Shown piece by piece: positions 1 through 64,000 of a DNA stretch of 64,000 nt (positions are counted from its first letter, which is position 1; each line of letters starts with the position of its first letter). The stretch is from Candidatus Undinarchaeota archaeon (GTDB taxonomy: Archaea; SpSt-1190; JASMDC01), in assembly GCA_964519305.1 (NCBI GenBank), contig CAZFHY010000008.1, forward strand, positions 64,001 through 128,000, read 5' to 3'. The translations under genes and the position numbers were made by a program. A model generated the notes under the pieces. The model ran no database searches. It saw only the letters and a list, made by a program, of their open reading frames with translations, and was not told where the DNA came from.

Positions 1-527
1 AGAGCCTCGGACACGAGTGATACATCGTCAGTGTGTTGGACCGAGCGTGGATCCCCGGACGAAAAGACGCTGAAGAGACAATGTGCTCGCCAACCTGTGT
101 CGACCACCTTGATGCAGAGGTCGACATCGGACGTCTGTGAGCCTACTTGTGCCCGACAAGCATCCAGGGTAAAACGATCACTGATGCTCTCGCAAAGCGA
201 ACTGTCGCCCTGGCCGAGGGCTCGTGCCCAGAAACACCTATCCCGTCCCTGTTCGTCGACGATGTTCCTGCAGAACGCTTCCCCTCCCGGTAGTCCCGGT
301 CCCGTATGGAGAAGGCAGGTCTCACGCAGCGGGTCGTTCACGATAGAGGCGCAATCGCCAGGATCGTCATCGGCTGCGGCCTGCTGGAAGATACAGAGCC
401 CATGAGAAGGCCCCTCGGGTAGTGAACTGCAGTCCCAGGCATCCGCTCGGGCAGCGGAAGCGGCCAGGAGGATACATAGAAGCCATATACCGAGGAGGGC
501 GATGGACGTGCGAGATGTACCCTCCAT
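1..527 (-). CDS. Secreted Cys-repeat protein (partial, runs off left edge)
   Basis: Not in the ORF track. Manual translation from ATG 527: MEGTSRTSIALLGIWLLCILLAASAARADAWDCSSLPEG..., a signal peptide followed by ~25-aa repeats (CASIVNDPLRETC, CRNIVDEQGRDRC, CESISDRFTLDAC, CIKVVDTGWRAHC). Confidence 0.8.
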   Translation of the reverse strand, partial: MEGTSRTSIALLGIWLLCILLAASAARADAWDCSSLPEGPSHGLCIFQQAAADDDPGDCASIVNDPLRETCLLHTGPGLPGGEAFCRNIVDEQGRDRCFWARALGQGDSSLCESISDRFTLDACRAQVGSQTSDVDLCIKVVDTGWRAHCLFSVFSSGDPRSVQHTDDVSLVSEA

Positions 528-674
528 ATCTAGGGACTCCCATTACACCTTTTTATTTGTTCGTCCCTGACGGGCGGCCTGCCGTGAGTTTTTTAACCGT
601 TGGTGTTGTGCCCGATGACGCGGGACGATGCCGATGGAATCGGTCCTATCGTGTCGTAAGGGGTGAGGTGGACC

Positions 675-2165
675 ATGACGGAGAACTACGTTATCGCGCT
701 CGATGAAGGGACGACCAGCGCCAGGGCCGTGATCTGGAACGCAGAGGGACGTGAGGTCGCGTCCGGCCAGCTGGAGTTCGAACAGGTGTACCCGAAACCA
801 GGGTGGGTGGAGCACCGACCTGAGGACATCTTCATCGCTCAGCGCGCCTCCCTGCGAGAAGCGCTGGACAGGGGAAAGATATCATTGAGCTCGATCGCAG
901 GTATCGGGATCACAAATCAGCGGGAGACTACCATCGTGTGGGACCGGAAGACCGGAAAGCCCGTGCACAACGCCATCGTCTGGCAGTGCCGGCGGACATC
1001 TGGTATCGTGGACAAGCTGGTAGCCGACGGTCACGGGGACCTGTTCACACAAAGGACCGGGCTCATCCCCGACTCGTACTTCTCGGCCACAAAGCTCAAG
1101 TGGATCCTGGACAACGTCCCGGGTGCACGGGAACGGGCCGAACGTGGCGACCTCCTCTTCGGGACCGTGGACACCTACCTCCTGTGGCGTCTTAGCGGTG
1201 GGAAGGTCCACAAGACTGACTATACGAACGCCTCGAGGACCATGCTCTTCAACATCCACAAGCTCGCCTGGGACGAGGAGCTCTGCGGGATCCTCGATAT
1301 CCCGATGTCCATGCTCCCAGAAGCTCGACCGTCCAGCGAAGTGTACGGTCATACCGATCCCGCTATCGTGGGAGCGGAAGTACCGCTCTGCGGAGTGGTC
1401 GGCGATCAACAGGGAGCGTTGTTCGGGCAGTGCTGCTTCGATGAAGGCGAGATGAAGAACACATATGGCACTGGCTGCTTCCTCCTGCTCAACACCGGAC
1501 GCAAGGCGGTCCCCTCTAACAACCGTCTCCTTACGACGGTGGCCTACAGCCTCGAGGAGGGGAAGGCCCACTATGCGCTCGAGGGGGGCGTGTTCATCGC
1601 GGGAGCAGTTGTCCAGTGGCTACGCGATGGTGTGAACATCATCGACCATGCCAAGGAGACCTCTGGCATGGCGGAGAGCGTGGAGCACTCCGAGCTCTAC
1701 CTCGTACCGGCCTTTGTCGGACTTGGCGCACCCCACTGGGACCAGTACGCCCGCGGTCTGCTCATCGGGATCACTCGGGACACCGGACGTGCCAACATAG
1801 TACGAGCTGCGCTCGAGTCCGTCGCTTTCCAGGCCCGGGACCTTGTCGGAGCGATGGAGCGGGACACGGGAACACCCACCAAACACCTCACCGTGGACGG
1901 TGGGATGGCCCGCAACGACTTCCTGATGCAGTTCCAGTCGGACATACTCGGTGTCGATGTGGTGCGACCGCGCGTGCTCGAAACGACCGCTCTCGGGGCG
2001 GCGTTCCTTGCCGGACTTGCAGTGGACGTCTGGGACGGTCTTGACGAGATCCGTTCTCTGTGGCAGGCCGACGAGACATTCAGTCCCAAGGACATCGACC
2101 GGGACGCTCTGTACGACCGATGGCAGGACGCCGTGGGCCGTAGCGGGGGCTGGGCCAAGAAATAG
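675..2165 (+). CDS. glpK: Glycerol kinase
   Basis: FGGY motifs ALDEGTTSAR, GITNQRETT, AIVWQCRRT, GDQQ, KNTYGTGCF, DGG. GAGGTG SD upstream of ATG 675. Confidence 0.96.
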   Translation: MTENYVIALDEGTTSARAVIWNAEGREVASGQLEFEQVYPKPGWVEHRPEDIFIAQRASLREALDRGKISLSSIAGIGITNQRETTIVWDRKTGKPVHNAIVWQCRRTSGIVDKLVADGHGDLFTQRTGLIPDSYFSATKLKWILDNVPGARERAERGDLLFGTVDTYLLWRLSGGKVHKTDYTNASRTMLFNIHKLAWDEELCGILDIPMSMLPEARPSSEVYGHTDPAIVGAEVPLCGVVGDQQGALFGQCCFDEGEMKNTYGTGCFLLLNTGRKAVPSNNRLLTTVAYSLEEGKAHYALEGGVFIAGAVVQWLRDGVNIIDHAKETSGMAESVEHSELYLVPAFVGLGAPHWDQYARGLLIGITRDTGRANIVRAALESVAFQARDLVGAMERDTGTPTKHLTVDGGMARNDFLMQFQSDILGVDVVRPRVLETTALGAAFLAGLAVDVWDGLDEIRSLWQADETFSPKDIDRDALYDRWQDAVGRSGGWAKK

Positions 2166-2176
2166 GACCTTCGTGA

Positions 2177-3235
2177 CTACCGGTCCGCACCTGTCGGAGC
2201 ATCGCTGTCACTGCCCGAGAACAGGTTCCTGAGGTACACGCAGATGACCCGGGGATGGTATCGCGGATTGAAGAGCACGTTGGGAAGCATGTTGCATCCA
2301 TGCGTGCAGAAGCACCTCATGCTCGTTATCCTCTCCCTGACACTGATCGCCTCCTTTGACGACCACAACTTCCTAAAGTCGAGATCATGCTCACGGAGGT
2401 TACCCATCTTCAGGTCCAGTAGCTCACAGGGGAAAACATCCCCGTTGACATGGATGACGGCGTTGATGCTGCCAGCATAGCACGGTGTGATGAATTTATC
2501 CTCTCTCACTGTCTGGATGGTGAGCTGGGTCATCACCTCCTTCGCGCTCTCGACAAGGTTCCCCTTTGTCCTCCTGAACACTTCCTCCATCAGTCTCTCA
2601 TAGGTAGCGATGTCGATATCAGCGATCGCGGGGTCCTGGACATCACCGCGTACGAGCGGGAAGTTTGTGATGTCGGGTCGAAGGTTCTCTCTCAACCATT
2701 CGAGTATGGTGAAGATCCTGTCCTCGTTCAATCTCGAGTATGCGGTTATCGTTCCGAGCTCAAGTCGATCGTTCTCGATGGAGCGCAGCTCCTTGAACGT
2801 CCTTACGGCCTTGTCGAACACACCCTCATTCCCGCGTATCCGATCGTGACGCTCTCCGATATCGTCGATGCTCACGAACACCCTGATCCTGAGCTTGGGG
2901 CATGCCTCCAACGTACTCTCGACCAGCTCGCGTGCAGGTACCGTCCCGTTGGTCGGGATAACGAGGTACCGCATCCTGTTGTTCCTGTAGAACGTCGTGA
3001 CTATATCGAGGAGGTCCTTTCGCAGAAGGGGTTCCCCACCGGTGAGCGAGAGGACAGCGAAGCGCCCCATGCTCTTTGATATCTGCTCGATCTCGTCCAG
3101 ACCGAGCTCACCCTCAGTGTAATTGAGCTCCTTCCAGAAGAAGCAGTGGCTGCATTTGCAGTTGCATCGGTTCGTGACGAAGAACGTGACATACTCTGGT
3201 AGAGCATCTCTTTTAGACACGATCTTGCCTAACAT
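2177..3235 (-). CDS. Radical SAM protein with SPASM/twitch domain
   Basis: CNCKCSHC (CxxxCxxC) and TGGEP; C-terminal CYAG...VFPCE...CFCTHGC. Start moved to the ATG overlapping the upstream GT2 stop. Confidence 0.88.
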   Translation of the reverse strand: MLGKIVSKRDALPEYVTFFVTNRCNCKCSHCFFWKELNYTEGELGLDEIEQISKSMGRFAVLSLTGGEPLLRKDLLDIVTTFYRNNRMRYLVIPTNGTVPARELVESTLEACPKLRIRVFVSIDDIGERHDRIRGNEGVFDKAVRTFKELRSIENDRLELGTITAYSRLNEDRIFTILEWLRENLRPDITNFPLVRGDVQDPAIADIDIATYERLMEEVFRRTKGNLVESAKEVMTQLTIQTVREDKFITPCYAGSINAVIHVNGDVFPCELLDLKMGNLREHDLDFRKLWSSKEAISVRERITSMRCFCTHGCNMLPNVLFNPRYHPRVICVYLRNLFSGSDSDAPTGADR

Positions 3236-4134
3236 ATCAATCCCCAGATGATACCGCATAGGAACATCAAGAAGTTCAGTTCGTGAAAGATGACGGTAGG
3301 GACAAGGAACCCGAGACCTTTCTCCCGATATATCAGACCGAAGAAACCCAGGTTGACGAGCCAGAAGAGGGGTGGCACGGGGGAGAGCACGATCCCGAGG
3401 AGCTTGCCCCAGTGATGATGAGAGGCACTCGGTGCCATCTGGACCTGCTCCCTGTAGTTCTTTACCGATTTGGCCTTGTACCTAGAGATCATGAGGCTCC
3501 GTCTGAGGATGCCCGACAACGTGAACTCCTTGAGATGGGTCACTTCTATACCTTTGTCCAGGAGAATCGTTCTGCCTTCCTTGAACAATCTGAAGCCCCA
3601 AACGTCGTCCTCTGCCGTCAACAGGTCATCATCGAAGGGGATGAAATGGTCCCTCCGCACAGCAAAACAGTGAGTGCTCGCGGCCTGGAGGTACTTCTCG
3701 GCGATCCTGTCGAAGATGTAGTGCTCGTAGAGGTTCTGGTACTGCGATGCGAAACTGTCCACGGGGCAATCCTTCGAGTACACCGTCTGGACAGCAGAGA
3801 TGTCATTGTTCTCAAGGTCGTCCCTTATCATCTGTAGCGTATCGGGAGTGACCCTCACGTCAGCATCGAGAAAGAGCAGGACCTCGCCTTGCGCATTCTT
3901 CGCCCCTATGTTCCTTGCATGGCCAGCCCCCAATCTTCCATCGCTCGAAAGAACGGTGATCGGGATGTCCTTGTGGTCAGCGAGAAGATGTGGTTCTAGC
4001 ACACCCTCGTGCACGATGATGATCTCGAAGTCCTTGAACGTCGAAGAGACTAGCGCTCCAAGTACCTTCTCAAGGGATCCGCTGTTGTCCATTGACGGAA
4101 TGATGATGGAGAACGACGGGGTCCCCATTCTCAT
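3229..4134 (-). CDS. Glycosyltransferase family 2 with C-terminal TM helices
   Basis: SIIIP, EIIIV, ARNIGA, LLFLDAD (DxD), ED motif; hydrophobic C-terminus. Confidence 0.9.
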   Translation of the reverse strand: MRMGTPSFSIIIPSMDNSGSLEKVLGALVSSTFKDFEIIIVHEGVLEPHLLADHKDIPITVLSSDGRLGAGHARNIGAKNAQGEVLLFLDADVRVTPDTLQMIRDDLENNDISAVQTVYSKDCPVDSFASQYQNLYEHYIFDRIAEKYLQAASTHCFAVRRDHFIPFDDDLLTAEDDVWGFRLFKEGRTILLDKGIEVTHLKEFTLSGILRRSLMISRYKAKSVKNYREQVQMAPSASHHHWGKLLGIVLSPVPPLFWLVNLGFFGLIYREKGLGFLVPTVIFHELNFLMFLCGIIWGLIC

Positions 4135-4190
4135 CGGGCCTCGCAGGGAGTGATCGTATCGTCAATGACCACTCCCGGATGCCTCCCTCG

Positions 4191-5264
4191 TCACTTCTTC
4201 GGGACGAGCTCCGGGAACAGTCCGACGATAGTCTCCACGGCCTTGTCGACACCGTCCCAGATAGGATCGAACGTCGGGATGCCGAAGGCCTCCTCGTACT
4301 TCTTCTTAGTCGCTTCGACGTCCTCACGGCTCATGTTCTCATGGTTGATGGCGATGGCCACGATCTTGGTCCCGGAGAAGTGCTCGATGAGGGATATCGC
4401 TTCCTTCACGGGCGGGAGCTCGAACTGCGGGAACCCGGCCCGCGTCTTTCGGGCAGGGGGTACCTGTAGGATGATCGCATCGGGGTTCGAACCACGGATG
4501 ATATATGCAGTTGTGATATACGCTGGATGGTCCAGGGCACCCTGGCCTCCCACGATCACTAGGTCACCGTGCTCGCAAGCATCGACGACCCTACGCTCAA
4601 CAGCGCCCGAGATGAACTCGGCCGGGAGAGCGTCCACGGCAACGCGGTGCCGGGCACCTTGCATGGCGCCGGTCTGGCCTGTCGTTACCAGTCGGACGGA
4701 TATCCCGAGGTCCTCGAGCTTTTCGAACATGAACATCTGTGTAGTGCGCTTTCCGACACCTCCGTCGGTGCCGAGGAGGAGAACGACCGGCTTCTTCTTA
4801 TTGTAGATATCGCCGCTGAGCACTCTCATCTCGCGCTTCTTGGGCGGTTTACGGATGTCCCAGATATCTTTTCCCGTCCGTTCCATGGCCTGGATGAACT
4901 CCTCGTCCTCGGTAAGGAACTCGTGAAGACCGTTGACGACGTCCATCCCCATCTCCATTGCCTTGATGAAGATCGGTCGGAATTCTTCGGGGAACATCCC
5001 GTCATAGGTCGCCAGGCCCATGATGATGCACTGTGGCTTCTGTTCGGCCTTCTCATAGGCCTCCTCCATCGAACCGAAGATAGGGATCGGTTTGGCAGCT
5101 TCGAGGACCTGGTCTGCCGTCTTTCCGGTATGTCGGCTGTCAATGATACCCATGAGGGAGTACTTCCGCGAGAAGCGTGAGAGGCCATTGGCGCTCTTGC
5201 CCAGGCCGTCTCCGAAGCCTCCTTCAGCTATCACGATGGCAGGAATCTGGTCTTTGTATTCCAT
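4191..5264 (-). CDS. DUF1611 family P-loop protein (DgcN-like)
   Basis: GKSANGLSR, VVNGLH, GTDGGVGKRTT, TGQTG, GQGALDHPAY, GSNPDAIIL. Confidence 0.87.
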   Translation of the reverse strand: MEYKDQIPAIVIAEGGFGDGLGKSANGLSRFSRKYSLMGIIDSRHTGKTADQVLEAAKPIPIFGSMEEAYEKAEQKPQCIIMGLATYDGMFPEEFRPIFIKAMEMGMDVVNGLHEFLTEDEEFIQAMERTGKDIWDIRKPPKKREMRVLSGDIYNKKKPVVLLLGTDGGVGKRTTQMFMFEKLEDLGISVRLVTTGQTGAMQGARHRVAVDALPAEFISGAVERRVVDACEHGDLVIVGGQGALDHPAYITTAYIIRGSNPDAIILQVPPARKTRAGFPQFELPPVKEAISLIEHFSGTKIVAIAINHENMSREDVEATKKKYEEAFGIPTFDPIWDGVDKAVETIVGLFPELVPKK

Positions 5265-5378
5265 GATTATGTCCCCCTTTTGATAATGGAATTGACGGGG
5301 GAAAGCAATATAAAACGGAAGGACGCGCGGGCCATAACGTTGAATTAACGTTCGGGAACAAGTGAGTGGTTCTAGGGG

Positions 5379-5519
5379 CTACTCATCAAAGAGGCTCTTA
5401 TCGGTCCAGAACTTCTTCTCCTTCTTTTTCCGTTTGAGGAATACATCGTAATCCTCGTACTTCTGGCGGAATAGGAGTTTCATGACGTAGGACCCGTAGG
5501 TGTCTTTATGGTCTCCCAT
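5379..5519 (-). CDS. Small basic hypothetical protein (46 aa)
   Basis: Manual translation MGDHKDTYGSYVMKLLFRQKYEDYDVFLKRKKKEKKFWTDKSLFDE*; fills the intergenic gap and has an AT-rich box upstream. Confidence 0.5.
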   Translation of the reverse strand: MGDHKDTYGSYVMKLLFRQKYEDYDVFLKRKKKEKKFWTDKSLFDE

Positions 5520-5562
5520 TACCCTACTATAATAGTGCCGCCCATCGCATAAATATCTACGG

Positions 5563-7425
5563 TTATCCCATGAGGAATAAGTTCGCGCCTTCCCCTACAC
5601 CGGATTCCAGGAGGGATGCGTCGTCCTTGAGCACCTTCTCCCCGAAAACGAGGTCCAGGCGTGAGCTATCAGGAAGGCCGAGCGTAGAGCGGAGCTGGAC
5701 CTTGAGCGTGGAGACCGTCTGGTCCTCGGGTATGGATACGTTAGTGTCCTTTCCCCCCTCGATCGGTGATACGATGAGGTTTACCATCTTGACCTGCCGT
5801 TCCACGGCCGCGAGGTTCTGGCCTTTCTTGAGACCGAGCTCACCTACTTGCGTGGTGCTGGGGACGACCGCACCCTTGAGCTGGGCAACGAGCACTCCGT
5901 TCACACCGACGCGCGTTTTGAGGTTGCTGAGCAGATCGCCTACCGTCGATTCGGCCGAGACGTTTATCGTGTGGACGTTCCCCGCGAGCTGTACACCAAC
6001 GGTGATGAGCTTGTTGAGACGCAATCCAGCGCCCTTGTCGAGCCTAGCAGGATCTACAATGAAATCAGGATTAAGGAACACAGGGCCCTGTGAGAGCACG
6101 TAGTCACCCGTCAGACTGCATCGGGTCTTGAGGAGATCGATGGTCTGGGCAGCAGTGATCCTCCCGGGTACCCCGAACCGTTTCGTCCCACCGATCTCAG
6201 GGATGAACACGGCCAACTGTGCCACGGCCTGTATGGTGACCTCGTCCCCGCTTACAAGACCTGCCTGGCTCACGGTACTCTCTCTGTCAAAAGATTGTCC
6301 TCCACGAACAAGGATGGTGTCCGCGAGCTTGAGACCCGCTTTATTGATAACAGCATCGGCAACGTCCCCGAGGCGTGTCTCCGGGCTTACTGAGTGGACC
6401 ATGGTCCCTCTGTTAGCGGGGAGCGTCACCCGTAGCTGGATGAAGTCCGCGCACACATCAGAGAATTTGAGCCCGGCGTAGATCTCGGGATCGTCGATAT
6501 CCGGGGCGCGATCAGAGGGCACGAGCGCTAACCTACGACCGTGAACGAGGAGATTCGTGCGCTCCCACGTCCCTTCCTGCGAGCGGTCAAGGTCCATTAG
6601 CACGTAGCCCTCACTTTCCCCTGCCATTTTGAAATGCTGGAGCACAAGCTCCTTGAGCGTTGTCTGCTCGAAAAGAGGTGATGTTGGATTGGGCAGGATC
6701 GATTTCAGAGGCTCGATCGGGAACACGAGGAACTCCTTTCCCGGTTCGCCGTCCTGCCAGCCGGTCACGTACACCTGGAACTTCACACCCTGGTGGGCTG
6801 AAAAACACTTCGGGCAGCGGTTACGCTGCAGGTCAAGGACGTTCCCGCATCGGACGCAGACCGTGTGCTGTGCGTCAGCCTGCTGGGTCGTCGCATAGAC
6901 CTTTCCGGACGCTAGGAGCTTGCCGATCACTAGGTTACGTAGGAGGGTCTGCTGTTCTCCACGAAGCTTGGCGATATAGGCCCTTGCTACGTTATCCGGG
7001 ACATCGACCAGCCCTTGTAGCTCAGATACCTGCATACGTTGTATGCTGGCGACCGCCTGATTGAGGAAGGGATTGATCCCCATCTCGGCCCGCTTTGTGA
7101 GCTTTATCCTGTTGCTGCGATACTTGCTGGCGGCCATCTCGGAGAGAAGCTCCACGGTACTTGGATAGGTCCATGTGGTGGGTACCTCTACGTTGAGCAC
7201 GAAGTCCCCCTCCTCCTCGGTGACCCAGGTCTTGGCCCTCTCTAGTACATAATGGACATATAGACCGATGGACTTGAGCCTGTAGATACGCGATAGGTGG
7301 TAGACGGATCCGACGATGCGTGTGAAGTTCTCTAGCAGGGCCTGTCCCGGGTCGTTGGGGTCGAAGGGGTGGACCTGAAAGACCTCATCAATGTTCGCAA
7401 GACGGAAATAATACATCCCTGTCAT
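5563..7425 (-). CDS. Zn-ribbon protein with tandem ubiquitin-like (beta-grasp) domains
   Basis: CVRC...CPKC at aa190-207. Four ~70-aa units with the Ubl pattern (aa~329-400, 402-471, 473-543, 547-620), e.g. VSIPEDQTVSTLKVQL...LDLVFGEKVLKDDASLLESGVGEGANLFL. Confidence 0.78.
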   Translation of the reverse strand: MTGMYYFRLANIDEVFQVHPFDPNDPGQALLENFTRIVGSVYHLSRIYRLKSIGLYVHYVLERAKTWVTEEEGDFVLNVEVPTTWTYPSTVELLSEMAASKYRSNRIKLTKRAEMGINPFLNQAVASIQRMQVSELQGLVDVPDNVARAYIAKLRGEQQTLLRNLVIGKLLASGKVYATTQQADAQHTVCVRCGNVLDLQRNRCPKCFSAHQGVKFQVYVTGWQDGEPGKEFLVFPIEPLKSILPNPTSPLFEQTTLKELVLQHFKMAGESEGYVLMDLDRSQEGTWERTNLLVHGRRLALVPSDRAPDIDDPEIYAGLKFSDVCADFIQLRVTLPANRGTMVHSVSPETRLGDVADAVINKAGLKLADTILVRGGQSFDRESTVSQAGLVSGDEVTIQAVAQLAVFIPEIGGTKRFGVPGRITAAQTIDLLKTRCSLTGDYVLSQGPVFLNPDFIVDPARLDKGAGLRLNKLITVGVQLAGNVHTINVSAESTVGDLLSNLKTRVGVNGVLVAQLKGAVVPSTTQVGELGLKKGQNLAAVERQVKMVNLIVSPIEGGKDTNVSIPEDQTVSTLKVQLRSTLGLPDSSRLDLVFGEKVLKDDASLLESGVGEGANLFLMG

Positions 7426-7470
7426 AGGTCACGGCTCCCGGGTCCGTCACGATGGGGCACGAATACCTAT

Positions 7471-7480
7471 TTAATATTAA
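7471..7480. promoter_or_regulatory. Palindromic AT box TTAATATTAA, probable bidirectional TATA promoter
   Basis: Perfect 10-bp palindrome in the 76-bp gap between divergent starts 7425(-) and 7502(+). Confidence 0.55.
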
Positions 7481-7501
7481 TCCCCTCCCGATGTCTCAGA
7501 G

Positions 7502-8785
7502 ATGTACGGTGCAGTGGGACTTGGTCAGTGCGGTATGAAGATACTCGACCAGTTGTATATGAACCTGAAGAACGAGAAGACGTTCCTTGACTTCTTCAAA
7601 CAGGACCCGTCAGTGTTCATTACTCCCGTATGTATCACCTCGGGTTTCACCGACTACTACCGTGCATGCCCCAACCTTCGCAAGGCTTTCAAGCTCGATC
7701 CGGTCGTGGGAATCGGGATCGATGGCTCGTGCATCGCCCCTGCCCTGGGAAAGACTGACCAGACAGATTTCGAGGGTCGCGTTAAGGGGGGGATGGGCGC
7801 AACGCCTTGGAAGGGCCACATCCTTCTCGAGGAACACCAGAACGAGTTCCTGAGCGAGTTCCGCCGTCTCCTACACCTTAAGATGGGAGAGAACGGGCCT
7901 CCGGTCATCCTCATGGTGTTCGGTGCAGGGGGCGGTACGGGTTCCGGTACTGCACCTAAGATCGCAGAGTTCCTCAAGCTGGTCTATCCGAACACGCCCA
8001 TCATCGCTGTCGCAGTGCTCCCTGCCGAGGAGAGCGAAGGCTACATGCGTGCATGGAACGCGGTCTGGAACATCACCAAGATGCTCGACCTAGTCGACGG
8101 GCTCATCGTCGTCGATAACCAGGTGGTCCTCGAGCGCGGTCACGGAGCGTTCATCGAGAAGATACCGGTGTTCAACGAGATGGTGGTAGACTCCCTGAAG
8201 AACCTCGTGCTCGACCTCATCGTGTCCATACAGGACTCAACGGGCAAGCTAAACCTGCCCGCTTTCGACATTGCGGACTACATCAGAGCTCTTGCCTATA
8301 TGCCGGGTAAACCCGGTATCGCCTCGATCGGTCGTAGCCAGATGTTCCTTAGCTTCTCGGAGACGCTGCTCCCCTTCTTATCGAAGGACAAGACCCAGCA
8401 GGTCGCCGATGAGACAATGAAGTGCTGGTCGAAACAGCTCATGACCGGGCTGGAAGAGACGCTCCCCGTCTCTGCTGCCATGGTGTTCAAGGTGAACAAG
8501 AAGTACCTGAACAAGGTATACTTCGAGAACATCACCAAGGACCAAGAGTCCCGACTCACTCGCAAGGAGCTCCATCATGGAGTTGTCCCCACCGACAATC
8601 CCGAGATATCCGTAACAACGTCCTTCACCTACAGACCACAGGACGTGAGGCGATTGAAGGAGCTCGAGGTCAAGGGGAACGCGTGGGCCAGAAAGACACT
8701 CCGTGAAGCGAAAAACACCTCACCGGACGAGGCACAAGCGCTATTCGATAACGTTACTGAGATGGAGTTCTTCTCAGGGGGGTAG
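7502..8785 (+). CDS. Tubulin/FtsZ superfamily GTPase (CetZ-like, non-canonical)
   Basis: T1 GLGQCGMKI, T3 GGMGATPWKG, T4 GAGGGTGSG, AVLP, T6 LIVVDN, T7-like FDIADY. Confidence 0.9.
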   Translation: MYGAVGLGQCGMKILDQLYMNLKNEKTFLDFFKQDPSVFITPVCITSGFTDYYRACPNLRKAFKLDPVVGIGIDGSCIAPALGKTDQTDFEGRVKGGMGATPWKGHILLEEHQNEFLSEFRRLLHLKMGENGPPVILMVFGAGGGTGSGTAPKIAEFLKLVYPNTPIIAVAVLPAEESEGYMRAWNAVWNITKMLDLVDGLIVVDNQVVLERGHGAFIEKIPVFNEMVVDSLKNLVLDLIVSIQDSTGKLNLPAFDIADYIRALAYMPGKPGIASIGRSQMFLSFSETLLPFLSKDKTQQVADETMKCWSKQLMTGLEETLPVSAAMVFKVNKKYLNKVYFENITKDQESRLTRKELHHGVVPTDNPEISVTTSFTYRPQDVRRLKELEVKGNAWARKTLREAKNTSPDEAQALFDNVTEMEFFSGG

Positions 8786-8806
8786 GCGATAGCTTCTCCT
8801 CGCTCC

Positions 8807-10759
8807 ATGCATCTCTTCGCATTGGTGCTTGTATGTACAGTGATGATCTCGCCAGCGCTCGCACTGAAGACATGCGATTCGCTGGGCCCTCTTCGAGAGG
8901 GCGCGTCCGAGAACTGCACCTTCCCGCACGTCTCGGCGACCGAGGGCATTGTCGTGGACGTGGACCCTGCATCCGTCGCATCCTACACGACCGTGTCATT
9001 CCCGCCTACGGGCTCCAATTTCGAGGTGATCGTCAATGTGACGGCACCACCTTACCGCCTTGTCGTCGAGAATCCACAGCTCAACCTCACCCTGGTAAAC
9101 CGTACATCCGGTACTGTACGGACATGGGCCACGGTCGAAGTGAAGCCCCGGGAACCGGTCGGACTGCTCTGTCCCGAAGCTCCCATCTCCCTGGACCTCG
9201 GCGATAACCTTGACGTGAGCGCATGGGCCTTCGCCACAGATGCGAACGTATCCGCGACCTTCGATGACTCGGTGCTCAATCTCGAGTACGCCCAGAACGT
9301 CACCAGCATGATCCAGGGCATCGTGAAGCTCGCTTCCTTCCGTGCGATCGGCAGCGGTTCCTCGACCATCACCCTTACGGCAACGGGAGAGGGTGATGTG
9401 GTCCTGGACACATGCGAGATCGAAGCCACGGTAAAGGGGAAGGTAACGGGCCCTGAGGTCGACATACCTGTCGTTCTGCCGACAGCCGAGCTCACGACCA
9501 CTGCTACGGTCCTACAGGGGAACGAGACCTTCAACGCCACTGTGACCTTCACGAATGAACAGCGCACCGACCGCATCCTCACAATCTCTGTGAACACAGA
9601 GGCGTTCGATGTGCTCGGCAGCTGGAAGGACGGGGAGCGGACCGAGCTCCTCGTGATGAAGCCCGTTGCGGGGACTGTCATCGTTCTCACGCTCCGCCCG
9701 CGGTTCAACGGGACGGATACACTGCGCGTCACCTACTCGTTCGAGCGGAACGATACGGTTGAGACACTGGTCCGTGCCCCTATCACAAAGCTGGCCTCGG
9801 GAGCTTTCCAGATTATATTCTCGCGCGACCGCCTCGAGGTGTTCCCCGGCGACACGGTCGATACGACCGTCTCTGTCACCGGAGTTCCTGATATTGTCCT
9901 CCCTCTGAACATAACCGTTACTAGCAGTGAGACGTTTGCATCATCCTCTAAGGTGATTCAGGTCGCATCCGGGAAATCCTATGCGCTAAAAGACCTGGGT
10001 CTCGTACCGACTACTTCAGGTCTCCATGCTATATGTGGCGTTATCAAGGATCTATCGGGCGAAGGATGCACCGAGCTGCTCGTTCGAACACCACTTGTCC
10101 AGAGCCTGGCTGTCGGAACCACGTCACAGCGCACCTTCACCGGGATGGCATCACGGTTCCCGATCTCGATCATACTAACAGGGACGGTACCGGCCGACCT
10201 TGTTCGCATCCTCAAGCTGACCGATACCGGAGGTTGTGCCACAGGTCTGAAGGTGGAAGGCCTGACGGTGGCCAACGAAGGATGGTCCGTGCCCGCACGC
10301 GCAGAGGTCAACGGGACCGTTGTCTACTCTTCAACCGGAGGCGCCTGTGAAGTCTCCGTTAATATCACCTGCACTGACGGCAGGTGCGATGATAGTTCGT
10401 CTTCATTGAGCATCGAGACGGTAGCGCTTGATAGCCTCGCTACGGCCGCGATCTCCGTGGAATCGCTCCATGAACGAGAGGACCTCCTTGGACAGCGTGC
10501 TATTGTTGAGAACGAGCGGGCGAAAAAGGCCAAGACGAACGCCGCGGTAGGTGGCGTTCCGGGCATCCTGTTCGGTTTCGGGCTTGGTGGCCTGCTTGCA
10601 GCTCTGATCGGGTTCGCCATTGTAAGGGGAGCTCCCGTACCAAAGAAAAGCAAGGGGCCGGAGATGAGCGCGAAAGAGGACGTTCCGGCTCATGCCGAGG
10701 TCGACGATGATGAGGCCGAGGATGAAGGCTACTGGGAGGGTGAGGACGATGAGGAATAA
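8807..10759 (+). CDS. Secreted beta-rich (Ig-like) surface protein with C-terminal TM anchor and acidic tail
   Basis: Signal peptide; T/V-rich beta strands; many N-x-S/T sequons; TM GILFGFGLGGLLAALIGFAIV; D/E tail. Confidence 0.8.
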   Translation: MHLFALVLVCTVMISPALALKTCDSLGPLREGASENCTFPHVSATEGIVVDVDPASVASYTTVSFPPTGSNFEVIVNVTAPPYRLVVENPQLNLTLVNRTSGTVRTWATVEVKPREPVGLLCPEAPISLDLGDNLDVSAWAFATDANVSATFDDSVLNLEYAQNVTSMIQGIVKLASFRAIGSGSSTITLTATGEGDVVLDTCEIEATVKGKVTGPEVDIPVVLPTAELTTTATVLQGNETFNATVTFTNEQRTDRILTISVNTEAFDVLGSWKDGERTELLVMKPVAGTVIVLTLRPRFNGTDTLRVTYSFERNDTVETLVRAPITKLASGAFQIIFSRDRLEVFPGDTVDTTVSVTGVPDIVLPLNITVTSSETFASSSKVIQVASGKSYALKDLGLVPTTSGLHAICGVIKDLSGEGCTELLVRTPLVQSLAVGTTSQRTFTGMASRFPISIILTGTVPADLVRILKLTDTGGCATGLKVEGLTVANEGWSVPARAEVNGTVVYSSTGGACEVSVNITCTDGRCDDSSSSLSIETVALDSLATAAISVESLHEREDLLGQRAIVENERAKKAKTNAAVGGVPGILFGFGLGGLLAALIGFAIVRGAPVPKKSKGPEMSAKEDVPAHAEVDDDEAEDEGYWEGEDDEE

Positions 10760-11675
10760 GTACACAGTCCTCCTGCTCTCATTGATACTCATCAGCGGAT
10801 GCACACAGTTCGTGTTCGAGGGCGAACCACCGGCCTGCGAGCCCGATAAGGGTGTTCCCAAGGACTGTATGGATCTTATCAATCCTGTCCGCGGGAGAAT
10901 TGACGCTAAGTTCGTCGAAGGATATGTTGATGATCCTGTCCTGGCCAACGTCTCCATTTGCGAGACGGGAGAACAGGCGCTCAGTGGAGTGACCGGGTGT
11001 ACTCCGGAATCCTTCAAGCATGTCATGTCGGGCTTCATATCAGAGGTCACGCGTGCTGTATCCGGATCGGGACCCCGCGTCGATAAGCTCATCACCGATC
11101 GGATGGAGATATCCTGGGCCACGATATGTGACCGGCCCTCATGTGTACATGATTCGTTGATGACCGCCAGCCGTGCACTAAGGCTATCCCGGTACACAGC
11201 GGACCTGCGCAATGGTACGGTCCCGACGTCGGAAGAGCTCGCGGTATTGACTGTACCCGAGCGCAAGCTCCTTCTCGACTATCCCTCGTTGTACGAGTCG
11301 CGTGTCGTCGAGGCCGGAGAGGAATCACAGAAGAACATCAAGGAATTTGGAGTATCGGGGCTCGGGCCCGAGGCACCTCTTGAGACCTTCAAGGAGGAAC
11401 TCGAGAAGTCCAAGACGTTGTTGGCGGATGAAGGCGAACGTATCCCCGGTCTCGTGACAATGCGGATTCTCCCGGCCGCGCTGGTCGGATGCTTCCTTGT
11501 GCTTATCATCATCATCGCTTACGACCGCAAGTATCGTGCACAGATCGAGTTCTGGAAGACGTTCACAAGCTCCACCAACATCGTCCATCCCCGGTCGGTG
11601 GCCCTAGGTGCCCTGGGGGTGTCTGTTGTACTGGCCATCGCTGGTGCGGTGCTCCTGCTCCTGGGGCGTGGTTGA
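10749..11675 (+). CDS. Putative lipoprotein with two C-terminal TM helices
   Basis: MRNKYTVLLLSLILISGC lipobox; start overlaps upstream gene end; two hydrophobic segments at the C-terminus. Confidence 0.78.
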   Translation: MRNKYTVLLLSLILISGCTQFVFEGEPPACEPDKGVPKDCMDLINPVRGRIDAKFVEGYVDDPVLANVSICETGEQALSGVTGCTPESFKHVMSGFISEVTRAVSGSGPRVDKLITDRMEISWATICDRPSCVHDSLMTASRALRLSRYTADLRNGTVPTSEELAVLTVPERKLLLDYPSLYESRVVEAGEESQKNIKEFGVSGLGPEAPLETFKEELEKSKTLLADEGERIPGLVTMRILPAALVGCFLVLIIIIAYDRKYRAQIEFWKTFTSSTNIVHPRSVALGALGVSVVLAIAGAVLLLLGRG

Positions 11676-14549
11676 ATGGCTCGTCTCAATAGCACGTTAG
11701 TCGTCCTATTGATTCTCCTTTGCTTGTCCGCCGTGGCAGAAGAGTTCAGCATCACGGGCACCGCCCAGGTCATCGCCTCAAAGGAACCATATGATTACGC
11801 GACCGATGCGGACCTTCTCACGGTAAGGATCACCACCAATCAGAACTCACAGGCGCAGGTCAAGGACGACCGTGGCCGTGTCCTCGGTACCGACGCCACC
11901 TGGTCCAAGAACCACGATATCATGATAGGGAAGCTGAGCTCTGGCGGCTACCAGCTCAAGATAGAGGCCTACAATCTGACCGGTAGCCAGGACTATGCAT
12001 TCGTCTCCTTCAACGTGGCAAAAGCTCGTGCCAACCTACGCACGGTCCCGGTAGAGTATACAAAGGACATCGAGATCCCATGTCGCTCTTCTGGAGCCGT
12101 GAAGATAACCGACAGCCTTTCCCTGACGAATCAGGGTAAGCTCGACGCGTACAACGTCGTGGCACAACTGGACTCATCGTACATGTGTAATGAGGATGGG
12201 GATTGTCCCCTGGAGATCAGCCTTGGTGACCGTTACGAGAATAAAATGAGCTTCAGTGAGGTCCGTTCGGCACAGATTCAGTACATCACGCTCAACATGA
12301 AGACCGTGCAGGTCCTCACACCATGGACGACCTACTCGACACCCCTTCGTATCGAGGGTTCGAACGCACTTGAGATAGTCGTGGACCTGAACATTAGGTT
12401 CGTACCGGCGCTGGACGTGAGAGTGAGCCCTGATACGTTCTCATTCGAGAACGCTTGCGGTAACGAGGAACGGACCATTACCATCGAGGACCGCTGCTGC
12501 GTTTTCGACCTGCCATTGGCCGTTGATGTGAACGTGGACGACCATCCGTTCATATTCGATACGACCAGCTATACGGTCCCCAAGTGCGGGAAGGCGACCG
12601 TCGACTTCAGTCTGGCCAACCTCACACTCCTGGAGGGTGAGGAGGAGAAGCAGGATGAATACAAGATCAACCTACGCTTCGGGGATGAAATGCTCCAGAT
12701 CCCCGCCGATGTGTTGGTCCGACCTCCAGAGCTACGTCTGAGCCCCCGGTCGATCGGGCTGGACGCACCCTGCAAGGGAGAGCTCAAACAGCCTATCGAG
12801 CTGTACGTACCTTCCACGTCCGGTTGCGTTCGTGACCTTGAGCTGAACATAACGGGCAATGTCAAGGATTTCACGTTCGAGTTCGAAGCTGAAAAGACAA
12901 ACAACCTGTCTCCTGGTGACCGGATAAGCGGGACCATGAATATTAATGTCCCGAAGTACATCAAGGCAGGCGAGTATGCAGGCCGTCTAGTGGCGAAATA
13001 TCCGCGCACGAAGACCGAAACGGCAAAGAAAGAGATGGTAATGTTCCTACGTGTACCGCGCTTCGACTACCTCCTCAAGTCCGAGAGGGTGGACATGCGT
13101 GAACTCCCTTGTGGTGATTTCCGGGCCCAGAACATTACGATCGTAGAGGTCGATGGGGGTTGTGCCGAGGGGATCACGGGCGAGATAGTGAACTGCGACT
13201 TCAATAATACCTTCATCACCGTCGCCGAGGACACTATCGGTGTGTCGGCAAAGGAGAGCGGTGACTTCGATCTCGAGGTCAACGTGCCCCATTACCTACC
13301 GCCGGATACGTATTCATGCGGGCTGCTCATCACTGTGCCTGAGCGTGGTGACCGTACGATCCCATTCTCCTTCACGATCCCCCATCCACAGCTCATGATA
13401 GAGATGCCGGACAAGCTCACGCTCTACAAGGAACGCCCCCCGTCGATCACGGGTAACACGAGCCTCACTCTGGCAGAGGTGGGCGGGTTCACCCCTCTCC
13501 GGAACATAACGTTCGATGTCGTTGCCAAGGTTTGCCCCGTTGGGGCCGCGGAGGCGTGCGTGCGCTATGCCAAGGCAGTAGAGACGCCCCTGCCCGTGTT
13601 CGAGATCGACAAGGGGAGCCGGCTCACTGTGCCGATAGGCCTTGGGTTCGACTTCTCCGATCCAAGGGGGGATTACACGATGGGTCTTGTAGTCGATGCT
13701 CTGAACGATGACAGGGCCGCAGAGGAGAGACCCATGGAGTTCGAGATCATCCCACCGAGCTGTCGGAAGGCCAGGGACGATATCAAGCTCATCGATAAAC
13801 GGTTCCCAGAAGTGAAAAAGGCTCTGCGCGACTTCCTCGTCCACTGTGATGACTGGTCCAAGCGGGATCCTGTCATGTCTGCGAAAGCCGCATCCCTCGT
13901 ATCATCCTTCTCGGTGTTCTCGACGAACGTGCTCACTCTCAACGAGATGACACGGAGCCATAACCTAACGTCCGTACGCGCTCTCTCAATCCTGCGTTCG
14001 ACCGAGCGTAACCTCGAAGCGTTGTGTATCGATATCGATGAGGCGCGGCCGATCTGCGAGATGGCCAACGCCACGCTCCTGACGACGCTCGAGGAAGTAG
14101 GAAGGTACTACTGCATGAACTCCACGACGCGTTCCGAGCGTCTGCGTCACAACGGTGCCATGTCCAACGTGTTCCTCGAACGTGTGAACCTGCGCTGTAC
14201 GATCATCGACAATCTGGACGTCGTGTCGACGAGGTACGACAACGTCCAAGCGCTCAGGCAGGAGGCATTGGGGGACCGTATCCTTCCGCCTCGTGCGTTG
14301 GAGAAGTACGCTCGACTGATCGCAGAGTACAGGGATATCGAGAAAGGCTATGCTGACCTTGGGCTCACAGATGATGTCGAAAAAGTGAAGGGTGAACGCA
14401 TCATCATCGAGAGCGAACGCGAGGACCTGGCACTGCTCTGGTCGACATTGATCAACGTGGTCGTCGCCTTCGCGTTCATGGTCACGGTCATCATCACTGG
14501 TATGTACGTGCGTTATCGTATCAAGACGCAGAAGGTGCTTGAGCTGTGA
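11676..14549 (+). CDS. Large secreted protein: repeated Ig-like domains, helical stalk, C-terminal TM
   Basis: Signal peptide; ~110-aa beta units with paired Cys; helical last ~260 aa; TM LINVVVAFAFMVTVIITGMY; starts immediately after the upstream stop. Confidence 0.82.
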   Translation: MARLNSTLVVLLILLCLSAVAEEFSITGTAQVIASKEPYDYATDADLLTVRITTNQNSQAQVKDDRGRVLGTDATWSKNHDIMIGKLSSGGYQLKIEAYNLTGSQDYAFVSFNVAKARANLRTVPVEYTKDIEIPCRSSGAVKITDSLSLTNQGKLDAYNVVAQLDSSYMCNEDGDCPLEISLGDRYENKMSFSEVRSAQIQYITLNMKTVQVLTPWTTYSTPLRIEGSNALEIVVDLNIRFVPALDVRVSPDTFSFENACGNEERTITIEDRCCVFDLPLAVDVNVDDHPFIFDTTSYTVPKCGKATVDFSLANLTLLEGEEEKQDEYKINLRFGDEMLQIPADVLVRPPELRLSPRSIGLDAPCKGELKQPIELYVPSTSGCVRDLELNITGNVKDFTFEFEAEKTNNLSPGDRISGTMNINVPKYIKAGEYAGRLVAKYPRTKTETAKKEMVMFLRVPRFDYLLKSERVDMRELPCGDFRAQNITIVEVDGGCAEGITGEIVNCDFNNTFITVAEDTIGVSAKESGDFDLEVNVPHYLPPDTYSCGLLITVPERGDRTIPFSFTIPHPQLMIEMPDKLTLYKERPPSITGNTSLTLAEVGGFTPLRNITFDVVAKVCPVGAAEACVRYAKAVETPLPVFEIDKGSRLTVPIGLGFDFSDPRGDYTMGLVVDALNDDRAAEERPMEFEIIPPSCRKARDDIKLIDKRFPEVKKALRDFLVHCDDWSKRDPVMSAKAASLVSSFSVFSTNVLTLNEMTRSHNLTSVRALSILRSTERNLEALCIDIDEARPICEMANATLLTTLEEVGRYYCMNSTTRSERLRHNGAMSNVFLERVNLRCTIIDNLDVVSTRYDNVQALRQEALGDRILPPRALEKYARLIAEYRDIEKGYADLGLTDDVEKVKGERIIIESEREDLALLWSTLINVVVAFAFMVTVIITGMYVRYRIKTQKVLEL

Positions 14550-15544
14550 GATCGAACGGAACGGCCCGTGTTCTGGCCATTGCGACAGTGGTACTGTTAG
14601 TGATGCTGACGCCGGCATTGGCGGAACCACGACAGTGTCGACAGCTCATCGATCTGTACTCGGAGATAATCGCGCGTGGCCACAGGGACACGTTCATAAC
14701 AGACATCCCGACGGCCTCTTCGGTGTGCCATTTCGCCCGGGACCTCTCCTATCTTTGTGATTCACAGACACTGCCTTCCGGCGAGGACGGTACCTTCGGA
14801 GCCACTTTCCTCTCGTCCACATTTGACTTCATCAATCACACACGGGATACATACTGGGCGATCACTGCGTCATCCCAGACGTATGATCTGAACCCGTCGA
14901 TCGAGAGCTTCGGTATGATCACCGACAACATCGAGGCACTCGCCGAGGACCGGCAGAACCTCACAGTAGCCTCTTTCGAGCATGAGGAGGTCACAGAGGT
15001 CCTCACGAACGTGGACGATACATATGAGGACATCTGCTTCGTCGCTCTCTCCGTGTTCGATGCTATCGTGGAAGGCGAGCCTAACGTTTGCCGTCAGGCC
15101 GAAGTGCTCGGTCTGGTCTCTTCATGGGCGCGCACGTGCACATCGGCCAAGGCAGAGGAGTATGCCTCGCGTCACAAAGAGGCCGTGGAAAGTTGCACGG
15201 CCCATACGAACAATGCCAAGGAGAAGAGCGCTGAGGGTAAACGGCTCATTCAGGACTATGCGGGTTCAGTGTCCTATATCAAGATGATCCGCTACGCTCA
15301 GGGAAAGAGCGCTCTTGAGAGCGCTCGGCGTTCCTATTCGGTCATCGGCCAGCACGACTCCGCCCAAGAGATGATCTACATCTACTGGGACGCCCATGTG
15401 GAGTACAACATAGCGAAGCTCGACTTCGAGAACCTCGTTCAGGTCCTCCTTATCTCGATAATCCTCATCACGGGCGTCGTGGTATTGCTCTATATGCGCT
15501 ACATAATCATCCGTCGTCGCCAAGAGGAGTACTCTGACCTGTAG
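14546..15544 (+). CDS. Secreted helical protein with C-terminal TM anchor
   Basis: GTGA overlap with upstream stop; signal peptide; TM LVQVLLISIILITGVVVLLY followed by RRR. Confidence 0.8.
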   Translation: MRSNGTARVLAIATVVLLVMLTPALAEPRQCRQLIDLYSEIIARGHRDTFITDIPTASSVCHFARDLSYLCDSQTLPSGEDGTFGATFLSSTFDFINHTRDTYWAITASSQTYDLNPSIESFGMITDNIEALAEDRQNLTVASFEHEEVTEVLTNVDDTYEDICFVALSVFDAIVEGEPNVCRQAEVLGLVSSWARTCTSAKAEEYASRHKEAVESCTAHTNNAKEKSAEGKRLIQDYAGSVSYIKMIRYAQGKSALESARRSYSVIGQHDSAQEMIYIYWDAHVEYNIAKLDFENLVQVLLISIILITGVVVLLYMRYIIIRRRQEEYSDL

Positions 15545-15563
15545 GTCATGAACGCTTACTTAC

Positions 15564-16895
15564 CTAGCCTGTAGGACGTGCGGCCACCCTGACCATCGTA
15601 CCGTTCGGTGGCGCCGAGGCCTTGATCCCGAGGCGGTCCTCCACCGCGCTGGCGAGTTCTGCGCATTTCCATGCCTCTCCATGATTGCAGATCACGGTCC
15701 CGGGAGATAGTTCCCTGGCCAGGGACAGGGACTGTTCGTGGTAGGTGTGTGACGAGAAGCTCACGAAGCCGACCTCTGCCTTGATCTCCACTTGCTGTCC
15801 GTTTATCATTATACGACGTGAGCCGTCCAACAGCTCTCGGCCGGGTGTCCCTTCTGCCTGGTACCCGACGATGAGGATGAGGTTCCTGCTATCACCTGCA
15901 AGATGTCGCAGGTATCTTGGTGAACTGCCACCGGTCAGCATCCCGGCAGTAGCGACGACGATCGTCGGGAACTCGCCGGATGCGACCTTATCGATCCTGC
16001 GGTTCTTGGGGATATGGATGGGTGTCAGCGGTCCTTCATGAGCGTCCAATCGTATAGGCCTCTTCGCCCCATTGTCGTACACCTTGGTCGCCGCAAAGAG
16101 CATACCACCGCACGGTACGACCCTGACATTCCCGCGGTTCTGGAGCTCTTCTTGGTGTTCATGCAGGGTGAGCAGGACCTCCTGCGACCGTCCTACCGCG
16201 AAGGCCGGCACAAGGATAGTGCCGCGTCGCTCGAGAGCTGTCCTGATCAGATCCATGAACGCTCGGTCACGCTCTTCGATCGTCGGAAGGGCATCGCTGA
16301 GCCCGCCGTACGTTGACTCTAGAATAAGGCAATCCACAGGTCCTTGAGGTAGTACCGCTGACGGGATGGTATGGAGCTCACGCTGACAGATGTCACCCGT
16401 GTAGAAGATGGACCGGCCACCGCCCCGTACAAGGAGACCTGCCGCACCGGGGATATGCCCGGCACGGTGAGCGGAGAACGTTGTGCCTCCTGGAAGGCGG
16501 ACCTCTTCTTCCAGGCGTACGTGCTGTATGAGGTCCAGCGCAGGCCCCGGGTCCGGTGAGTGTCGTCCCAGGATCGCCCGGACCTTGGCCGAGTCCTCGA
16601 GCAACAGTCGTGTCAGCCGTGCCGTCTGAGCGGTCATGTAGATGGGATTGCGATACCCTGATGCCACGAGGTCGGGCAGATAGCCGACATGGTCGAGGTG
16701 TGCATGCGAGACTAGCACAGCGTCCAGCTGTCCCGTGAGCTCATCGAGCGCGATAGGGTGCTCCTCACCGTCCGGAACGAGCTTGAGCCCGCAGTCAAGG
16801 AGCAGACGAGCACCGGGTACACTGACGCTGATGGCGCTGCGACCCACCTCGAGGCCTGAGCCATGGAACCTCAGCGACATGCCGGCAGCCGTCAT
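15564..16895 (-). CDS. MBL-fold beta-CASP ribonuclease (CPSF-like, no KH domains)
   Basis: LLDCG, SHAHLDH, AGHIPGA, YTGD, ESTYG, PAFAVGRSQE, GYQAEGTPG, FSSH, HGE. Confidence 0.92.
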   Translation of the reverse strand: MTAAGMSLRFHGSGLEVGRSAISVSVPGARLLLDCGLKLVPDGEEHPIALDELTGQLDAVLVSHAHLDHVGYLPDLVASGYRNPIYMTAQTARLTRLLLEDSAKVRAILGRHSPDPGPALDLIQHVRLEEEVRLPGGTTFSAHRAGHIPGAAGLLVRGGGRSIFYTGDICQRELHTIPSAVLPQGPVDCLILESTYGGLSDALPTIEERDRAFMDLIRTALERRGTILVPAFAVGRSQEVLLTLHEHQEELQNRGNVRVVPCGGMLFAATKVYDNGAKRPIRLDAHEGPLTPIHIPKNRRIDKVASGEFPTIVVATAGMLTGGSSPRYLRHLAGDSRNLILIVGYQAEGTPGRELLDGSRRIMINGQQVEIKAEVGFVSFSSHTYHEQSLSLARELSPGTVICNHGEAWKCAELASAVEDRLGIKASAPPNGTMVRVAARPTG

Positions 16896-17108
16896 GGTGG
16901 GCCACTAATGACCGTCTATTTATAAGCCGATTGGGGAGGCAGGCTGATCATCATTGTTCTTGGGGCACTGCGGCCATGCTCGTAGATAGTGGCTGCGATA
17001 TCCGTAGCAGAAATATCCCCAATTCTTCTTATCGGATATCGAAATGGAATAATGGATACTGATTGAGCGTTAGCAATTTATACTCCGAATGTACTATTCT
17101 CTTGTATA

Positions 17109-17213
17109 GTGTGGTTGGGGGGAAGGAAGTGAATTCTACGACCACCCACCACGGGCCGTCTTGGTCCGTGACCTGCCACTAGGGGAAGGTCGGCTTGCTG
17201 GGCGGCCTTCCCC
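17109..17213 (+). ncRNA. Candidate structured small RNA
   Basis: TTTATA at 17077-82; stems 17150-57/17163-70 and 17182-92/17203-13 contain G-U pairs on the + strand. Confidence 0.3.
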
Positions 17214-17240
17214 AAATAATTACATGGGCAGAAGTCACTT

Positions 17241-18506
17241 CTAGATAAGGGGCTTGTCCGTCTTCATGCATTCAACGAAGCGGTCGATTGCCTTCGTGAT
17301 ACCCCGTTTCTGCGCGGTCTCCATGAACACCTGCGCTGGCGTTATCACCTGTTTGATACGTCGCTCGAAGGGCTTCAGGAAGACCTCCTCACCGAATCCG
17401 CGCTCTTCCAGGTTCACGGCGGCTATCTCGAGCAGGTCACCCCATACTTCATGTATGGATCGGGCCCCTGAAGGAGTGAAGAACTTGCCGTCAAGTCCGC
17501 TCTTCGCGGCCGAGGTCAAGCTCTTCTCGAGCATCTCAGGCGTGGACTTCATCAGATCATCGATGACCGGATTGTCGCGACCTTCCTCGATGAGACCGAA
17601 CTGGGCCGCCTGGGGTGCCATGTCCTCAATGATGGACGGTTGACTGTCGATCTCCCGTGGCTCTACGATGACCGATGTAGGTACGTTGAGCCGAACCCAT
17701 CGATAGTCCAAAGAGAGCTTTGTCCGAGCGTCCTTTGCGTCGAATGTGAGCGGCAGACCGTCCAGGGTGGCCAGATAGTCGTCGAAGTCCTCAGGGATGT
17801 ATGTAGGTATCCCGATATGTTGATGGCCGTGGGAGAAGTTACGGCGGTAGAGCGTGATTCGACCGTCGAGCACGAGCTCGGGGTAGTTGAGGGTGGGTGA
17901 GTTGCAGCTTATGGCCACCATGAGAGGGACAAGGTTCCGTCTCAGGTGGTAAAGATGGGCCAGTTCCTCTTTCAGGAGGGAGAACTCCGCCTGGTAAGAC
18001 ACGACAAGTCCCATGGATAGGAACTCGCGGAGGGCCTTGTCACCCAGTTGCTTATAGTAGTCGATGAACGAGTAGTAGCGGGACGAAGGGAAGACGTACT
18101 TGCGCGCGTATTCGGCATCGTCGACAGCGGTATCGAGCGCGGGATCGGCCTTGATCTGGTTGAGGGCGAGGCCCACAAGTTCGGCGTTTGGACTCACCTT
18201 CTTGACCTTGAGCACGGCCTCCCAGTACATGGTCTTGAGGCGTGCATAGTGTTCGTGGAGCGAGATACAGGGGTCCGGATTGAACTCGATCATGTCCCTG
18301 TGGAACTCGCGGGCGAGAGTACCCACGTTCTCGATGTCGATCAAGGGACCTTCGGTGAATACCTTGTCCGTCACAGGGGCCGGTACGTACACACCGTCCT
18401 TCTTCTCGATGATGAACGATTCAAGTTCGCCACCGACTCGACGGATGTTATCGTAAGTGTGCACCTCGGGGGAATGCTTCTCTGAGTCGTACTTCTTAGT
18501 GCTCAT
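17241..18506 (-). CDS. Glutamate-cysteine ligase/GCS2 (YbdK-like) carboxylate-amine ligase
   Basis: VGGELE, REFHRDMIEFN, SCNSP, RWVRL, VEPREIDSQP. Confidence 0.78.
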   Translation of the reverse strand: MSTKKYDSEKHSPEVHTYDNIRRVGGELESFIIEKKDGVYVPAPVTDKVFTEGPLIDIENVGTLAREFHRDMIEFNPDPCISLHEHYARLKTMYWEAVLKVKKVSPNAELVGLALNQIKADPALDTAVDDAEYARKYVFPSSRYYSFIDYYKQLGDKALREFLSMGLVVSYQAEFSLLKEELAHLYHLRRNLVPLMVAISCNSPTLNYPELVLDGRITLYRRNFSHGHQHIGIPTYIPEDFDDYLATLDGLPLTFDAKDARTKLSLDYRWVRLNVPTSVIVEPREIDSQPSIIEDMAPQAAQFGLIEEGRDNPVIDDLMKSTPEMLEKSLTSAAKSGLDGKFFTPSGARSIHEVWGDLLEIAAVNLEERGFGEEVFLKPFERRIKQVITPAQVFMETAQKRGITKAIDRFVECMKTDKPLI

Positions 18507-18682
18507 TTAGTGGCCCCCTTGACCTTTTTACCAAAACACTCCTGGGAACAGAAGTACGACCGTTTTAACTCGAAGTTCTTGCCGTTCGGATGAAAGTACT
18601 CCAGACGAACAGAAGAATGCTGTTCCTTCTTCTTCGAAAGGTCGATGGACTTGCCACACGTTAAGCACTTTTTTGTGGGCAT
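18503..18682 (-). CDS. Small TRASH-like metal-binding protein
   Basis: MPTKKCLTCGK...YFCSQEC; ATGA overlap with the ligase start. Confidence 0.72.
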   Translation of the reverse strand: MPTKKCLTCGKSIDLSKKKEQHSSVRLEYFHPNGKNFELKRSYFCSQECFGKKVKGATK

Positions 18683-18772
18683 CTGAACAGGGCCATCCCC
18701 CAAAAACATATAAAAGCATGGTGAAGGCGTTCGGGGCTCCGTTTTAGAAAAAGATGAGCAGGAAGGACCGGT

Positions 18773-19417
18773 TCAGAAATCGTCAAGTGATCGCTGGTTG
18801 CGTGTGGAAAGAAGGTCCTTGACGGTCGCCCACGTGTGCCTGACGACGGGGGGGAAACTGCCGTGTTCGCTGTACCATTCACGTAGCCAACGTTTGGTCG
18901 TCGGATCGGACGGATACCCTGAACCAATGTCGCCGAATTCCTTACGCAGACGTTCGACCGCAGAATCTCGCTCGACCTTTGCCAGGATCGATGCCGCAGA
19001 TACCACCGGGAACTTCACGTCCGCTTTGTTCTCAGCGATGATATTGACCTTGTGCTTGAGACGGGACATGAGCTTGTCCCGGAACGCAGCACAGTCGCTC
19101 TGGATAGCATCGATGTACACAGTGTCCGGGGCCAGTTCATCGATGAGAAGCGCCATATGGTTGATCTCAAGGTCATTGAGGGAACAGTCCCTGTGGTCGA
19201 TGTCCTTGGCAGGGATGACCGATAGACGATGGTCGGTCGCAGCTTCCCGGAGGGCTCCTGCCAATTTCTCACGTCGTGCGGGTGTCAGTTGTTTGGAATC
19301 TTTTGCTCCCAGTGATCTAAGGTCGACGGTCTCATCGTACACATAACCGCATATGACGAGCGGACCGATAACGGGTCCACGTCCTGCCTCGTCGACACCC
19401 ATTATCCGGGGGCTCAA
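18773..19417 (-). CDS. rnhB: Ribonuclease HII
   Basis: GVDEAGRGPVIGP, DSK, KAD, SAASILAKV, GSGYPSDP; C-terminal PIP box QRSLDDF. Confidence 0.97.
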   Translation of the reverse strand: MSPRIMGVDEAGRGPVIGPLVICGYVYDETVDLRSLGAKDSKQLTPARREKLAGALREAATDHRLSVIPAKDIDHRDCSLNDLEINHMALLIDELAPDTVYIDAIQSDCAAFRDKLMSRLKHKVNIIAENKADVKFPVVSAASILAKVERDSAVERLRKEFGDIGSGYPSDPTTKRWLREWYSEHGSFPPVVRHTWATVKDLLSTRNQRSLDDF

Positions 19418-20280
19418 CGGTTATCCTCCAGGAACTTGTTAAGGTCCTCAAGGATGGGCATCCCGCCCCGGGCTCCAAGGCCACGCGTGTTCATCGCGGC
19501 GGTCGCACATCCCAGTCGTAGACGCTCAGCGGTAGGGAGTTCCTGTATGAGGCCGTATATGAAACCACCACAGAATGCGTCACCCGCCCCTGTTGTATCA
19601 ACAGGGTCCACCTTGAACGCGGGGACCTGCACCTCCTCTCCGTCGATGATGGCGAGTGCGCCCTCGGCCCCTTTGGTGATGACCACATCGCCGGTGAAAC
19701 CCGGGGAGACCTTCTGCACGAGATCCCATTCGTACTCGTTAAGGATCAGGAGGTCGGATAACTCGAGGAGAGGCTCTATCCCTTCTTTGATCATGTATCC
19801 TGATGGTGCGAAGATGGAATAGCGTGCACGCTGGAACGCGTCCTTTGCAAAAGCGATACCGCGCTCGTCGATCCCGGCAACGAACACGACATGGACATCC
19901 GCTGCGACTGGTGGTACGTCCCTGGGATCTAGGAGTGCGTTCGTCCCCTTGAAATCGTAGATGACACGCATGCCTTCTGGCTCGAGACCGATGAACGTGT
20001 AACCGCTCTTTCCTTTCATACGGACGACATGGTCAGTGATCACACCCTCGGCCTCGAGCCGGGAGATGATGAGGTCACCGTTATGATCGTTCCCCACGCG
20101 TGCTACCATTGCCGTGCGGACACCAAGCCGCGCCAGGCAAGTGGCCGTGTTCGCGGCGCTCCCACCGTAGTACTGGGAGATGTCCTGGATCTTCACCTTC
20201 TCATCAGTGCGAGGATTCCGTGTGACCGAGGCCACCATATCGATATTCGCGGACCCGAGGCAAAGGCACTGGATCTCCAT
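19414..20280 (-). CDS. PfkB family carbohydrate kinase
   Basis: GGSAANTA, VGND, NEYE, TKGAEG, VDTTGAGDAF. Confidence 0.93.
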   Translation of the reverse strand: MEIQCLCLGSANIDMVASVTRNPRTDEKVKIQDISQYYGGSAANTATCLARLGVRTAMVARVGNDHNGDLIISRLEAEGVITDHVVRMKGKSGYTFIGLEPEGMRVIYDFKGTNALLDPRDVPPVAADVHVVFVAGIDERGIAFAKDAFQRARYSIFAPSGYMIKEGIEPLLELSDLLILNEYEWDLVQKVSPGFTGDVVITKGAEGALAIIDGEEVQVPAFKVDPVDTTGAGDAFCGGFIYGLIQELPTAERLRLGCATAAMNTRGLGARGGMPILEDLNKFLEDNR

Positions 20281-20317
20281 GTGCTCCCATCCAACCTAAG
20301 AAAACTATATAAGGAGC

Positions 20318-21988
20318 GTGCCCAGCCCCCACTTAACAGTGACAGTTGGGGAGTATATAGATAGGATCGCTATTGCAGGTCAGAACGCCTATGACCTTGC
20401 CGAGCGAACGGCTTGGCATATGGGCGACAGTACACATGACCAGTTCGCAAAATGTCACGATTACGTATCCGACGGCATCACTAACGCCTCGAACGCCAAC
20501 GGGAACACCGTGGACGAGCTGAAGAGCGCTTTCAAATCGGAGTTCTATGGTGTAAAGGCCGAGCCGGCCAAGTACGTGGAGTCGGCGTTCAAGAACGGAG
20601 CCCTGTGGTTCATGCTGGGTGGCGGTCCACTATCACCGGCACCATGGGCTTTGGCAACATGTACAGTCACTGCTGGTCTCTCTTACCCCTTCGTTATGGG
20701 GAGTATCCAGCGCCTGTTCAATATCCATTATGGTGAGTATCGGGACGTCCATGCTCTCATAGCAAAGCAAGTGGTCAAGGAGTTCGATAACAAGTACCAA
20801 GCGGACTACACCACGGATGCGACGACCACCGCGCGTGCAGAGGCCGAGGTCCACCGTCAGGAGCTCACCGACCAGTTCCGTCACGAGCTCCGCCGGGCCA
20901 AAGGGATCCCTGAGGAGCAGTTGGACAGCTACGCGGACGACATGGCAGGATACGTCATCGACACCGCCGTGCAGACCGTAAGTGACCAGGTATCCAGTGC
21001 AACGTCAAGGTTCATCGGCCAGGAGACCTCACAGTTCATATCAAAGGCCTGGGCCGGCAATCACGAGATATTCGATTCCAACCTCCTAGAGACCGCCGTC
21101 CCGTACACGGAGATCGCCGAGAAGGCGCTCAATTATGCATCGCTTGACTCGGACAACATTGTCGACAAGGATATCTTCATGCATGCGAAGGGTGTCGAGG
21201 CCGAGCGTGGAAAGGACATCCTCGGCAGCTCCCGTATCAAGTATGTCGCAGCAAAGGCCGGAAGGAACCTTGCCAATGATATCCTCGGATCGGAGGCCAT
21301 GAACGGATTGGTCCATGGCCTGTTGCAGAACCCGGAGTTCCGCAAGGACATGCACTCGACGATCTCTTCAACTCTCGATGAATACTCTCTCCTCATCAGC
21401 GTGCTCAGGGCCAATCCCGCCAAGGGTGACGACCGGGAGCGGCTCAAGGAGTACATCCATACCTCGGAACGTGAGCATTGCGAGGACCTTGTTACTGCGG
21501 CGGACGCGTTCGCTGACACTGTCATCAGGAACGAGTACGCGAGCATCAACGAGAAGGCGGCCAACAAGTACAGCAACCTCTTGGAGATGAAGCTCGGTAC
21601 TTCCGGACAGTTCGATCTCTCACGCCGTATCAATGGCGCCCTGGGGGACTACAGCAAGGTTGTCGAGGAGATAACTGCTGACAGTACCATCAAGGAAGGT
21701 GACTGGGCCAAGTTCGACTTCTGTCTCACTTCCGAGAAGAGCACCGATGCGGACTACCATAAGCTGACCTCTGATATCGCGGGATATGCAATAGCTGCGC
21801 TCGCGGACCAGAGCGACTCCAATTCGATCGAGCGTGGTCGCAAGGCCGAGCAGCTCCTGCGGGACACCCTGGAGTTCGTTTACCTCACCTCCATGCTAAA
21901 GGAGGAGGGCACGGTCACCGATACCGAGAAGGTGTCAGCGTGGCAGGCCAAGTTCGAGGATATCACCAAGAACTCCCTTATCGTGTAG
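20318..21988 (+). CDS. Hypothetical alpha-helical protein with a hydrophobic hairpin
   Basis: 556-aa ORF with coding-like composition; TATA-like CTATATAA upstream suggests the real start may be GTG 20339; no family recognised. Confidence 0.75.
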   Translation: MPSPHLTVTVGEYIDRIAIAGQNAYDLAERTAWHMGDSTHDQFAKCHDYVSDGITNASNANGNTVDELKSAFKSEFYGVKAEPAKYVESAFKNGALWFMLGGGPLSPAPWALATCTVTAGLSYPFVMGSIQRLFNIHYGEYRDVHALIAKQVVKEFDNKYQADYTTDATTTARAEAEVHRQELTDQFRHELRRAKGIPEEQLDSYADDMAGYVIDTAVQTVSDQVSSATSRFIGQETSQFISKAWAGNHEIFDSNLLETAVPYTEIAEKALNYASLDSDNIVDKDIFMHAKGVEAERGKDILGSSRIKYVAAKAGRNLANDILGSEAMNGLVHGLLQNPEFRKDMHSTISSTLDEYSLLISVLRANPAKGDDRERLKEYIHTSEREHCEDLVTAADAFADTVIRNEYASINEKAANKYSNLLEMKLGTSGQFDLSRRINGALGDYSKVVEEITADSTIKEGDWAKFDFCLTSEKSTDADYHKLTSDIAGYAIAALADQSDSNSIERGRKAEQLLRDTLEFVYLTSMLKEEGTVTDTEKVSAWQAKFEDITKNSLIV

Positions 21989-22049
21989 AAGGGACGCCGT
22001 CAACGATACCTATTTAAACACTATCGGCCCTCTTCAGCTAATCCCACGT

Positions 22050-22124
22050 AGCGGGGTAGGGTAGCCTGGAGTGCCCGTCGGGCTCATAACCCGAAGATCG
22101 ATGGTTCAAATCCATCCCCCGCTA
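22050..22124 (+). tRNA. Initiator tRNA-Met (CAT), intron-less
   Basis: Acceptor AGCGGGG/CCCCGCT (A1-U72); anticodon arm TCGGG-CTCATAA-CCCGA with three G-C pairs; T-loop TTCAAAT; TATTTAAA upstream. Confidence 0.96.
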
Positions 22125-22158
22125 CCTAACCTACTTGATCAGTTGGAGGAATGATCGT

Positions 22159-23883
22159 CTAGACGTCGTACGCGTCCTCGGGACCTTCCTTCACGGGCGT
22201 GCCTTCAAGGTGTTCGATGTACGCTTTCGTACCGAAGGCATAGGTGTGATCGTCGACCTTGACCATGTCGTAGGCATCGGTGCTGAAGCGACCGATCCGG
22301 AGGTCACCCTCCCCGATGTCCCAGCTCTCCTTCTCCTTGAAGAATGCCATTTTCTGTACGAACCCGGGCATCTTGTTGATGAATGAGCGATCCTCTGTGT
22401 AATCAGGGAAAACCCCGTCTCCGCCATACTTGAGCTTGACGCCCCATTCCATGTCGCCCATGTCCATCGGGATGTTCAGCTTCCCGTCCTTCCCGTGGTA
22501 GACCTTAGGGTTCTCGAGATTGTAGGATACGGTCTCTTCACCCTCAAGACGCTCGAACCTCATTTCCCAACCTGAGTCAAGGACGTACCCGTCCTGGAGG
22601 ACTAGGTGCTCGTCGGCATCCACTTCCATCATCACGTCGGGTTTCGAACGGTAAGCGTACCAGACCATGTTGCCCCCGGCCCACATAGGGATGCCGATCG
22701 ATGCTAGCGTGAAGGCGAGAGGGGAGACCGCACCGCCGGCCGCGAAGAGGGCACCCGTGGCGATGGCTGAACCGAGGAATGGGACGATGCGTGCGTACTT
22801 GGTGACCATGTCCTCGGTCCCTTTGAGCTGGTAGAAGTGCTTGTCATGGCCCTTGGCCTTCATCTTCTCGGAGTTCTTGATCAGCTCCTCACGTACAGCG
22901 AAGCCGATCTTATCGTTCAAAGAGTCCTCGAGCGCATCGGTCGCCTGCTGGGCGAGGAACAATCCTGCGAGCGGGACCGCGGGGTTGGCCATTTCCGCAA
23001 GGAACTGTGGTTGCATGAGATAGGTGGCGACACCGCTGGCAGCGCAGAAGAGGCTCTTTACCAGGTAGGGTGACTTGAGCGATTCGCGAGGGTTCTCAGA
23101 ATTGACAGCATCGTCTACGTATTTACCCACTAGACCGTCAGCGACGGCCTCCATCTGGTCCCGCCCGAGCTGTTGGGTCGCTGCCAGGAAACCCACTACG
23201 CCGTAGACGGCACCCATGCTCATTGCGACACCGACGAGCGAACCTTGCACGAGCCCCTGGCCCATGCGACGCATGACCTTACCGGCCTGGAGCGCGGCAT
23301 ACTCCGGCTCTTCACCGATCACTTCCAGGTACTCCTTGAACTGTGACAGCTTGCTCGTCTCTGCAGGCTCGAAACCGAACGCCTCGGCATCAGCGGACAC
23401 ACCGAAGAAGTCGTACATGTCCGCAAGGAATCCAGAGTCCTCGCCGACCAGCACTTCCCCGAGACGGTGGGCCTCCTTCCGCTCGTACTGGAACGCGCCT
23501 AGCTCCTGCTCGAGGTCGATATCCGAGTAGATGAGCAGACTTCGTCCGTCCATGTCGACCGCTGCGAGCGGTGTGACCGTCCTCTCCTCGTGAGAAGCGA
23601 TTAGCCGGTCACCGTCCTCCTCGACGACGGTACCTTCAGTACTGGCTGCGCTCACTGGTCTGAACAGGTTCACCGATGTGTCCTCGGTATCGAGGGATAG
23701 ACCGTAGCCCTGGACCTCGAGGGTCGTCGAATCGTAGGCGACCGTGAAGCGTGCTGAACTCTCTTTACCAGGTCTGTATTGGGAGAGCATCTCTGTGAAA
23801 GCAGGATCGAGGTCAAGACGTTCCTCCCAGAAGTCCAGCTTCTCGGGATTTATCTCAACGAAACGGTATCCTGCCTGCGACAT
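22159..23883 (-). CDS. Hypothetical acidic membrane-associated protein
   Basis: 574-aa ORF; several Gly/Ala-rich hydrophobic segments in the middle; TATA-like box upstream. Confidence 0.75.
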   Translation of the reverse strand: MSQAGYRFVEINPEKLDFWEERLDLDPAFTEMLSQYRPGKESSARFTVAYDSTTLEVQGYGLSLDTEDTSVNLFRPVSAASTEGTVVEEDGDRLIASHEERTVTPLAAVDMDGRSLLIYSDIDLEQELGAFQYERKEAHRLGEVLVGEDSGFLADMYDFFGVSADAEAFGFEPAETSKLSQFKEYLEVIGEEPEYAALQAGKVMRRMGQGLVQGSLVGVAMSMGAVYGVVGFLAATQQLGRDQMEAVADGLVGKYVDDAVNSENPRESLKSPYLVKSLFCAASGVATYLMQPQFLAEMANPAVPLAGLFLAQQATDALEDSLNDKIGFAVREELIKNSEKMKAKGHDKHFYQLKGTEDMVTKYARIVPFLGSAIATGALFAAGGAVSPLAFTLASIGIPMWAGGNMVWYAYRSKPDVMMEVDADEHLVLQDGYVLDSGWEMRFERLEGEETVSYNLENPKVYHGKDGKLNIPMDMGDMEWGVKLKYGGDGVFPDYTEDRSFINKMPGFVQKMAFFKEKESWDIGEGDLRIGRFSTDAYDMVKVDDHTYAFGTKAYIEHLEGTPVKEGPEDAYDV

Positions 23884-23946
23884 GCCGGCGATCGCTCGGT
23901 CCCCGATTTATATACCTAGACTTGAGCCTTCGTACATCCCGCGTTA

Positions 23947-25749
23947 CTACTTTTGCTTGCGCTCAGTGATGTCCTCTACCACCGCCACGATGAACTGAGG
24001 CTTGCCGGTAGGATCGTGCAACATGGACGCGTTGAGGTTCCCCCAGATCTCTGAGCCGTTCTTCTTGAAGAACCGCTTCTCTATCTGGTAGTGTTCGCGT
24101 TTCCCATCGACCATCTCTTTGACAAGGGCGTAGTCCTTTAGCATATCCTCCGGATGCGACAGGTCGAACACGAGCTTACCACGCAGTTCGTCACCAGAAT
24201 ATCCGAAGAAGCGCTGTAGTGCGCGATTGGTCTCGAAGATCCGACCATCAAGGTGCATGCGCGCGATACCCACAGCAGAGCGATCGAAGATGGCCCGGAA
24301 GAGCTCCTCGCTGGTCCGGAGCGCGTCCTGTGCTTCCTTCAGCGCGGTGAAATCCTCGACGACGGCGAGCACACGGTTGACGGAACCTTCCTCGTCCTTG
24401 ATGGGCGAGAGGTGGTACCGCAGGTGGATCTTCTTCCCCCATGCGGTCGTGTACGGGTGCTCTGAGACCGTGATCTCGCCAGTGTCTATGCATTGGCGGA
24501 AATCGGCTGACACACCGACGTCGACCAGGGGCGGGAAGGTCAGGATGTTGATCGCTTTCGTGGCCTCCGCTGAGGGCGAACCGAGTATCTTGAGGATAGC
24601 CGGGTTTACAGCAAGGATGGCGCCGCCCATATCAGAGTTGAGGATCCCCACCGGTGCGTTGTCGAACAGGAGCCGGATGCGCTGTTCGCTCATCCTCAGG
24701 GCCGCCTCAGCCTTCTGACGCTCCATTGCGTTACCGATTATCTCTGCCACCACCTTTAGGAGAGTGACGTTCTCTTCGCTCCATTCCCCGATCTGCTCAA
24801 TGTTATCGAAACCAAGGAATCCGGAAGTCTCGCCCCCGACCATCAACGGGAGCACCAGAAGTGACTTGATGTCCTGTTCCTCGAGGAGTTTCCGCTCGGC
24901 AGTGGCCTCCTTGGGGAGCTTCGAGACATCAGTGATATGTATAAGCTCGTTCTTGAGGATCCGGGACATCCACCAGGGCAACATGTCCGAGGGGAGACCT
25001 TGAAGATTCTCCTTCTGAGGTTCCACCCCCTCGCTACACCACTCATGGGTGTTGTCCATCATGCGCTGCTCGTCGCGAAGAGCGAACAGATAAGCGCGAC
25101 TGGCACCGGATAGTGTCCCCATGTCCTTCAGCGTGGCCGATAGGGCCGAGTCCATGTCCGTCACGTTCACGAACCGTTCCGAGACGCCCGTGATCGTCTC
25201 CTCCACTTTCAGCCTCCTGTTGAGCGCCGCCTCGACTTTCTTACGCGCGGTTATGTCGAGAATGGAAACGAAGACCTTGGAGAGACTCTCCTCATGTCCG
25301 GGTGCCACGGCAAGGCTCAGCTGGATGTCGATCCGGTCCCCCTTCAGGGTATTGTTGATAGCCTCGGTCTCAAAGGTGGTCTTCCCCTCAGCGAGCGCGA
25401 TGATCTCTTCCCTGAAAACAGGGAAGGACTCCTCCCCGAATACTATCGGAAGTCCCTTGAGCAGTTCATTCTTGTTCTTGGCCTTATAGAGATCGAGTGT
25501 ACGCTGGTTGATATCGATGATCTTGACGAGACCAGCGCACTTTGCTACGTCCTCAGGATGTTCCTCGAAGTACTTACGGATGTCCTTGATACCCTTCTTC
25601 CGAAGTTCATCGAAGAAGGCCTTACCTGCCGTGAAGTCCTCTTCCCATAGGGATATGGGCGAGTACTCGAACAATCCGCGATAGCGTGACTCCTCTTCAG
25701 AAATATCATTCTTTACTCGTTGTTTCTCTTTCGTTGAACCCTTTGCCAT
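23947..25749 (-). CDS. PAS-GAF-PAS-PAS sensor without an output domain
   Basis: LFEYSPISLWEEDF PAS; GAF (EWCSEGV, IKSLLVLPL, GFLGFD); PAS units ending DITARK, EDFT and EDITERK; stop follows directly. Confidence 0.9.
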   Translation of the reverse strand: MAKGSTKEKQRVKNDISEEESRYRGLFEYSPISLWEEDFTAGKAFFDELRKKGIKDIRKYFEEHPEDVAKCAGLVKIIDINQRTLDLYKAKNKNELLKGLPIVFGEESFPVFREEIIALAEGKTTFETEAINNTLKGDRIDIQLSLAVAPGHEESLSKVFVSILDITARKKVEAALNRRLKVEETITGVSERFVNVTDMDSALSATLKDMGTLSGASRAYLFALRDEQRMMDNTHEWCSEGVEPQKENLQGLPSDMLPWWMSRILKNELIHITDVSKLPKEATAERKLLEEQDIKSLLVLPLMVGGETSGFLGFDNIEQIGEWSEENVTLLKVVAEIIGNAMERQKAEAALRMSEQRIRLLFDNAPVGILNSDMGGAILAVNPAILKILGSPSAEATKAINILTFPPLVDVGVSADFRQCIDTGEITVSEHPYTTAWGKKIHLRYHLSPIKDEEGSVNRVLAVVEDFTALKEAQDALRTSEELFRAIFDRSAVGIARMHLDGRIFETNRALQRFFGYSGDELRGKLVFDLSHPEDMLKDYALVKEMVDGKREHYQIEKRFFKKNGSEIWGNLNASMLHDPTGKPQFIVAVVEDITERKQK

Positions 25750-25923
25750 CGTGACCCCCCATTTTCCTGGATTGTGTCTCACGGAGCCCGCAGGTTCACT
25801 CTGTGCGCCGCGGTTTACTTGAATAGCACACATTGAGGCACGCCGCGCCAGGTCACGGCGCCACCAGTCATTTGTATCTCGCCGAAGTCTTAAAGGTTTT
25901 ACGCTAACGTCGCGTCATCGGTG

Positions 25924-26697
25924 CTAAAGGGAGTCGAGGAGCCTCGGTAGGTCCGCGATGCTCTCAAGGACGTGATCGGGGCGTATATCCGTCGTTTCGA
26001 GATCGGCCTTTTCCGTAGCACCGGTGAGCACCAGGCATGTCCTGGTACCGGCTCGGATACCTGCTAGAATGTCGGTGTCCAACCTGTCGCCGACCGTGAG
26101 GATGTGTTCGGGAGATGTTTCCAGCTCATCGAGGGCGATGTCCATGATGATGCGTTCGGGCTTTCCAACGACGAGCGGGTCTGTACCGGACGCGCGCTGG
26201 AGAGCAGCGACCTGGGCCCCGTTCCCGGGGAGGAAGCCTTTCTCATCAGGTATGGTCGGGTCGGGATTCGTTGCCACGAACAGGGCACCTTCCAGGACCT
26301 CTCTTAGCCCAGATGCCATCTTCTCATAGGAGAACGACCGGTCGAGGCCGACGACAACGGCCTCGGCCCCGTGATCGACGACCTTGATGTCCTCGAGAGC
26401 GAGCTCGTCCACAAGACCTCGCTCCCCGATGACGAGGGCACTGTGTATCCCGGTCCGGGAAAGGTGCAGTGCCGTCGCTCGTGACGAGTTGAGCACTGAA
26501 CAGCGCTCCATGTCTATACCCATGGATGAGAGCCTCTTACGATACTGGGCCCGTGAACGTGTCGAGTTGTTGGTGAGAAAAAGGACTTTCAGCCGTTCCG
26601 AGAGAGTATTGATCGCATCGATTGCCCCCGGCAGTGGAGTGTTCCCGCGGTAGACCACACCGTCGATGTCCACGATGAGGCCGGTGATGGATGCCAT
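25924..26697 (-). CDS. HAD-IIA (NagD-like) phosphatase
   Basis: DIDGV, LTNNS, ATNPD, VGKP, VGDRLDTDI, VLTG. Confidence 0.93.
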   Translation of the reverse strand: MASITGLIVDIDGVVYRGNTPLPGAIDAINTLSERLKVLFLTNNSTRSRAQYRKRLSSMGIDMERCSVLNSSRATALHLSRTGIHSALVIGERGLVDELALEDIKVVDHGAEAVVVGLDRSFSYEKMASGLREVLEGALFVATNPDPTIPDEKGFLPGNGAQVAALQRASGTDPLVVGKPERIIMDIALDELETSPEHILTVGDRLDTDILAGIRAGTRTCLVLTGATEKADLETTDIRPDHVLESIADLPRLLDSL

Positions 26698-26702
26698 GTC
26701 CG

Positions 26703-28139
26703 CTATCCCTTAGCGACTGCCAGCGGGACCATCCGGGCGACCTTCCGGGCAAGACCTGCCGCGTTGACTGAGTCGACCACGGCAGATACGTCCTTGTATG
26801 CACCAGGGGCCTCCTCGGCAATGACCTTCGGGTTCGTGGCCATTACGGCGATACCCTTGTTGGACAGTTCTTGTTTCAGTGTGTTCCCGCTGAACTCGCG
26901 AAGTGCCTGATGTCGGCTCATTACCCTGCCCGCACCGTGACAGGTCGAACCGAAACATTCGCTCATTGCTTTTTCAGTGCCAGCAAGAAGATAGGACGCA
27001 GTGCCCATATCTCCGGGGATGATCACCGGCTGGCCAACGTCACGATAGTCGGCAGGGACCTCGCTACGTCCTGGACCGAATGCCCGGGTCGCACCCTTCC
27101 TGTGAACGCACACCTTTGACCGTGTGCCGTCCACGTCATGCTCTTCCATCTTGGCGATATTGTGGCATACGTCGTACACAAGGCGCATCTCGGGATCGCC
27201 CCCGAACACCTGCTTGAAGCTCTCCCTCACCCAGTGAGTCATGACCTGTCTGTTGCAGAACGCATAGTTGACAGCGCAGAACATCGCTGCCAGATAGTTA
27301 TCGGCCTCGCGGCTCCCAAGTGGAGCACATGCGAGCTCTTTGTCCGGGAGCGTGATCCCATATGCTCGCGATGCTGCTAGCATGATCTTCACATAATCGC
27401 TGCACACCTGATGTCCGAACCCTCGTGAACCGCAGTGGAGCATGACCATCGCCTGCCCCTCCTCCACACCGAACGCCTTGGCGGCACGCTCGTCGTACAC
27501 CTCAGCGACCTCCTGCACCTCCAGGAAGTGATTGCCTGCGCCCAGCGTCCCCAGTTGGGGAACACCGCGCTTCCGGGCCCGTACATCTACCCTGCTCGGA
27601 TCAGCTCCATCGATGCACCCGCTCTCTTCCATATGCTCAAGGTCGGCAGTGGTCCCATAGCCGTTCTCCACGGCCCACCCCGCACCTTGGACCATGACAT
27701 CCTCGAGGTGGCGTCCGCCAACGCGTAACCTGCCCTTGCTGCCTACTCCGGACGGGATGTTCTTGAAAAGCGTCGGAAGGAGGTCCTTAAGCCCGGGCCT
27801 GATCTCCTCACCGGTGAACGGCGTTGTCAGGAGACGGACACCGCAGTTGATGTCGTATCCCACGCCACCGGGCGAGACCACGCCGTCCTCGAGCGAGAAT
27901 GCAGCGACACCACCGATGGGGAACCCGTAACCCTGATGGCCGTCGGGCATGACGAATGATCTGGAGATGATCCCGGGAAGCTTGGCCACGTTCGTTGCCT
28001 GCTCCAGGGTCTTGTCCCGTCGCATGGTCGTTGCGATACTCTTGCTCCCGTACACGCGAACTGGCACTCTCATGCCATGGTCGGCGGGGATCTCCCATGT
28101 AACGTCAGAGACCTGCTCAAGTGCTCCATCCCAGGCCAT
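26703..28139 (-). CDS. rtcB: RNA-splicing ligase RtcB
   Basis: MPDGHQGYGFPIG, GYDINCG, GAGNHFLE, HCGSRG, HNIAK, HRKGAT, CHGAGR, AYKD. Confidence 0.97.
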   Translation of the reverse strand: MAWDGALEQVSDVTWEIPADHGMRVPVRVYGSKSIATTMRRDKTLEQATNVAKLPGIISRSFVMPDGHQGYGFPIGGVAAFSLEDGVVSPGGVGYDINCGVRLLTTPFTGEEIRPGLKDLLPTLFKNIPSGVGSKGRLRVGGRHLEDVMVQGAGWAVENGYGTTADLEHMEESGCIDGADPSRVDVRARKRGVPQLGTLGAGNHFLEVQEVAEVYDERAAKAFGVEEGQAMVMLHCGSRGFGHQVCSDYVKIMLAASRAYGITLPDKELACAPLGSREADNYLAAMFCAVNYAFCNRQVMTHWVRESFKQVFGGDPEMRLVYDVCHNIAKMEEHDVDGTRSKVCVHRKGATRAFGPGRSEVPADYRDVGQPVIIPGDMGTASYLLAGTEKAMSECFGSTCHGAGRVMSRHQALREFSGNTLKQELSNKGIAVMATNPKVIAEEAPGAYKDVSAVVDSVNAAGLARKVARMVPLAVAKG

Positions 28140-28230
28140 GATGCGGCACCTGCCCCCCAAACCTATAAAGGTTATCGAGCGCGGCCCCGCGCCATCACGC
28201 TTTTATGTATTCCCCGCAAAGCTGTCGACG

Positions 28231-28884
28231 ATGGAGAACCCGCTTGTGGGGCCGTTCGAACGTCTCGGCGGCAGACCGGCGACGGATACTGACAGACGGC
28301 TTCTCCTTGTGCTCTTGTTCATGCTAAGGTTCATCGCATTATCGCTCCCTTTCTACCTTCTTCTGGACACGGGTGTTGGCCTGCTACCGCTCCAGCGAGT
28401 GGTCGCTTCCCACACGGCGTTAGCCGCCCGTATCGTCGGTGGCGAGGCCACGCTCGTTCAGGGATGCACTGACTTTTGCACGGCAGGGGGGAACATCACC
28501 ATGTGCGGTCCATGCAGCTCGGGCATACTCCTGCACGTCCCAGCTGAACCCCTGGTGACATATATCGAGATAGTGGAGGCTTGCACAGGATGGCGGTCCA
28601 TCATGGCGTTCACCGCACTGGTCTTCGCCCTTCCCGGGACCAGCTTGCACCGCAGGCTCCTCGGGATTGCGATCGGATACCCGGTTATCTATCTTGTGAA
28701 CATCGTCCGACTCTCCTCTCTTGCATTCATCGTGCACCGGTGGGGGACCGAGTGGTTCGACCTGTGGCATACATTCCTCTGGCGGGAGGGGCTCGTCCTC
28801 GTCCTGTTCTTGATGTGGGTCACGTGGGTGGAACGTGTGGCATGGGCGGGGCCTGAACCACGCGATATCAGCGGCAATATCTGA
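28231..28884 (+). CDS. Archaeosortase/exosortase family protein
   Basis: Multi-TM; EIVEACTG (catalytic Cys), NIVR (Arg), LWH. Confidence 0.85.
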   Translation: MENPLVGPFERLGGRPATDTDRRLLLVLLFMLRFIALSLPFYLLLDTGVGLLPLQRVVASHTALAARIVGGEATLVQGCTDFCTAGGNITMCGPCSSGILLHVPAEPLVTYIEIVEACTGWRSIMAFTALVFALPGTSLHRRLLGIAIGYPVIYLVNIVRLSSLAFIVHRWGTEWFDLWHTFLWREGLVLVLFLMWVTWVERVAWAGPEPRDISGNI

Positions 28885-28996
28885 CCACTTGCATGGTGTA
28901 CGGGAGGGGGCGGCGCCGTCCCCGGCTCAGTTTTATAAAACAGGAAGCATTCTGAACGGTAAGAGCGCAGCTATAGCACAAGCGGTGAGTGAACGG

Positions 28997-30040
28997 ATGG
29001 CATTGAGATACAGGTTCGGAGTGCGGCTCGTGGTTGCAGTTCTACTCCTTTCGATCGCTCTGGGTGCCGCAGACTTCGTCGTGGCCAAGGGAGTCAACAA
29101 TCTGAAGGGAACCCTAATGCGCTGTCCTTCTCAGCCAGGACAGGAACCCAAATGTGATGCCCATTCAAAGGAAGCATCAGCGTTCATCCCTGCTGACGGT
29201 TCGGTACCGATCGTTCTTTCCATGAACGTTCCCGAGACAGTGAATGTGGACGGGGTCAAGGTCTGGGCCACTGTCGAAGCGGACAGGACCAAGGGTGTGC
29301 TCGATAGCACCTCGATCAAGGTCTCGTTCTGTACCGATTATGAGGATCCCGTTACCTGCTGTGACATGGGTATCCTCAAGATACATTGCGACCAACTCAT
29401 CTACGATGATTGTGTCGTCCTGGATCAGGACTGGCACACGTACAACGTTACGGGCGGTGATTGTTCCCTCCAGCCTGGAGAGAACCAGATCGTGCTCGCA
29501 GTCGAAGAGAGCGTTCTCGCGATTCTTATTACTCGTGTGGAGGCCCACTACGGGCTCTCGGACGAGATGATCTCAGCGATGACACCCACGTGGTATCCAT
29601 CGCAGACCCAGTTCGCCCTCGTCATTGTCGTTATCGTGCTGGGTCTAGTCGTCGGTCTCGTCAAGATGGGTATAATCAAGGGTAAGAAGGTCGATGCTTG
29701 TGCTGTATGCAGCGAAGAGAAGGAAGTACTCTTCGAGTGTCCGCAGTGCAAGCTGAAGGTGTGCTCGGAGTGCTTCATCAACGACGGTACCAACTACTGC
29801 TGCAAGAACTGCATCGCGTACAGCGGCGAATACAAGTACACCTCCGGGCTCGATGAAGGAGCGGAGATGAAGGCCGCAACGAAGTCCGAGGACAGCTTCA
29901 AGAACCTCATCGCTGATGTTGAGGCCGGAGATGTCGGTGATAAAGGGGAAGGCGTAGGTCCGTCGGAACAAGACCGGAAACAGGTGCGCGAGCAAAGTTA
30001 TGCTCCTCAACAGCAACAAGAGCAGGCCCCGCAGGGCTAG
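28997..30040 (+). CDS. Single-pass membrane protein: ectodomain, TM, cytoplasmic multi-Cys Zn finger
   Basis: Signal peptide; TM FALVIVVIVLGLVVGLV; CAVC, CPQC, CSEC, CKNC. Confidence 0.75.
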   Translation: MALRYRFGVRLVVAVLLLSIALGAADFVVAKGVNNLKGTLMRCPSQPGQEPKCDAHSKEASAFIPADGSVPIVLSMNVPETVNVDGVKVWATVEADRTKGVLDSTSIKVSFCTDYEDPVTCCDMGILKIHCDQLIYDDCVVLDQDWHTYNVTGGDCSLQPGENQIVLAVEESVLAILITRVEAHYGLSDEMISAMTPTWYPSQTQFALVIVVIVLGLVVGLVKMGIIKGKKVDACAVCSEEKEVLFECPQCKLKVCSECFINDGTNYCCKNCIAYSGEYKYTSGLDEGAEMKAATKSEDSFKNLIADVEAGDVGDKGEGVGPSEQDRKQVREQSYAPQQQQEQAPQG

Positions 30041-30070
30041 AGCCTCACTGACCCTCGAACTGGACCTTCT

Positions 30071-30901
30071 TTACATCCCTCGTTTCTGGTACTTAACCTC
30101 GCCGGATAGGAATACCTTCTTGGTCCTTCCTACCGGTTCGCGACGGATAATGCTACGTCCCTCGAGCCCTGCGAGGATGCGGGTCAACTTGGGTGCGGAG
30201 AAGCCGGTCTCGCGCCTCAGCTCACGCTGGGTCATACCTTCGCTCCCGAGCAGTGTATCCAGCACCGTCTCCTCGTCCTTGGTGAGCATCGCAAGAAGAT
30301 ACGAGAAGTCCTCGCGTGTCGTACGCGGGGCCGTCTCCTTCTCACGCTGCTTCTCGATGGACCTGGAGAACACCAGGATGATGATGATGATCGCTGCGGC
30401 ATATAGCGCGAGAAAGATATCGAACAGGGATGATAGCACCCGGCCCTGACGTCGCCGTAGCGGGATCACGATAGTGAGCGCGCCGTCATGGATAGCCCGT
30501 TTGAGCTCGACATTGCCTTCGAGAACAATAAGGTCCTGCGGAAGTGGTAGCGACGGTACCGAGCTGTTGTCGATGACCATCTCGTACGGCCCGAGGTCAT
30601 AAGTGATCGAAAGGTCATGCAGTGTGCACGTCGGTTCGAACGTATCGACCAGGAGCGCATGCCCCTCCAGGGGGAAGATGTTGTCGACTGTGAATCGAAG
30701 GTCATCGCCCTCGAAGGAATGCTCCTGTGCACGTTGCAGGATACCGAGGTGGGGCTCGAGCGTCCGTCCTCCTTTTAGCATACAACGGGAGGTCTCACCC
30801 TCTATCGAACAGGCGAGCTTGACGTCAGTGACCTCGCATGCTCCAGAGGCAAGAAGGAGGATCACGGTGGCCACAACCAACAGGATGCGCCCGTACCCCA
30901 T
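30071..30901 (-). CDS. Membrane protein with C-terminal winged-helix domain
   Basis: Signal peptide; TM; LTKDEETVL...MTQRELRRETGFSAPKLTRILAGLEGRSIIRREPVGRTKKV. Confidence 0.82.
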   Translation of the reverse strand: MGYGRILLVVATVILLLASGACEVTDVKLACSIEGETSRCMLKGGRTLEPHLGILQRAQEHSFEGDDLRFTVDNIFPLEGHALLVDTFEPTCTLHDLSITYDLGPYEMVIDNSSVPSLPLPQDLIVLEGNVELKRAIHDGALTIVIPLRRRQGRVLSSLFDIFLALYAAAIIIIILVFSRSIEKQREKETAPRTTREDFSYLLAMLTKDEETVLDTLLGSEGMTQRELRRETGFSAPKLTRILAGLEGRSIIRREPVGRTKKVFLSGEVKYQKRGM

Positions 30902-30953
30902 GGTCGAGGGCATGCCGCGAATCAATATAAAGGTTGTTGGACCTGCCAAGGCC

Positions 30954-31451
30954 ATGCATGGGAAGTCGTCGGACGAGCGTGAGGACAAGATCCTCGAGAT
31001 GCTGGTCGCTTTAGAGGACCGGCTCCGTTCGATCGAACGGCTCACGTTCTCGGTTTGCCTCGTCGTCGGGTTCTTCATGGTCACGATCTTGTTCCGCGTC
31101 AATATGGTCTCCTATAAGGCAGAGTACATCGTGCTCTCCGACGGTGCCGACAAGGCACGCGAGACCCTGGGCGAACTGGTCAGCTCCTATTACTGGTCAT
31201 CACAGTTCTTCTTCCTCGCGGCAGTATGCTATCTCTTTGCGACCTATTACAGAGGGATGCGTGAACAGGAGAAGCTCGCCCGAATGCTCGAAGTTGTCTC
31301 GGGATCATGTTTCGCGATCGGCGGACTGACCTTTGTGTACGCGGGTTTCAGGCTCCAGTTCGTTCAGGAGTCGGTGACGGTGTTCATAGGTGTGCTGCTC
31401 CTTGCGTTCATCGGCTTCCAGGTCGCCTTGGTCAAGGCCAGGCACAGTTGA
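30954..31451 (+). CDS. Hypothetical 4-TM membrane protein
   Basis: ATG 30954 lies ~23 nt after AATATAAA; four hydrophobic segments. Confidence 0.7.
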   Translation: MHGKSSDEREDKILEMLVALEDRLRSIERLTFSVCLVVGFFMVTILFRVNMVSYKAEYIVLSDGADKARETLGELVSSYYWSSQFFFLAAVCYLFATYYRGMREQEKLARMLEVVSGSCFAIGGLTFVYAGFRLQFVQESVTVFIGVLLLAFIGFQVALVKARHS

Positions 31452-31452
31452 A

Positions 31453-32034
31453 TCACTGGGCCAGCGTGAGCGTCAGGAACTCCGTGCGCCGTGAACCGCT
31501 CCCGGGCTCGAGCACTACGACTACCCGGGTGATGCTCACCTTCTCAAGACGGGGATTGGTGGTACGGTTCGTGTCCCCGATCTCGATAGTGAGGCCGCCG
31601 GCACCGCGGTTCGGTGCAAGTCGTATATGAACGTACGGTGCGAAGTCCTTGATCAGCTCCTCTGAGTCGGTGACATGCTCCGTGAAGAACGCATTGACCT
31701 TGCGCTGGTCTAGCACTGAAGGTCTGACGAGGTTGCGGGCCGGGTCGATATAGGCAAGACCTGGCCGTCGGAGTGTCGAGACAGCACACGCCGGAGGCAC
31801 GCACTCCCATACAGCACCGCTCAGGAGCTGACCTGGTTCCCGCACCAGGGCGTCGATGAGGTCGTTGGTGCTCTTCTCCAGATGGAACCGTGACGCCCAC
31901 TCTGAGCGTTCGTTGGCAAGACGGGTGCGGGCCGAGCGTATGAGCGATACGAGGAGCAGGATGATAATGATCGCCAGAAGACCGTCCATGGCGAACACCT
32001 GCCCCCGTCGGGCGATAGCTAGCCGGCCCCGCAT
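31453..32034 (-). CDS. Type IV pilin-like protein (class III signal peptide)
   Basis: RRG^QVFAMDGLLAIIIILLLV; ATGA overlap with upstream gene. Confidence 0.75.
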   Translation of the reverse strand: MRGRLAIARRGQVFAMDGLLAIIIILLLVSLIRSARTRLANERSEWASRFHLEKSTNDLIDALVREPGQLLSGAVWECVPPACAVSTLRRPGLAYIDPARNLVRPSVLDQRKVNAFFTEHVTDSEELIKDFAPYVHIRLAPNRGAGGLTIEIGDTNRTTNPRLEKVSITRVVVVLEPGSGSRRTEFLTLTLAQ

Positions 32035-32843
32035 CAAGGACACCTCCCGTCGTACGAACTTACGCAAAGGGTCTGGAACCTCGCCGTCGTGCAGGTCGCA
32101 GGTGACAGTGACATGTCCTGGAGGCTGCCTTTATTGCTCGACAGGATGATGTCCTGCCCACGCTTGTTCGTCACGGTGATGCGCAGCTCCTTGCCCTCCA
32201 TCTCGAGGATGGACTTGATCTTGTTGAAGTCGTTGCGGAGGACATCGTCATCATCCGACGTGACATGGATCGTGAGCGTCGTCGCGGCCTTGCAGTGCAG
32301 TTCCTCGCATATGTAGATGGAGCGATAGAGCTCACCTTCGAGGAAGATATGAAGGAGTTCGTCCAGGAACTGTGTACAACCGCCCCCGTCGGGCGGATTC
32401 GGATTGGGCTGGAACCCCAGGCCGCACGTAACTTCCTTCATACGCTCGGCCATCTCGTTGGAAAGGTCGAACCTGATGAGCGCGTAATGTTGCTGGAAGT
32501 TGATAGTGCTGTTCGGTGATGGATGGACCCTGAGCACGGACCGTGTGATCTCCTCTTCACCGATCATCAGGATGAACTTCCCTGTCGTGACCGACTCTAT
32601 CGATACGGTCTCGTTAGGATTGCACGGGATGCGCATGCTCACGGTACCGTTATGGCCTGAGAGCCGGTCAATGGCCGTCTTGAGCTGTCGGCCAGTGACG
32701 GCAGCGCGCTCGTAGTCAGCATGTGCTGAGTACTGCCGGTGCTGCATGGACATGAATGAGCCCAGGGACCCCACAGCGATGATGTACACCGTGACCATGA
32801 AGAGGAGCTCCTGGGTCGCGGATCCCCTGCGTGAGGCCCTCAT
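32034..32843 (-). CDS. Type IV pilin-like protein (class III signal peptide)
   Basis: RRG^SATQELLFMVTVYII (E at +5); ATGA overlap. Confidence 0.72.
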   Translation of the reverse strand: MRASRRGSATQELLFMVTVYIIAVGSLGSFMSMQHRQYSAHADYERAAVTGRQLKTAIDRLSGHNGTVSMRIPCNPNETVSIESVTTGKFILMIGEEEITRSVLRVHPSPNSTINFQQHYALIRFDLSNEMAERMKEVTCGLGFQPNPNPPDGGGCTQFLDELLHIFLEGELYRSIYICEELHCKAATTLTIHVTSDDDDVLRNDFNKIKSILEMEGKELRITVTNKRGQDIILSSNKGSLQDMSLSPATCTTARFQTLCVSSYDGRCP

Positions 32844-33331
32844 CGCGAATCACCCACACGAACACGACCCTGTCGGTCGCTCCATACAAGAATGATGTCG
32901 TTCTGATTGAACAGGGTGGTGTTGTCCGGCATCACGAGCGCCGGATTCATCAGGAGGGTCTTATCGATAAAAGCGCCCGATGGGAACCTGTCCTGGTCCT
33001 CGATAAGGAACCGGAGCACCGTCGTGTCCGGATCACCTGTATCCCGTTTAGTAATTCGGATACCGGCTACCGGCGCCCGCATGGGGACCGAGAGGACCGA
33101 TGCATTACCGCCCATGGCCTTGGCCTCGAACACCCGGGCGGCGACCGTGTCGACGAAGGATTCGGTCGCGCGGATATCGAGGTTGGTGCGCGTATTGCGC
33201 CAGTTGTAGGTGTTTAGGAACGCGGCGAACCCGAGGATGACCACACCTACCGAGAGGGCGAGCAGGAACTCGAGCGAGAACTGACCCCGGTCGACCGGGG
33301 AGGGTTTCCTACGCATAATGTACCCACTCAT
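32840..33331 (-). CDS. Type IV pilin-like protein (class III signal peptide)
   Basis: DRG^QFSLEFLLALSVGVVIL, canonical QxSxEF; start 33331 or 33316. Confidence 0.82.
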   Translation of the reverse strand: MSGYIMRRKPSPVDRGQFSLEFLLALSVGVVILGFAAFLNTYNWRNTRTNLDIRATESFVDTVAARVFEAKAMGGNASVLSVPMRAPVAGIRITKRDTGDPDTTVLRFLIEDQDRFPSGAFIDKTLLMNPALVMPDNTTLFNQNDIILVWSDRQGRVRVGDSR

Positions 33332-33425
33332 CCTGTTAGAGCCTATGGTGGTGTGGCTTAAAAACCTATTGTACTGATCGTATTGGGCGCCCGTACCACG
33401 GATGGAATGTCTATGGCGATGGTCG

Positions 33426-34997
33426 TTAATCGTCCTCTTCCTGCATGGCATGGAGCACGAACGGATTGTCATCCGTCGAGATCATGACATTCGGATCGGA
33501 AAGAGCCGTCTCGACCGAACCGGGGAGGATGAAGAGACGTGCATGTGCACGCGATGTGTAATGGTCCGTCGTAACACCACGCGCTACCAATCTTGAACTG
33601 ATGGCCTCTGTTGTCATGGTCGAAGGATCTGGACCGTCCGATGCCATGACGTAACCCCACATCCCGAAGGTCGGTACCCACGTCACCATGGGACGGACCA
33701 CTTTGAACGAGTCTGTCAGCGTTAGGGCGATCGATCCGTACGCATCGGGGTACCAATAGGGCGATGTAGCCTGGGTGGCGAACACGCCGCCCTCGTCCAG
33801 AACCGACCTGACCAGCTGATAGAACTCACGGGTGTAGAGAAGAGCCACCCCGCCGGTAGTTGGATCCGAGAGGTCGCATATGATCACGTCCCACTTTCTT
33901 CCGGACTCGACCGCCGATTTGAGCACGAACCGCCCATCGTTGAACTCGAGTGTGACCCTTGGATCATCGAAAGCGCCCTGGTTCACCTCGGGAAGGAGAT
34001 TGCGTGCGACGCTCACCACTCGCTCATCGAGCTCGACGAGGGTGACCTCCTCGGGACCGTGCTTGAGCACCTCCCTGAGGGCGCCCCCGTCCCCTCCGCC
34101 GATGATGAGGACACGTCGTGGCGATGGATGGGCCACCATGACCGGGTGTATGAGGTTCTCATGGTACATGGGCTCGTCCTCGACGGTCATCTGGAGCTGT
34201 CCGTTGAGGAAGAGGGACTTCCCGAATTCGGTATGATTGATGATATCGATGCGCTGGTAGACGGTCTGCTCTGTATAGATGACACGGTACTCATAGATGC
34301 GATTGACGAGCTGGAGCTCGATGCTGGTTATGTCCACCGCCTGAAGGCCGACGATGAGAATGAGGGCGAGAGGGAGCGCGGCCATGACGGGGACTTCACT
34401 TCGTGGTAGGGTCCGGCGTACGGACAGGACCGCACCCGAAAGCACATTGAGCATCGCGCCCAGTATCATCGTCTTGATCGCTCCGAGATATGGGATGAGG
34501 AACAGTCCCGTGGCGGCGGCGCCGACTATACCTCCCAGAGTATCTGCTGAATAAGCATAGCCGACATATTCTCCCGTCCGCTCCTCCTCACCACGCCGCC
34601 GGTCCTCCTGGGCGAGCAAGCGTCCCGCCACGGGCAGCTCACCGCCCATGAGAATGGTGGGCGGCATGAGGGCCACCATCGCGACGAACACCTCGACCGT
34701 CCAGTCGTGGATCTGCGGGAGCATCCGAGCAAGAGGGAGGAGGTAGAGAGCGCAGGCGGCGATCGCGAGCTCCATACGGATGAACAGGCCGGTAGGGTCC
34801 TCTACGCGCTCCGAGTAACCACCGAACGCTTTGCTACCGATGGCAAGTCCCGCCATGAAGGAGGAGAGGATGATGCCCGCGGCCGTCTCGGTGGCGCCCA
34901 GGACGATGGCCAGCTCCCGCAGGAGAACCACCTCATAGATCATCGCAGCAGCGCCGGTCGTGAAGAGGGCAATGAACACTGCACGTCGCACGCTCAT
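33426..34997 (-). CDS. Spermidine synthase family protein with N-terminal membrane domain
   Basis: ~7 TM then YQRI, LFLNG, YHENL, VLIIGGGDGGALRE, VELD, DG, DVIICD. Confidence 0.9.
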   Translation of the reverse strand: MSVRRAVFIALFTTGAAAMIYEVVLLRELAIVLGATETAAGIILSSFMAGLAIGSKAFGGYSERVEDPTGLFIRMELAIAACALYLLPLARMLPQIHDWTVEVFVAMVALMPPTILMGGELPVAGRLLAQEDRRRGEEERTGEYVGYAYSADTLGGIVGAAATGLFLIPYLGAIKTMILGAMLNVLSGAVLSVRRTLPRSEVPVMAALPLALILIVGLQAVDITSIELQLVNRIYEYRVIYTEQTVYQRIDIINHTEFGKSLFLNGQLQMTVEDEPMYHENLIHPVMVAHPSPRRVLIIGGGDGGALREVLKHGPEEVTLVELDERVVSVARNLLPEVNQGAFDDPRVTLEFNDGRFVLKSAVESGRKWDVIICDLSDPTTGGVALLYTREFYQLVRSVLDEGGVFATQATSPYWYPDAYGSIALTLTDSFKVVRPMVTWVPTFGMWGYVMASDGPDPSTMTTEAISSRLVARGVTTDHYTSRAHARLFILPGSVETALSDPNVMISTDDNPFVLHAMQEEDD

Positions 34998-35092
34998 GCA
35001 CGTCTCATCGTCCTCCGGCGATACCTTGGGGACGAGCTTCTCAGTGGGCTTATGCTCCTTGACCCGTTTTTTTCGGGCCGACCCTCCGACGC

Positions 35093-36964
35093 TCAGGACT
35101 TGACCCTCTTGATCGAGCCATTGAGCGCGAGCCCGTAGGCGGTGATGTAGTTCTCGATCTGTCTCCGCCAGTCGGACAGCTCGGCGATGTCCCGGCCATT
35201 GAGCTTGAGCTCTATGAGGTCGCCCTTGTCCATGAGAGCGACCTTCTCCATGAAGTCCGCTAGCTGGGTGACCACATCGGAGCGTTTCTTTCCTTCCATG
35301 CCAAGGACCTGGATACCATTATTCTTGCCCTTCGTGTTCTCAAGCACGAACTGGCCGAAACCGGCCTGGTCGGTCGTCACCGAGAGCGCCATCTGGGCTG
35401 CAGCTTCGGCAGGTGTGTACCCCCACGGCTCGTACCGGGACGGGAACACGCCCATGTCTCCTGCATTGAGGGCCTCGTAATAGGAGAGCCCGAGCACCTG
35501 GTCCGACTTGGTCAGGTAGGAGGGGTAATGGATCACACGGACCTTGTCCTTCTCACCGTTGTTGAGCCCTGCACGCTTGAGATGGTTAATGACCATATCA
35601 TGGTTCTCATCGTACATGAGGTTGAAGGCGCAATGGGGAGGCGAACCCTCTTTCTTGAACTGGCCCACGAGACCGGTGACATCAGCCACAAACCTGTCGG
35701 AGACCTTTGTGCCTTTCTTAATGGACTTCATGTCCTTGGACGTGATAGAGTCGATGAGCTCGAACCGGACGTTCTCCAGCTCCTCGTCCACCAGCTCCTC
35801 GAGACGGTCGAGCATGACCTTAGTGCGGAGCACCCAGTCCTTGATCCCGGCTATACCGGAAGGGACCCAGACGAAGGCATAGACCTCGTTGGTGTCCTTC
35901 TTCTTCTTCAGACGCTTGTTCAGCTCACCGAGCGCATCGATGAATATGTCGATACCCTTGTTGCTGAACTCGTACCGTCCGCAGGTATAGAAGACAAGGC
36001 ATCCGAGTAGGTTGATGTCGTAGTAGGGTGCGAAGTACGACCGGAGGAACCGCTTCACTTTCTTCCTGTTCTTGGCATGGCTCACCGAGAGCTTCTCGGC
36101 CGAACCGAACGTGGAGAAGTCAAGAGCGTTCGGTAGTACAGCGTCCACCTTCTTGCCAAGGATGAACTGGGCCTCTTTGGCGGTCGTCTTGCTGACCGTC
36201 GTGAAGGCGTCGGCGTTCTTGGCACAGGCCACCTCCATCAGGTGTTTCCCCTCGCATTTGTAGTTGTACGCCTCATGGGGATCGACGACAGCGTTCTTCT
36301 TGGCCCCTTCGAACACCATGCGGAAGAGGTCCCTGCCGGAAGAAGCGATTGACCGGCCAAGGATGGTCGCGTGGGTCGTGAACACGAGGCCTACTTTGGA
36401 TTTCTGCTTGTGAAGATGAAGGAGAGCGCCGCCCGCGAGCCACTCATGGAACTGCGCGACGACCCGCTTTCCCTCGAGAAGCGGAGATTGAGTGAGCTCC
36501 TCGATGACCTCACCGCAGGCAGTTGACCACCCGATGGGTTCGTTGAAGTCGTGGCCCATCATCATTGAGTCGACACCATAGTCCTTCCAAAGGTCCCACT
36601 TGAGGACGTTGATGCGCTTCTCGACACCGTTATCCGACTGGATGTCGTTCATGATGTAGTCACCGGCGTCAACGAGGATGAGGCGCACATTGCTCCCCCT
36701 GACCCAGCGTCCCCAATGGCATATGATACCCCTGTCGGCAAGACGCTTGAGCGCAGGGACCACCTCTGGAGGTGGTTCCTCGGGCACGAGCTCGGTCCGC
36801 GCATCGTCGGGCCAGTAGAATCCGATGAGGTAGTAATTATCGCCCCAGTTGCGTCGCATCTGTTCGGACTTGGAAAGGAGTACCGTGTAGATACCCCCTA
36901 CCTTGTGGCCTCCTTCGAACGATACCTCGATAACAGCATCGATGGGTTGCTTGGCCTCCGTCAT
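35093..36964 (-). CDS. Glycogen synthase, GT3 family
   Basis: SFEGGHKVGGIYTV, FHEWLAG, FTTHATILGR, GRYEFSNKG, FPSRYEPWGYTPAE. Confidence 0.92.
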   Translation of the reverse strand: MTEAKQPIDAVIEVSFEGGHKVGGIYTVLLSKSEQMRRNWGDNYYLIGFYWPDDARTELVPEEPPPEVVPALKRLADRGIICHWGRWVRGSNVRLILVDAGDYIMNDIQSDNGVEKRINVLKWDLWKDYGVDSMMMGHDFNEPIGWSTACGEVIEELTQSPLLEGKRVVAQFHEWLAGGALLHLHKQKSKVGLVFTTHATILGRSIASSGRDLFRMVFEGAKKNAVVDPHEAYNYKCEGKHLMEVACAKNADAFTTVSKTTAKEAQFILGKKVDAVLPNALDFSTFGSAEKLSVSHAKNRKKVKRFLRSYFAPYYDINLLGCLVFYTCGRYEFSNKGIDIFIDALGELNKRLKKKKDTNEVYAFVWVPSGIAGIKDWVLRTKVMLDRLEELVDEELENVRFELIDSITSKDMKSIKKGTKVSDRFVADVTGLVGQFKKEGSPPHCAFNLMYDENHDMVINHLKRAGLNNGEKDKVRVIHYPSYLTKSDQVLGLSYYEALNAGDMGVFPSRYEPWGYTPAEAAAQMALSVTTDQAGFGQFVLENTKGKNNGIQVLGMEGKKRSDVVTQLADFMEKVALMDKGDLIELKLNGRDIAELSDWRRQIENYITAYGLALNGSIKRVKS

Positions 36965-37081
36965 GGGCGCGCGTGCATGCCTCACTATTAAAAAACTAGG
37001 CTCGCGGCGCCAGTTCGCGGGATTGATAGAGCTTCTATTCCAACAGGGGCCCGGCAGTGCGATTCCGGTATCAGTGCGGTC

Positions 37082-38305
37082 TCAGCCGTTAATCTGTTCC
37101 TCGATCAGTCTGCGCGCAAGCTCCATCGCTTCGTCGAGTCGTTCGCAGTCCTTGCCCCCGCCGCTGGCGAACGTTGGCTTACCGCCACCTCCGCCCCCGA
37201 GGACCGAGCAGGCCTGGCGAAGGACAGGGGACACGTCGATGCCCGCATCGTCCGAGGACCCGAAAGCTAGGAACGGCTTCTCATCATCGCTGGCGAGGAG
37301 TGCGACCGTTCTCTCACCCGCGATAAGGCGGTTGACGGTCTTGATGACCTCCTCACGCTTGAGGGGAAGTACCTCGCAGAAAAGCTTCAGGCCTGACATG
37401 TCCACGGGCTCCATATGCTCGAGCTTGAACCGTGCAAGATGGCTGGACGCGCTCTTGTACCGCGACCATAGCGCTTCTTTCTCGGTGATGAGGTTCTCGA
37501 TGGTAGGCTTCAGCCGCTCAAGATCAGCACTGAGCAGTTCACTAAGCTCACCGGCACAGCATGTAGCCTCGATGAGGTGTGACCGGGCACGCTCACCGGT
37601 GAGGAAACTCAGTATGGTCTGCCCACCGGTACGGTTCCTGCCCGTGATGGAGATTGTACCGATCTCTCCCGTCGATCCCAGATGGGTCCCCGAGCACGCC
37701 GCCGCATCGAACCCGTCGACAACGACCACGCGGGCCACGTCACCCTTTATCCGGTCGACCTTGATCCGGGCATCGGGATGACGGCCCAGGACCTCCTCCT
37801 TGGGAACGAGGTCGGTATGGACAGCTATGTCGTTTATCACTGCCTTGTTCGCCTCTGCCAGAGCCTTTATCAGGACGGGCCAATCGAGAGCGTGTCCTTC
37901 AACAAAGAGCTTCCCACCATCCTCTTCGAGAGCGATCTTACTGACCGATGCTTCACCTTGGGTCACCTTGTCTATGGCCCTGAACAGCACGTGCTCGCCA
38001 GTATGCGCACGCATGAGAGCTCTTCTGCGCACTACGTCGATGTGGCCTGTGACCTCTGCGCCCTCGGGGGGCAGTGGTGTATCAGGACCTGTGATGTGGA
38101 CGATGTCGTCACCGGAGCCCTGGGTATCGACCACGGTGGTCTCACCATCGCTCCAGATCAACTTACCCGTGTCACCCGGTTGACCGCCACCCTGTGGGTG
38201 GAAGAGCGTCCTTTCGAGCACCACGCCCTCCTTTCGCAAGGAGACGACGTGCGCTGTGAAGCTGTCGCCTACCGGATCATCCTCGTAGAGCCTCTGGGTG
38301 GGCAT
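37082..38305 (-). CDS. Alanyl-tRNA editing protein AlaX-L (with C-Ala/DHHA1 domain)
   Basis: FHPQGGGQPGDTG, HTGEH (HxxxH), CSGTH (CxxxH), GGGGGKPTFASGG. Confidence 0.9.
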   Translation of the reverse strand: MPTQRLYEDDPVGDSFTAHVVSLRKEGVVLERTLFHPQGGGQPGDTGKLIWSDGETTVVDTQGSGDDIVHITGPDTPLPPEGAEVTGHIDVVRRRALMRAHTGEHVLFRAIDKVTQGEASVSKIALEEDGGKLFVEGHALDWPVLIKALAEANKAVINDIAVHTDLVPKEEVLGRHPDARIKVDRIKGDVARVVVVDGFDAAACSGTHLGSTGEIGTISITGRNRTGGQTILSFLTGERARSHLIEATCCAGELSELLSADLERLKPTIENLITEKEALWSRYKSASSHLARFKLEHMEPVDMSGLKLFCEVLPLKREEVIKTVNRLIAGERTVALLASDDEKPFLAFGSSDDAGIDVSPVLRQACSVLGGGGGGKPTFASGGGKDCERLDEAMELARRLIEEQING

Positions 38306-38362
38306 GAGTCGGCGCTTTAGCTGGAAGACATAAAAACCCATCCTCACAGTTGATGGGCCGGC

Positions 38363-39403
38363 TCAGGGCGGAGGCAGTACGTCCTGGTTGAACGCGGCCA
38401 GGCATCTCTCCTTGTAGGATGCAGAGATGATGCTCTCACAGACCGTACGGTCACCTATATCGACCGCCAGATAGCCGAAGCACATGTCACGGTACCAGTT
38501 ATCGTTGATCCGCAGGCAGAGCTTCGGATCCTGTTTCCGTGTAGCGATATGGCCGATACAGAAGTCCCGCTGGCCGGTGATTATCAGCTCACAGAGGTCC
38601 GGGTTCTGGGAGACTGTGGCCTCGCACGTGGTCTTGATCCCGGCGTCCTTCACACCTGAACAGAGTGCAGGATCCTTCTTCTCCATGGCGACGTTCGTTG
38701 TGCATCGGTCCTGCTCAGAGACATTGACCGCCTCAGCGCATAGGTTCACGTCCTTGAGCGTCAGTGCAACGTTGGAGATGCACGCGTCCCGTTCCGACGG
38801 CACCAGTAGCTGTTTGCACGGTTCCGTATCCTGAGTGATGAACGAAAGCGTCCGGTGACACTGATTGAAAACGTCCTTGTCCACGATCTTCATACAGAGC
38901 GTGTTGTCCTCGAGCACGAGTGCCGCATCCAGGATACACATCTCACGGTCGTCCGCAAGGTAATCGCATCTGAAGGTCCGTAGCTGGGGGGATGCCTTGA
39001 GGATGAGCACGACCGCGAGGACGGTCAGGACGATGTAGAAGACGATGCGCCCGATAGGTAACTCGACGAACTCTTCTTCCTCCTCTTCATCCTTGGAAGG
39101 GGGAGCTTCGACGACTTCCTTCTTCTTCTTTTTCTTCTTCGGGACCTCTTCCTCTTCTTCCGACTCTTCTTCTTCTTTCTCAGAGGTCTCTTCCTTTTCC
39201 TCTTCTTCCGACTCTTCTTCTTCTTTCTCAGAGGTCTCTTCCTTTTCCTCTTCTTCGGAAGTGGCCTCTATCTCATCTTTATCGGTCTTCTTGGACGATT
39301 CATCCGTTTTGGAGGTCGTTTCTTTGTCCTCGGATTCTTTTTTGGGATCCTCGGTCTTGATTTCGATCTCCTCGTCCTTTGAGTCCTTCTTCTCCCCGGC
39401 CAC
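38363..39403 (-). CDS. Type II membrane protein: acidic N-terminal tail, TM, external Cys repeats
   Basis: E/K-rich N-terminus; TM IVFYIVLTVLAVVLIL; ~8 repeats such as CMKIVDKDVFNQC and CLRINDNWYRDMC. Confidence 0.82.
   Translation of the reverse strand: MAGEKKDSKDEEIEIKTEDPKKESEDKETTSKTDESSKKTDKDEIEATSEEEEKEETSEKEEEESEEEEKEETSEKEEEESEEEEEVPKKKKKKKEVVEAPPSKDEEEEEEFVELPIGRIVFYIVLTVLAVVLILKASPQLRTFRCDYLADDREMCILDAALVLEDNTLCMKIVDKDVFNQCHRTLSFITQDTEPCKQLLVPSERDACISNVALTLKDVNLCAEAVNVSEQDRCTTNVAMEKKDPALCSGVKDAGIKTTCEATVSQNPDLCELIITGQRDFCIGHIATRKQDPKLCLRINDNWYRDMCFGYLAVDIGDRTVCESIISASYKERCLAAFNQDVLPPP
39152..39247. repeat. 48-bp perfect tandem duplication (2 copies) within the CDS
   Basis: ctcttcttccgactcttcttcttctttctcagaggtctcttccttttc x2, encoding a 16-aa EKEETSEKEEEESEEE repeat. 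Confidence 0.9.
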
Positions 39404-39441
39404 GGTGCTTCCTCATTGGACCATTATGGTTTAAAAATACG

Positions 39442-40227
39442 TCACATGCGGGCGAGGTTCAGAGCCAGTGCCACAAGTGATGCACCTACGAGCGAAGCGG
39501 CCGTCCCGATCCACACACCCCAGACCGGATAGAGGTTCACTATCAGGAACGCGTACACCCCTGTGGACGCGAATCCGGACCAAGAGTGCTTCACGACGGA
39601 ATCCGTGACCTCATGGCCGTTCGCCAGGTGGAGAAGCACGAGGACCGGTAGGATCGTGCCTGGGAACGCAGAGAGGAGCCCACCCCAGGCCGGTCCCAGA
39701 GTGTCGGCTGCCAGTGTGACACCTGCGACCACTAGTCCTGCGAACAGCGCCCGTGGGATAAGAGCGCCCTTGGCTCCTGAGCCCGTGGGACTATCGGTGA
39801 TATCGCGTGTAAGGAGAGCAAGGACTACTATGGCGGACGCGAGGAGAGCGAGCCGACCCATGAACGCATTGGGAGCGATTGCTTCGAGCGTCCATACGGA
39901 CGTTGCCAGCACGGTGAGCGCCCCGATGAGAGCGATCGCCACCTCGGTACTACGGGAGTTCCCAGCAGAGAGCCGACAACACGCGACGTACGCCAGAACG
40001 AAGAACACGTCGGCAGTGAGCCCGACAGGGTTCCATGTAGCGCTCTCGGCAGCAAAGGTCGGACCGTGAGAGAGGCCGATGAAGTGAAGGTTGATCGCCG
40101 TCATTGTCGGGAATGCCATGAGGACCCCTGCAACACGTGGACCTGAACGTTCGGCGAGCGCCGTCACGATTAGCACGATGGCAGCACCAGCGATGCCGCG
40201 AATGAGGAGCAGTGAAGGATCGACCAT
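39442..40227 (-). CDS. Multi-TM membrane protein with internal duplication (DUF3147-like)
   Basis: Two halves with GPRVAGVLMAFP and GPAWGGLLSAFP. Confidence 0.75.
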   Translation of the reverse strand: MVDPSLLLIRGIAGAAIVLIVTALAERSGPRVAGVLMAFPTMTAINLHFIGLSHGPTFAAESATWNPVGLTADVFFVLAYVACCRLSAGNSRSTEVAIALIGALTVLATSVWTLEAIAPNAFMGRLALLASAIVVLALLTRDITDSPTGSGAKGALIPRALFAGLVVAGVTLAADTLGPAWGGLLSAFPGTILPVLVLLHLANGHEVTDSVVKHSWSGFASTGVYAFLIVNLYPVWGVWIGTAASLVGASLVALALNLARM

Positions 40228-40325
40228 GGCTAACGACCGGTTTGTTGATTACAGGGACCGGTCGCAAGCCTGTTGATTTATAATGGTTCTCTCTGGGTTC
40301 TCGCGGGGGAAGGGGGAGTCCCTCT

Positions 40326-40790
40326 TCACATAACGGGATTGAGCTCGAGGTACAGGGGCGTCCGCCTGACCTGGATGCGCTGGTACGGGGCGTTCACGCG
40401 CTGTACGAGCTCGGATATGTTGTCCTGGATGTAGCGCAGTGCCCTGAGATCGTCCTTGTTGGCACCGAACATGGGGATCTTCCCTGTCCGGAGACCTTCG
40501 ATGACCATCTCTCGGATGCGCATGTACTCTTCAGCGTGGTTCCGCTTGGGGCGCTCGCTGGGCCGCTTGAACGATGGGAGCGAATAGTGCTTGATGGACC
40601 CGATCTTTCGGGACTTGATACCGCCGTGCTTCTCGATCGCGAGCAATGCGTGCATGATGGCACGGTATTCGCTCGTGTTGGAACGAGGCTTATCACATTC
40701 TTCGAACATGGCATCTAGAAGCTCTGCCATGGTGAATTCGCTTTCGCTTAATGTTTCCTTGATGGACTCTAATAGCTGCTCTGTCTTCAT
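40326..40790 (-). CDS. Putative winged-helix DNA-binding protein
   Basis: FTMAELL...IMHALLAIEKHGGIKSRKIGSIKHYSL; GGAGGT SD 8 nt before ATG 40790. Confidence 0.65.
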   Translation of the reverse strand: MKTEQLLESIKETLSESEFTMAELLDAMFEECDKPRSNTSEYRAIMHALLAIEKHGGIKSRKIGSIKHYSLPSFKRPSERPKRNHAEEYMRIREMVIEGLRTGKIPMFGANKDDLRALRYIQDNISELVQRVNAPYQRIQVRRTPLYLELNPVM

Positions 40791-40916
40791 TGTTCCCAAC
40801 CTCCGTCCCGGGATGTCTCACCGGACTGTGTTCCCGCTCATCAAGGTGCGTACCTGGGGGGTGGCCGCTTCACCTTGGGGGTGAGAGAAAAGGTGTCGTC
40901 CGAGCTTTATATTCAA

Positions 40917-40960
40917 ATAACATAACGTTTCTATAACGGCACTATAACATATTGTTAACA
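40917..40960. promoter_or_regulatory. 11-bp-phased WTAAC direct-repeat array
   Basis: ATAAC at 40922, 40933, 40944 and TTAAC at 40955, plus an off-phase ATAAC at 40917; lies between two divergent wHTH genes. Confidence 0.6.
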
Positions 40961-40969
40961 GGTGGTACC

Positions 40970-41515
40970 ATGCGCCTTGGAACTGTTCAACGTCACGTCA
41001 TCAGAAGCCTCGGAATCTCACGAAAAGTCGTCGGGGACATAGTCGAGGAGTATGCTCCGAACCGAAGGGAAAGCGGATACGCATCCGTTTCCCGAGCCTT
41101 GAGCGTCCTTAAGAACGAGGGAGTCGTCATGAAGGACGATAATTTCTACACGCTCACCGACAAGGGGATGAAGCTGTATAAGGAGCTCTTCCCGGAAGAG
41201 TGGAAGGAGAACTATTCCAAGGACATCCGGGGAGCGGTCCAGCACATAATGTCGACCGTCAAGAACCCGGAACGACAACCAGCGGTCCAGAAGATCGTGT
41301 TCGCCTACTTCGGTCATTTCGGTCGCTCGACCCTGGTCGAACTCTCGGAGGCGCTGGGCATGGACCAGGAGCAGTGCGGGTACGTCGTTGCCGTGCTCTA
41401 TAAGATGGGGCTCCTCGAGCTCAAGCCGGACAACAGTGCTGCCATAAGCCAGGACCTACTGTCCTCGACGTTCGACGCAGCATTGAACAAGAAGAAAACG
41501 ATGTCACGTAATTGA
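40970..41515 (+). CDS. Putative tandem winged-helix DNA-binding protein
   Basis: YASVSRALSVLKNEGVVMK...YTLTDKG and STLVELSEALGM...LYKMGLLE. Confidence 0.72.
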   Translation: MRLGTVQRHVIRSLGISRKVVGDIVEEYAPNRRESGYASVSRALSVLKNEGVVMKDDNFYTLTDKGMKLYKELFPEEWKENYSKDIRGAVQHIMSTVKNPERQPAVQKIVFAYFGHFGRSTLVELSEALGMDQEQCGYVVAVLYKMGLLELKPDNSAAISQDLLSSTFDAALNKKKTMSRN

Positions 41516-41522
41516 TACCGTT

Positions 41523-43763
41523 CTAGGCGGTCGGCTCTTTGACCGCATAGTCGTACTCGTTACGGGACACGACCTCGCCCTCTTTCTCGAGCTCCAGCCT
41601 GAGCTTGAAGGCCCCGGTGGTCTCGGGGGTCCACTCCAGGGTACCGAACTCCTTGGAAGAGCTCTCACCGACATCGATGACGGACTCCTGCTCCTTGACG
41701 ACGTTCCCTTCCGCATCGACGAGGGTCGCGCGCAGTGACGCTCCGTCGTATGCCTTGTAGAGGTCGTTCGTCACCCAGAGGGGGACCTCTAGGTTCTCAC
41801 CGAGCCTGACCTTCTCATGCTCCTGGTCTGCTGAGACGAGCACGGGCTGGTAGGCTGTGGCCACGGCCTCGAACGCCTGCTTGGGGCGCCTGTCGTAGTC
41901 GACGAGCGACCAGGTGATTGCGTCCTCCCAACAGTCAACGAACATGAACTGGAACAGCGCAGTAACGGGCTCGTGCTTGTGGCGGCGATAGTTCTCTATG
42001 GCGAACTTGTTCACGCGCGCCTGGTAATCCTGCGAGTTGGCGACGAAATCCTCGATGGACCCGCTCCGGTCGATACCAGCGATCATGTGGGTCTGGAGCG
42101 GCTGGAAGTCCTTGGGCATCCATGACCTGGCGTAGTTCCAGTTGGTCGGCTCCATATCCTTCTCTGTGAATATCCTGCGCATGGTCTCCATGTTAGGGAG
42201 GCCCTGGGCACCGAACTCGCTGATGATGGGTTCGGCGTTGGCGGCGTCCTCACGGAACTGGTGATAGTCGCCCGTGTACCAGCCGAAGTACTTGTGCTCG
42301 TACGTCGGGGATGATACCTTGACGAGCCGCGTGGGATCCTCTTCCACAGCAGCAGATCGAAGGGCCTCGTCGAACTCCTCGACGTTGGCCTGCACCAGCC
42401 AGTGACGGCCGTCCAGGGCGCCCATGAGCGTGTTACGCCGGTGCTGCTCCTCCTCGGGGCTGTCCCCCTTCCGTCCGAAACCCAGGGATTCCCAGACGAA
42501 CCCGAGCACATCCCCGATGTTGTCGACGGAGATCGGCTCGTTATGGCAGGCGTACACCATCACGGAAGGATGGTTGTATAGGTTCCTGACCATCTTGCGC
42601 ATCATGCCTACGGCCCTGTCCTGGAGCTTGGGATCATAGTTCCACTGAAGGATGAAGTCCTGCCATACGAGGATACCTTCCTCGTCGCATCGGTTGTAGA
42701 AGTCATCATCCTCGATATGAGCATGGACACGGACACCGTTCATGTTCGCCTTCCTGAGAAGTTCGAAATCGCGATCGTAGAAGGATGGGCCCTCGCTCAT
42801 CCATTGTGTCGATATGTAGTTCGTACCGCGGACGAAGAGGGGCTTACCGTTAAGGTACCAGCCACCGTCCTCGCGTTGTTCGAACTCACGTACGCCGATA
42901 TTGCCCGTGTCGCGGTCGGAAACCCGTCCGCCGTCGACGACGGCCACCTCGTAGTTGTAGAGGTTGGGGTCGCCCATGTCCCAGGTCCACCATTTCTTGG
43001 CCCCGTTCATGGACATGTCGAACATGGCCTCGTTCTCGCCCTCCTTGACATCGACGGTCTGTTCGATCTCGTACGACTCGCCGTCGAAGTTCTTGGGGGT
43101 CAGGCGTACACGGACGGTCGTTTCCCCATCCCGGTAGGCCTTTATCGGTACCGTGACCGACATGTCAGCGCCACTCTCCCGGATCGTGGGGGTGAGCTTG
43201 ACGTCGCCCAGGACATAGTCGCCCGTACGCTTGATAGTGACATCGCGCCAGATGCCGCCGGTGTTGGCGTCCCGACCCCTGAACGGATCTAGCCCGCCGG
43301 GTCGGCAATCCCACTGGTCCAGCACACCTTTGATGTACTTCTTACCAGTGATGTATGAAAAGAACGGTTCCTTGGGAGAATCCACGCGCACGGCCAGGGA
43401 GTTCTCGTCCTTGATGACGTCGGTGACGTCGTAGGAGAACTCGTCGAAGTAGCCCTCGTGGGCGCCTAGTTTCTCGCCGTTGAGCGTTACGTCGGCTTTG
43501 TAATCGACGCTCTTGAACACAAGATGATATCGGGCACCGTCCTCACGTTCGGGCATGTCGAAACCGTGCCGGAACCAGACCGTCCCTGAGTGGTCCAGGC
43601 CTTCCCGGTACCAGTTCGACGGGATCTTCATGGTGTCCCAGCCATCGTCGTTGAACCCCTCGCGAGCATACCCACGCAACCCGCCAAGATGGAAGCGGTC
43701 CGTACGGTAGGCCCACTCTCCCTCCAGAGATGTCTCTTCGACGATGTCCCGTTCGACTTCCAT
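41523..43763 (-). CDS. Glycoside hydrolase family 2 (beta-mannosidase-like)
   Basis: HEGYF, GGIWRDV, RGTNY, NGVRVH, DEEGILVWQDF, NHPS..CHNEP (acid/base), SEFGAQG (nucleophile). Confidence 0.9.
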   Translation of the reverse strand: MEVERDIVEETSLEGEWAYRTDRFHLGGLRGYAREGFNDDGWDTMKIPSNWYREGLDHSGTVWFRHGFDMPEREDGARYHLVFKSVDYKADVTLNGEKLGAHEGYFDEFSYDVTDVIKDENSLAVRVDSPKEPFFSYITGKKYIKGVLDQWDCRPGGLDPFRGRDANTGGIWRDVTIKRTGDYVLGDVKLTPTIRESGADMSVTVPIKAYRDGETTVRVRLTPKNFDGESYEIEQTVDVKEGENEAMFDMSMNGAKKWWTWDMGDPNLYNYEVAVVDGGRVSDRDTGNIGVREFEQREDGGWYLNGKPLFVRGTNYISTQWMSEGPSFYDRDFELLRKANMNGVRVHAHIEDDDFYNRCDEEGILVWQDFILQWNYDPKLQDRAVGMMRKMVRNLYNHPSVMVYACHNEPISVDNIGDVLGFVWESLGFGRKGDSPEEEQHRRNTLMGALDGRHWLVQANVEEFDEALRSAAVEEDPTRLVKVSSPTYEHKYFGWYTGDYHQFREDAANAEPIISEFGAQGLPNMETMRRIFTEKDMEPTNWNYARSWMPKDFQPLQTHMIAGIDRSGSIEDFVANSQDYQARVNKFAIENYRRHKHEPVTALFQFMFVDCWEDAITWSLVDYDRRPKQAFEAVATAYQPVLVSADQEHEKVRLGENLEVPLWVTNDLYKAYDGASLRATLVDAEGNVVKEQESVIDVGESSSKEFGTLEWTPETTGAFKLRLELEKEGEVVSRNEYDYAVKEPTA

Positions 43764-43983
43764 GTACAGTCCCCGATAATCGAGCCGTGGCCCGATGTCT
43801 CAGTCAAATCCGGCAAGACAGGTCCCTTAAAAGCTTTCTGGTTAACCGGCGAGGTGCTAATTGCACCGGGAAAAGGTAATATCTTCTTGGCCCTTCGACC
43901 TATAGGGTTGCCTTCGATGCCCTCTTTACGCGGGCAGGCGAGCAAATCTATATAAACCGGCTTCCCTGCCGGGATTCACAGGG

Positions 43984-45036
43984 GTGTACATGGTACCGGT
44001 CGAGGAATCCCTCTTAGAGAGGGATGAACATAATCCTTTCTTGGAGCCAGTGGAGGATGATCCCTTCCGCTCGGGCGTGGTTTTCAACGCTGCCGCGGTG
44101 AAGTGGGACGATGGCTACCTCCTGCTCGTGCGCGACCAAGGCGCACCGGGCAAGCTCTTCGATGGCGATGCCGACCTTACTGACCATGTATCCAAGCCCG
44201 AACAACTCGAGCGATGGAACAACTACTCACGCTCGAGGTTCGAACGCGTCGTACTGGCCGCTGACGGACACACGGTCCTCGAGCGCTCCGAAGCGCCCGT
44301 GATGCTGCCTGACAGCGACTTCGACTACATCGGCGTGGAGGACCCTCGGGCCACCCTGATACCCGGGTCCGACGAGTACGCAGTGCTCTACACGGGCCTC
44401 AAGCACAGGGACGATCCGGACGATGGTTTCCACTATCAGATCTGCCTGGCCACGACCAAGGACTTCAACACTTTCGACAAGAAGGGACCCGTGGATATCG
44501 AAGGCTTCGAGGGTGTACGCAACAAGGACGCTTTCCTCTTCCCCGAGAAGGTCAACGGACGGTACGCCATGATGCACCGGCCTAACACCGACCTGTCCAT
44601 GCACGTAGCCTACTCGGACGACCTGATCCACTGGGATGACGCAGGTATCGTCATGGAGATGGGCACTCAGGAGTGGGAGGGTGCAAAGATCGGTGCGAAC
44701 GCGCCGCCCATCCGGACCGAGCACGGCTGGCTCGTCATCTACCACGGTGTGGACCCGGAGAAGCACTACCGTCTGGGCGTTGCCATGCTCGATCCGGACA
44801 CGCTCGAGTGCACGTGGCGGTACACCGAACCTATCCTGTCTCCGGACATGCCATACGAGGCGGAGGGTCACCCTACTCTGGGTGTGCCCAACGTGGTATT
44901 CTCGTGCGGTGCCGTGGACGCTGACGACAAGATATGGATCCCCTACGGAGGGGCCGACACGGTCATGTGCTCTGCCTGGCTCGACAAGGAAAAGGTGCTC
45001 GAGCTCTACGAGAACGACATGGGTATCGGGTACTAA
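43984..45036 (+). CDS. Glycoside hydrolase family 130 (mannoside phosphorylase/hydrolase-like)
   Basis: VFNAA, GVEDPR, NKDAFLFPEK, HRP, KIGA, GWLVIYHG, YRLG, PNVVFSCG, YGGADT. Confidence 0.9.
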   Translation: MYMVPVEESLLERDEHNPFLEPVEDDPFRSGVVFNAAAVKWDDGYLLLVRDQGAPGKLFDGDADLTDHVSKPEQLERWNNYSRSRFERVVLAADGHTVLERSEAPVMLPDSDFDYIGVEDPRATLIPGSDEYAVLYTGLKHRDDPDDGFHYQICLATTKDFNTFDKKGPVDIEGFEGVRNKDAFLFPEKVNGRYAMMHRPNTDLSMHVAYSDDLIHWDDAGIVMEMGTQEWEGAKIGANAPPIRTEHGWLVIYHGVDPEKHYRLGVAMLDPDTLECTWRYTEPILSPDMPYEAEGHPTLGVPNVVFSCGAVDADDKIWIPYGGADTVMCSAWLDKEKVLELYENDMGIGY

Positions 45037-45051
45037 AAGGGCCTTTTTACG

Positions 45052-45113
45052 CGTTATGTGAGCGTTAACTCAGCGTTAGCCTATCGTTAAGTGGGGCTTA
45101 CCGTATAGCGTTA
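45052..45113. promoter_or_regulatory. 11-bp-phased CGTTA (TAACG) direct-repeat array
   Basis: CGTTA at 45052, 45063, 45074, 45085; GCTTA at 45096; CGTTA at 45109. Confidence 0.6.
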
Positions 45114-45178
45114 CGCGAACTTATATCAAGGTGGCCCAAAGGCAGGTTTATTAACCGACCTTTCAGCGTGCTGGAGCA

Positions 45179-46486
45179 GTGGACGAGTACGATGTGGCCA
45201 TCATCGGAGCTGGTCCTGCGGGCCTCTCCTTGGCAGCTGACCTCTCCCGCGACTACAAGGTAGCACTCATAGAGCGGGGCGAGATTGGCCACACCGACAA
45301 GGCCTGGGGAGTGCTCGAGACCGATGGTTACCGCGTTGACGACGACCTTGTCATCAACCGTTTGTACCGTGGTGCGATCCGTCTGCGCTCCGACGACAGG
45401 TCGATCACAATCGACGAGCCAGTTGCCGAGGGAGACAGCTGTGCTCTTGTCGATGAGGAGAAGGTCATGGCCAAGTGGAAGGGCCAGGCGGAATCGTACG
45501 GATGCAGCCTCTTCGAGAACACATCATACCGTGACCTCAGTTATACTGGCGATGGTGTCGAGGTGGAGACCGATTCGGGGCAGTTCAAGGCCAGGCTACT
45601 GATCGATGCCACCGGCTACAACTCGCCCATAGCACAGAAGGTCGGTCTGCACAAGGAACCGGACTACTACGTGCCCACCTTTGGTGGCTACGTGGAAGGG
45701 GCATCCTTCCCGGACCCGACATCGGGGCTCGTGGCCGTCCGTGATGCCGACACCGACGTTATCGGCGAGTATTTCCCTCTCTCCAAGGAACGTGGCGTGT
45801 CCTGGGTGTTCCAGGCCATCACTCCCGATGAGTACGCGACGAAGAGCGAGGATGAATGGATCCAGGGGCTCAGGGACGCATATGATGTCTTTACATCGAA
45901 TGATCCCGAAGTGGAGGGCTCACACCTCGTCAAGGAGTGCTACGGTGTGATCCCGATGAGGCAGATGGACAGGAAGGCCGCTGACCGTGTGCTCATGGTG
46001 GGTGACGCTGGTGGCCAGACCCCCTTCTGCACCCTCGGCTTCAATGCGATCTTCAAGGGTCATGAGCGCGTGGCCGAACAGGTGGGTTACCTTCTTGAAA
46101 AGGACGACCTCTCCGCAAGCTCCCTCAACTCAGTCTCCTATAGGGACAAGAACCCTCTCTCGGACATCCTGATGCCGATCCTCATAAAACAGGGGCTCGA
46201 GATGCCCGTGGACGAGATGATGGGCCTTGTTGAGCCCTTGATCGAGTACGGTAGCTCAAAAGCGTTCTCCCAGCTACAGGTGCGTGCCCTGGACGATTCG
46301 GTGCGTATCGAGGACCTCGAGTCCTTCTTCCGTGCTTCGAGCGAGATGCCAATGCGAGAAAAGGCACGCATGGCATGGAGCGGGGCAAAGACGTCCGGCT
46401 TCGTCGACTCGTGCAAGGCAGCGTACGCCGTAGGCCGTGCATACATCGACCACTGGTTCTCTGACAAGGAAGAGGACGACCAGTGA
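45179..46486 (+). CDS. FAD-dependent oxidoreductase (geranylgeranyl reductase/lycopene cyclase-like)
   Basis: DVAIIGAGPAG, LIDATG, LMVGDAGG. Confidence 0.82.
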   Translation: MDEYDVAIIGAGPAGLSLAADLSRDYKVALIERGEIGHTDKAWGVLETDGYRVDDDLVINRLYRGAIRLRSDDRSITIDEPVAEGDSCALVDEEKVMAKWKGQAESYGCSLFENTSYRDLSYTGDGVEVETDSGQFKARLLIDATGYNSPIAQKVGLHKEPDYYVPTFGGYVEGASFPDPTSGLVAVRDADTDVIGEYFPLSKERGVSWVFQAITPDEYATKSEDEWIQGLRDAYDVFTSNDPEVEGSHLVKECYGVIPMRQMDRKAADRVLMVGDAGGQTPFCTLGFNAIFKGHERVAEQVGYLLEKDDLSASSLNSVSYRDKNPLSDILMPILIKQGLEMPVDEMMGLVEPLIEYGSSKAFSQLQVRALDDSVRIEDLESFFRASSEMPMREKARMAWSGAKTSGFVDSCKAAYAVGRAYIDHWFSDKEEDDQ

Positions 46487-46535
46487 GTCGGCCTGAACGC
46501 AACAGATATAACACTTGATTAGGCCGCCTGATGTG

Positions 46536-48245
46536 ATGACGTCGGACCACCTGCCGCGCAATGGCATCGTGCTCGGGCTCATCGACAGCCAGAACGACTG
46601 TGGTGCCTGTGTGGTCGAGGACGGTCGTGTCCTTTCTGCTGTCAACGAGGAGAGGCTCACAGGAAGGAAGCTCCAGGGCGGTTTCCCGACCGAATCGCTC
46701 GAGGAAGTGCTCGACATCGCCGGGCTCGGGTACGGTGACGTCGACGTTATCGCTGTGAGCGGGCTTCTCACGCCACCACCATACGCACGTTTGGTCCGTG
46801 GTATCCAGGAGATCGAATGTGATGTCCGTGCATCGAAGAAGGAGGGGCCGGTCTCAGTGGTGTCCGATCTCGTGAAGTTCAGGTTCGGACTGAACATCAT
46901 CGAGCCTACGTCCACAGCCGGACGGAATCTGAGCAGGACCATACCTGCCCTGATCCGGAAGGACCTGCCACGACCGCTCCGTGACACGCCGATCGTACCC
47001 ATCGACCATCACATCACCCATCTGGCAGGAGCGTACTTCATCTCGGGGAGGGATGAAGTGCTCGCCATCACCGCTGACGGCCAGGGCGACGGCCGCTCCC
47101 TCTCGGTCGCCAAGTGCGAGGGAGGGGCGATCGACATAGTCCACGAGATGTCGGCCAACGACTCGTTCGGACTGTTCTATTCAGAGGTGACCCGATGGAT
47201 GGGGTTCCTGCGTCACCGTCATGAAGGCAAGACGCTAGGCCTCTCAGCACACGGTGACGCTGCTGCGGTCGACATCGAATTCCCGTTCACCGATGAGGGC
47301 GTCTACACTGGTCGCTTGGGACGCGCTGCCCAAAGCGATCTGGCCCGCTCGTTCGCCGGGTACCGGAAGGAGGACGTGGCTGCATGGGTACAGCACAACC
47401 TGGAGGAACGGATGACCGCGCTCGTCGACCGGTTGGTCGAACGCACCGGGATTCCACACCTTGCCCTCTCCGGCGGCGTCTTCGCGAACGTACGATTGAA
47501 CCAGCGACTGTGGGAGCTTCCTTCCGTAAAGTCAGTGTTCGTCGTCCCGCATATGGGCGATGGCGGTTGCGCGATGGGCGCGGCACTGGCCTGGGCACGC
47601 CCCCGACCACGTCTGTTGGACGATGTGTTCCTCGGTCGATCATACACTGATGACGAGGTGGAACGTTCGCTCGACCGGTCAGGAGTAGGACATGAACGCC
47701 CCGCTGACCGTGAATCGACCGTCGCTGACCTTCTGGCCAAGGGTGACGTCGTAGGACGTTTCCACGGACGTGCTGAATGGGGGCCGAGGGCGCTCGGTAA
47801 CCGGAGCATACTTCTACAGGCCACTGACGGCAAGGTGCTCGACTGGCTCAACGAACGGTTGAAGCGTACAGAGTTCATGCCGTTCGCACCCTTGGTGCTC
47901 GAGGAAGAGGTCCGGAAGTGCTTCAAGCGAGTGTCCGGAGCGCGACAACCGGCAGCTTACATGACGATCACGTTCGACACGACGACATGGATGCGTGAGC
48001 ACTGCCCAGGAGCGGTCCATGTGGACGGCACGGCACGGCCACAGATCGTGTCGGCACGGACGACGCCGATGCTCCACAAGATACTCGCGCTCTATCACGA
48101 GGCTACCGGTCTGCCCGTGCTCATAAATACGAGCTTCAACCTGCACGAGTCACCGATGGTGTACCGTCCCGAGGACGCGATACGTTCCTACAAGGCCGGT
48201 GCGGTCGACCACCTCGCGATCGGACCCTTCCTGGCCTCGGCTTGA
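46536..48245 (+). CDS. Carbamoyltransferase (NodU/CmcH family)
   Basis: EERLT, HHITH, DGQGD, EGKTLGL, LSGGVFANV, EWGPRALGNRS, MPFAP, HVDGTARPQ, NTSFN. Confidence 0.93.
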   Translation: MTSDHLPRNGIVLGLIDSQNDCGACVVEDGRVLSAVNEERLTGRKLQGGFPTESLEEVLDIAGLGYGDVDVIAVSGLLTPPPYARLVRGIQEIECDVRASKKEGPVSVVSDLVKFRFGLNIIEPTSTAGRNLSRTIPALIRKDLPRPLRDTPIVPIDHHITHLAGAYFISGRDEVLAITADGQGDGRSLSVAKCEGGAIDIVHEMSANDSFGLFYSEVTRWMGFLRHRHEGKTLGLSAHGDAAAVDIEFPFTDEGVYTGRLGRAAQSDLARSFAGYRKEDVAAWVQHNLEERMTALVDRLVERTGIPHLALSGGVFANVRLNQRLWELPSVKSVFVVPHMGDGGCAMGAALAWARPRPRLLDDVFLGRSYTDDEVERSLDRSGVGHERPADRESTVADLLAKGDVVGRFHGRAEWGPRALGNRSILLQATDGKVLDWLNERLKRTEFMPFAPLVLEEEVRKCFKRVSGARQPAAYMTITFDTTTWMREHCPGAVHVDGTARPQIVSARTTPMLHKILALYHEATGLPVLINTSFNLHESPMVYRPEDAIRSYKAGAVDHLAIGPFLASA

Positions 48246-48252
48246 TCACCGG

Positions 48253-48930
48253 TCAGGCGTTCTCCGGTCCGTCTTCCTCGAGAACGGGCGCCAGCTCACC
48301 CTCGAGATATCTTCTGACCACTTCCCTGAGGATGGCAGAGGACGATCCCGGATCATCGCGGTACTCGGAGAACCGGACGATCTTCGGGCTCAGGCCGTGC
48401 TCTTTGAGCGCCTTACGAAGCTCTTCCTCGTCCTTGGGCTGGTTGAATCCGAGGATGACGACATCGGGTTCGATGTCGAGGAGCGGGTGGAGCGGGTCAT
48501 CTATATCACCGAGCACGGCCAGGTCCACGGGCTTCAGGGCCGATACGAGCGTTACCCGTTCCTGTTCATCGAGGATCGGGTCCCGTCCCTTGATCTTGCG
48601 CACGTTAGCATCACGAGCGAGCACCACGGCGAGAACGTCCCCGTAATCCTTGGCACGTTCGAGCGTGAACACGTGACCCCCGTGAATGATGTCGAAGGTA
48701 CCGGCCGTGAGGACGATCGTGAGCTCCTTCCTGCCGGTCTTTGTGAGATGTACCCGGCTTTCCGGATCACGCTCTGCAAGCCCATTGTCCACAAGGTCGT
48801 CAACGAGCGAATCGAGCGATGCCTTGGGGATACCGAGCACACGGGACAGCTCCTCACCGTCCGGTCGCCAGGCCGTCCGGTTCAGCACCCATAAGGCCTT
48901 GAGCAACGGACGGCGGAGGGAAGCTCGCAT
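48253..48930 (-). CDS. ribL: FAD synthase (RibL-type nucleotidyltransferase) with N-terminal winged-helix
   Basis: GTFDIIHGGH, RDANVRKIKGR.PI, PDVVILGFNQ, SSSAI; N-terminal ELSRVLGIPKASLDSLVDDLVDNGL...HLTKTG. Confidence 0.78.
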   Translation of the reverse strand: MRASLRRPLLKALWVLNRTAWRPDGEELSRVLGIPKASLDSLVDDLVDNGLAERDPESRVHLTKTGRKELTIVLTAGTFDIIHGGHVFTLERAKDYGDVLAVVLARDANVRKIKGRDPILDEQERVTLVSALKPVDLAVLGDIDDPLHPLLDIEPDVVILGFNQPKDEEELRKALKEHGLSPKIVRFSEYRDDPGSSSAILREVVRRYLEGELAPVLEEDGPENA

Positions 48931-48982
48931 TGGCGCACCGCCTTACCGAACGAATATAAGTCTATTGGCTGCACGCCGACCC

Positions 48983-50809
48983 ATGTCTGCGCCCGTGCTC
49001 GGAAAGACCTACCTGGGCTGGTGCGAGCAATGTAATGTGCCCGTCATTGGCAGGAAATGTGGACGATGTGGGGAACAACCCAGGACCATCGGCCTCACAC
49101 CTCCGGCGGACACCAAGCCCGCGTTCCCTTGGGACATAGAGCACATCAACGCGTTCTTCCTTGAGCATTACGGCGCACCCCTCCTCCGGGATGACCGGGT
49201 GGCCGTGATGAGCAGCACGGCCGGTTTCGACTGCGCCTATGAGATCCTGACAGACGGCGTGAAGCTCTGCATCATCGGGACCGATGACGCAGGAGTGGAG
49301 TTCTGCAAGCTCTATATCCCGGGTGCCCAGAGGTTGGCCGATGGTGGGGCCCGTGGAGGCGTGGCCATAGAGGAGGATGTCGTCAGGTTCCTCGAGCATG
49401 GCGATCTTCTCAGGCCGGGCGTGGACGGAGCGGATCCGGGGATCCGAAATGGACAGGAGGCGTTCGTCCATGTCAACGGACGCGTCGTGGCCACCGGGAC
49501 CGCCCGTATGAACGGCGATGAGATGTGCACCGGAGAGCGAGGTGTCGCAGTGAAGGTCCGCAGGTTCGGACGTTCCGACGGTGACGACTTGGGCCCGTCT
49601 ACCTGGGATGACGCGGTCGAGGCGAACACGCGACGTCTGGACAATATCGAGCGACATGCAGTGGCCTTCATGCGCAAGGCCGTTCATCGTAACAAGGGAC
49701 ACCCCCTGGTGGCCATGAGCGGTGGTAAGGACTCGATGGTCACTCTTGTCCTCGCATCGAAGGCCCTCGAGGGATTCGATGTCCTCTTCGTCGATACAGG
49801 ACTTGAGTTCGATGAGACCGTGAAGTGCGTGCACGAGTCATGTGAGGCGCTCGACCTCGAGGACAGGCTCATCGTCGCCTCCGCAGGTGACGGTTTCTGG
49901 CGCAGTCTGCCGACATTCGGGCCTCCTGCAATGGACTACAGGTGGTGCTGCAAGGTCGCTAAGCTCGGTCCCGTTTCCCGGACAATCGGGGAGCGATGGG
50001 GGTCGACACTGACCTTCGGGGGCGAGCGGAAGTACGAGTCTTTCTCCCGGGCAAAACGTCCGCCGATCGACCGCAACCCGTGGGTCCCCAACCAGCTCTC
50101 AGCCTACCCGATCCTCGACTGGACCGGGCTGGACGTGTGGCTCTACCTCATGCGGGAAAAGGTACCCGTGAACCCCATGTACCACCGGGGTCACGAGCGT
50201 GTCGGATGCTGGATGTGCCCTGCGTCCAACGCGTGGGGGTTCAAGCGACTGTCCGAGACGCACCCTGACCTCTCAAAGCGATGGGATGATATCGTCCGGG
50301 AGCATGCCAAACGCCATAATCTGGACGATGAATGGGTCCAAGGTGGCTGGCGCCGACACGGTCACGGTGAGAAGCAGGAGCTGAAGGGCGGCGCGCCAAC
50401 GGCCACCTACCTCTCTGAGAGCGGCGGCGGCGACATCCCGATGTTCGATGTCAGGATCGAAGGATGGGAGGACAGCCATCTTCTTTCGATGCTGGGAGAA
50501 GTCCATCATGAGGACGATATCACCATCGAGATGCGTGAGGCCTCGCTGGTCATCGGACCCGAGGGTAGTGCTACTGTTATGGGTGAGGGGCTCACACGCG
50601 AGGTAGCGCAAGAGCTCCTTGAGCGTGTGTGCAAGGTGCTCGTCCGTGACCGGGCGTGCACGGGATGCGGTATTTGTGTGGCCGCCTGTCCGCGTGATGC
50701 GCTCTCGTTCTTCGGTCGTCTCATGCTGGATGATAAGCGGTGCGCGAGGTGCGGGAAGTGTCTCGATCAGGCGTGTCCGCTTGACTTCCTTGGCAGGGAA
50801 GAGGCGTGA
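48983..50809 (+). CDS. PAPS reductase family protein with Zn ribbon, PUA and C-terminal 4Fe-4S domains
   Basis: WCEQC/CGRC; PUA (LLRPGV); SGGKDS, DTGLEF, RWCC, RVGCWMCP; CTGCGICVAACP. Confidence 0.9.
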   Translation: MSAPVLGKTYLGWCEQCNVPVIGRKCGRCGEQPRTIGLTPPADTKPAFPWDIEHINAFFLEHYGAPLLRDDRVAVMSSTAGFDCAYEILTDGVKLCIIGTDDAGVEFCKLYIPGAQRLADGGARGGVAIEEDVVRFLEHGDLLRPGVDGADPGIRNGQEAFVHVNGRVVATGTARMNGDEMCTGERGVAVKVRRFGRSDGDDLGPSTWDDAVEANTRRLDNIERHAVAFMRKAVHRNKGHPLVAMSGGKDSMVTLVLASKALEGFDVLFVDTGLEFDETVKCVHESCEALDLEDRLIVASAGDGFWRSLPTFGPPAMDYRWCCKVAKLGPVSRTIGERWGSTLTFGGERKYESFSRAKRPPIDRNPWVPNQLSAYPILDWTGLDVWLYLMREKVPVNPMYHRGHERVGCWMCPASNAWGFKRLSETHPDLSKRWDDIVREHAKRHNLDDEWVQGGWRRHGHGEKQELKGGAPTATYLSESGGGDIPMFDVRIEGWEDSHLLSMLGEVHHEDDITIEMREASLVIGPEGSATVMGEGLTREVAQELLERVCKVLVRDRACTGCGICVAACPRDALSFFGRLMLDDKRCARCGKCLDQACPLDFLGREEA

Positions 50810-50866
50810 ACGGATCGGCCACGGGCCTCGAATACCTATTTAAATGTTGACACCGGGGCGAATCCC

Positions 50867-51337
50867 ATGCCGATCCAGATCGTGTACACCGATGTCGCAG
50901 GCAAGCGGAACCATGATGTCTCTGCCGAGGAGATCTCCATCCAGACCAGGCCGGGCATCACTGCTATCGAACGCATCAAGTTAGCCGGGCGTGACGCAGT
51001 CGCCGTAAGGTTCCAGCTCATCACCGATTATTCACCCTCCGTCGGAACACTCAACGTGCAGGGTATCATGATTATCTCGGGAGAGCGTGTCGACAACATC
51101 CTGGAAGGTGAGGGCGATATGATCGGACTCCTCATGCCTGCCAAGGAACGTGTGTTCCAGGCCATGTTGCAGGATCCTCTAATCCTGTCCATCAACCTCG
51201 CGCGGGACCTCAAGCTGCCGCCACCCATCTCGTCCCCCAAGATCCTGCTCGGTGACGACTCCCCCCGCATGCCGGAGAAGAAGAAGGCTCCGAAGAAGGC
51301 GAAGAAGTCCGCTGCCAAGAGCGGTAAAAAGAAGTAG
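50867..51337 (+). CDS. Hypothetical protein with basic tail
   Basis: TATTTAAA upstream; ARDLKLPPPI motif resembles a conserved archaeal family (recalled, unverified). Confidence 0.7.
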   Translation: MPIQIVYTDVAGKRNHDVSAEEISIQTRPGITAIERIKLAGRDAVAVRFQLITDYSPSVGTLNVQGIMIISGERVDNILEGEGDMIGLLMPAKERVFQAMLQDPLILSINLARDLKLPPPISSPKILLGDDSPRMPEKKKAPKKAKKSAAKSGKKK

Positions 51338-51394
51338 GCGACGTCCCTTGGTGGCACGGGGCGAAAGGGGCAATCCCTACGAGTGGTGACCTCA

Positions 51395-53374
51395 ATGGAA
51401 GGAGTGCTCCACAGACGTATCCGGGATATCCTCGTCAACTACCATGATGGTGGTGAGGACGCGCTCGCCACGATCGGTGAGGACGCGGTAGGTCCCCTTA
51501 TTGAAGCCCTCCGTGATGAAGATCAGACCATCCGACAGTTCGCAGCGCTCGCACTGGGTGATCTTGGGAGCGTCAAAGCGGTCGAACCCCTCACCGACCT
51601 GCTCGGTGACAAGGACATGTACGCCAGGTACGGGGCCGCGCTGGCTCTGGGCAAGATCGGGAAGCACGCTGTCGAACCGCTCATCGGTGTTCTTGCGAAC
51701 GGTGACGAGGACAAACGTCACGCAGCTATCTTGGCCCTTGGAAGGATCGGTGACAACAAGGCCGTGGAACCTCTGATCGAAGCGCTCGCTCACGACGACG
51801 ATGAGGTCCGTAAGCACGCTGCAGAGGCGCTCGGTCGTATGAAGGACAAACGGGCCATCACACCGCTCATTCGAACGCTGGATGACGACTACATCTACGC
51901 GCGGTACGGTGCCGCCATGGCGCTGGGCGAGATCGGCGAGGATGCTGTCGACCATCTCTTGAAGGAGCTGGAATCGCCCAATGAACGGGTCGTTGTGGGG
52001 GCCATCATTTCGCTCATGCGCATCCGGGATTCCCGTGCGCTCGAACCGGTGACCGTCCTCGTGACGCATCCGTCCGCTGAGGTGCGCAAGCATGCAGTGG
52101 AGGCACTGGGCAGGTTCGGTGACTACTCATCCATCCCGATACTCAAGGAGGCTGTCGTTGACGATGAAGATGGCGACGTGCGTGCCAAGGCCGCTGAAGC
52201 ACTGGGACGTATAGGCTCGAAGGACGCGATCGCCGCGCTCACCGATTGCGCTAAAGACCATCACATCTATGTGAGACGTGCAGCCGCCGAGGCCATGGCA
52301 AGGATCGGTGAAAGGGCTGCTGTCCTGCCGCTCCTGACGCTCCTTCGGGACGAGTACGAGGAAGTGCGATGGTGTGCCGCGGAGGCGCTCGGTAGCATCG
52401 GTGACAGAGATGCCGGTTCCGCGCTCATGGACGCGCTCAAGGACGAGTCCAGTCATGTACGCTGGAGCTCTGCCGAGGCACTGGGCAATCTGTCGATCCG
52501 TGCAGCCACGCCCTACCTCCTCATGGCGCTGAAGGACAACAACAGTCACGTCCGCTGGTCAGCCGCAGAGGCACTGGGCCGTATCGGGAGCAGGTCCTCG
52601 GTCAACGGACTGATCGCCCTCCTCGACGACGAGCACATGTACGTGAGACGCTATGCAGTAGAGGCCCTGGGTGAGATCGGTGACGCCCGGGCCGTTCGCA
52701 AGGTCATCGTCGCTCTACGTGACAGGTACGAGGACGTGCGGCTCTGTGCAGTGGAGTCCCTTGGAAGGCTCAGCGATCCTCTGGCCGTCGAACCTCTAAT
52801 CAGCATGGTCGACAACCATCACGAACAGGTACGCACGAGGGTCGTAGAAGCGCTCGGTCGTATCGGGGACGTGCGCGCCGTCGAACCGCTGCTCGACCTG
52901 ATCAACGACGCTCATGACGATGTTCGATGGGCCGCGGCCGAAGCCCTTGGACGCATCGGTGATTCACGGGGAACGGTCCCGCTCATCCAGCTGCTCAAGG
53001 ACGATTACGTGGACCTGCGCTGGTGCGCGGCAGAAGCGCTCGGTCATATCGGCGACGTTCGTGCAAGGGATGCGCTCCATGGTGCACTCGATGACATGAA
53101 CGGACGGGTGCGGCTCTCCGCGGCCGAGGCACTGGGTCGCATCGGTTCTCCGGCCTCGCTCAAGCCTCTTGTGAAGGTCACAAAGGACACGAACCCGCAT
53201 GTCCGCAAGCACGCCGCGGACTCTCTTGGAAGGATTGGCGAAAAAGGTGCTGTGAATGCGCTCCGCTCTCTCATGGATGACGATGATGCTTTCGTGAGGT
53301 CCGCTGCAGAGGGGGCCCTGGAGCGTCTCGGTGAGCCCATATCGAAGGTGAAGAAAGTAAAGAAGAAGGGCTGA
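51395..53374 (+). CDS. HEAT/PBS-lyase repeat protein
   Basis: About 20 repeats of ~31 aa: VR..AAEALG.IGD.RAV.PL...L.D. Confidence 0.92.
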   Translation: MEGVLHRRIRDILVNYHDGGEDALATIGEDAVGPLIEALRDEDQTIRQFAALALGDLGSVKAVEPLTDLLGDKDMYARYGAALALGKIGKHAVEPLIGVLANGDEDKRHAAILALGRIGDNKAVEPLIEALAHDDDEVRKHAAEALGRMKDKRAITPLIRTLDDDYIYARYGAAMALGEIGEDAVDHLLKELESPNERVVVGAIISLMRIRDSRALEPVTVLVTHPSAEVRKHAVEALGRFGDYSSIPILKEAVVDDEDGDVRAKAAEALGRIGSKDAIAALTDCAKDHHIYVRRAAAEAMARIGERAAVLPLLTLLRDEYEEVRWCAAEALGSIGDRDAGSALMDALKDESSHVRWSSAEALGNLSIRAATPYLLMALKDNNSHVRWSAAEALGRIGSRSSVNGLIALLDDEHMYVRRYAVEALGEIGDARAVRKVIVALRDRYEDVRLCAVESLGRLSDPLAVEPLISMVDNHHEQVRTRVVEALGRIGDVRAVEPLLDLINDAHDDVRWAAAEALGRIGDSRGTVPLIQLLKDDYVDLRWCAAEALGHIGDVRARDALHGALDDMNGRVRLSAAEALGRIGSPASLKPLVKVTKDTNPHVRKHAADSLGRIGEKGAVNALRSLMDDDDAFVRSAAEGALERLGEPISKVKKVKKKG

Positions 53375-53445
53375 GCACCCCTTTCTCGTTAGTATATACG
53401 ATAATTCCCGAGGCTTAATATCATCAGAAATACAATCGATTATTT

Positions 53446-53537
53446 GGGGGACACGACGCCACCCGAGTCCCCCTGGGGGCGGCGAGATAGATCCTTGCGT
53501 TGCCTTGGGTTGCCATTCCTTTATGGCTCCCGCCCCC
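53446..53537. ncRNA. Candidate structured small RNA
   Basis: TTAATA at 53415-20; stems GGGGGAC/GTCCCCC and GGGGGCGG/CCGCCCCC. Confidence 0.25.
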
Positions 53538-53647
53538 GTATTCTAATCCCTTGTACTGATAAGAGCCCTTCTCCCTCGATTGCACCCTCGCCGGGTTCCC
53601 AAAACCTTATAAACCGCCTGAGGGGCTCGATACTGTCATAGGGTGAC

Positions 53648-55468
53648 ATGGTGGAGTTGGACGCCATCTCCAATGGCTACATTTGGAGCGTGACTCCTAG
53701 AGAGGAGAACTACAAGCTCGTAGAGGGAGACCGCCCGCTCGATGTCACCAACGCTTCGAACGTCTTCGTACGGGGGAACTGGATCCTCGACTATGAACTG
53801 CGTACCGAGGCAAGGATGGTCTCGTCCACCGTCGACAAGGACCGTGCAGAAGCGACCTACGAGCTCGGCGGGAAGGAATACACCCGCACCATCCATTACG
53901 ATGGCAACACCATCAATGACACCACCGATCTGCCCGATGCCGAATACTCGGTCATCCCTCGTGGCGAGACGGCATTCCAACACCGTCTCTGGGGCATGAT
54001 GCCATCTGTACAATGCCCTCCCTATGAGAAGGTGGGGGACCGGTACGAGAAGACCGGCCTGGACGGTGTAGAGCGCTCATTCTCGTACGACACATCAAGC
54101 TCCAACGGAAAGACCAGCCTTTCCATAGATGTGGACGACCGTTTCCCGGAAAAGGAGTTCATCGATCCGCAGCAGTGGGCCGCGTCCCGCCCCGCACCCA
54201 ACAGCGGAAACGACCGGTACGACACCGCTTTCCAGGGTGCCGTCGATGCTATCGCGCAGCTTGTCACCTATGTTCCCGTGGAGGGCGACCGACAGGTCAG
54301 GGCGCTGGTCGCCGGATATCCGGTATTCCCGAGTGTGTTCGGACGCGATTCCGACATCACGAACTTCGGCCTCGTCTATGTCGATCCCGACCTCGTCCGG
54401 GACAACGTCGAGTTCCGTCTGACCTGCCTGGGCACCAAGATGGACCATCACAAGTCCGAGGAACCGGGGAAAGCGGTACACGAGTACAACATCGACGAGC
54501 TCACCGAGTCAGGTTCATTCAAGCGCTTCCCCAACTACATCGGCACCGATGAGAGCCCGCTCATAGGCATCTCAGTGGCACGCTACACGCGGATCGCTGA
54601 CGACGATGCCCTCCTGGATTCCCGTGCGGCCGAGCTTGGCCGTCTCTTCACGTTCATCCGCGACCACGAGGACGCTGACGGTCTCCTATCTTTCAAGGGG
54701 GACGACCGCGATCCTGTCACCAACGAGCCTGTGTACTTCACCCGGTACCACACCTGGCGCGATGCTGACAACAGCGTTCTTCATCCGGAAGGTCAGCATC
54801 CTGACCAACCGCTCCGCGTGCTCTGGGACCAGCTATGTCTGTTCGGTATGTACGAGGAGTTCCACCGCCTCGCATCCAGCGACAAGAGCACCAACGCCAA
54901 GCTATCGTCCATCATGGGTGTAAACGATGCCATGACCTTCCTCGCGTCCAAGCGTGATGCGCTGAAGCTAACTATCAACGAGAAGTACTGGATGGACGAC
55001 CTCGACGCGTACGCCATCGCCCTTGACAAGGACGGGGACCAGGTGCGGACCGTGAACTCGGACGTATGCATGGGTCTGTACTACCGCGCTTTCGATGATG
55101 ACAAGGCCCATCGCCTTGTCACCAACGTGCTCTCCGATCCCGACCGGCTCGGTGACAAGTTCGGCATGCGCACCATCTCCAAGGAGCACGGGTCGTATGC
55201 CCCCGACGGGTACCACCTCGGTGGTGTCTGGCCTTTCCAGAGCCCCTTTGCCGCGGTCGGTGCACGTAACTACGGGGAGGACGCTTACGCCGACAGCCTC
55301 GAGTCCGCCAACGTCGAGGTCATAGAGAAGATGGGTTCCATCCCCGAGGTACTGAGGGCCGATTGCGATGAACCGACCATCCGTGGTCACTCCTGCAATC
55401 CCCAGGCCTGGTCGGCAGCGGCCATCTTCCTGGCCCATTTCGAGGGTAAGGGCGCAAAGAAGGCTTAG
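53648..55468 (+). CDS. Amylo-alpha-1,6-glucosidase/glycogen debranching enzyme family
   Basis: AGYPVFPSVFGRDS, EEPGK..HE, TWRD, FGMRT, YHLGGVWP, PE, CNPQAWS. Confidence 0.85.
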   Translation: MVELDAISNGYIWSVTPREENYKLVEGDRPLDVTNASNVFVRGNWILDYELRTEARMVSSTVDKDRAEATYELGGKEYTRTIHYDGNTINDTTDLPDAEYSVIPRGETAFQHRLWGMMPSVQCPPYEKVGDRYEKTGLDGVERSFSYDTSSSNGKTSLSIDVDDRFPEKEFIDPQQWAASRPAPNSGNDRYDTAFQGAVDAIAQLVTYVPVEGDRQVRALVAGYPVFPSVFGRDSDITNFGLVYVDPDLVRDNVEFRLTCLGTKMDHHKSEEPGKAVHEYNIDELTESGSFKRFPNYIGTDESPLIGISVARYTRIADDDALLDSRAAELGRLFTFIRDHEDADGLLSFKGDDRDPVTNEPVYFTRYHTWRDADNSVLHPEGQHPDQPLRVLWDQLCLFGMYEEFHRLASSDKSTNAKLSSIMGVNDAMTFLASKRDALKLTINEKYWMDDLDAYAIALDKDGDQVRTVNSDVCMGLYYRAFDDDKAHRLVTNVLSDPDRLGDKFGMRTISKEHGSYAPDGYHLGGVWPFQSPFAAVGARNYGEDAYADSLESANVEVIEKMGSIPEVLRADCDEPTIRGHSCNPQAWSAAAIFLAHFEGKGAKKA

Positions 55469-55572
55469 GGCTCAATGCGGCCCGGTGTCCCGTTCTCACT
55501 GATAGCACGTCCCACACCAAACGAAAAGTATATAAACGACAAGGGGGTGTCGTCACTTGCTGGTGACAACTT

Positions 55573-56148
55573 ATGTACGGAGATGCTCTTGAACTGGGTG
55601 GGATTCGAGATGACCTCGAATCGTATACAGGCGTTCTGCAGAAATACGGGCAGGAAATTGCCTCAGGAAAGGCCAACTGGGAAAAGCTCAAGGAGAGCGG
55701 TGACTGGTTAGGCAATGCTGAGGAATACATCAAGGGTGCCCATGGCAGCGACGCCAAGTCAGTGTACAACGCGCTGAAGGCGACCGGTGACGCGACCACG
55801 CTCATGTCCATGGGCATGAAGCAAAAGCACGGCGCCGAAGGCGTGAACGCACTGTGCTCAGAGCTCGCAGAGGAAACAAGAGGAAGATACCTCGGGTTCA
55901 TGAAGATCGCCGAAGAGGCAGGTATGCCGAAGTTCGGAGATTACTTCGCCAAGATCGGTGACGGCCTGGGAGACCTCTACTCTGGATCGATAGCATCCTA
56001 CATGCAGGCAGAGGGAATGATGCACCTCACCGATGCTTCCGAAGGCATCGCAAAGAGCCTGAAGGACTTCGGCGGAAAGATCGAACAGCAGCTCGAACAG
56101 CTGACCACTACGATCGAGAAGCTGTCCGACAGGTACGGGGACATCTGA
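55573..56148 (+). CDS. Hypothetical helical protein, tandem paralog 1
   Basis: 191 aa, colinear with 56279-56854; own TATA box (TATATAAA). Confidence 0.85.
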   Translation: MYGDALELGGIRDDLESYTGVLQKYGQEIASGKANWEKLKESGDWLGNAEEYIKGAHGSDAKSVYNALKATGDATTLMSMGMKQKHGAEGVNALCSELAEETRGRYLGFMKIAEEAGMPKFGDYFAKIGDGLGDLYSGSIASYMQAEGMMHLTDASEGIAKSLKDFGGKIEQQLEQLTTTIEKLSDRYGDI

Positions 56149-56163
56149 CCCCAAAAAGGATAG

Positions 56164-56188
56164 GCGCGGGGGCAAAAAGCCCCCGCGC
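56164..56188 (+). terminator. GC hairpin followed by a pyrimidine tract
   Basis: GCGCGGGGGC-AAAAA-GCCCCCGCGC perfect 10-bp stem, then a T/C-rich run. Confidence 0.65.
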
Positions 56189-56278
56189 ATCCATTCTTTT
56201 CTCCTTTTCCCAGCGGTAGCACCGAAACGAAACATTTAAATAGCTGGAGAAACATTTACTACTGTCTGGTGACAAAAC

Positions 56279-56854
56279 ATGTACGCTGATGCTCCTGATA
56301 CCGGTGGGATACGAGAGGACCTGGGAGGCTATATGGGCATCCTGGGCAAGTATGGACAGGATATTTCTGGCGGAAAGGCCAACTGGGAGAAGCTCAAAGA
56401 GAGCGGCGACTGGATGGAAAACGCCGAGGCATATATCAAAGAAGCTCATGGAAAGGACGCAAAGACGGTATATAATGCTCTAAAGATGACCGGCGATGCG
56501 ATGACCCTGATGTCCTTCGGTATGAAGCAGAAGTACGGTGAGGAAGGGGTCAACGAGATGCTGGGCGAACTGGCGGCAGAGACCCGTGAGAGATACACCG
56601 GCATGAAGAAGATCGCCGAGGACGCGGGGATGCCAAAGTTCGGAGGCTACTTCGACAGCATCGGTGACAGTCTGGCCGGTCTATACTCAAACTCGATGGC
56701 AGGGTACCTGCAGGCCGAGGGAATGATGCATCTCACAGAGGCATCCGAGGGAATAGCCAACGGCCTCAAGGACTTCGGCGGCAAGATCGAGAAGCAGCTC
56801 GAACAGCTGACGGCCACCATCGAGAAGCTGTCGGACCGGTACGGGGACATCTAG
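56279..56854 (+). CDS. Hypothetical helical protein, tandem paralog 2
   Basis: 191 aa, ~74% identical to paralog 1 by manual count; own TTTAAATA box. Confidence 0.85.
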   Translation: MYADAPDTGGIREDLGGYMGILGKYGQDISGGKANWEKLKESGDWMENAEAYIKEAHGKDAKTVYNALKMTGDAMTLMSFGMKQKYGEEGVNEMLGELAAETRERYTGMKKIAEDAGMPKFGGYFDSIGDSLAGLYSNSMAGYLQAEGMMHLTEASEGIANGLKDFGGKIEKQLEQLTATIEKLSDRYGDI

Positions 56855-57007
56855 TCCCCGTACTTCTCCTCCCCATACCTGGACCGATAGTCAGCACTAT
56901 CAAGAATCATCCTCATATATCGCACGGTCCCCGGGGCGGATACCTGGAAACAGGGGGACGCGAACTCCAACGACACACATTTAAGGCTTGTTCAGCGACC
57001 GGCAGGC

Positions 57008-58429
57008 ATGACGCTAGTCGTGTACAACACTCTGGGCAGGGAAAAGCAGGAGTTCAAGCCGGCCGAAGGGAACAACGTACGGATGTACGTGTGCGGACCC
57101 ACGGTGTACGACTATTGTCACATAGGTCATGCCCGGTCCTACGTCGCATTCGACGTCATACGGCGATGGCTGGAGCGTAAGGGGTTCAACGTCATCTACG
57201 TTCAGAACTTCACGGACATCGACGACAAGATAATCAACAGAGCGAACGAGAAGGGCGAGGATCCCGTCAAGCTCGCCAAGAAGTTCATCGATGCGTATGT
57301 CGAGGACATGTCAGCGCTAGGTGTAAGGGACGCGGACGTGCATCCCCGGGTATCCGCACATATCCAGGACATCATCGAAACGGTGAAAGGGCTGATCGAT
57401 AAAGGGTTCGCGTACGAGGCAGGGGGAGACGTGTACTTCTCGGTCGAGTCTTTCTCCAACTATGGGAAGCTCTCGAACATATCCTTGGACGATATGCGCA
57501 ACGAGCAATCCGCTCTCAAGCAGCACTCGCGAGACTTCGCTCTATGGAAGGCTTCGAAGCCCGGCGAGCCCAAGTGGGAGAGCCCGTGGAGCGAGGGACG
57601 TCCCGGATGGCATATCGAGTGCTCGGTCATGTCATCGAAATACCTCGGTCCTTCTTTCGACATTCACGGAGGGGGCGCGGACCTCGTGTTCCCACATCAC
57701 GAGAACGAGATCGCGCAGGCAGAGGCGGCGTCAGGGAAGACACCTTTCGCCCGATACTGGCTGCATAACGGTTTCATCACCATCGACAAGGAGAAGATGT
57801 CAAAATCGCTCGATAACTTCTTCACAATCCGCGAGGTACTCGAGAAGTTCGAGCCGGAAGCCGTCAGGTTCTTCTTAGTGCTCACGCAATACCGGAGCCC
57901 CATCGACTTCTCGGACAAGGGGATCGAAGAGGCATCACGCGGCTTAGAGCGGTTGCGGAACACGGTCCGGAAGCTCCAGGCATTGATCCGGGACGCCACA
58001 GACACGGGAGCTCTCTCGACGGCGGAAGAGGGGATGCTCAAGGCGGCCGTGAAGGCTGAAGAGGATTTCGCCTACGCGATGGACAGCGACTTCAACACGG
58101 CAGGCGCCGTGGCCGCGCTCTTCGAGCTGGCGTCCGCGACCAACGCTTTCCTCCAGAAGAACGATGAGCCCAACCGGCTAGTCCTGAAGAGGCTCATGGG
58201 GACCTTCCTGGACCTCGGGGACGTCCTTAACATCTTCTGGGAGTTCAGGGAAGGCTCGAGCGGCGACGATGAAGTGACGGACGGTCTGGTCAAGCTCCTC
58301 ATCGAGCAGCGGAAGAACGCACGTACGAACAAGGACTGGGCCGCAGCGGATGCCATCCGCGACAAGCTCGCAGAGATGGGGATCGCGCTGGAGGACAACG
58401 CGGGCGGGACCGTGTGGAAGCAAGTTTAA
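57008..58429 (+). CDS. cysS: Cysteine--tRNA ligase
   Basis: CGPTVYD, HIGH, DFALWK, GRPGWHIECS, DIHGGG, KMSKS. Confidence 0.98.
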   Translation: MTLVVYNTLGREKQEFKPAEGNNVRMYVCGPTVYDYCHIGHARSYVAFDVIRRWLERKGFNVIYVQNFTDIDDKIINRANEKGEDPVKLAKKFIDAYVEDMSALGVRDADVHPRVSAHIQDIIETVKGLIDKGFAYEAGGDVYFSVESFSNYGKLSNISLDDMRNEQSALKQHSRDFALWKASKPGEPKWESPWSEGRPGWHIECSVMSSKYLGPSFDIHGGGADLVFPHHENEIAQAEAASGKTPFARYWLHNGFITIDKEKMSKSLDNFFTIREVLEKFEPEAVRFFLVLTQYRSPIDFSDKGIEEASRGLERLRNTVRKLQALIRDATDTGALSTAEEGMLKAAVKAEEDFAYAMDSDFNTAGAVAALFELASATNAFLQKNDEPNRLVLKRLMGTFLDLGDVLNIFWEFREGSSGDDEVTDGLVKLLIEQRKNARTNKDWAAADAIRDKLAEMGIALEDNAGGTVWKQV

Positions 58430-58461
58430 CGTCGGATGATGGTACTCCATGTTAAATTTGA

Positions 58462-61400
58462 TTAGTCGTCCGGACAATGGCTTAGCGCTGATTTGGCCGA
58501 GTCGCGGACCAGATCGAAGTCATCATCGAGCGCGGACTTCAACGCGGGGATAGCTGGTTCGATAAGGCTGGGATCCTTGGCAGCGAGGACATCAAGCGCG
58601 ATCGCGACACTTGCTCTAATGTTACGATCCGTGTCAGAGAGTGCCTGCGAGAGGGGTCCAATAGCTAGTTTGATGATTTCAGGTCTCTTATCACCGAAGG
58701 AAAAAAGGGCACTGACGGCTTCATCCCGAACATCAGCATTATCATCCTTGAGTAGATTGATGGTTGCGGGAACGACCGTGATGACTGACTCGGGATCATC
58801 CCCACCTATATGGCTCAGGACTACTAAAGCAGCCTCCCGGACAGAAGGATCCTTGTTCTTCAATAATCTCTTGAGCGTGGGGATTGCTTTATTGGTACTT
58901 CCAGGATGCCTTATACTATACCAACGGAGGGCATAAGCGGCATCAACGATTGTCTGCACATCATCCGACATGAGGCCGTCAAGAAGAATCGGTATATGTT
59001 CTGTTCCTGCGTCAGGATCCTTCTCGATGGTCTTGCGGAGCTCATGCAGCGATGATATTGGTTTGTCAGCATCTATAGGTTCTGTAGCGATGGTCTCTTC
59101 GACATCCTGCGGTGCTGTTTCATGCTTTACATCCTCTTCTTCGTCTTCTTCCTCCACTTCCTCTTCGTCTTCTTCCTCTTCTTCCTCCCCGATCACGTGC
59201 GGGACCTTCGTGACGATCTCTGCTCCCGTTACCCTGGACCTCCACACCGCGATGAGAAGGGCCAGTATGACGATGGCGGCGATGACGCCGGGATGGACCG
59301 GGTACTGAATCTTGCCGGACGGACCTGAGACGGTCTCCGGCTGAGCGGGCCCTTCTACGTCAGCAGCGAAGACGCGGTCAACATCGACCGTGCTCAGGTC
59401 GGCCCACGTGTTTATTGGAGTGCTGCCTTCTGTATCCTTGGATATGTCCACTCCTTCATCGAGAGCGAGACCTGATTCCACGTAAGAGATCTCGTGGGAC
59501 CGGACCGTCCCCTTCACGATCCTGTTCGAGACCGTCGGTGATTCGTACACCCTGTCGTTGAGCATCATTCCTGCAGTAAGGTTATACTCCTCGACCTCTT
59601 CATGGGCATCGTGCGCGCTCACGAACGTGGAGTATCCGATCTCGTATGGCACGTAGATGATCTCGGACCCTCCCTCCATATCATATGACGTCCGTGCATT
59701 GGGGATCTGGACCTCGTACTCGCCCGTCTCGTAGTTCATCCCCACATGCCTGCCCAACGAATCGACCACGTGGAGGTCGAGGTCTAACTGCTCACCCTCG
59801 ACCATCTGCACCCATGTCCTGGTTATGCCGAAGAGGACCTCGTTGACACAACTCCAGAACCCGGCGTATTCGAGAATGGCGTTTTCGGGGAGCACGTTGC
59901 TCGCAAGACCCACGTGTTTGGCGGCTTTATCGGACAGGGAGAGGAAATAGCTCATCCTTTCGACCGCATCGATGCAGGCTTCGCCTTGATCGGTGAATCT
60001 GCCGTGCTTCTCATAGCACCGGGTCTTGAGCACATCCCTGTACTCGTGGATACGCGCCAGCTGGTCGAACTCTCCATAGCTGCCGCACATGAACTCGAAG
60101 AAGTCGTGCTGCTCCGCACCTATCGAATCGAGCAGTGCCTTGTAATGACCTCTCATACAGTTGACGAAGGCCGCTCTAAGGTACTTGCGCGCGTCATCTT
60201 CATCGACACCCTCTTCCTTGACGATGTCGTTGACGACCGTCTTGCAGTCCTTGATCAGGCCGATGCTCTCGAAGCTCTTCTTCATGACGTGGGTGAACAT
60301 GTCGTTGGCCTTGCAGGTGGTCCCTCCAGTACACCCGCGCTCATCGCTCACCGAACAGGACAGGTCGCACGTCCCCTTGACATAATACCCGCTCGATAGA
60401 AGGACATACGGGCATGCACAGTCGTTCTCGCTCGTGTAGCAGTTCTCGCCCAGGTTGGGCTCGCAACGATTATTGTCACGGCATACGCGCCTAGGTTTTT
60501 TCAGGGAGCGGAGACCGATGAGATACTCCCTGTGCTCCTCGTAGCTGTCGCTGTCCTTCAGGATACCTGGATCGCCGAAGTAGGAACAGTCCTGCGGGCA
60601 GTTAACGCACTCGCTGGGATTACAATTCCCGTCCCCACAGACGACGTCCGGGGGCATCCGGTCATGCTCAGAGAGCACTAGCAGCTCGAAATATGTTTCG
60701 AAGGGGGATGATTTTGAAATGACGACCTCGCATGCCTGGCCGCGTTCCAGCCTCACTCGTTTCTCGATGTACTCGGGTATAATTCTATCAGAGACCCAGC
60801 GACCGCATCCCGCGACGTTGATCTTGTACTCTGTGCCGAGGGTGAACATCGCGATCTTGTATATCCCCGTATCCCTTGCCTTGAACCCGTACCTGACCTC
60901 TTTCGTATCGAACTTTGCACAGAATTCCGCTGTTTCGCTGATGACACCGAGATTCCTGCCCGTGCATCTGACGGGAACAGGGCTTACTTCGGGGGGGCGT
61001 GGACAGTCGCGGGGACAACTCTCGTACGACTCGTCATCTTCACAGACCACGTTCCCGCAGTACTGCTCTACACAATTTCCCTCGAAACATAAGCCGTTGT
61101 CACAACCACAGTCCTCGCAGCAATTGGCCCTGGTCTCGTGCGTTCTGCACTCACCATCGCCGCAGACCTCGGTCCTGACCTCAACTGATATGTCGTCCAG
61201 TCCCCTGCTGTCCCAGTCCAGCTCAGCACCGTGGGCGATGCCCTCCCATCTGAAGATGCACGTCTCGTCAGAATCGTGCTGCAAGCTCTGGCAGATGATA
61301 TCCTCGTTGGAATCCACGATGCTCATCTTGTAGATGATGTCCCGTTCCTTAGTCCCGAACGTGCGGAAACTTATGATCCTCGGACCTGAAGGTACGTATG

Positions 61401-64000
61401 ATGAATCCGAGTCCATGAGCAGGTACCACTGGTCCCTTCCGAGTCCGTAGCAGTCACCGGAGAAGTACGGTTCCACGATGATCTTCCTGTTATCGTTCGA
61501 TCTTGGACCACCGCACCCGTCGCTGACTTCCACGGACCAGGTATTGAAGGTGAAGGTGGCGAGGTATCCTTTGTCGATATTTCCGATCTCGATGATGTAC
61601 GTCTCCCCTCTGGCGAGCTCGGACTGCAGACTGCTCGAGCTCGCCGAGACACTAGACTTTTCTCCGACAATGTCGAGTTCAGAGTCCTTTATCACGATAC
61701 TGATACTCCGCTCCTTCTTGAACGAGCGGGCCTTTATGGCGAACGGGGTGTCCCGGAAAACGTGCACCTTGTAGAAGACCTTGTTGGCCTTTGGGGACAA
61801 GCACTTCGTCTCGATACCGTTGTAGCTTTCCTCGATCTCAACGACATCGCCGAAGTCCGTGCTGCCGCAGAGATTGAGCACAAGGGGCCCACAAAAACCT
61901 CCGTCGCATACCTCGCCATCGGGACACGCTTCTTCGGCCATGTACGGGCACCCGCTGTCGTCCGCCTTGCAGGTCCACTTTATCGTTTCCCCGTTGCATC
62001 CACTATCACCTGTCGAGCACGCCTCGATGCACATCGCATCCTTTTTCACACATTCTCCGTTCATGCATTTCTGACCGCTCCCGCAGTCGGTGTCCGCGCA
62101 GCACTCGTAGTCGCATGCCTGCTCGTCATCGCTGTCCACGCAGTGATGCTCGGGACCGCACTCTTGTCCGTTCGGGCAATGTGCTACCTCCTTACAACAT
62201 CGCTTTCCGCTTTCGCAGCAGACCTGTGCAATGCAGTTACCTGAACGGCACTCGTCATTATCGGAGCATGATTTGCCATTGTCAGCAAGGGGGGAGCATG
62301 TCTTTAATTCTGGTTGACAGTACCATCCTTCTTGGCAATTAACTGTATCTTCACAGCAGGTGATAAAATCCGGTTGGCATTTTCCCCCGCAACAGTTGTC
62401 AGAACCGCAATCTTCGTGCGATGAACAGGCTTGATACAGCGTTTTTTTCTCAACGGGCTCCGGTTCTTCACTGACAACGCAGATATGCTCTTTCTGGTCA
62501 CAGTAATAGTCGCCCGGACAATCACCCGAGGATCGGCAGCAGTAGGACCCGTCCTGGCAGCAGAGACCGTTGTTGCAGTTGTTGGACGAGCACTCGTCGT
62601 CGGACGAGCACGACTCGCCGTCGTCCTTCTTCTCATCCTGGCAGCGTTTCGTGCTCCCGTCGCAGTCCAACGATGCACAGTGCGCATCGGCCGTGCAGCA
62701 TACACCGCTGTCGATCGCGGGATCGCAGCAGATGCCCGTGGAGGTCCCAGAAGGGATGTAGCACTTCCTGCTCTCACATTCCGAGTTCGAATGACATGTC
62801 TCGTACAGCTCGGCGAGGTCCGGTGTTTCGACGCATATCTTCGTGTTCGTGTTGCAGTCACCTGAATCGCAGTGGTCATCAGAGGTACAGCATTTCGCGT
62901 ACAAGGATTCGTATTTACAGCAGATCCCCGTACTCGCGCCGCTCTTCCGGTGGCAGTTGTCCGACTTGCAGTCAGCGTCCGACGAGCATGGTCCGTAGTT
63001 CTCCGCGCCCGAATAGGAACATGCGTGGTAATCGAGATCGCACACGTGGTTGCCCTGGAGGGGCTCGCAGTCGGCGTCGGTGTTACAGCAGTGGGGCTCG
63101 TCGAACGGATACATGCAGCACACGCGCTCGACAGGGCCTTGAGGGGAGGGCGTGGGCTTCTGTCTGCAATAGCTGTTCTCCCCCGCACAGTCGTCGTCCG
63201 ACGTACAGGACCCGCCATCGGCAGCACCGGCGCTCACGCACGTCCCTTCCGAGCAGACCTTGTCGGGTGAGCAGTCAGTATCCATCTTCTTAAGGCAGTT
63301 GCCCTGCCGCGAGCAAGACCATCGTGTGTCACCGTCCGTGCATCCATAGCTCCCTTCGCCGCACTCGTCGTCACAAGCCGTGCAGTAGTGGTCGTCCCCG
63401 CAGTACTGACCCAAGGAACAGTGACCATCGCTTGTGCAGCACGTCTTCCCGGCAGCGCAGCAGATGCCGTTGCCGGCATTGGCCGACGCACATGCGTACT
63501 CGCGCACCGGATCGCCCGCAGGCTCGCCGTCCTCGGCCGGGCGCACGTTGCAGATGGCGTAGTCGAGTGCGTTGGCCGGGATGCTGTAGGAGGCGCAGTC
63601 GCCCTGAGGTCCGTAGTTACCGTATTCATCATCGTTCTGGTAGGCGAACCAGTAGTTGGTCCCGTCGGTGGCCTTCCACGCGTACGCCACGGGGCCGTCC
63701 CAGCCGGTGCCCTCCCAGCCAGGATCCACGTCCGACCTGTAGACCTCTGCGTGGTACATGGTCACCCCGCAGAACGTGTACACGGACTCATCGAAGACAT
63801 CCCACTCAGAACGGGTGAACTGGGCCTCGAAATCAGCGAACCACGCAGCTCCGCCTGTGGTCCTGTGCTCGATGTACGATCCGTAGCATCTGCCGCTGGA
63901 CCATATGCTGTCGATATCGGTCCTTCCGGGCGACATGGACGATGGCAGGCAGATGTGCGCGAAGTGAGGATTGGTCCTGCCTGCGCACACGAGCCCCGGG
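58462..64000 (-). CDS. Giant Cys-rich surface protein with TM and cytoplasmic HEAT repeats (5' partial)
   Basis: Frame open to the window edge (>1840 aa); CxSDxxC and CGDGxC repeats; TM VIAAIVILALLIAVW; acidic linker; ~5 HEAT repeats. Confidence 0.88.
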   Translation of the reverse strand, partial: PGLVCAGRTNPHFAHICLPSSMSPGRTDIDSIWSSGRCYGSYIEHRTTGGAAWFADFEAQFTRSEWDVFDESVYTFCGVTMYHAEVYRSDVDPGWEGTGWDGPVAYAWKATDGTNYWFAYQNDDEYGNYGPQGDCASYSIPANALDYAICNVRPAEDGEPAGDPVREYACASANAGNGICCAAGKTCCTSDGHCSLGQYCGDDHYCTACDDECGEGSYGCTDGDTRWSCSRQGNCLKKMDTDCSPDKVCSEGTCVSAGAADGGSCTSDDDCAGENSYCRQKPTPSPQGPVERVCCMYPFDEPHCCNTDADCEPLQGNHVCDLDYHACSYSGAENYGPCSSDADCKSDNCHRKSGASTGICCKYESLYAKCCTSDDHCDSGDCNTNTKICVETPDLAELYETCHSNSECESRKCYIPSGTSTGICCDPAIDSGVCCTADAHCASLDCDGSTKRCQDEKKDDGESCSSDDECSSNNCNNGLCCQDGSYCCRSSGDCPGDYYCDQKEHICVVSEEPEPVEKKTLYQACSSHEDCGSDNCCGGKCQPDFITCCEDTVNCQEGWYCQPELKTCSPLADNGKSCSDNDECRSGNCIAQVCCESGKRCCKEVAHCPNGQECGPEHHCVDSDDEQACDYECCADTDCGSGQKCMNGECVKKDAMCIEACSTGDSGCNGETIKWTCKADDSGCPYMAEEACPDGEVCDGGFCGPLVLNLCGSTDFGDVVEIEESYNGIETKCLSPKANKVFYKVHVFRDTPFAIKARSFKKERSISIVIKDSELDIVGEKSSVSASSSSLQSELARGETYIIEIGNIDKGYLATFTFNTWSVEVSDGCGGPRSNDNRKIIVEPYFSGDCYGLGRDQWYLLMDSDSSYVPSGPRIISFRTFGTKERDIIYKMSIVDSNEDIICQSLQHDSDETCIFRWEGIAHGAELDWDSRGLDDISVEVRTEVCGDGECRTHETRANCCEDCGCDNGLCFEGNCVEQYCGNVVCEDDESYESCPRDCPRPPEVSPVPVRCTGRNLGVISETAEFCAKFDTKEVRYGFKARDTGIYKIAMFTLGTEYKINVAGCGRWVSDRIIPEYIEKRVRLERGQACEVVISKSSPFETYFELLVLSEHDRMPPDVVCGDGNCNPSECVNCPQDCSYFGDPGILKDSDSYEEHREYLIGLRSLKKPRRVCRDNNRCEPNLGENCYTSENDCACPYVLLSSGYYVKGTCDLSCSVSDERGCTGGTTCKANDMFTHVMKKSFESIGLIKDCKTVVNDIVKEEGVDEDDARKYLRAAFVNCMRGHYKALLDSIGAEQHDFFEFMCGSYGEFDQLARIHEYRDVLKTRCYEKHGRFTDQGEACIDAVERMSYFLSLSDKAAKHVGLASNVLPENAILEYAGFWSCVNEVLFGITRTWVQMVEGEQLDLDLHVVDSLGRHVGMNYETGEYEVQIPNARTSYDMEGGSEIIYVPYEIGYSTFVSAHDAHEEVEEYNLTAGMMLNDRVYESPTVSNRIVKGTVRSHEISYVESGLALDEGVDISKDTEGSTPINTWADLSTVDVDRVFAADVEGPAQPETVSGPSGKIQYPVHPGVIAAIVILALLIAVWRSRVTGAEIVTKVPHVIGEEEEEEDEEEVEEEDEEEDVKHETAPQDVEETIATEPIDADKPISSLHELRKTIEKDPDAGTEHIPILLDGLMSDDVQTIVDAAYALRWYSIRHPGSTNKAIPTLKRLLKNKDPSVREAALVVLSHIGGDDPESVITVVPATINLLKDDNADVRDEAVSALFSFGDKRPEIIKLAIGPLSQALSDTDRNIRASVAIALDVLAAKDPSLIEPAIPALKSALDDDFDLVRDSAKSALSHCPDD

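What the first reader, a model, noticed from the sequence alone, without database searches (positions are those of the whole stretch)
5563..15544. Candidate new system: poly-ubiquitin-like adaptor + tubulin/CetZ-like GTPase + four membrane-anchored surface proteins
Seen: a Zn-ribbon/multi-Ubl gene sits head-to-head (76-bp gap, palindromic AT box) with a tubulin-superfamily GTPase. The GTPase leads four exported, C-terminally anchored proteins with gaps of 21, -11, 0 and -4 nt. Known: FtsZ usually lies among division/housekeeping genes and CetZ controls cell shape. The FtsZ-like families FtsZl1/FtsZl2 were proposed to remodel membranes, and non-conjugated Ubls (EsaB/YukD) act as adaptors in type VII secretion. 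I do not recognise this exact combination; no vWA, FtsK or AAA gene is in the locus. Inference: a cytoskeleton-driven trans-envelope apparatus (appendage, host contact or membrane remodelling) in which the Ubl array links filament and membrane complex.
Basis: partly seen in the sequence, partly recalled or inferred. Interest (0 to 1): 0.9.

Follow-up and report, generated by a model that had tools for sequence, protein, structure and literature searches.

The report
Odd tubulin-like gene with surface proteins
An archaeon carries a divergent tubulin-like gene in one operon with four membrane-anchored surface proteins, a pairing that recurs in other archaea, while the neighbouring multi-ubiquitin-like gene is found in this genus alone.

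Summary
Six real genes (dN/dS 0.05-0.16 against a congener) lie at 5563-15544. They are a Zn-ribbon/multi-Ubl protein (A), a divergently transcribed tubulin-superfamily GTPase (B), and four proteins (C-F) with a signal peptide and C-terminal membrane anchors, with gaps of 21, -11, 0 and -4 nt.

B is not FtsZ, CetZ, FtsZl1 or FtsZl2. It belongs to a small separate clade: 24 clusters at E<=1e-10 among 1.84 billion representatives. The clade is sister to CetZ and lacks the CetZ_C domain (0 of 21 members against 8 of 8 controls).

This clade and the family of surface protein E occur in exactly the same 15 of 401 archaeal genomes, usually side by side. The cytoskeleton-surface link is therefore conserved.

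In one archaeal class (23 of 38 genomes) the module holds two tubulin-like genes, a membrane protein, two E-like proteins and often a PQQ-propeller/Ig protein. In three metagenome loci a relative follows Vps4 and ESCRT-III genes. The closest described system is the 'Halo_adaptin' ESCRT locus (PMC11188069).

The Ubl gene, C, D and F were found only in this genus, so the adaptor role proposed for A is untested. Verdict: a new variant of a barely described kind.

The parts
5563..7425 (-). Gene A, 620 aa, soluble. It has an N-terminal domain of unknown family (1-180), a Cys4 Zn-ribbon (C190, C193, C204, C207) and about five beta-grasp (Ubl) units, and ends ...LFLMG with no di-glycine.
   Evidence: Searches give the Pfam and PDB matches. 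One search shows the Cys residues invariant in 3 orthologues. Searches found no relatives outside the genus. The AF2 model was unusable (pLDDT 31).
7426..7501 (.). The 76-bp divergent spacer, with one AT-rich palindromic box (7468-7481; palindrome 7471-7480). It is a likely shared TATA-type promoter element. If so, B would be near-leaderless.
   Evidence: The sequence was read. The promoter role is inferred from archaeal TATA spacing (established knowledge) and was not tested. The sigma-70 scan is not applicable to archaea.
7502..8785 (+). Gene B, 427 aa, a non-canonical tubulin-superfamily GTPase. It carries GLGQCG (T1), GGGTGSG (T4), D205-N206 and a T7-like D256/D259, followed by a C-terminal helix and the tail ...ALFDNVTEMEFFSGG.
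   Evidence: invariant columns; tree; no CetZ_C.
8807..10759 (+). Gene C, 650 aa, with a signal-like N-terminus, 13 N-x-S/T sequons and one C-terminal TM (about 579-611). Its 42-residue cytoplasmic tail has 17 acidic residues and ends ...GYWEGEDDEE.
   Evidence: No Pfam family was hit. No relatives were found outside the genus by BLAST, HMM or hhalign against the neighbours of other clade members.
10749..11675 (+). Gene D, 308 aa, with a lipobox-like signal (LISGC) and two C-terminal TMs joined by a short loop. It overlaps C by 11 nt.
   Evidence: The only outside match is a weak BLAST hit (E 0.002, TM region) to a protein of the same topology next to a tubulin-clade gene in L065. hhalign probability for that pairing was 9%.
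11676..14549 (+). Gene E, 957 aa: signal peptide, tandem Ig-like beta-sandwich domains, an alpha-helical membrane-proximal region, one TM and a 12-residue tail. It is the one surface protein conserved with B's clade.
   Evidence: The HMM of the E-like family hits E at 2.8e-17. In the AF2 model, residues about 355-692 have pLDDT 65-86. Foldseek top hits are tandem Ig-like proteins.
14546..15544 (+). Gene F, 332 aa, with a signal-like N-terminus, a mostly polar and probably helical ectodomain, one C-terminal TM and a 14-residue tail. It overlaps E by 4 nt. Its size, topology and position match the 'short' E-like paralogue of other loci, but no sequence similarity was detected.

Best explanation
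The locus is a genus-specific variant of a conserved archaeal module. In that module a non-canonical tubulin-superfamily GTPase, of a clade separate from FtsZ and CetZ, works together with signal-peptide-bearing, C-terminally anchored Ig-like envelope proteins.

Proposed mechanism. B binds GTP and polymerises head-to-tail under the membrane. This step is inferred from the intact T1, T4, T6 and T7 residues. The filament is tied to the membrane through a partner that reads B's conserved C-terminal tail, or through the cytoplasmic segments of C and D. This step is inferred, and the partner is unknown. The filament thereby positions, clusters or moves the C-D-E-F ectodomain complex, or shapes the membrane beneath it. 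That would resemble the way FtsZ, MreB and CetZ filaments organise envelope machinery.

B-C-D-E-F is one translationally coupled operon; the overlaps are shown, the transcript is not. A is a soluble multi-beta-grasp protein transcribed from the shared spacer. It is probably co-regulated and may bind the filament or its partners, but nothing beyond adjacency links it to the system.
For: (1) B is a tubulin/FtsZ-fold GTPase. PF00091 hits at 1.9e-21 and the PDB hits are tubulin/FtsZ-family chains at 1e-10 to 1e-8. The residues invariant across 21 clade members include G6, G8, G11, G145-T146-G147, D205-N206, N225, D256 and D259.

(2) The clade is discrete. Its HMM gives at least 265 bits to 16 matches in 15 of 401 genomes, and the next best match scores 139 bits. 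The tree gives SH-aLRT 100 for the clade.

(3) E's family gives strong matches (E<=8e-52) in the same 15 of 401 genomes. Only four weak single-domain hits (1e-9 to 1e-11) occur elsewhere. Five of the 15 genomes (G001, G105, G298, G364, G373) contributed no row to the query alignment.

(4) Adjacency. In the 11 loci of the main class the order is E-like long, E-like short, then divergently tubulin-1, membrane protein, tubulin-2. In G040, which holds B's nearest relative, an E-like gene lies two genes from the tubulin gene on the same strand.

(5) The other variants also place the tubulin gene beside proteins with a signal peptide and C-terminal TM (L062, L065-L067).

(6) The overlaps of -11, 0 and -4 nt and purifying selection on all six genes.
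Against: There is no expression, localisation or binding data, and no RNA run holds the locus. Only one of the four surface genes is conserved with the clade. C, D and F have no detectable relatives in other loci. The window lacks the membrane protein (F3) and the second tubulin paralogue of the main module, so the coupling step has no identified part here. Eleven of the 15 co-occurring genomes belong to one class, so the independent events are few: roughly four or five lineages. B sits on a long branch (1.69), which makes its exact position unsure. TM and signal calls come from a simple hydropathy scan.
Confidence: 0.6

Rival explanations
1. This is a membrane-remodelling, vesicle or protein-sorting system of the ESCRT-linked 'adaptin-like' type. 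In that type a CetZ-like filament cooperates with ESCRT-III/Vps4 and Ig-like cargo binders. This lineage would have lost ESCRT-III and Vps4 and gained the multi-Ubl protein at the same upstream position.
For: In three metagenome loci (L065-L067) a clade member is directly preceded by a Vps4-like AAA ATPase (AAA 5e-43, Vps4_C 1e-6) and a Snf7/PspA-like protein (PspA 5.7e-8, Snf7 7.4e-6). It is followed by coiled-coil and anchored surface proteins. In five loci of other genomes a PQQ/WD40-propeller + Ig-like protein flanks the module. These are the parts listed for Halo_adaptin loci, which also hold a non-canonical CetZ-like protein, two further Ig-like proteins and a membrane protein (PMC11188069, passages).
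Against: G000 has no Snf7 (PF03357) and no Vps4_C (PF09336) match anywhere (genome 99.8% complete). The main-class module has no Vps4 or ESCRT-III within the 10 kb read on each side; its flanks are housekeeping genes. By their signal peptides and positive-inside tails the Ig-like domains are outside the cell, which fits poorly with a cytoplasmic cargo adaptor. I could not check that the Haloquadratum CetZ-like protein belongs to B's clade, because supplements are closed and no sequence was at hand.
Confidence: 0.2
2. The multi-Ubl protein A would be the physical adaptor between the B filament and the membrane complex. Related versions have A as a filament-binding, MAP-like protein, each beta-grasp unit contacting one subunit, or as a non-conjugated Ubl scaffold like EsaB/YukD.
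For: A and B share a 76-bp spacer with a single palindromic AT box. The arrangement is kept in G001 and in metagenome contig L064. A is under purifying selection, dN/dS 0.12. A has no TM and no di-glycine end, which fits a non-covalent role. From general knowledge, not tested here, beta-grasp domains serve as tubulin or microtubule binders in doublecortin and in tubulin cofactors B and E.
Against: A has no relative outside the genus, and no Ubl gene accompanies the clade in G040, G017, G241 or G364. The three genomes or contigs that keep the arrangement are 91-97% identical, so synteny among them carries no weight. The YukD match is below its cut-off (16.6-18.7 bits against 27).
Confidence: 0.15
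3. The adjacency of B and the surface genes carries no functional meaning. B would be one more shape or division paralogue that happens to lie beside envelope genes.
For: G000 holds five other tubulin-family genes, three FtsZ-type and two with CetZ_C. Surface-protein genes are common in archaeal genomes.
Against: There is exact co-occurrence in 15 of 401 genomes, repeated adjacency in different gene orders, and overlapping reading frames.
Confidence: 0.03

Closest known systems
'Halo_adaptin' ESCRT-type loci of Halobacteriales (Makarova et al. 2024, PMC11188069; passages on CetZ and adaptin read, supplements not seen)
   Same: Both have a non-canonical CetZ-like tubulin-superfamily gene set among Ig-like-domain proteins and a membrane protein. 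Relatives of the window's locus add a PQQ/WD40-propeller + Ig protein or Vps4 + ESCRT-III. These parts are also listed for Halo_adaptin.
   Different: The window and its whole genome have no Vps4_C or Snf7 match. The window locus has no propeller protein, and winged-helix proteins were not looked for. It has a multi-Ubl gene that the paper does not mention for these loci. I could not test whether the haloarchaeal CetZ-like proteins fall in B's clade.
CetZ (archaeal tubulin-like cell-shape proteins)
   Same: Both have the tubulin/FtsZ GTPase domain. The best PDB sequence hit is 3zid_A at 1.1e-10, which I recall to be a CetZ; the table calls it only 'tubulin/FtsZ, GTPase'. B's clade is sister to CetZ in the tree (support 80). 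CetZ genes have been reported near surface and pilus genes (PMC9856176, abstract and passages).
   Different: No CetZ_C domain in 0 of 21 clade members, against 8 of 8 controls. The clade is separate with a long stem of 1.35. Its gene neighbourhood is different and conserved.
'CetZ-like', 'Halo.Tub' and non-canonical TSF proteins (Santana-Molina et al. 2023, PMC9871819, sections 7-8 read; Brown & Duggin 2023, PMC9856176, section 3.1 and passages read)
   Same: Those papers describe patchy, divergent tubulin-family proteins in Halobacterota, Altiarchaeota and DPANN. [quoted passage not shown] That fits the tubulin-1/tubulin-2 pairs seen here. One clade cluster holds a member that its source names from Candidatus Altiarchaeales, and another holds one named from Methanophagales.
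   Different: Those papers give no account of the conserved surface-protein partner or of a Ubl gene. Identity of their groups with B's clade is likely but not shown here, because the figures and supplements were not available.
FtsZl1/FtsZl2 (Makarova & Koonin 2010, PMC2875224, sections 4 and 6 read)
   Same: These are extra tubulin-superfamily paralogues proposed to act in membrane remodelling together with membrane-associated neighbours.
   Different: FtsZl1 proteins are about 1000 aa with a coiled coil. They have no recognisable T6-H7 and have vWA, GTPase, kinase and OmpA neighbours. FtsZl2 is proteobacterial and has no conserved neighbours. B is 427 aa, keeps the T7 aspartates and has none of those neighbours.
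Artubulin-Snf7 association in Thaumarchaeota (cited in PMC9871819, section 8)
   Same: A divergent archaeal tubulin-family gene lies next to an ESCRT-III gene, as in L065-L067.
   Different: Artubulins are close to eukaryotic tubulins, whereas B's clade groups beside CetZ. There is no ESCRT gene in this window or genome.

Membership tests
Tubulin/FtsZ superfamily | GTPase domain with the T1 and T4 (GGGTGS/TG) glycine loops | tested here: met
   PF00091 hits at 77.7 bits against a cut-off of 33. GLGQCG and GGGTGSG are present and invariant in 21 clade members.
Tubulin/FtsZ superfamily | T7 acidic residues for polymerisation-dependent GTP hydrolysis | tested here: met
   D256 and D259 are invariant in alignment A1. 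Their equivalence to the FtsZ NxDxxD aspartates is my reading of the alignment, not a structural superposition.
CetZ | CetZ C-terminal domain (Pfam PF21011) | tested here: not met
   0 of 21 clade members hit at E<=0.01. B has no hit at E<=0.1. Controls: 6 of 6 CetZ-clade proteins scored 183-232 bits and G000's two CetZ-type paralogues scored 27 and 45 bits, against a cut-off of 21.6.
CetZ | Branches inside the CetZ clade | tested here: not met
   B's clade (39 rows, SH-aLRT 100) is separate from the 14-row CetZ clade (99). The two are sisters at support 80. This was a quick IQ-TREE search with long-branch warnings.
FtsZ | Equivalog-level match to FtsZ | tested here: not met
   TIGR00065 scored 42.2 bits against a cut-off of 295.2.
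FtsZl1 | About 1000-aa protein with a coiled coil and helical C-domain, no T6-H7, and a vWA-domain neighbour | tested here: not met
   B is 427 aa and its T7 aspartates are conserved. No vWA hit in the six proteins. The definition comes from PMC2875224, sections 4 and 6.
Halo_adaptin ESCRT-type system | Vps4-like ATPase and ESCRT-III/PspA-like protein in the locus | tested here: not met
   Neither is among the six genes. PF09336 and PF03357 are absent from G000.
Halo_adaptin ESCRT-type system | Non-canonical CetZ-like protein plus Ig-like-domain proteins and a membrane protein | tested here: met
   B. E has three modelled beta-sandwich domains and tandem Ig-like Foldseek hits. C, D and F are membrane-anchored.
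Halo_adaptin ESCRT-type system | PQQ/WD40 beta-propeller 'adaptin-like' proteins and winged-helix proteins | tested here: not met
   No propeller hit in A-F. A propeller is present in relatives' loci only (PQQ_2 1.9e-13). Winged-helix proteins were not specifically searched for.
Ubiquitin family (protein A) | Beta-grasp domain matching the family above its cut-off | tested here: met
   PF00240 scored 35.3 bits against 25.4 at residues 557-619. Residues 479-616 align with the two Ubl domains of ISG15.
Ubiquitin family (protein A) | Conjugatable C-terminal Gly-Gly with E1/E2 genes nearby | tested here: not met
   A ends ...LFLMG. No E1 or E2 is among the neighbours. The only UBC-fold protein found in G000 is on another contig, and I saw no catalytic HPN...C motif in it.
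EsaB/YukD-type secretion adaptors | YukD family match with an FtsK/EssC ATPase in the locus | tested here: not met
   PF08817 scored 16.6-18.7 bits against a cut-off of 27. There is no FtsK or AAA gene in the locus.

The most novel reading that the evidence does not exclude
A non-Asgard archaeon couples a tubulin-type filament to envelope proteins through non-covalent ubiquitin-fold recognition. The five-unit Ubl array of A would be read by the five-unit non-catalytic UBC/UEV/RWD-like protein encoded elsewhere in the same genome (G000:C6). Together they would take the place that ESCRT-III/Vps4 hold in sister loci. That would be a ubiquitin-UEV style sorting or scaffolding logic wired to a tubulin homologue in an organism whose close relative's record is labelled Undinarchaeales.
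Probability: 0.08. Interest if true: 0.9.

Novelty: new variant of a known kind. Interest (0 to 1): 0.62.

Why it matters
Almost nothing is known about the archaeal tubulin-family proteins that are neither FtsZ nor CetZ. This analysis gives one such clade a firm, testable partner: an anchored Ig-like surface protein with which it co-occurs without exception in the 401 genomes sampled. It also shows that the clade sits in several operon types, one of which includes Vps4 and ESCRT-III. That points to a filament system that organises the cell surface or remodels the membrane, and it bears on how cytoskeleton, ESCRT and ubiquitin-fold proteins came to work together before eukaryotes. The window's version, with one tubulin gene, no ESCRT and a unique multi-Ubl neighbour, is the smallest and oddest form. 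It lies in a 3.6-Mb genome of a class otherwise made of 0.6-1.2-Mb genomes.

Tried and rejected
Structure of A. The AF2 model built on 3 near-identical sequences gave mean pLDDT 31.4. It was unusable and no fold search was made with it.

Binding of A to B. Complex prediction with B and A residues 473-620 returned 'no answer' with scores 0.00 and 0.00. This counts neither for nor against binding.

Expression. No RNA holder was listed for the locus. Eight DNA runs from 2 studies hold it, 7 of them possibly the source.

Atlas searches. B landed among CetZ/tubulin clusters, which adds nothing. The N-terminal 213 residues of A gave no usable hit.

Relatives of C, D and F. BLAST, family HMMs and hhalign against all neighbours of clade members gave nothing above chance. 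The best result was D against a same-topology protein, BLAST E 0.002 and hhalign 9%. F showed no similarity to E.

Defence-system reading. PADLOC gave no hits for any of the six proteins.

Promoter and terminator scan. Counts were at shuffle level, and the promoter model is bacterial.

HGT island. GC is flat at 0.56-0.58 across the locus, so composition gives no sign of recent import.

Literature. Five searches found no paper describing a Ubl + tubulin-like + anchored-surface-protein operon or the two-tubulin module. Supplementary tables of PMC11188069, PMC9871819 and PMC9856176 were closed and may list these genes.


Full report
WHAT IS THERE. The window is part of contig C8 of a 3.63-Mb, 42-contig archaeal genome, 99.8% complete and 4.3% contaminated. 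A runs leftwards. B, C, D, E and F run rightwards, separated by 21, -11, 0 and -4 nt. The A-B spacer is 76 bp and contains a single AT-rich box with a perfect 10-bp palindrome at 7471-7480. The rest of the region is 56-58% G+C. Against the same-genus genome G001, the six proteins are 85-97% identical and dN/dS is 0.05-0.16, so all six are real genes under constraint. B is the most conserved (97%, 0.05). The flanking genes are ordinary: a glycosyltransferase-like and other enzymes upstream, and a metallo-beta-lactamase-fold protein convergent downstream.

THE PROTEINS. B has the tubulin/FtsZ GTPase domain (PF00091, 1.9e-21). It falls far below the FtsZ equivalog cut-off, 42 bits against 295. 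Its best solved relatives are spread over tubulin/FtsZ-family chains at 1e-10 to 1e-8 with no clear favourite: 3zid_A, bacterial BtubB, FtsZ and an Asgard tubulin.

A has a firm C-terminal ubiquitin-family domain. Two more units are supported by sequence: 473-544, and 331-399. Residues 479-616 align with both Ubl domains of ISG15. Two further units are inferred from pattern only. A also has a four-cysteine ribbon and an N-terminal 180 residues with no relatives found in any search made. A ends in a single glycine.

By hydropathy, C, E and F have a signal-like N-terminus and one C-terminal TM with short basic or acidic tails. D has a lipobox-like signal and two C-terminal TMs. C and E carry 13 and 12 N-glycosylation sequons. 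The model of E is moderate (pLDDT 53.5 overall, 65-86 for residues about 355-692). It shows three beta-sandwich domains, then a helical region and the TM helix. Foldseek finds tandem Ig-like proteins: ciliary central-apparatus proteins, cadherins and an RTX adhesin, at E 3e-17 to 1e-8 with low TM-scores. I take this only as 'tandem Ig-like ectodomain'.

B'S FAMILY. A full HMMER scan of 1.84 billion representatives found 224 proteins at E<=1e-3. Only 24 were at E<=1e-10 and one, its near-identical twin, was below 1e-30. Twenty full-length relatives at 23-28% identity align end to end with B. They share GxGQxG, GGxG, GGGTGxG, VLP, WNA, VDN and an IDxxD T7-like motif.

A profile of this alignment was run over 401 archaeal genomes. 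It gave 16 matches of at least 265 bits in 15 genomes. Everything else scored 139 bits or less. Those lower matches are CetZ proteins. Six of six tested carry CetZ_C at 183-232 bits, and G000's own two weaker paralogues carry it too. None of the 21 clade members, nor two further ones tested, does.

In a quick maximum-likelihood tree of 69 sequences, the clade (39 rows) has SH-aLRT 100 and a stem of 1.35. It stands beside the CetZ clade at support 80. One mis-called ORF, L046, is among the 39 rows and should be ignored. B's nearest neighbour is the protein of G040 (support 91), but both are long branches and the program warns about such joins.

G000 thus has three FtsZ-type genes, two CetZ-type genes and B. 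B is not FtsZl1, which is about 1000 aa with a coiled coil, no T6-H7 and vWA neighbours. It is not FtsZl2 either, which is proteobacterial (PMC2875224, sections 4 and 6).

THE CONSERVED PARTNER. I fetched up to 20 kb around the clade genes of the 13 other genomes and clustered all ORFs. Eleven loci share the core tubulin-1 (about 400 aa), a 430-480-aa protein with an N-terminal TM region, and tubulin-2 (about 445 aa, a very divergent paralogue). Upstream and divergent lie a 306-344-aa and a 646-757-aa protein, each with a signal-like N-terminus and a C-terminal TM. This holds wherever the contig continues. In two loci the contig ends there, and in two my ORF calls show only the long one. In five loci, four of these eleven plus the G364 variant, a neighbour of 810-917 aa carries a PQQ/WD40 propeller plus Ig-like domains.

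BLAST and an HMM of the long protein match the window's E (7e-9 and 2.8e-17). The alignment covers E's last three beta-sandwich domains, the helical region and the TM. A profile of this family was run over the same 401 genomes. It gave strong matches in exactly the 15 genomes that hold the tubulin clade. Four weak hits (1e-9 to 1e-11) to single domains of unrelated long proteins occurred elsewhere.

Two cautions apply. Ten of the 15 genomes supplied rows to the query alignment, although five did not and were still found. Eleven of the 15 belong to one class, so the number of independent lineages is about five. In that class 23 of 38 genomes have the tubulin gene, and 14 of 21 among the high-quality ones. 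The module is therefore a lineage trait there, not a stray.

OTHER ARCHITECTURES. In G040 the order is E-like, a 322-aa TM protein, a 212-aa protein and the tubulin gene, on one strand. G364 has a string of propeller-Ig protein, tubulin-2-like, three anchored or TM proteins and tubulin. A metagenome scan with B and its three most B-like relatives returned one contig of the same organism group with the whole locus, A included. It also returned three contigs (27-29% identity) with the order Vps4-like ATPase, Snf7/PspA-like protein, tubulin-like, a 2-TM coiled-coil protein, a protein with a signal peptide and two C-terminal TMs (D's topology), a coiled-coil protein, and a 523-547-aa anchored protein with calcium-binding TSP3 repeats. 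One member of that protein cluster is named by its source as from a Methanophagales archaeon, and another clade cluster holds a member named from Candidatus Altiarchaeales. G000 itself has no Snf7 and no Vps4_C match.

WHAT IS KNOWN. Santana-Molina et al. 2023 report CetZ-like proteins in Halobacterota and Altiarchaeota. They also describe 'Halo.Tub' and 'Asg.Tub' groups with unknown, often coiled-coil neighbours and quasi-tandem copies (PMC9871819, sections 7-8). Brown & Duggin 2023 mention patchy non-canonical family members, DPANN included (PMC9856176, section 3.1). Makarova et al. 2024 describe 'Halo_adaptin' loci. [quoted passage not shown] They propose a role in protein sorting or vesicle formation (PMC11188069, passages).

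The parts list overlaps strongly with what I see around B's clade, so I take this as the closest described system. Whether the haloarchaeal CetZ-like proteins are in B's clade could not be tested. None of the passages I read mentions the tubulin-clade/E-family co-occurrence, the two-tubulin core or a Ubl gene, and five literature searches found nothing on them. The supplements were closed.

THE UBL GENE. The whole-protein search found one cluster at 91% identity. A search with the first 230 residues found the same single cluster. A search of those residues among shorter proteins found none. PF00240 occurs once in G000, in A itself, and not at all in four other clade-bearing genomes. Synteny of A with B is seen only in sequences 91-97% identical to the window, which says nothing. 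What remains is the shared spacer and purifying selection. A may well act with B, and beta-grasp domains do bind tubulin polymers in eukaryotes (general knowledge). But this is a hypothesis, not a finding. The single complex prediction gave no answer (see Tried and rejected).

HOW IT MOST LIKELY WORKS. Shown: there is a distinct tubulin-family clade with intact nucleotide-binding and T7 residues. There is a conserved genetic partnership with an anchored Ig-like surface protein. The operon in the window is tightly packed. Inferred: B polymerises under the membrane. Its conserved C-terminal tail (...LFD/E..., shared with three relatives), or the cytoplasmic segments of C and D, tie it to the membrane proteins. 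The filament then organises or moves the ectodomain complex, or bends the membrane below it. The ESCRT-bearing sister loci make a membrane-remodelling reading a serious rival. The absence of any ESCRT gene in this genome and in the main-class module argues that the core function does not need ESCRT.

VERDICT. The find is a new, minimal, Ubl-flanked variant of a poorly described archaeal tubulin-plus-surface-protein module. It is not a wholly new kind of system, but it is worth experimental attention. Interest 0.62.

Noticed in passing
G000:C6:121560-123797 (locus L069:2061-4298, minus strand): A 745-aa ORF (true start probably near residue 131) has five UBC-fold repeats, each with a YPxxPP-type motif. 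Pfam hits are UQ_con 3e-22, UEV 7e-9 and RWD 1e-7. I saw no HPN...Cys catalytic motif. It lies in a same-strand string with LonB and two large signal-peptide proteins. A five-unit UEV-like protein in the same genome as the five-unit Ubl protein A is suggestive, but the pairing is untested.
   Followed up: partly
whole genome G000; loci L008 and L063: The genome is 3.63 Mb and its congener about 3.8 Mb, while the 15 same-class genomes sampled are 0.6-1.2 Mb. The record of the congener is titled as a Candidatus Undinarchaeales MAG. This looks like a large-genome, probably free-living member of a class known for reduced genomes. Contamination is 4-6%, so binning should be checked.
   Followed up: no
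L065:3-6041, L066:3247-8350, L067:782-7049: These metagenome contigs hold an operon of Vps4-like ATPase, Snf7/PspA-like protein, tubulin-clade GTPase, coiled-coil TM proteins and an anchored protein with TSP3 calcium-binding repeats. A member of the tubulin cluster is named by its source as from a Methanophagales archaeon.
   Followed up: partly
L018, L051-L060 (for example L056:3557-13326): A conserved module in one archaeal class, found in 23 of 38 genomes. It holds a propeller-Ig protein, two anchored E-like proteins, tubulin-1, an N-terminally anchored 430-480-aa protein and a very divergent tubulin-2. Tubulin-2 matches PF00091 at only 1.4e-7, 32.4 bits, just under the cut-off of 33. The pair could be a heterodimer, in the manner of alpha/beta tubulin.
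   Followed up: partly
G000:C1:34169-43318 and G000:C15:17183-25310: G000's two CetZ_C-bearing paralogues also sit beside membrane or secreted proteins. C1 has 937-aa and 625-aa signal-peptide proteins and a 670-aa protein with TMs at both ends. C15 has several polytopic membrane proteins.
   Followed up: no
window 10636-10759 (C residues 609-650): The predicted cytoplasmic tail of C has 17 acidic residues among 42 and ends GYWEGEDDEE. This is reminiscent of the acidic C-terminal tails of eukaryotic tubulins, but here it sits on the membrane protein rather than on the tubulin homologue.
   Followed up: no
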